From contig CAWBCT010000005.1 of NCBI GenBank assembly GCA_963787445.1, positions 17,800-49,799 on the forward strand: a stretch of 32,000 nt of DNA. The letters run 5' to 3'. The notes beneath the pieces were generated by a model that was not told the origin of the DNA, searched no databases, and saw nothing but the letters and a program-made list of their open reading frames with translations. Within the stretch, counting starts at the first letter, position 1. Every line of letters starts with the position of its first letter. This document shows, piece by piece, positions 1 through 32,000 of the stretch. Source of the stretch: an uncultured archaeon. Its GTDB lineage: Archaea; Micrarchaeota; Micrarchaeia; Micrarchaeales; CABMGC01. A program made the position numbers and the translations under genes.

Positions 1-660
1 GTAGCGCCGCTGCACCGCCCAGCTACCGAAGATGTCGGGGATGCCGCAGCGCGGGAACATGCGCACGAAGGTCTGCGTGCGGGCCGAGTGCAGGTGCGTC
101 CAGACGCCGTCGATGCAGGGCGAGTTCGCCGACAGGGCGAGCAGATACGGCAGGTAGGCGCGCATGGCGTCGCAGACGGCGATCGCCCGGTCGATGCCGC
201 GGATGCCGATGTGGATGTGCTGGCTCCAGGTGTTGTTGCGCCAGGCGACGTACTTGAGCTTGTCCTCGACGGCGTGATAGTGCGGCGTGTCGATGATGCG
301 CTGGTCCTGCCAGGGCGAGAAAGGGTGCGTGCCGCTGGCGCCCAGCGTGTAGCCCTGGTCGCGGGCGTGGGCAAAGAGGGCGAGGCGGCGCGCGACGATG
401 TCGCGCGCCGCCTCGCCGAACGACTCGCACCGGGGCGTGGCGATCTCGATCTCGCTCGAGATCAGCTCGCCGAGGATGCGCTCCCGCAGCTCCGCCGGGG
501 CGCTGTCACGCAGCAGCTCGAAGGCGCCGGTGAGGGCGAGGCTGCCCGGGTCGAGGATCTGGTACTCCTCCTCGAGGCCGATCGTGAAATCGGTCGAGGT
601 CGCAAAGCGTTCCTCGACCTGGGCGAGGTAGGTGTCGGGATCGGACAGCACGGTCGGCAC
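1..660 (-). CDS. Carboxylate-amine ligase, YbdK / glutamate-cysteine ligase family 2 (GCS2); first 220 codons, 3' end runs off the window
   Basis: Own translation of the minus strand from GTG at 660-658, open to position 1. It is absent from the ORF track because there is no stop in the window. Sequence: VPTVLSDPDTYLAQVEERFATSTDFTIGLEEEYQILDPGS...ELISSEIEIATPRC...GASGTHPFSPWQDQRIIDTPHY...NTWSQHIHIGIRG...LALSANSP. The FxIGxEEE, SEIEIxT and GTHPF blocks are typical of GCS2/YbdK. Track ORFs 23..430(-) and 88..924(+) are shadow frames. Confidence 0.8.
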   Translation of the reverse strand, partial: MPTVLSDPDTYLAQVEERFATSTDFTIGLEEEYQILDPGSLALTGAFELLRDSAPAELRERILGELISSEIEIATPRCESFGEAARDIVARRLALFAHARDQGYTLGASGTHPFSPWQDQRIIDTPHYHAVEDKLKYVAWRNNTWSQHIHIGIRGIDRAIAVCDAMRAYLPYLLALSANSPCIDGVWTHLHSARTQTFVRMFPRCGIPDIFGSWAVQRRY

Positions 661-689
661 AGTATACCCGCGGGCCAATGGCAAGAAGT

Positions 690-733
690 GGGGCGGCCGG
701 CGGCGCGCCTGGCGGCGCGCCGCCGGCCGCCCC
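690..733 (-). terminator. Perfect 20-bp GC inverted repeat (stem-loop) after the corrinoid-protein gene; probable intrinsic terminator
   Basis: ggggcggccggcggcgcgcc (690-709), loop tggc, ggcgcgccgccggccgcccc (714-733). It lies 39 nt past the TAG at 772-774. On the sense strand it is followed by CACTTCTTGCC, only a weak U-tract. Confidence 0.45.
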
Positions 734-771
734 GAGAGGCGTTGCCGGCCTTACTGGCGGCGCTTGCCGGT

Positions 772-1437
772 CTAGGCCACGCCCAGCAGGGTCTTGGCGG
801 CCACCACGGCCTCGATGGCGTCCTCGGCGTAGCCGTCGGCGCCGATCTCGTCGGCCCAGGCGCGGGTCGTGGGGGCGCCGCCGATCATGACCTTGATCTG
901 CTCGCGCAGACCGGCGGCCTTTAAGGCCTCGATGGTCTTGGCCTGGTTGGGCATGGTGGTGGTCAAAAGAGCGGAGAGCAGCAGCAGGTCGGGCTTGACG
1001 GCCTGGCAGGTGGCGACGAAGGCCTCGGGGGCCACGTCGCAGCCCACGTCGGTGACCTCAAATCCGGCCGCTGAGAGCATGCTGCAGACGATCGTCTTGC
1101 CGATCTCGTGGATGTCGCCGGCGACCGTGCCGGCGACGGCGATGCCGGTCGCCTTGCGGCCCTCCTTGGAGGCGTCTAAGGCGGGCTGCAGGACCCTCAC
1201 GGCGGCCTTCATGGCCTCGGCCCCCTGGACCAGCTCGGGCAGGAAGAACTCGCCTTTGCCGAAGAGGTCGCCGACCTCCTCGATGCCCTTGACGAAGCCC
1301 TTGTCTAAGATGTCGGCCGCAGAGAGGCCCATGTCGAGGCCTTTCTGGGCCAGGACGGCGGCGGTGTCGTCCTCGCCGTCGATCACTGCTTGGGCCATCT
1401 GGGAGTAGATCTCGTCGGTCACCAGGTCCTCCTTCAC
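772..1437 (-). CDS. Corrinoid (cobalamin-binding) protein of methyltransferase systems (MtbC/MtmC/MtaC-like)
   Basis: 221-aa ORF. It has an N-terminal helical B12-cap region and a Rossmann B12-binding domain with the DxHxxG motif (GDIHEIG), SALLTTT and MIGGAP. The likelier start is the internal GTG at 1422, which is preceded by AAGGAGG. The track start is GTG at 1437. Confidence 0.85.
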   Translation of the reverse strand: MKEDLVTDEIYSQMAQAVIDGEDDTAAVLAQKGLDMGLSAADILDKGFVKGIEEVGDLFGKGEFFLPELVQGAEAMKAAVRVLQPALDASKEGRKATGIAVAGTVAGDIHEIGKTIVCSMLSAAGFEVTDVGCDVAPEAFVATCQAVKPDLLLLSALLTTTMPNQAKTIEALKAAGLREQIKVMIGGAPTTRAWADEIGADGYAEDAIEAVVAAKTLLGVA

Positions 1438-1715
1438 GCACTACTTCCGTCAGCGATGACTTCTGGAGGCGCGCGCGCCGCGCGCGCCGGCAAGAAGCTT
1501 GAGTCTCGGTGCGTCCCCACGGCCACCCGTGCCCGTCTGAACGCCGACTCAGGCTACCGAAGGCGGCGGGGCTCTGCAACCTGACCCGCCCGCGACTTGC
1601 GCCGACCTGACAGTTCGCTAACATTACGCTCCGGTCTACGATGGCGCTCCGGCACAATGCGGGCGGGTGGATCCCGCCGGCGGCACGGTCGCGACCGGTC
1701 AAGGAGGGGGACCAC

Positions 1716-2333
1716 GTGAAACTCAGCCTCGTTCCGCAGGAGCGGGAGTACTTCCGCCTGTTCTCGGAGTTCGCCGCCACGCTCGATCAGGCCGCCCAGC
1801 TTCTGGCCAGCCTCATGAGCGACTTCTCTGCTCTCAAGAGCACGGCGCGCCAGATGGTCGAGCTCGAGCACGTCGGCGACAAGATCGTGCACGACATCGT
1901 CAAGCGCCTCAACAAGACCTTCATCACGCCCCTCGACCGCGAGGACATCTACGATCTCGCCGCGACCCTCGACGAGGTCCTCGACAGCATCGAGGCGGCC
2001 GTCGACATGATGCTCCTCTACCGCATCGCGGCGCCCGCGCAGCACGCGGTCGAGCAGTCGGCCGTGATCGCCAAGCAGACGGCCGTGCTGCGCCTGGCGA
2101 TCGACAGCCTCGAGAAGCGCAAGGGGCTCAACGATCACTGGATCGAGGTCAACCGGCTCGAGAACGACGGCGACCGGCTGTACCGCGACGCCGTCGCCGA
2201 GCTCTTCGACGGCGACATGAAGTGCACCGACATCATCAAGTGGAAGGACATCTACAGCACGCTCGAGCACGCCATCGACGATTGTGAGCACGTCGCCAAC
2301 ATCATCGAGAGCATCGTGCTCAAGAACACCTGA
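1716..2333 (+). CDS. DUF47 / PhoU-like phosphate-transport regulator (YkaA-type Pit accessory protein)
   Basis: Translation VKLSLVPQEREYFRLFSEFAATLDQAAQLL...ELEHVGDKIVHDIVKRLNKTFITPLDREDIY...ENDGDRLYRDAVAELF...KDIYSTLEHAIDDCEHVANIIESIVLKN is typical of DUF47. GTG at 1716 is preceded by AAGGAGGGGG (1701-1710). The stop overlaps the pit start (TGATG at 2331-2335). Confidence 0.85.
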   Translation: MKLSLVPQEREYFRLFSEFAATLDQAAQLLASLMSDFSALKSTARQMVELEHVGDKIVHDIVKRLNKTFITPLDREDIYDLAATLDEVLDSIEAAVDMMLLYRIAAPAQHAVEQSAVIAKQTAVLRLAIDSLEKRKGLNDHWIEVNRLENDGDRLYRDAVAELFDGDMKCTDIIKWKDIYSTLEHAIDDCEHVANIIESIVLKNT

Positions 2334-3319
2334 TGTTCCTGCTGATCGTCATCGTGGCGGTCGCTCTGGCGTTCGACTTCACCAACGGCTTCCACGACTC
2401 GGCCAACGCCATCGCCACGTCGATCTCGACGCGCGCCCTCTCGCCGCGGGTCGCGCTGCTCATGGCCGCCGTGCTGAACATGGTCGGCGCCTTCGTCAGC
2501 CAGAACGTGGCCAAGACCGTGGGCAAGGGCATCGTGACCTTGCCCACCGACTCACAGACGGTCGTGCTGGCCGCCCTGATCGGCGCCATCTGCTGGAACC
2601 TGGTCACCTGGTACCTCGGCCTGCCCTCCAGCTCGTCGCACGCCCTCATCGGCGGCCTCGTCGGCGCCACCCTCGTCGCGGTGGGTGCCAGCGGCGTGGA
2701 ATGGAGCGGCATCTGGCACAAGGTCGTCGTGCCCATGATCTCTTCGCCGCTGGTCGGCCTGCTGGTCGCGTTCCTGCTCATGAACCTCCTCCTGCTCCTC
2801 GTCTTTCGCTGGTCGCCGCGACCCGTGAACCGCACCTTCCGGGCCCTCCAGCCGGTCTCCGCCGGGGCGGTCGCCCTCGCCCACGGCATGAACGACGCCC
2901 AGAAGACCATGGGCGTGATCTGGCTGGCGCTGATCACCTCGGGCCACCTGTCGAAGACCGCCCCGATCCCCACCTGGGTGATCCTGGTGGCCGCGTCGTC
3001 GATCGCCTGCGGCACCTACTTCGGCGGCTGGCGCATCATCCGCACGCTCGGCACGAAGGTCATCCACCTCGACCCGATCCACGGCTTCGCCGCCGAGACG
3101 AGCTCCGCGGCCGTCATCTGGACGGCCAGTGTCCTCGGCTACCCGATCTCCACGACACAGACCATCACGGCCTCGATCATGGGCGCCGGCACGACCGGCG
3201 GGCTGTCCGCCGTGAAGTGGGGCGTGGCCGGCAACATCGTCTGGGCCTGGGTCCTCACCATCCCCGCCGCCGGCCTCGTGGCGGCCGGCGCCTACTTCCT
3301 CATCCATCTCCTCCACTGA
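2333..3319 (+). CDS. pit: Inorganic phosphate transporter, PiT (PHO4) family
   Basis: 328-aa polytopic membrane protein. It shows the duplicated PiT signature GFHDSANAIATSISTRAL near the N-terminus and AHGMNDAQKTMG in the second half. It is translationally coupled to the DUF47 gene. Confidence 0.9.
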   Translation: MFLLIVIVAVALAFDFTNGFHDSANAIATSISTRALSPRVALLMAAVLNMVGAFVSQNVAKTVGKGIVTLPTDSQTVVLAALIGAICWNLVTWYLGLPSSSSHALIGGLVGATLVAVGASGVEWSGIWHKVVVPMISSPLVGLLVAFLLMNLLLLLVFRWSPRPVNRTFRALQPVSAGAVALAHGMNDAQKTMGVIWLALITSGHLSKTAPIPTWVILVAASSIACGTYFGGWRIIRTLGTKVIHLDPIHGFAAETSSAAVIWTASVLGYPISTTQTITASIMGAGTTGGLSAVKWGVAGNIVWAWVLTIPAAGLVAAGAYFLIHLLH

Positions 3320-3450
3320 CGGCCGCCAACTTTGACTTCACGAGCGCCTGTGCAGTAGCGTTAATCGATTCCCGTCCCGAACGTTCATCCCCCCGCCGCG
3401 CGAGCTCGCGTCGGCGCCGCCAGTAGCCCCCCAGGGCAGTCGAGGTGACT

Positions 3451-4860
3451 ATGAGAATCCGCATGATCGAGCCGGAACCGGCCGACATGAACGTCTACAG
3501 CATGGTGCAGATGGTGAGGCTCGGACTGCCGATCATCGGCGCCACGCTCAAGGCCGCCGGTCACGACGTCAAGATCTACAACTCCAACATCGCGCCGATC
3601 GACTGGAACGACGTGTACGCCGCCGATCTCGTCGGCATCTCCACCACCACCTCGACCGTCACCGAAGGGTATCGGTTCGCCGAACAGTGCCGCGAGCGCG
3701 GCATCCCGGTCATCATGGGCGGCTCGCACGTCACCTTCATGGCCGACGAGGCCCTCCAGCACACCGACTTCGTCGCTCGCGGCGAGGGTGGCGAGCGGCT
3801 CATGATCGAGCTCGTCGCCGCGCTCGAGTCGGGGAGCCCGTTCGACGCCATCCAGGGCCTGTCGTTCACGCGCGACGGCGTGGCGGTGCACAACGAGACG
3901 CGCGGGCAGTGCACCGTGCTCGACGAGCTGCCGTTTCCCGACCTCTCGCTCATCCACGGCTACGAGAACATGAAAACGACGCCGATCATGACGAGCTGGG
4001 GCTGCCCCTTCCACTGCAACTTCTGCTCGGTCACCGCCATGTTCGGCCGCAAGTACCGCTTCCGCAGCGCCGAGAACATCATCGCCGAGCTCAAACAGCG
4101 CCAGCCCCGCAAGATCTTCTTCTACGACGACAACATCGCCGCCGACAAGAAGCGCCTCAAGGAGCTGTTGCGGCTCATGATCGCCGAAGACATCGTCGTG
4201 CCCTGGTCGGCCCAGATGCGCACCGACGTGGTGCGCGACCCCGAGCTGCTCGACCTCATGCGTCGATCCGGCTGCAACCGCGCCTACCTCGGCCTCGAGT
4301 CGGTCAACCAGGCGACCCTCGACTCCTTCGACAAGCACCAGAGCGTCGACGACATCGTCCAGGCCATCCGCATCCTGCACGAGTACGGCATCGCCTCGCA
4401 CGGCATGTTCATGCTGGGCGCCGACACCGACACCAAGGAGTCGCTGCGCGAGACCGTCAAGTTCGCCATGAAGAACCACATCGACACGATCCAGCTCGCG
4501 GCCCTGACGCCGCTGCCCGGCACGCCGCTCTTCGAAGAGCTCGACGCGGCCGGACGCATCTTCGAGAAGCAGTGGCACCTCTACGACGCCCAGCACGTGG
4601 TCTTCGAACCGGCCAACATGACCGCCTACGAGCTGCAGCTCGAGGCCCTGCGCGGCTACATGAAGTTCTACTCGCTGCGCCAGTGGGCCAAGTACTTCTT
4701 CACCTTCCGCTTCACCAAGCTGCTCTTCCAGAGCTGGGGCTGGTGGATCATCCGCATGTGGCGCAAGAACAAGGCCAATCAGGCCTTCATGCAGTCGCTC
4801 AAGAAGCTGCCGCGCGCCCACGGCCAGCAGCTCGCCCAGACGTCCGACTCAAAGCGCTGA
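3451..4860 (+). CDS. B12-binding-domain radical SAM protein (class B rSAM), specific function unknown
   Basis: The N-terminal Rossmann-like B12-binding region is LPIIGATLKAAGHDV...GISTTTST...VIMGGSHVT. The radical SAM cluster motif CPFHCNFC sits in SWGCPFHCNFCSV. A TIM-barrel core follows (YLGLESVNQATLD). The C-terminal Trp/Phe-rich basic tail is KYFFTFRFTKLLFQSWGWWIIRMWRKNK. ATG at 3451 has GAGG 5 nt upstream. The track start is GTG at 3445. Confidence 0.85.
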   Translation: MRIRMIEPEPADMNVYSMVQMVRLGLPIIGATLKAAGHDVKIYNSNIAPIDWNDVYAADLVGISTTTSTVTEGYRFAEQCRERGIPVIMGGSHVTFMADEALQHTDFVARGEGGERLMIELVAALESGSPFDAIQGLSFTRDGVAVHNETRGQCTVLDELPFPDLSLIHGYENMKTTPIMTSWGCPFHCNFCSVTAMFGRKYRFRSAENIIAELKQRQPRKIFFYDDNIAADKKRLKELLRLMIAEDIVVPWSAQMRTDVVRDPELLDLMRRSGCNRAYLGLESVNQATLDSFDKHQSVDDIVQAIRILHEYGIASHGMFMLGADTDTKESLRETVKFAMKNHIDTIQLAALTPLPGTPLFEELDAAGRIFEKQWHLYDAQHVVFEPANMTAYELQLEALRGYMKFYSLRQWAKYFFTFRFTKLLFQSWGWWIIRMWRKNKANQAFMQSLKKLPRAHGQQLAQTSDSKR

Positions 4861-4915
4861 GCGCCCGCCGGCGGCAGCGGCCGCGGCGCGGCTTGCGCCG
4901 GCCGGCGAGCCGTGG

Positions 4916-5539
4916 TCAGCCGGCGAGCTCGACGATCTCGTAGACGACGAGCGTCACGTACACCGCGACGAGCGCGACGCTGGCCAGCAGCACGATGCGG
5001 CGGCGGCGCTGGGTCCACAGAAACAGCGCGCCGGCCGTCACGACGGCCATCTTGACGAGCGCCGCCGGCACGAACCCGAAGCGCAGGAAGAGCGCCATGA
5101 TGGCGTTGGCCTCGGTCGCCCCCAGGGCGAGCGCGCGCCGCGTGAGCAGCGCGTCCTCGAGATTGAGCAGCCACAGCGCGACGAGCGCGCCGCTGACGGC
5201 GAGCGCCTGCCAGCGCGGCGCCGGCGCCGCGACCGTCGTCGCGCAGACGCAGGCCGGCGCCAGCGCAAGACCCGCTCCCGGCACGTACGGCACGACCGAG
5301 ACGCGGCCGCAGTCGGGGCAGGTGTGCACGACGGCGAGGCCGGCTCCCTGAGGCTCGAGGCGCGGCGCCGGTCGCAGGCGCCGCTCGGGGCCGGGATAGG
5401 CGGGCAGGGTGCGAGCGCGCCGCTCCCGCCTGAGCTCGGCGCCGCGCAGCGCAGCCGACAACCTCTGGTCGACCCCGGGGTCGACGAAGACCACCGTGCT
5501 CATCGTGCCGATCGTGGCGCGGGCCACCGCGGGCCACAC
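4916..5539 (-). CDS. Membrane protein with C-terminal DUF5658-like domain and an N-terminal Cys-containing cytoplasmic region
   Basis: 207-aa ORF. The C-terminal half LWLLNLEDALLTRRALALGATEANAIMALFLRFGFVPAALVKMAVVTAGALFLW...VALVAVYVTLVVY has 3 predicted TM helices. It also carries the (L)N..D..LT..AL..GA.EAN pattern that I associate with DUF5658. The N-terminal part contains CPDCG...C.C. The start is uncertain (GTG 5539 or ATG 5503). Confidence 0.55.
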   Translation of the reverse strand: MWPAVARATIGTMSTVVFVDPGVDQRLSAALRGAELRRERRARTLPAYPGPERRLRPAPRLEPQGAGLAVVHTCPDCGRVSVVPYVPGAGLALAPACVCATTVAAPAPRWQALAVSGALVALWLLNLEDALLTRRALALGATEANAIMALFLRFGFVPAALVKMAVVTAGALFLWTQRRRRIVLLASVALVAVYVTLVVYEIVELAG

Positions 5540-5639
5540 GCGTGGGACGTCGTGATCACGTCGTCACCCCCTCATCGCGCACTGTATGCCCAGGGCGTGC
5601 CGGATGCCAACAGGGCGCGGCGTTGGCGTCGCCGGGCGC

Positions 5640-5765
5640 TTGTAAAGGCGATGGGGCGATGGTACGGTACCCCGGACCTTCGCTGGAGCCATCGGGGGTC
5701 GTTTTCTGGGAACTGTCGCATCGGGCGGCAACGGGCGCTCACCTCGTGGGTGCGAAGACCGAGTC
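5640..5765 (+). promoter_or_regulatory. Structured 5' leader of the NlpC/P60 gene; candidate ydaO-type (cyclic-di-AMP) riboswitch
   Basis: About 250 nt of non-coding leader. The stretch CGCUGGAGCCAUCGGGGGUC...GGGCGCUCACCUCGUGGGUGCG resembles the ydaO blocks GAGC-GGGGGAC and GCUAACCUCGUAAGCG. Only part of the motif was matched by eye. Confidence 0.3.
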
Positions 5766-5790
5766 GTCGTACCCCGCAAGGAGGCGATGC

Positions 5791-6804
5791 ATGAAGCGCA
5801 ATCGCAGACTCTTCCTCGTCGCACTCGCCGCCCTCCTCGTCCTCCCCTTCGCCCTTCCCTCCGCCGCCTCCGCCGACACCGTCGCCCAGAAACGCGCCCA
5901 CGCGCGGGCCATCATGGGCGAGCTCGCCACGCTCGACGTCAAGATGGAGAAGGTCGTCGAGCGCTACGACGCGGCGACCGGCAAGCTGGCCACCATCAAC
6001 GCGAGCGTCGCCAAGAACCAGCGCACCCTGGCCCTGACGCGCTACAACCTGCAGATGGCCAAGACCCAGCTCCAGAACCGCGTCGTGGCCATGTACAAGC
6101 AGCGGCCCGTCGAGCTGCTCGACGTGATGCTCGCCACCAAGAGCTTCTCCTCGATGGTCGACCAGCTCGACCTGCTCGACCGGGTGGGCACCAGCGACTC
6201 CACCATGGTCGACTCGATCGGCGACTATCAGACGACGATCGTGGCCACCCAGAAGACCCTCGTGACCGACCGCACGGCCGCCGAACAGCTCGTCGCCCAG
6301 CGCGCCACCGAAAAGGCCGGGGTCGAAAGCGCCCTGGCGGCGCGACAGTCGATGCTGCGCGGCGTCAAGGCGCAGATCGCCCAGCTCGTCGCCCAGCAGG
6401 CCCAGGCGGCCAAGCAGGCCGCCCAGAAGCAGGGCGCCGTGCTGCCGATCGGCCCCATCAACGCCGACCACAGCAGCGTGGTGGCCTTCGCCGAGAGCTT
6501 CGTGGGCAAGGTGCCGTACGTGTGGGGCGGCTCTTCGCCCGCCGGCTTCGACTGCTCGGGCTTCACGATGTACGTCTACTCCAACTTCGGCGTGAGCCTG
6601 CCGCACAATGCGGCCGCTCAGCAGGCCTGTACGACGCCGGTACCCAGCGGCCAGGAGCAGCCCGGCGACCTCGTCTTCTTCGGCTCGCCGGCCTACCACG
6701 TCGGCCTCTACGTCGGCGGTGGCAGCATGGTCAACGCGCCGCACACCGGCGCCTACGTCAGCTACGGCTCCGTCGCCGGCGCAGCGGGGTTCGGCCGGCC
6801 CTGA
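5791..6804 (+). CDS. Secreted NlpC/P60 (C40) peptidoglycan endopeptidase with N-terminal coiled-coil (CwlO/RipA-like)
   Basis: ATG at 5791 follows AAGGAGG (5778-5784). The signal peptide is MKRNRRLFLVALAALLVLPFALPSAASA. About 200 aa of heptad-like coiled coil follow. The C-terminal catalytic domain is VPYVWGGSSPAGFDCSGFTMYVY...GDLVFFGSPAYHVGLYVGGGSMVNAPHTG (Cys-His-His). The track ORF start at 5542 is an upstream extension. Confidence 0.9.
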   Translation: MKRNRRLFLVALAALLVLPFALPSAASADTVAQKRAHARAIMGELATLDVKMEKVVERYDAATGKLATINASVAKNQRTLALTRYNLQMAKTQLQNRVVAMYKQRPVELLDVMLATKSFSSMVDQLDLLDRVGTSDSTMVDSIGDYQTTIVATQKTLVTDRTAAEQLVAQRATEKAGVESALAARQSMLRGVKAQIAQLVAQQAQAAKQAAQKQGAVLPIGPINADHSSVVAFAESFVGKVPYVWGGSSPAGFDCSGFTMYVYSNFGVSLPHNAAAQQACTTPVPSGQEQPGDLVFFGSPAYHVGLYVGGGSMVNAPHTGAYVSYGSVAGAAGFGRP

Positions 6805-6815
6805 GACCTCGCCCG

Positions 6816-6836
6816 GCCGCGCCCCACGGGCGCGGC
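6816..6836 (+). terminator. GC stem-loop just after the NlpC/P60 stop
   Basis: gccgcgccc-cac-gggcgcggc forms a 9-bp perfect stem, 12 nt after the TGA at 6802-6804. There is no U-tract, so confidence is modest. Confidence 0.3.
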
Positions 6837-6940
6837 GCCGACCCCGTCACAGCCTCGCTTCATCGCTCAAGGGTAAACATCTGCGCGCACCCGCCGATTA
6901 TGAAGGTGAACCCGCTGTCGGCAGACGGAGATGACGCGAC

Positions 6941-8032
6941 GTGAAGACGGTAGACGAGCTGCTCCACGAGATGGTCACGCGCACCGCCTCCGACCTTCAC
7001 ATCAAGGCCGGCAGCCCCCCGGTGGTGCGCGTCGACGGCGATCTGCACCTGCTCGACGAGCCCGTGCTTTCGCCCGAAGACACCAAGGATGCCGCCGCCT
7101 CGATCATGACCGACAAGCAGATCCGGCGCTTCAGCGAGCACAACGAGATCGACTTCGCCTACTCGGCGCCGGCCATCGGCCGCTTCCGCGTGAACATCTA
7201 CCGCCAGCGCGGCAGCATCTCGGTCGCCATGCGCCAGGTGGCGACGCAGATCCCCTCGTTCGAGGAGCTGCACCTGCCCGAGGTCATCAAGCGCCTGGCG
7301 CTCGAGCCCCGCGGCCTGCTGCTGGTGACGGGCACCACGGGGTCGGGCAAGACGACCACCCTCGCCGCCATGATCGACCACATCAACAACACCATGCGCA
7401 AGCACATCGTGACGATCGAAGACCCCATCGAGGTGCTGCACAAGGACCGCAAGGCGATCATCAACCAGCGCGAGATCGGCCTCGACACCGAGTCGTACGA
7501 GTCGGCGCTGAAGTACGTGCTGCGCCAGGACCCCGACGACATCCTCATCGGCGAGATGCGCGACGTCGAGACCGTCTCGGCGGCCCTCACCGCCGCCCAG
7601 ACCGGTCACTTCGTGATGAGCACGCTGCACACCATCGACGCCACCGAGACCATCAACCGCATCATCGACTTCTTCCCGCTGCACCAGCAGAAGCAGGTGC
7701 GCATCATGCTGGCCGGCACGTTGCGCGGCATCATCTCGCAGCGCCTGCTGCCGCGGGCCGACGGCCAGGGCCGGGTGCCGGCCATCGAGGTCATGGTGAT
7801 GACCAGCCGCATCCGCGACTTCGTGCTCGACGCCGACCAGACCTCGGCGATCGGCCAGGCCATCAAAGAGGGCGAGTTCTACGGCATGACGACCTTCGAC
7901 CAGGCGCTGCTGAGCCTCTACGAGCAGGGTCTGATCACCCTGCACGACGCCGCCCAGGTGGCCAGCAACCCGCACGACTTCAAGCTGCTCGTGCAGGCCC
8001 AGGGGCACGACGTCAGCCTGATGACCTTCTAG
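6941..8032 (+). CDS. pilT: Type IV pilus retraction (twitching motility) ATPase PilT
   Basis: 363 aa, GTG start. Motifs seen: ASDLHIKAGSPP, Walker A GTTGSGKTTT, Asp box HIVTIEDPIE, Walker B DDILIGEMRD and His box TGHFVMSTLHT. The length and the C-terminal AxxNP region are PilT-like rather than PilB-like. Confidence 0.9.
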   Translation: MKTVDELLHEMVTRTASDLHIKAGSPPVVRVDGDLHLLDEPVLSPEDTKDAAASIMTDKQIRRFSEHNEIDFAYSAPAIGRFRVNIYRQRGSISVAMRQVATQIPSFEELHLPEVIKRLALEPRGLLLVTGTTGSGKTTTLAAMIDHINNTMRKHIVTIEDPIEVLHKDRKAIINQREIGLDTESYESALKYVLRQDPDDILIGEMRDVETVSAALTAAQTGHFVMSTLHTIDATETINRIIDFFPLHQQKQVRIMLAGTLRGIISQRLLPRADGQGRVPAIEVMVMTSRIRDFVLDADQTSAIGQAIKEGEFYGMTTFDQALLSLYEQGLITLHDAAQVASNPHDFKLLVQAQGHDVSLMTF

Positions 8033-8127
8033 AAGGGCGAAAGCGACCCGCCCGGCGCTGCCGGTCGGGCGCCGGCGCCGCGAACTCAGACGGACTCGAG
8101 CGCCGCCGCCGGGCGGCGCCCCCCGGG

Positions 8128-8811
8128 CTACTGCAGGACCTTGCGGCTCTCGAGATGCAGGTCGACCTTACGCTTGATGCGCTGCAGTGCGTTGTCGACG
8201 GTCTTGCAGTCGCAGTCGAGCTGGCGAGCGATCTTCTCGTACGACAGGCCCTGCAGGTACAGGCGCAACACGCGGCTCTCGAGGTTGGAGAGCAGGCGCG
8301 TGAGGCAGTGCTTGAGGCTCTGCACCTCTTCGGCGGAGATCACCTGGTTGACCGGGTCGTTGACCGACGAGCCCGGCAGGATGTCGGCCAGGCTGCATTC
8401 GCTGTCGTCGCCGGCGTCGCCGGGGGTATGGCTGAACGACAGGTAGCCGTTGAGCGGCACGTGCTTCTGACGGGTGGCGGTCTTGATGGCGGTGATGATC
8501 TGGCGCGTGATGCACAGCTCGGCGAAGCTGCGAAACGACGCCTGACGGTCGTCGCGGTAGTCGCGCACCGCCTTGTACAGACCGACCATGCCCTCCTGGA
8601 TCAGGTCTTCGGAGTCGCCGCCGGCGAGGAAGTACGAGCTGGCCTTGAGCCGCACGAACTGGTGGTAGCGCAGGATCAGGGCGTTGAGGGCGCTCTGGTT
8701 GCCGCGGCGGTAGGAGTTGACGAGGGCGAGATCGGAACTCTCTGAGTGGACCTGAGGGTTAGAAAGACGACCAGCCGATCGGCTGGTGTCGGCCTGTCGC
8801 CGCTGCGTCAT
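8128..8811 (-). CDS. sigH: RNA polymerase sigma factor, Bacillus SigH (Spo0H) type
   Basis: 227 aa. The block LIQEGMVGLYKAVRDYRDDRQASFRSFAELCITRQIITAIKTATRQKHVPLN is near-identical in pattern to B. subtilis SigH (IVQEGMIGLYKSIRDF...FAELCITRQIITAIKTATRQKHIPLN). The C-terminal part has LSNLESRVLRLYLQGLSYEKIA...VDNALQRIKRKV. It lies in the conserved cysS-rlmB-yacP-sigH context. Confidence 0.88.
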   Translation of the reverse strand: MTQRRQADTSRSAGRLSNPQVHSESSDLALVNSYRRGNQSALNALILRYHQFVRLKASSYFLAGGDSEDLIQEGMVGLYKAVRDYRDDRQASFRSFAELCITRQIITAIKTATRQKHVPLNGYLSFSHTPGDAGDDSECSLADILPGSSVNDPVNQVISAEEVQSLKHCLTRLLSNLESRVLRLYLQGLSYEKIARQLDCDCKTVDNALQRIKRKVDLHLESRKVLQ

Positions 8812-8848
8812 GCCGTCTGACCCCCCGAGCTGAGCCTGAGTGGCGCGA

Positions 8849-9364
8849 CTAGCCGCCCTCCCGCCTCAGGCGTTCCAGCTTGCGCCAAGTCTCAAGGTCA
8901 AGTTTATCCTCAAGTGTTGTCGGTATTGTACTGGTCTTCTCGTCGTTTGCAAGCTCTTTGTGGCTGACGCCGATCTCGGCGCCCAGCTCGCGAGGGGTCA
9001 TGCGACGCACGCCGGCCCGGGTCGCCGTACGCTGCACCTCGTAGTCGGCCGAAACGACGACGATGGCGGCGTCGGCCGGCTCGTCGGCGACCAGCCGGGC
9101 GATCATCTCGTCGGCCGACTGCGAACCGCCGGCGAAGCACACCTCGACCCGCGTGCCGGCCAGTCGCTCGCAGGTCGACCGGGGCTGCGAGTGGGCGTCG
9201 AAGACGAGGGTGACCTGGGCGCCGCGCAGGGCGGCGAAGCCGGCGAGCTGGTCGGCCAGCCAGCGGCGCCGGTCCTCGAGCTGCTCGAGCTGGAGGCCCG
9301 GGAACAGGGCGTGCAGGACGTTGTAGCCGTCGACGATGTAGGAGTCGTGAGCGCCCGCGGCCAT
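8849..9364 (-). CDS. yacP: NYN-domain ribonuclease YacP/Rae1 family
   Basis: 171 aa. Motifs seen: YIVDGYNVLH, VTLVFDA, VCFAGGSQSADEMI and VVVSADYEVQ. The ATG at 9364 is 5 nt after the rlmB stop (9369-9371). Confidence 0.85.
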   Translation of the reverse strand: MAAGAHDSYIVDGYNVLHALFPGLQLEQLEDRRRWLADQLAGFAALRGAQVTLVFDAHSQPRSTCERLAGTRVEVCFAGGSQSADEMIARLVADEPADAAIVVVSADYEVQRTATRAGVRRMTPRELGAEIGVSHKELANDEKTSTIPTTLEDKLDLETWRKLERLRREGG

Positions 9365-9368
9365 GCCG

Positions 9369-10134
9369 TCAGGCTCCCCCGCGCAGACCGGGCTCGCGCC
9401 CGGGCGGCCGGGCGGCCGTGAGCGCCCGGCCCTGACGGCGCACCTCGTAGAGAAACAGGGCGGCGGCCACGCTCACGTTCAGGCTGTCGACCGGACCCTG
9501 CATGGGGATCGCGGCAAGCTCGTCGCAGGCGCGGCGCACCAGCGGGCGCAGCCCGCGGCCCTCCGCGCCGAACACCAGCACCACCTTGCCGGAGAGATCG
9601 AGGGCGTCGTAGGGGCGGCCGGCGTCGCCGGCCGCCCCGTACACCCAGTGTCCGGCTTGCTGGCACTCGGCCAGAAAGCCGGCCACGTTGGTGACGTGGG
9701 CGATGTCGAGATGCTCGGTGGCTCCCGCCGAAGCCTTGACCGCCGCCGGTGTGACCGCGGCCGAGCGGTGCCGGGGCAGCGCGAGGCCGCCGGCGCCGGC
9801 CCCCAGGGCGCTGCGCGCGATGGCGCCCAGGTTGCGGGGGTCGGTCACCTCGTCGAGCACGACGAGCAGGTCGCAGACCAGCAGCGCGCCCGGCGCGACG
9901 TACGGGTAGTCGCCCACCAGGCAGGCCACGCCCTGGTGCTCGTGGCTGCCGGTGAGCTGCTGCAGCTCGCGCGACTCCACCCGTTCGAAGCTCGACGCCC
10001 TGGGCTGCGCCTGCGCCCGCGACGACGTGGGCCGCGCCGGCGACGCCGTGGCCGGCCAGCCAGGCGGCGCCTTCGGGGGTCGCCACGAGCCTTCGCGGGC
10101 GGCGCTTCGCGCCGCCCGCGAAGGCCAGGCGCAC
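9369..10134 (-). CDS. rlmB: 23S rRNA 2'-O-ribose G2251 methyltransferase RlmB (TrmH/SpoU SPOUT family); N-terminal region disturbed as sequenced
   Basis: The SPOUT core is in frame 9369..9980: HQGVA, LDEVTDPRNLGAIARSA, VLVFGAEGRGLR and IPMQGPVDSLNVSVAAALFLYE. The SpoU_sub_bind-like N-terminus (GRQVVRLAFAGG...RRLVATPEG) is in the frame of track ORF 9103..10134. This implies a frameshift near ~10,005. No in-frame start lies upstream of the GR motif, and an in-frame TGA sits at 10165-10167. Confidence 0.75.
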
Positions 10135-10235
10135 GACCTGCCGGCCGTCAGAGCCAGTCCACGGTCAACGGCGGGAGCGGCGGCCTGCGGCTCCCGCCGC
10201 TCCCGCGGCGCCCCTGCGAGTCGTCGCGGCGCCCA

Positions 10236-11819
10236 TCAGCCCCTGCGCACGACCTGCGTGCCGGCCGGCGTGTCGCGCACCTCGAACCCGGCGGCCACGA
10301 GGCGGTCGCGCAGGGCGTCGGCGCCGGCCCAGTCCTTCTGCGCCCGCAGGTGGTCGCGCAGCCGGCAGGCATAGGTGGCATCGCCGCACGACAGACGCTC
10401 GTCGACGAGCTCGGCCAGATCGTCCCAGCGGCCCTCCGCCGAAAGGCGCGCGGCCGGCGGCAGCGGCACGTCGTCGGTGGCGCAGACCTCGCCGTCGGCG
10501 GCGACCGCCTGCGACGCGGCGGCCCGGCGGCCGCTCGGCGCGCCGCTCGGCGACACCGACAGCTCGTCGTCGGGCAGGGTGATGCACAGGTCGTCGAGGC
10601 ACGAGACGAGGAGGTCCTCGACGCCTTCGAGGGTGTCCGTGTCGGCGGCGTGACCGGCGGCATCGGTGGCGCCGACGTAGCGAAACAGCTCGCGGCCCAG
10701 GCCGAACAGCTCGCCGAGCGCGGCGGCGGTGTTCAGGTCGTCGTCCATGTGCTCGGCAAAGGCCGATCCGGGCATGGTCGAGCGCGGCCCGCAGCTCGGC
10801 GGCGTCGTGGGTCTCGCCGCGACCGGGGTTGTCGGCCCGGAAGCTGGCCGTGCGCACCGCCTCGCGCAGGCGCTCGTAGGCCGCCGCGGCCTCGTCGAGC
10901 TTCTCCAGTGAGAACTCGAGCGGGCTGCGGTAATGGGTCGTCAGGAAGTAGGTGAGCACGACCGGCGCCGGGTAGCGCTCGAGCACCTCGCGCAGCAGGA
11001 AGATGTTGCCGACCGACTTGGCCATCTTCTCGCCCTCGGCGCGGATCATGCCGTTGTGCATCCAGACGCGGGCGAAGGGCAGGCCGGCGGCCTCGGCCTG
11101 GGCGATCTCGTTCTCGTGGTGGGGGAAGATCAGGTCGCGGCCGCCGCCGTGGATGTCGAAGCCGGCCCCCAGGTAGCGCAGGCCCATGGCCGAGCATTCG
11201 ATGTGCCAGCCCGGGCGGCCCTTGCCCCATGGGCTGTCCCAGGATGGTCGCCTCTCCGGGCTTGGCCGCCTTCCACACACGAAGTCGAGCGGGTCGTCTT
11301 TGCCCGGCTCGGCCTCGACTCGCGTCTCTTCGGCGAGCTCGTCGATGCGCTGCCTGGACAGCTTGCCGTACTCGGGGAAGCTGCGCACGCGAAAGTAGAC
11401 GCTGCCCTGCGCCTCGTAGGCGTGGCCCGCGGCGATGAGCTGGCAGACGAGGTCGATGATCTCGGGGATGGTCTCGCTGGCCAGCGGCTCGACGTCGGCC
11501 GCGGCACGCCGAGCCGGTCGGTGTCGTCGAGATAGGCCTGCGCGTACTCGGCTGCGACGGCGACCGGCGAACGACCCTCGGCATCGGCCTTGGCGTTGAT
11601 CTTGTCGTTGACGTCGGTGATGTTCTCGACCAGCGTGACGTGGTAGCCGCGCGAGGTCAGCCAGGCCCGCAGCACGGCGAAGACGACATACGGGCGGGCG
11701 TTGCCGACGTGCACGTAGTTGTAGACCGTAGGACCGCAGGCGTAGATGCCCACCTTGCCGGCGTCGCGCGGGACGAGCTCCTCTTTGCGCTGGGTGAGTG
11801 AGTTGAAGAGCCTGATCAC
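10236..11819 (-). pseudogene. cysS: Cysteine--tRNA ligase CysS, interrupted as sequenced by about 4 single-base frameshifts
   Basis: The N-terminus is in ORF 11130..11819 (GIYACGPTVYNYVHVGNARPYV). The middle is in the 821-aa ORF frame (VEPLASETIPEIIDLV..., [45 protein letters not shown]). The C-terminus is in ORF 10236..10775 (FAEHMDDDLNTAAAL...DALRDRLVAAGFEVRDTPAGT). Frame changes occur at ~11,497, ~11,277 and ~11,248 (a compensating pair around the conserved LWKAAKPGE) and ~10,762. The GTG start overlaps the gltX stop (GTGA, 11816-11819). Confidence 0.85.
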
Positions 11820-12320
11820 CGTCGGTCTCCTTCAGTCGTGTCGGGGGGCGGCGTGGCCGGAGGCGTGGCGGCCGGCGGCGCGCCGGCCAGCGGGGCGGCC
11901 GGCGTGGCGACCGGCGTGGCGTCGCCGGTAGCCGCCGCGAGGCGCTCGAGGGTCTCGCCGGCGGGCAGCGCGGCCAGCACGAAGTGCAGCTCGGGACCGT
12001 GTTCGCGGCCGGTGAGCGCCCGGCGCAGCGGCATGAGCAGCTCGCGGGGGCCGTAACCGCTCTGCTTGCCCTGCCGGCGGTAGTCGGCCAGCAGGCCGCG
12101 AGCCTCGTCGGCGGTAAGGTAGGGCTGCGGCGCCGAGCGGCGCAAGCCAGCAAAGAGGGTGAGGCGGTCGCGGGCGGCGGCCAGCGCGGCCAGCGTCTCG
12201 GCGCGGGGGCGGGCCGGTCGAGCACCGCGGCGACGAGCCGCGGCACCTCGCAGTAGCGCTCGAGCGAAGACTTGAGGGCGGCGGCGAGCGCCGCCACGGC
12301 CGGCACCGGGGTGCCGGCCG
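11816..12320 (-). pseudogene. gltX: Glutamate--tRNA ligase GltX, C-terminal (anticodon-binding) fragment only
   Basis: ORF 11816..12625 frame: AETLAALAAARDRL...LLMPLRRALTGREHGPELHFVLAALPAGETLERL. This matches the conserved GltX C-terminal motif (PLRvALTGr.hGPEL...LG.e..l.RL). The upstream part (LKSSLERYCEVPRLVAAVLD) is in another frame, with the shift at ~12,205-12,215. Homology stops at ~12,320, where dprA-like sequence begins. Confidence 0.6.
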
Positions 12321-12324
12321 CCGG

Positions 12325-12630
12325 CGCGCCAGCAGCTCGCTCCGGCCGATGAGGGACAGGACCGATGGCGCATCGTCGATGGCGGAGAGAAGCCGGATAG
12401 CCTGCCTCGCCCAGGACGACGAGCCGGCCGCCCAATCGCGCCAGTCCGGCCAGCTCCCGCTCCGCCGTCGCGCTGGCGCAGATGGCGAGCGGCCGGGTAC
12501 GCCCGCCGCGCCTGGCAAGCTCGGGCAACGCCGCCAGGGCCGCTTCGGCGCCGCCAAAGCGGGCCAGGAGCTGACGAAAGGTGACGGTCCGACGTTCTCG
12601 CAGCGCGCCAGGCGGAGCGAGGCAAGTCAT
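12325..12630 (-). pseudogene. dprA: DNA-processing protein DprA/Smf, N-terminal ~100 codons only (alphaproteobacterial type), with one frameshift
   Basis: From ATG at 12630: ...VTFRQLLARFGGAEAALAALPELARRGGRTRPLAICASATAERELAGLARLGGRLVVLGEAGYP. After a 1-nt insertion near 12,394 it continues LLSAIDDAPSVLSLIGRSELLA. This is the typical DprA N-terminal region up to the start of the Rossmann domain. The rest of the gene is missing. Confidence 0.6.
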
Positions 12631-12723
12631 TCGCGGTCGCTGAGGTGAAGCCCAGGCATCGGGGGAGAATGAAGAAGTCCGAGAGTAACTGTCAATTATG
12701 TCTATCGAAAGTTGTAACTCGAC

Positions 12724-13346
12724 TTACGCTTTCGGCTTGCCGAGCTGGATCTTGGATTCCTTTCCGGCCAGCAGACGCCGGATATTCTGCCAGTGGCGCA
12801 GCCAGACCAGCACGGCGATGAGAATGGCAACCTCCTTCAACTGGCGGGTCGAGAGGAAATAGGCGGCCACCGGCGCCGAGGCGAAGGAGAGCAAGGCGGC
12901 CAGCGACGAAAAGCGGGCGGTGAAGGCGACGAGGAGCCAGACCGCGCAGGCGATCAGGCCGACGAAGAAGTTCAAGCCCAGCAGCACACCGAGACCAGTC
13001 GCCACGCCCTTGCCGCCCTTGAAGCCGAGCCATGCCGGGAAGAGATGGCCGATGAAAGCGGCGAGCTCCGGCGATGATCGCCATGTCAGGCCCCAATGTT
13101 GGCCGATCAGCACGGCCGCCGTGCCCTTGCCGCCATCGAGCAGGACCGTCGCCGCCGCCAATCCCTTGCGGCCGGTGCGCAGCACATTGGTGGCGCCGAT
13201 ATTGCCGGAGCCGATCTTGCGGATGTCGCCGAGGCCCGCGAGCCTGGTCAACACGAGGCCGAAGGGAATCGAGCCCAGCAGGTAGCCCAGCAGAGCGCCC
13301 AGATAGTACGGCCAAGTAACTGAAAGCTGCCCAGGAGCTCGGGCAT
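12724..13346 (-). CDS. plsY: Glycerol-3-phosphate acyltransferase PlsY (frameshift near the 5' end as sequenced)
   Basis: Track ORF 12724..13254 carries [30 protein letters not shown] and [12 protein letters not shown]. The conserved N-terminal [23 protein letters not shown] continues upstream in the same frame without a start codon. ATG at 13346 (MPELLGSF...) is in another frame. A 1-nt indel at the aaa/ttt run ~13,324 would join them. Confidence 0.85.
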
Positions 13347-13349
13347 GGC

Positions 13350-13500
13350 GCTAGGGCGAGGCCGTACCAGCTCCTCGCCCCTTCGACGGGGGCCCGCCGG
13401 GGTGGGGGTGGAGCCGAAAGTTCGAAGGCAACGCATTCTATCGCTCGTCGACCCCCTTCCGACCCTCCCCCGCAAGGGGAAGGAAGAGGTTGAGCGGGCG
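13350..13500. repeat. Intergenic GC-rich palindromic (REP-like) element between pyrC' and plsY
   Basis: Short hairpins gcccc-ttcgac-ggggc and ctcccccGCAAggggaag. It shares the motif ccggggtgggggtgg (13397-13411) with ccggggtgaggtggg at 27256-27270. Confidence 0.4.
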
Positions 13501-13511
13501 CGAGCGTGGGT

Positions 13512-14075
13512 TCACTGCGATACTCCGGCCGCGAAGACCGTGCGGCCATCGACGATGGTGCGCAGCACCCGGCCCCGCACCGGGCGGCCGTCGAAGGGGG
13601 AGTTCTTGGACTTGCTGCGGAAGCGGCCGACCTCGATATGACAATGCCGGTCAAGTTCGAACAGGAGAAGGTCCGCCGGCGCGCCCTTGGCGAGGCGGCC
13701 CTGGGGCAGGCCGAGGAATTGGGCCGGCGCTGCGGTCATCCGGCGCAGCAGCTCAATGAGCGACACTTCGCCCTTGTGATGCAACTCCAGGCTCAGGGCC
13801 AGCAGGGTTTCGAGGCCGATAATTCCGGGCGCTGCCTGGGCGAACGGCACGCGCTTTCGATTCCTGGTCGTAAGGGGCGTGGTCGCTGGCGATGCAGTCG
13901 ATGGTGCCGTCGGCGATCGCCGCGGCGACCGCCTTGTTGTCCGCCTCGGTTCGCAGCGGCGGCGACAGCTTGGCGAAGGTGCGGTAGTCGCCGACCGCGG
14001 TCTCGTCGAGAGCGAAATAGGCGGGCGCGGTGTCGCAGGTGACGGGAAGCCCGCGCGCCTTCCTCGCGCCACGGC
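13512..14075 (-). pseudogene. pyrC: Dihydroorotase PyrC, C-terminal ~185 codons only, with one frameshift
   Basis: Own translation: (A)RGLPVTCDTAPAYFALDETAVGDYRTFAKLSPPLRTEADNKAVAAAIADGTIDCIASDHAPYDQESK. After an extra base in the ttt/aaa run at ~13,857 it continues RVPFAQAAPGIIGLETLLALSLELHHKGEVSL...SKSKNSPFDGRPVRGRVLRTIVDGRTVF. The N-terminal ~55% of the gene is absent. Confidence 0.8.
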
Positions 14076-15830
14076 GGTCAAGTCGAGATTGCCGTCGAGC
14101 GCGTAATCGCCCGCCAGGTTGGCGTTGACCGCGTTCTGCAACTGGCTGGCGGTGGTGATCAGCGTATAGGCGCTGCCGTTGATGGTCAGACTCGGCGTTG
14201 CGCCCCCAAGGGTGATCGAGTCGCCCGTGCCGGTGATCAGATTGCCGCCGGTCCCGCCGTCGTTATAGAGGACATTGAGGTTGGTGCCGACGATGTTGGC
14301 GTTGACGTTGACGCTGTGATAGGCGTCGAGCGTCAGGGTGGTGTTGGCGCTCCAGGCGAGCGGGCTGTCGATATTGATATCGCCGACGCCGCTGGCATTG
14401 GCGATGCCCGGGCCGCTGGCCCCGGTGGCGGTGGTTTGCAAAGTGACGTTCGTTGTGGCCAGCGAGCCGTCGATGGTCGCGGCCGCGGCGGCGTCGACGG
14501 TCAAGTCCCAGGGGTCGAGCAGCCAGGTGCCCGCCTTGCCCTTGGGCGCGCCGGCATCGACCTTCGCGCCGTCGATATTCAAGATGTGGCCCGAGGTTTC
14601 GATGGACCCGCCGTCGCCGCCGAGCGCACCGCCCGTGGCCTTCGCCGAACCGACGAAGCTGTTGGTGCCGCCGATCACCGAGATCTTGCCGCCATTGCCG
14701 CTGATCTTGGCCGAGGCATCGAGCGTGGAGGCGGCATCGACCGCCACCGACGCGGTCTGCCAGCCGCCCACGGTGATGGCACCGCCGCCCGTGGCGCCCG
14801 AGGCATCGAGCTTGGCACCCGCGAGAGTGACCGCGCCGCTGCCGTCGAGCACGATCGCCCCGCCCTGCGATGTCAGCGAGTTGGCCTCGATCACCCCGGT
14901 GGCGTTGATCGCACCGCCCATCAAGGTGTTGGCCGCCTGCGCCGTCAGCAGCACCTTGCCGCCGCCGGCCTGGATCACGCCGCCCGCCTCGATCAGCGAC
15001 TGCACCGTCGCCGGGTTAACCTTCACCCCCAGCGACCCGCTGCCGGCCAGGGTCAGCGTCACCGCGTCGCCCGAGGCCAGCGCCACCGTGCCCAGATTGG
15101 CCTGGATCAGCCCAGTATTGGCGATATGCGGCGCCAGCAGTGCGACATAGCCGCCCGGGGCCGCCACGATGCTGCCGGCATTGGTCACGCTGCCGGTCGC
15201 CGTGCCGCGCTGGAATACGAGGGTGCCGTTCTGGAAGTCGGTGTCGGATATGTTCAGCGTCGAGGCGATCAGGCCGCCGACATTGACCTGCGCGCCGTCG
15301 CCGAACACGATGCCATTCGGGTTGATCAGGATCACCTGGCCGTTGGCGGTCAGCCGGCCCAGGATGACCGAGCCGTCCCCCGACAGAATGCGGTTGAGCG
15401 CGATCGAGCTGGTACCGGGCTGCACGAAGGTCACCCCGGCCTGGCTGCCGATATCGAAGCTCGACCAGTTGAGGCTGGCTGAATTGGTGGTCTGCGTCAC
15501 CGTCAACTGCGAACCAGACTGGCTGATCGTGGCATTGCCCGAGGTCAGCGCTTTGAAGACGGGCAGCTGGGTCGATGCCGGAGCCGAGTTCAGCACGTTC
15601 ATGACGCGCTGCTGGGCCGTCGTCTGAGCGCCACCGGCAATGGCCGGCGCGCCCGGCGCCAGCAGCAGCGCCGCCGCGGCCGAGACCAGGCCCGTGCGCG
15701 ACAGAAGCGCAGCGCGTCGCGACCGGCCGAAGCGCGGTGCGCAGGAATGAGCGGGAATGCTCGGGGACAGACGCTTCAACGAAACCGCGAACTTGGACAA
15801 ATCAATCGTGCAATCATTATTCCGAGCCAT
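14073..15830 (-). CDS. Two-partner-secretion exoprotein (TpsA; filamentous-hemagglutinin N-terminal TPS domain), 3'-truncated at ~585 codons
   Basis: ATG at 15830 is preceded by AGGAG. The long signal region ends ...AAAALLLAPGAPAIA. TPS-domain motifs are LNWSSFDIGSQAGVTF, ALNRILSGDGSVILGRLTANGQVILINPNGIVFG and QVNVGGLIASTLNISD. Beta-helical G/A/T-rich repeats follow. The sequence ends at ...LITTASQLQNAVNANLAGDYALDGNLDLTA, the usual lead-in to GLUG-type modules, where pyrC sequence begins. Track ORF 13512..15830 (772 aa) is a read-through fusion. Confidence 0.8.
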
Positions 15831-16161
15831 TCGACGCTCCTAATATGAATTCGTTTGACGACAATAATTTTTCAAATCCGGTCGCAAATTTACTTCGCGC
15901 GCAACTCACGCCGCCTCGCTACTCGTAAGGCGGATACAGTCGCAAACACAAGTAATGGTTTCCCCGCTTACGAGAATCCATTGCTATTTATTCGGATATA
16001 ACCCCAAGACCCAGGCGAAACGCCACTGAGACGCGACCATTTATTTGTTCTTGGCCGCGATATTACGCATTCCAGGCGCTGACATTCGTTATCGTTCCAA
16101 GAATCTTATGTTTCAATTGTCAAAATCGAGCGGCGGCCTCGCGCCGGCAGAATGTCGACGC
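15831..16161 (-). promoter_or_regulatory. AT-rich tpsB-tpsA spacer with probable internal promoter, SD and an imperfect hairpin
   Basis: This is the only clearly AT-rich stretch in the window (e.g. taatatgaattcgtttgacgacaataatttttcaaat, ttatttgttcttgg, aatcttatgtttcaattgtcaaaat). An inverted repeat ctcgtaaggcgg (15922-15933) / ccgcttacgag (15964-15974) is present. After the tpsB stop there is a weak hairpin cggcg-cgaggc-cgccg followed by cgatttt. Confidence 0.3.

Positions 16162-32000: not shown

Follow-up and report, generated by a model that had tools for sequence, protein, structure and literature searches.

The window, that is, the whole 32,000-nt stretch of DNA analysed here, aligns to independent contigs as three consecutive segments, A (1-12322), B (12323-14074, pyrC'-plsY-dprA') and C (14075-32000), and on these sequence comparisons its joins are almost certainly assembly artefacts, by which three unrelated bacterial populations were concatenated in a public metagenome contig. 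Each join splits two genes mid-ORF, gltX and dprA at the first and pyrC and tpsA at the second, and all four of these genes are found intact, with other neighbours, in independent assemblies. An earlier note, made from the sequence of the window alone, had described a single abrupt join near 12.3 kb, explained it as a chimeric contig produced by metagenome mis-assembly and not by biology, and warned that genomic context inferred across it was unsafe; both statements are borne out by the native contexts of every cut gene and by the abruptness with which identity ends there. The kind of artefact is already known, and it contains no new biology.

Two joins and the genes that they cut

The features on which the argument rests are the following.

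1-12322, no strand: segment A, probably from Thermoleophilia (a high-GC Gram-positive-type lineage) and collinear with the independent contigs L002 and L003
9372-11819, minus strand: rlmB and cysS, broken by window-specific indels, with cysS spread over three frames and rlmB over two
11816-12322, minus strand: gltX' fragment, codons ~347-515 of 515, with a frame break near 12203-12220 (tblastn with the GltX of L002)
12322-12323, no strand: junction 1 (A to B), a direct join with an overlap of at most 2 nt, without filler and without adapter (three-way alignment and adapter scan)
12323-14074, no strand: segment B, a 1,752-bp alphaproteobacterial fragment with at least four frame breaks; 87.7% nucleotide identity to L088-L091 and 83-84% to L092
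12323-12659, minus strand: dprA' fragment, codons 1 to ~113 of 380, frameshifted (tblastn with the DprA of L088)
12724-13347, minus strand: plsY, full length except that the first ~5 codons and the start codon are lost (Pfam G3P_acyltransf, NCBIfam TIGR00023; tblastn, residues 6-207)
13512-14073, minus strand: pyrC' fragment, codons ~252-436 of 436, with a frame break at ~13856 (Pfam Amidohydro_1, positions 264-345 of 345; tblastn)
13512-15602, minus strand: hybrid ORF TpsA::PyrC of 696 aa, almost certainly artefactual, annotated in the deposited contig as P0190 (Pfam TPS and Amidohydro_1)
14073-14075, no strand: junction 2 (B to C), a direct join; the PyrC frame reaches 14073, 100% identity to L093 starts at 14075, and there is no adapter
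14075-32000, no strand: segment C, from a Gram-negative genome, with tpsA'-tpsB, a giant ALTTAQ-repeat protein gene, a liv operon, an SDR gene and dpp genes
14075-15830, minus strand: tpsA' fragment, codons 1-585 of a 1012-aa two-partner-secretion exoprotein (Pfam TPS)
16162-17915, minus strand: tpsB (POTRA_2 and ShlB), which lies in three frames because of 1-nt insertions at 16559 and 17313; intact at 583 aa in L001
18061-24016, minus strand: giant ALTTAQ-repeat protein gene, the last ~137 codons put out of frame by a 1-nt insertion at 18491; the native protein has 1984 aa in L001

Base-level three-way alignment of the window, L002 and an alphaproteobacterial dprA places the first breakpoint at 12322/12323 (±2 nt), with at most 'CC' in common: the window follows L002 up to 12322, and the dprA track begins at 12321/12323. 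Identity to the A-lineage reference drops here from 98.9% over 12.3 kb to none, and because it vanishes at one position the join is not a matter of chance. The description in the earlier note of a DprA N terminus abutting the C-terminal third of GltX in low-complexity GC sequence proved accurate, since Pfam and tblastn matches on the minus strand place DprA at 12323 to ~12659 and GltX at 11816-12322, and the breakpoint falls inside the GC-rich run which that note had quoted. In gltX' the Pfam domain Anticodon_2 is matched over positions 93-140 of 141, and in dprA' the N-terminal HHH domain DprA_N is matched over positions 19-63 of 64 (~12450-12585). Near 12.3 kb the minus strand reads as protein only with hops between frames; both dprA' and gltX' hold internal frameshifts, in the case of gltX' with a window-specific 1-nt deletion at 12203, and for this reason the peptides cited in the earlier note lie in different frames. 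The native partners at junction 1 have a local similarity score of 16 versus 10±2.2 (p≈0.02), which is out of register and weakly above chance.

A second join, which the earlier note overlooked, lies 1.75 kb beyond the first, at 14074±1, where pyrC is fused to a cut-off tpsA. It was suspected because a 775-codon ORF (13515-15839) was found in Pfam searches to contain a TPS secretion domain followed only by the C-terminal end of an amidohydrolase. No similarity was found between the native partners at this junction. The view that everything to the right of the first join is one unit must therefore be abandoned, as segment B ends after only 1,752 bp, at 14074, where a third genome takes over.

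Taken together, the pattern is that of a chimeric contig. The flanks match different genomes, with identity ending abruptly at a single point; the native continuation of every flank is found elsewhere and is unlike that in the window; composition and gene-level taxonomy change at the join; and the breakpoints fall mid-gene, at arbitrary positions, with no mobile-element signature. No integrase or transposase domains were found in domain searches of the window, the tRNA scan returned no tRNA in the window, and the Rfam scan of the window gave zero matches. There are no direct repeats flanking the joins, no repeat family spans either of them, and a fuzzy search limited to the junctions found no adapter remnants at either.

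Sources of the three segments

Comparing the flanks separately, as had been advised, sends A to L002, B to alphaproteobacterial loci and C to L093 and L001. Look-ups of identical proteins had yielded independent contigs for each lineage. Segment A is covered by a single HSP (window 1-12327) to L002 (ENA ERZ25039480 contig_18119) at 98.9% identity, and this alignment ends inside the gltX of L002. Window positions 5834-12327 match L003 at 96.8%, and the short-read contigs L004-L007 match segment A at 96-99.6%. In two independent assemblies, the native locus reads TldD/PmbA, OPRT, a 213-aa protein, an Orn/Lys/Arg decarboxylase, gltX (515 aa), cysS, rlmB, yacP, sigH and pilT, and in L002 both rlmB (265 aa) and cysS (528 aa) are intact. 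The reference contigs carry frameshifts of their own, PhoU_div being split in L002 and gltX, cysS and TldD being broken in L003. The region of the NlpC/P60 gene (window 6000-7000) is hypervariable among strains of the A lineage, with 36-39 mismatches per 500 bp and many indels in L003.

The order of genes to the left of junction 1 is gltX'-cysS-rlmB-yacP-sigH, in which yacP is a YacP-type NYN gene by Pfam and NCBIfam. The earlier note had read this as a Firmicutes-style block with a Bacillus-type SigH; the gene order and the SigH-like sigma factor stand, but the implied organism probably does not, as the closest named relatives are Thermoleophilia or Actinomycetota MAGs and not Bacillota. The sigma factor passes the NCBIfam equivalogs NF006148 (258.5, above the cutoff of 208), NF006145 and NF006147, and scores below the cutoff of TIGR02859 spore_sigH (248 versus 294.8). 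On the native contig the OPRT gene is 2.3 kb away from gltX, and its product shares 93-94% identity with proteins of MAGs labelled 'Thermoleophilia bacterium'; the named homologues of GltX, at 63-67%, are from Thermoleophilia or Actinomycetes. On the strength of these two proteins, lineage A probably belongs to the Thermoleophilia (Actinomycetota), and the term 'Bacillota-type' fits the gene block and probably not the organism. The stretch from sigH to gltX' (sigH-yacP-rlmB-cysS-gltX', window 8128-12322; L002:2664-10684) presents a Bacillota-style block with a SigH-like sigma factor in a lineage whose close relatives are labelled Thermoleophilia; we found no relevant literature on SigH in Thermoleophilia.

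Segment B aligns to pyrC-plsY-dprA loci (L088-L091) over window positions 12304/12323 to 14061/14073. In its closest relatives the native locus is pyrB-pyrC(436 aa)-plsY-dprA(380 aa)-topA. That this gene order is common in alphaproteobacteria, from which the earlier note had described it, is confirmed by the best 80 alphaproteobacterial PlsY loci: plsY has pyrC immediately before it in 67 of them and dprA immediately after it in 48. All 80 of the best PlsY loci in species-representative genomes are alphaproteobacterial, and by this measure of relatedness segment B is alphaproteobacterial; the best PlsY match anywhere is 92%. In tblastn the composite, frameshifted DprA' peptide of the window had no match in the 80 alphaproteobacterial loci, and a clean query, the DprA of L088, was needed. 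The 26-kb contig L088 (GCA_035604155.1, DATNJA010000183.1) carries the typical alphaproteobacterial order pyrB-pyrC-plsY-dprA-topA in a MAG labelled 'Candidatus Udaeobacter sp.' (Verrucomicrobiota), and because all of the best PlsY relatives are Alphaproteobacteria this contig is probably mis-binned.

Segment C is 100% identical to L093 over 14075-15054 and 99.91% identical to L001 over 15184-32000, and its proteins are also recorded on a contig of 2,432,678 bp. The native tpsA encodes 1012 aa (contig of L001), and the genes behind it, seen in L093, are those of a thiolase, an IclR regulator and a sugar ABC transporter. Since C encodes the Omp85-type TpsB, it comes from an organism with an outer membrane; the replicons most similar to it in the liv operon, at ~70% identity, are those of Chelatococcus and Azospirillum, so that C is probably alphaproteobacterial too. 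We considered whether B and C could be contiguous in one genome, and rejected this because pyrC and tpsA are both cut and no B-type PlsY (at most 92% identity) occurs on C-lineage contigs. This absence, along with composition, suggests that B and C derive from separate genomes, the best reference for B reaching only 87.7% at the nucleotide level and 92% in PlsY.

Several further observations concern the contents of segment C. The secreted-type ALTTAQ protein (~1984 aa) contains 27 ALTTAQ repeats and weak matches to Peptidase_M10 and RTX, and lies directly downstream of the tpsB-tpsA neighbourhood. Between the genes for the liv substrate-binding protein and permease (window 27228-27346) there is a GC-rich, imperfect inverted repeat with 34-nt arms, 79% complementary, and 'GGGAGAGGG' motifs; it may be the REP-like element named in the earlier note, and the window showed no further copy of it. 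An NCBI/ENA contig of 11,740 bp, on which a thiolase variant, P0450 (404 aa; cluster of L093:2302-3516), is recorded, may hold the part of the C genome that junction 2 severed from the source contig.

Composition, proposed earlier as a means of telling the flanks apart, does so in part. Tetranucleotide profiles of A, B and C correlate best with the independent reference of their own lineage (0.98, 0.97 and 0.95, respectively, compared with 0.90-0.94 across lineages), but the contrast is modest and the GC content is ~68% in all three segments, so that chimera flags based on GC would fail here.

The deposited contig and the origin of the joins

The joined sequence is already on public record. 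One NCBI/ENA contig of 659,142 bp records the exact proteins of both A (PilT, PiT, SigH and DUF47) and C (LivM and DppF), and it carries the 696-aa protein P0190 (TPS and Amidohydro_1) and the 109-aa GltX stub P0511, both identical to translations of the window. C-type DppC and SBP proteins lie on it past the right end of the window, where C continues for at least 4.4 kb, and the cluster members listed for this contig include no native neighbour of any cut gene.

The distribution of sequence errors follows the joins. We define a difference in A as window-specific where L002 and L003 agree with each other and not with the window, and such differences increase towards junction 1: nine of the ten window-specific indel events in A lie in its last 2.3 kb, and all of them at 9.5-12.3 kb. 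Three of the five indels in C relative to L001 lie in its first 4.4 kb, at 16559-18491. For A and C combined, the enrichment near the joins has a binomial p of 3e-5. Frame-breaking single-base indels, several of them in homopolymers, cluster at 9.99-18.5 kb and have frameshifted rlmB, cysS, gltX', dprA', pyrC', tpsB and the 3' end of the ALTTAQ gene, while genes farther out are intact except for the dpp ATPase genes. The latter are shortened by single-base indels at 30969 and 31657 relative to L001 (DppF has 302 aa compared with 329 aa on the 2.43-Mb contig), which sets a background of roughly 0.15 indels per kb in the source contig, even at a distance from the joins. Right beside junction 2, 980 bp of C are error-free relative to L093, and for this reason a single unpolished read over 9.99-18.5 kb fits imperfectly; uneven polishing of a poorly supported path fits better.

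Three other accounts of the joins were weighed against mis-assembly of this kind. If the window were a construct made after assembly, by splicing or engineering, such as a synthetic test sequence composed of unrelated contigs, its abrupt breakpoints without homology would be explained, and the earlier note had entertained such a splice. The public 659,142-bp contig already carries the exact proteins of both sides as well as P0190 and P0511, which are possible only from the joined sequence; because they are in the deposit, the window was not spliced after assembly, and we regard this account as ruled out, with a probability close to nil. In short-read assemblies, the commonest route to chimeric contigs is the collapse of a repeat, here a sequence common to the genomes, such as a conserved gene, an IS element or an rRNA, inside which the assembler would have switched from one genome to another. 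Apart from its general frequency, this account can draw on the GC-rich, low-complexity sequence at junction 1 and on the weakly raised similarity score of the partners there. It is nevertheless very unlikely, and was rejected for want of any sequence common to the partners at the joins: the overlap is at most 2 nt at junction 1 and nil at junction 2, the joined genes (gltX with dprA, pyrC with tpsA) are unrelated, and no repeat family extends across either join.

The joins could also be genuine, in which case horizontal transfer or illegitimate recombination would have brought B and at least 22 kb of C into a living cell of lineage A. The physical presence of both joins in the deposited contig is compatible with this, as are the similar GC content on all sides and the modest tetranucleotide contrast. 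However, of the essential, single-copy gltX nothing but a 109-aa stub is left, and the cluster members listed for the contig include none of the genes upstream of the native gltX, while independent contigs of the A lineage hold the intact locus. The ORFs of four genes are interrupted, the joins bear no integrase, tRNA or target duplication, and a 1.75-kb piece from a third party between larger segments is not what integration leaves behind. Moreover, C is 99.9-100% identical to separately assembled genomes, and A does not reappear before the window ends or in at least the next 4.4 kb. This account would require a Thermoleophilia-like cell that had very recently gained, by illegitimate recombination, over 20 kb from an alphaproteobacterial donor (99.9% identity to the donor), along with a remnant of a third genome at the edge, and had lost its canonical gltX; we consider this extremely improbable.

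For the assembly artefact that we favour, we tentatively propose the following mechanism. The size of 659 kb, the single-base and homopolymer indels, and the naming of sister assemblies as 'contig_N' in the ERZ250394xx series hint at long reads, and the source assembly would accordingly be of the Nanopore/Flye type. A large soil project using Nanopore, metaFlye and Medaka (PMC12313526) has Flye-style contig names, as do the sister contigs. One or a few chimeric reads, or a low-coverage path in the graph, may then have been taken by the assembler as a bridge and have given rise to the path from A through B to C; the short B between A and C suggests concatenated fragments. Poor polishing of the bridge region would have left the cluster of single-base indels and, with it, frameshifts in every gene between rlmB and the ALTTAQ gene, both included, the latter at its 3' end.

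The value of the result is in quality control only. The 659-kb contig, which evidently belongs to a deposited assembly or MAG, almost certainly combines three or more organisms of two phyla; it is not safe to use whole and should be split at 12322/12323 and 14074/14075. Synteny, inference of horizontal transfer, taxonomy and metabolic reconstruction across 12.3-14.1 kb would be wrong, and the hybrid of TPS and amidohydrolase domains and the GltX stub, which are in all likelihood artefactual entries in protein databases, could pass for a novel domain architecture and a pseudogene.

Comparison with known assembly errors and genomic islands

Chimeric long reads arise where unrelated fragments are ligated or concatenated during Nanopore library preparation or sequencing. 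The arrangement of A, B and C is like that of such concatenated reads in its blunt, homology-free joins and its short middle piece of 1.75 kb, but unlike them in that adapter remnants are absent from both joins. There is also a resemblance to genomic islands and other horizontally transferred segments, in that foreign DNA meets host DNA at a sharp boundary. In contrast to these, the borders lack integration machinery and target-site features (no integrase, tRNA or direct repeats), essential genes are cut on both sides of both joins, and the sequence of the recipient never resumes, as C still continues at the right end of the window and occupies at least the following 4.4 kb.

Another close parallel is with the multi-phylum contigs that have been catalogued in assemblies made with metaFlye, metaMDBG and hifiasm-meta, where distinct phyla, and sometimes three or more organisms, are merged in one contig (10.1101/2025.04.22.649783). 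In long-read assemblies, contig paths may rest on a single read, unsupported indels corrupt ORFs, and multi-phylum chimeric contigs are detectable by shifts in gene-level taxonomy and composition (10.1101/2025.04.22.649783). The contig described here shares with the catalogued cases the joining of phyla in one long contig, the involvement of more than two organisms and the ORFs broken by indels (10.1101/2025.04.22.649783). It differs from them in that the diagnosis was reached from independent assemblies and not from the clipping of reads, and in that GC does not shift, so that the simplest of the flags applied to those cases (10.1101/2025.04.22.649783) would miss it.
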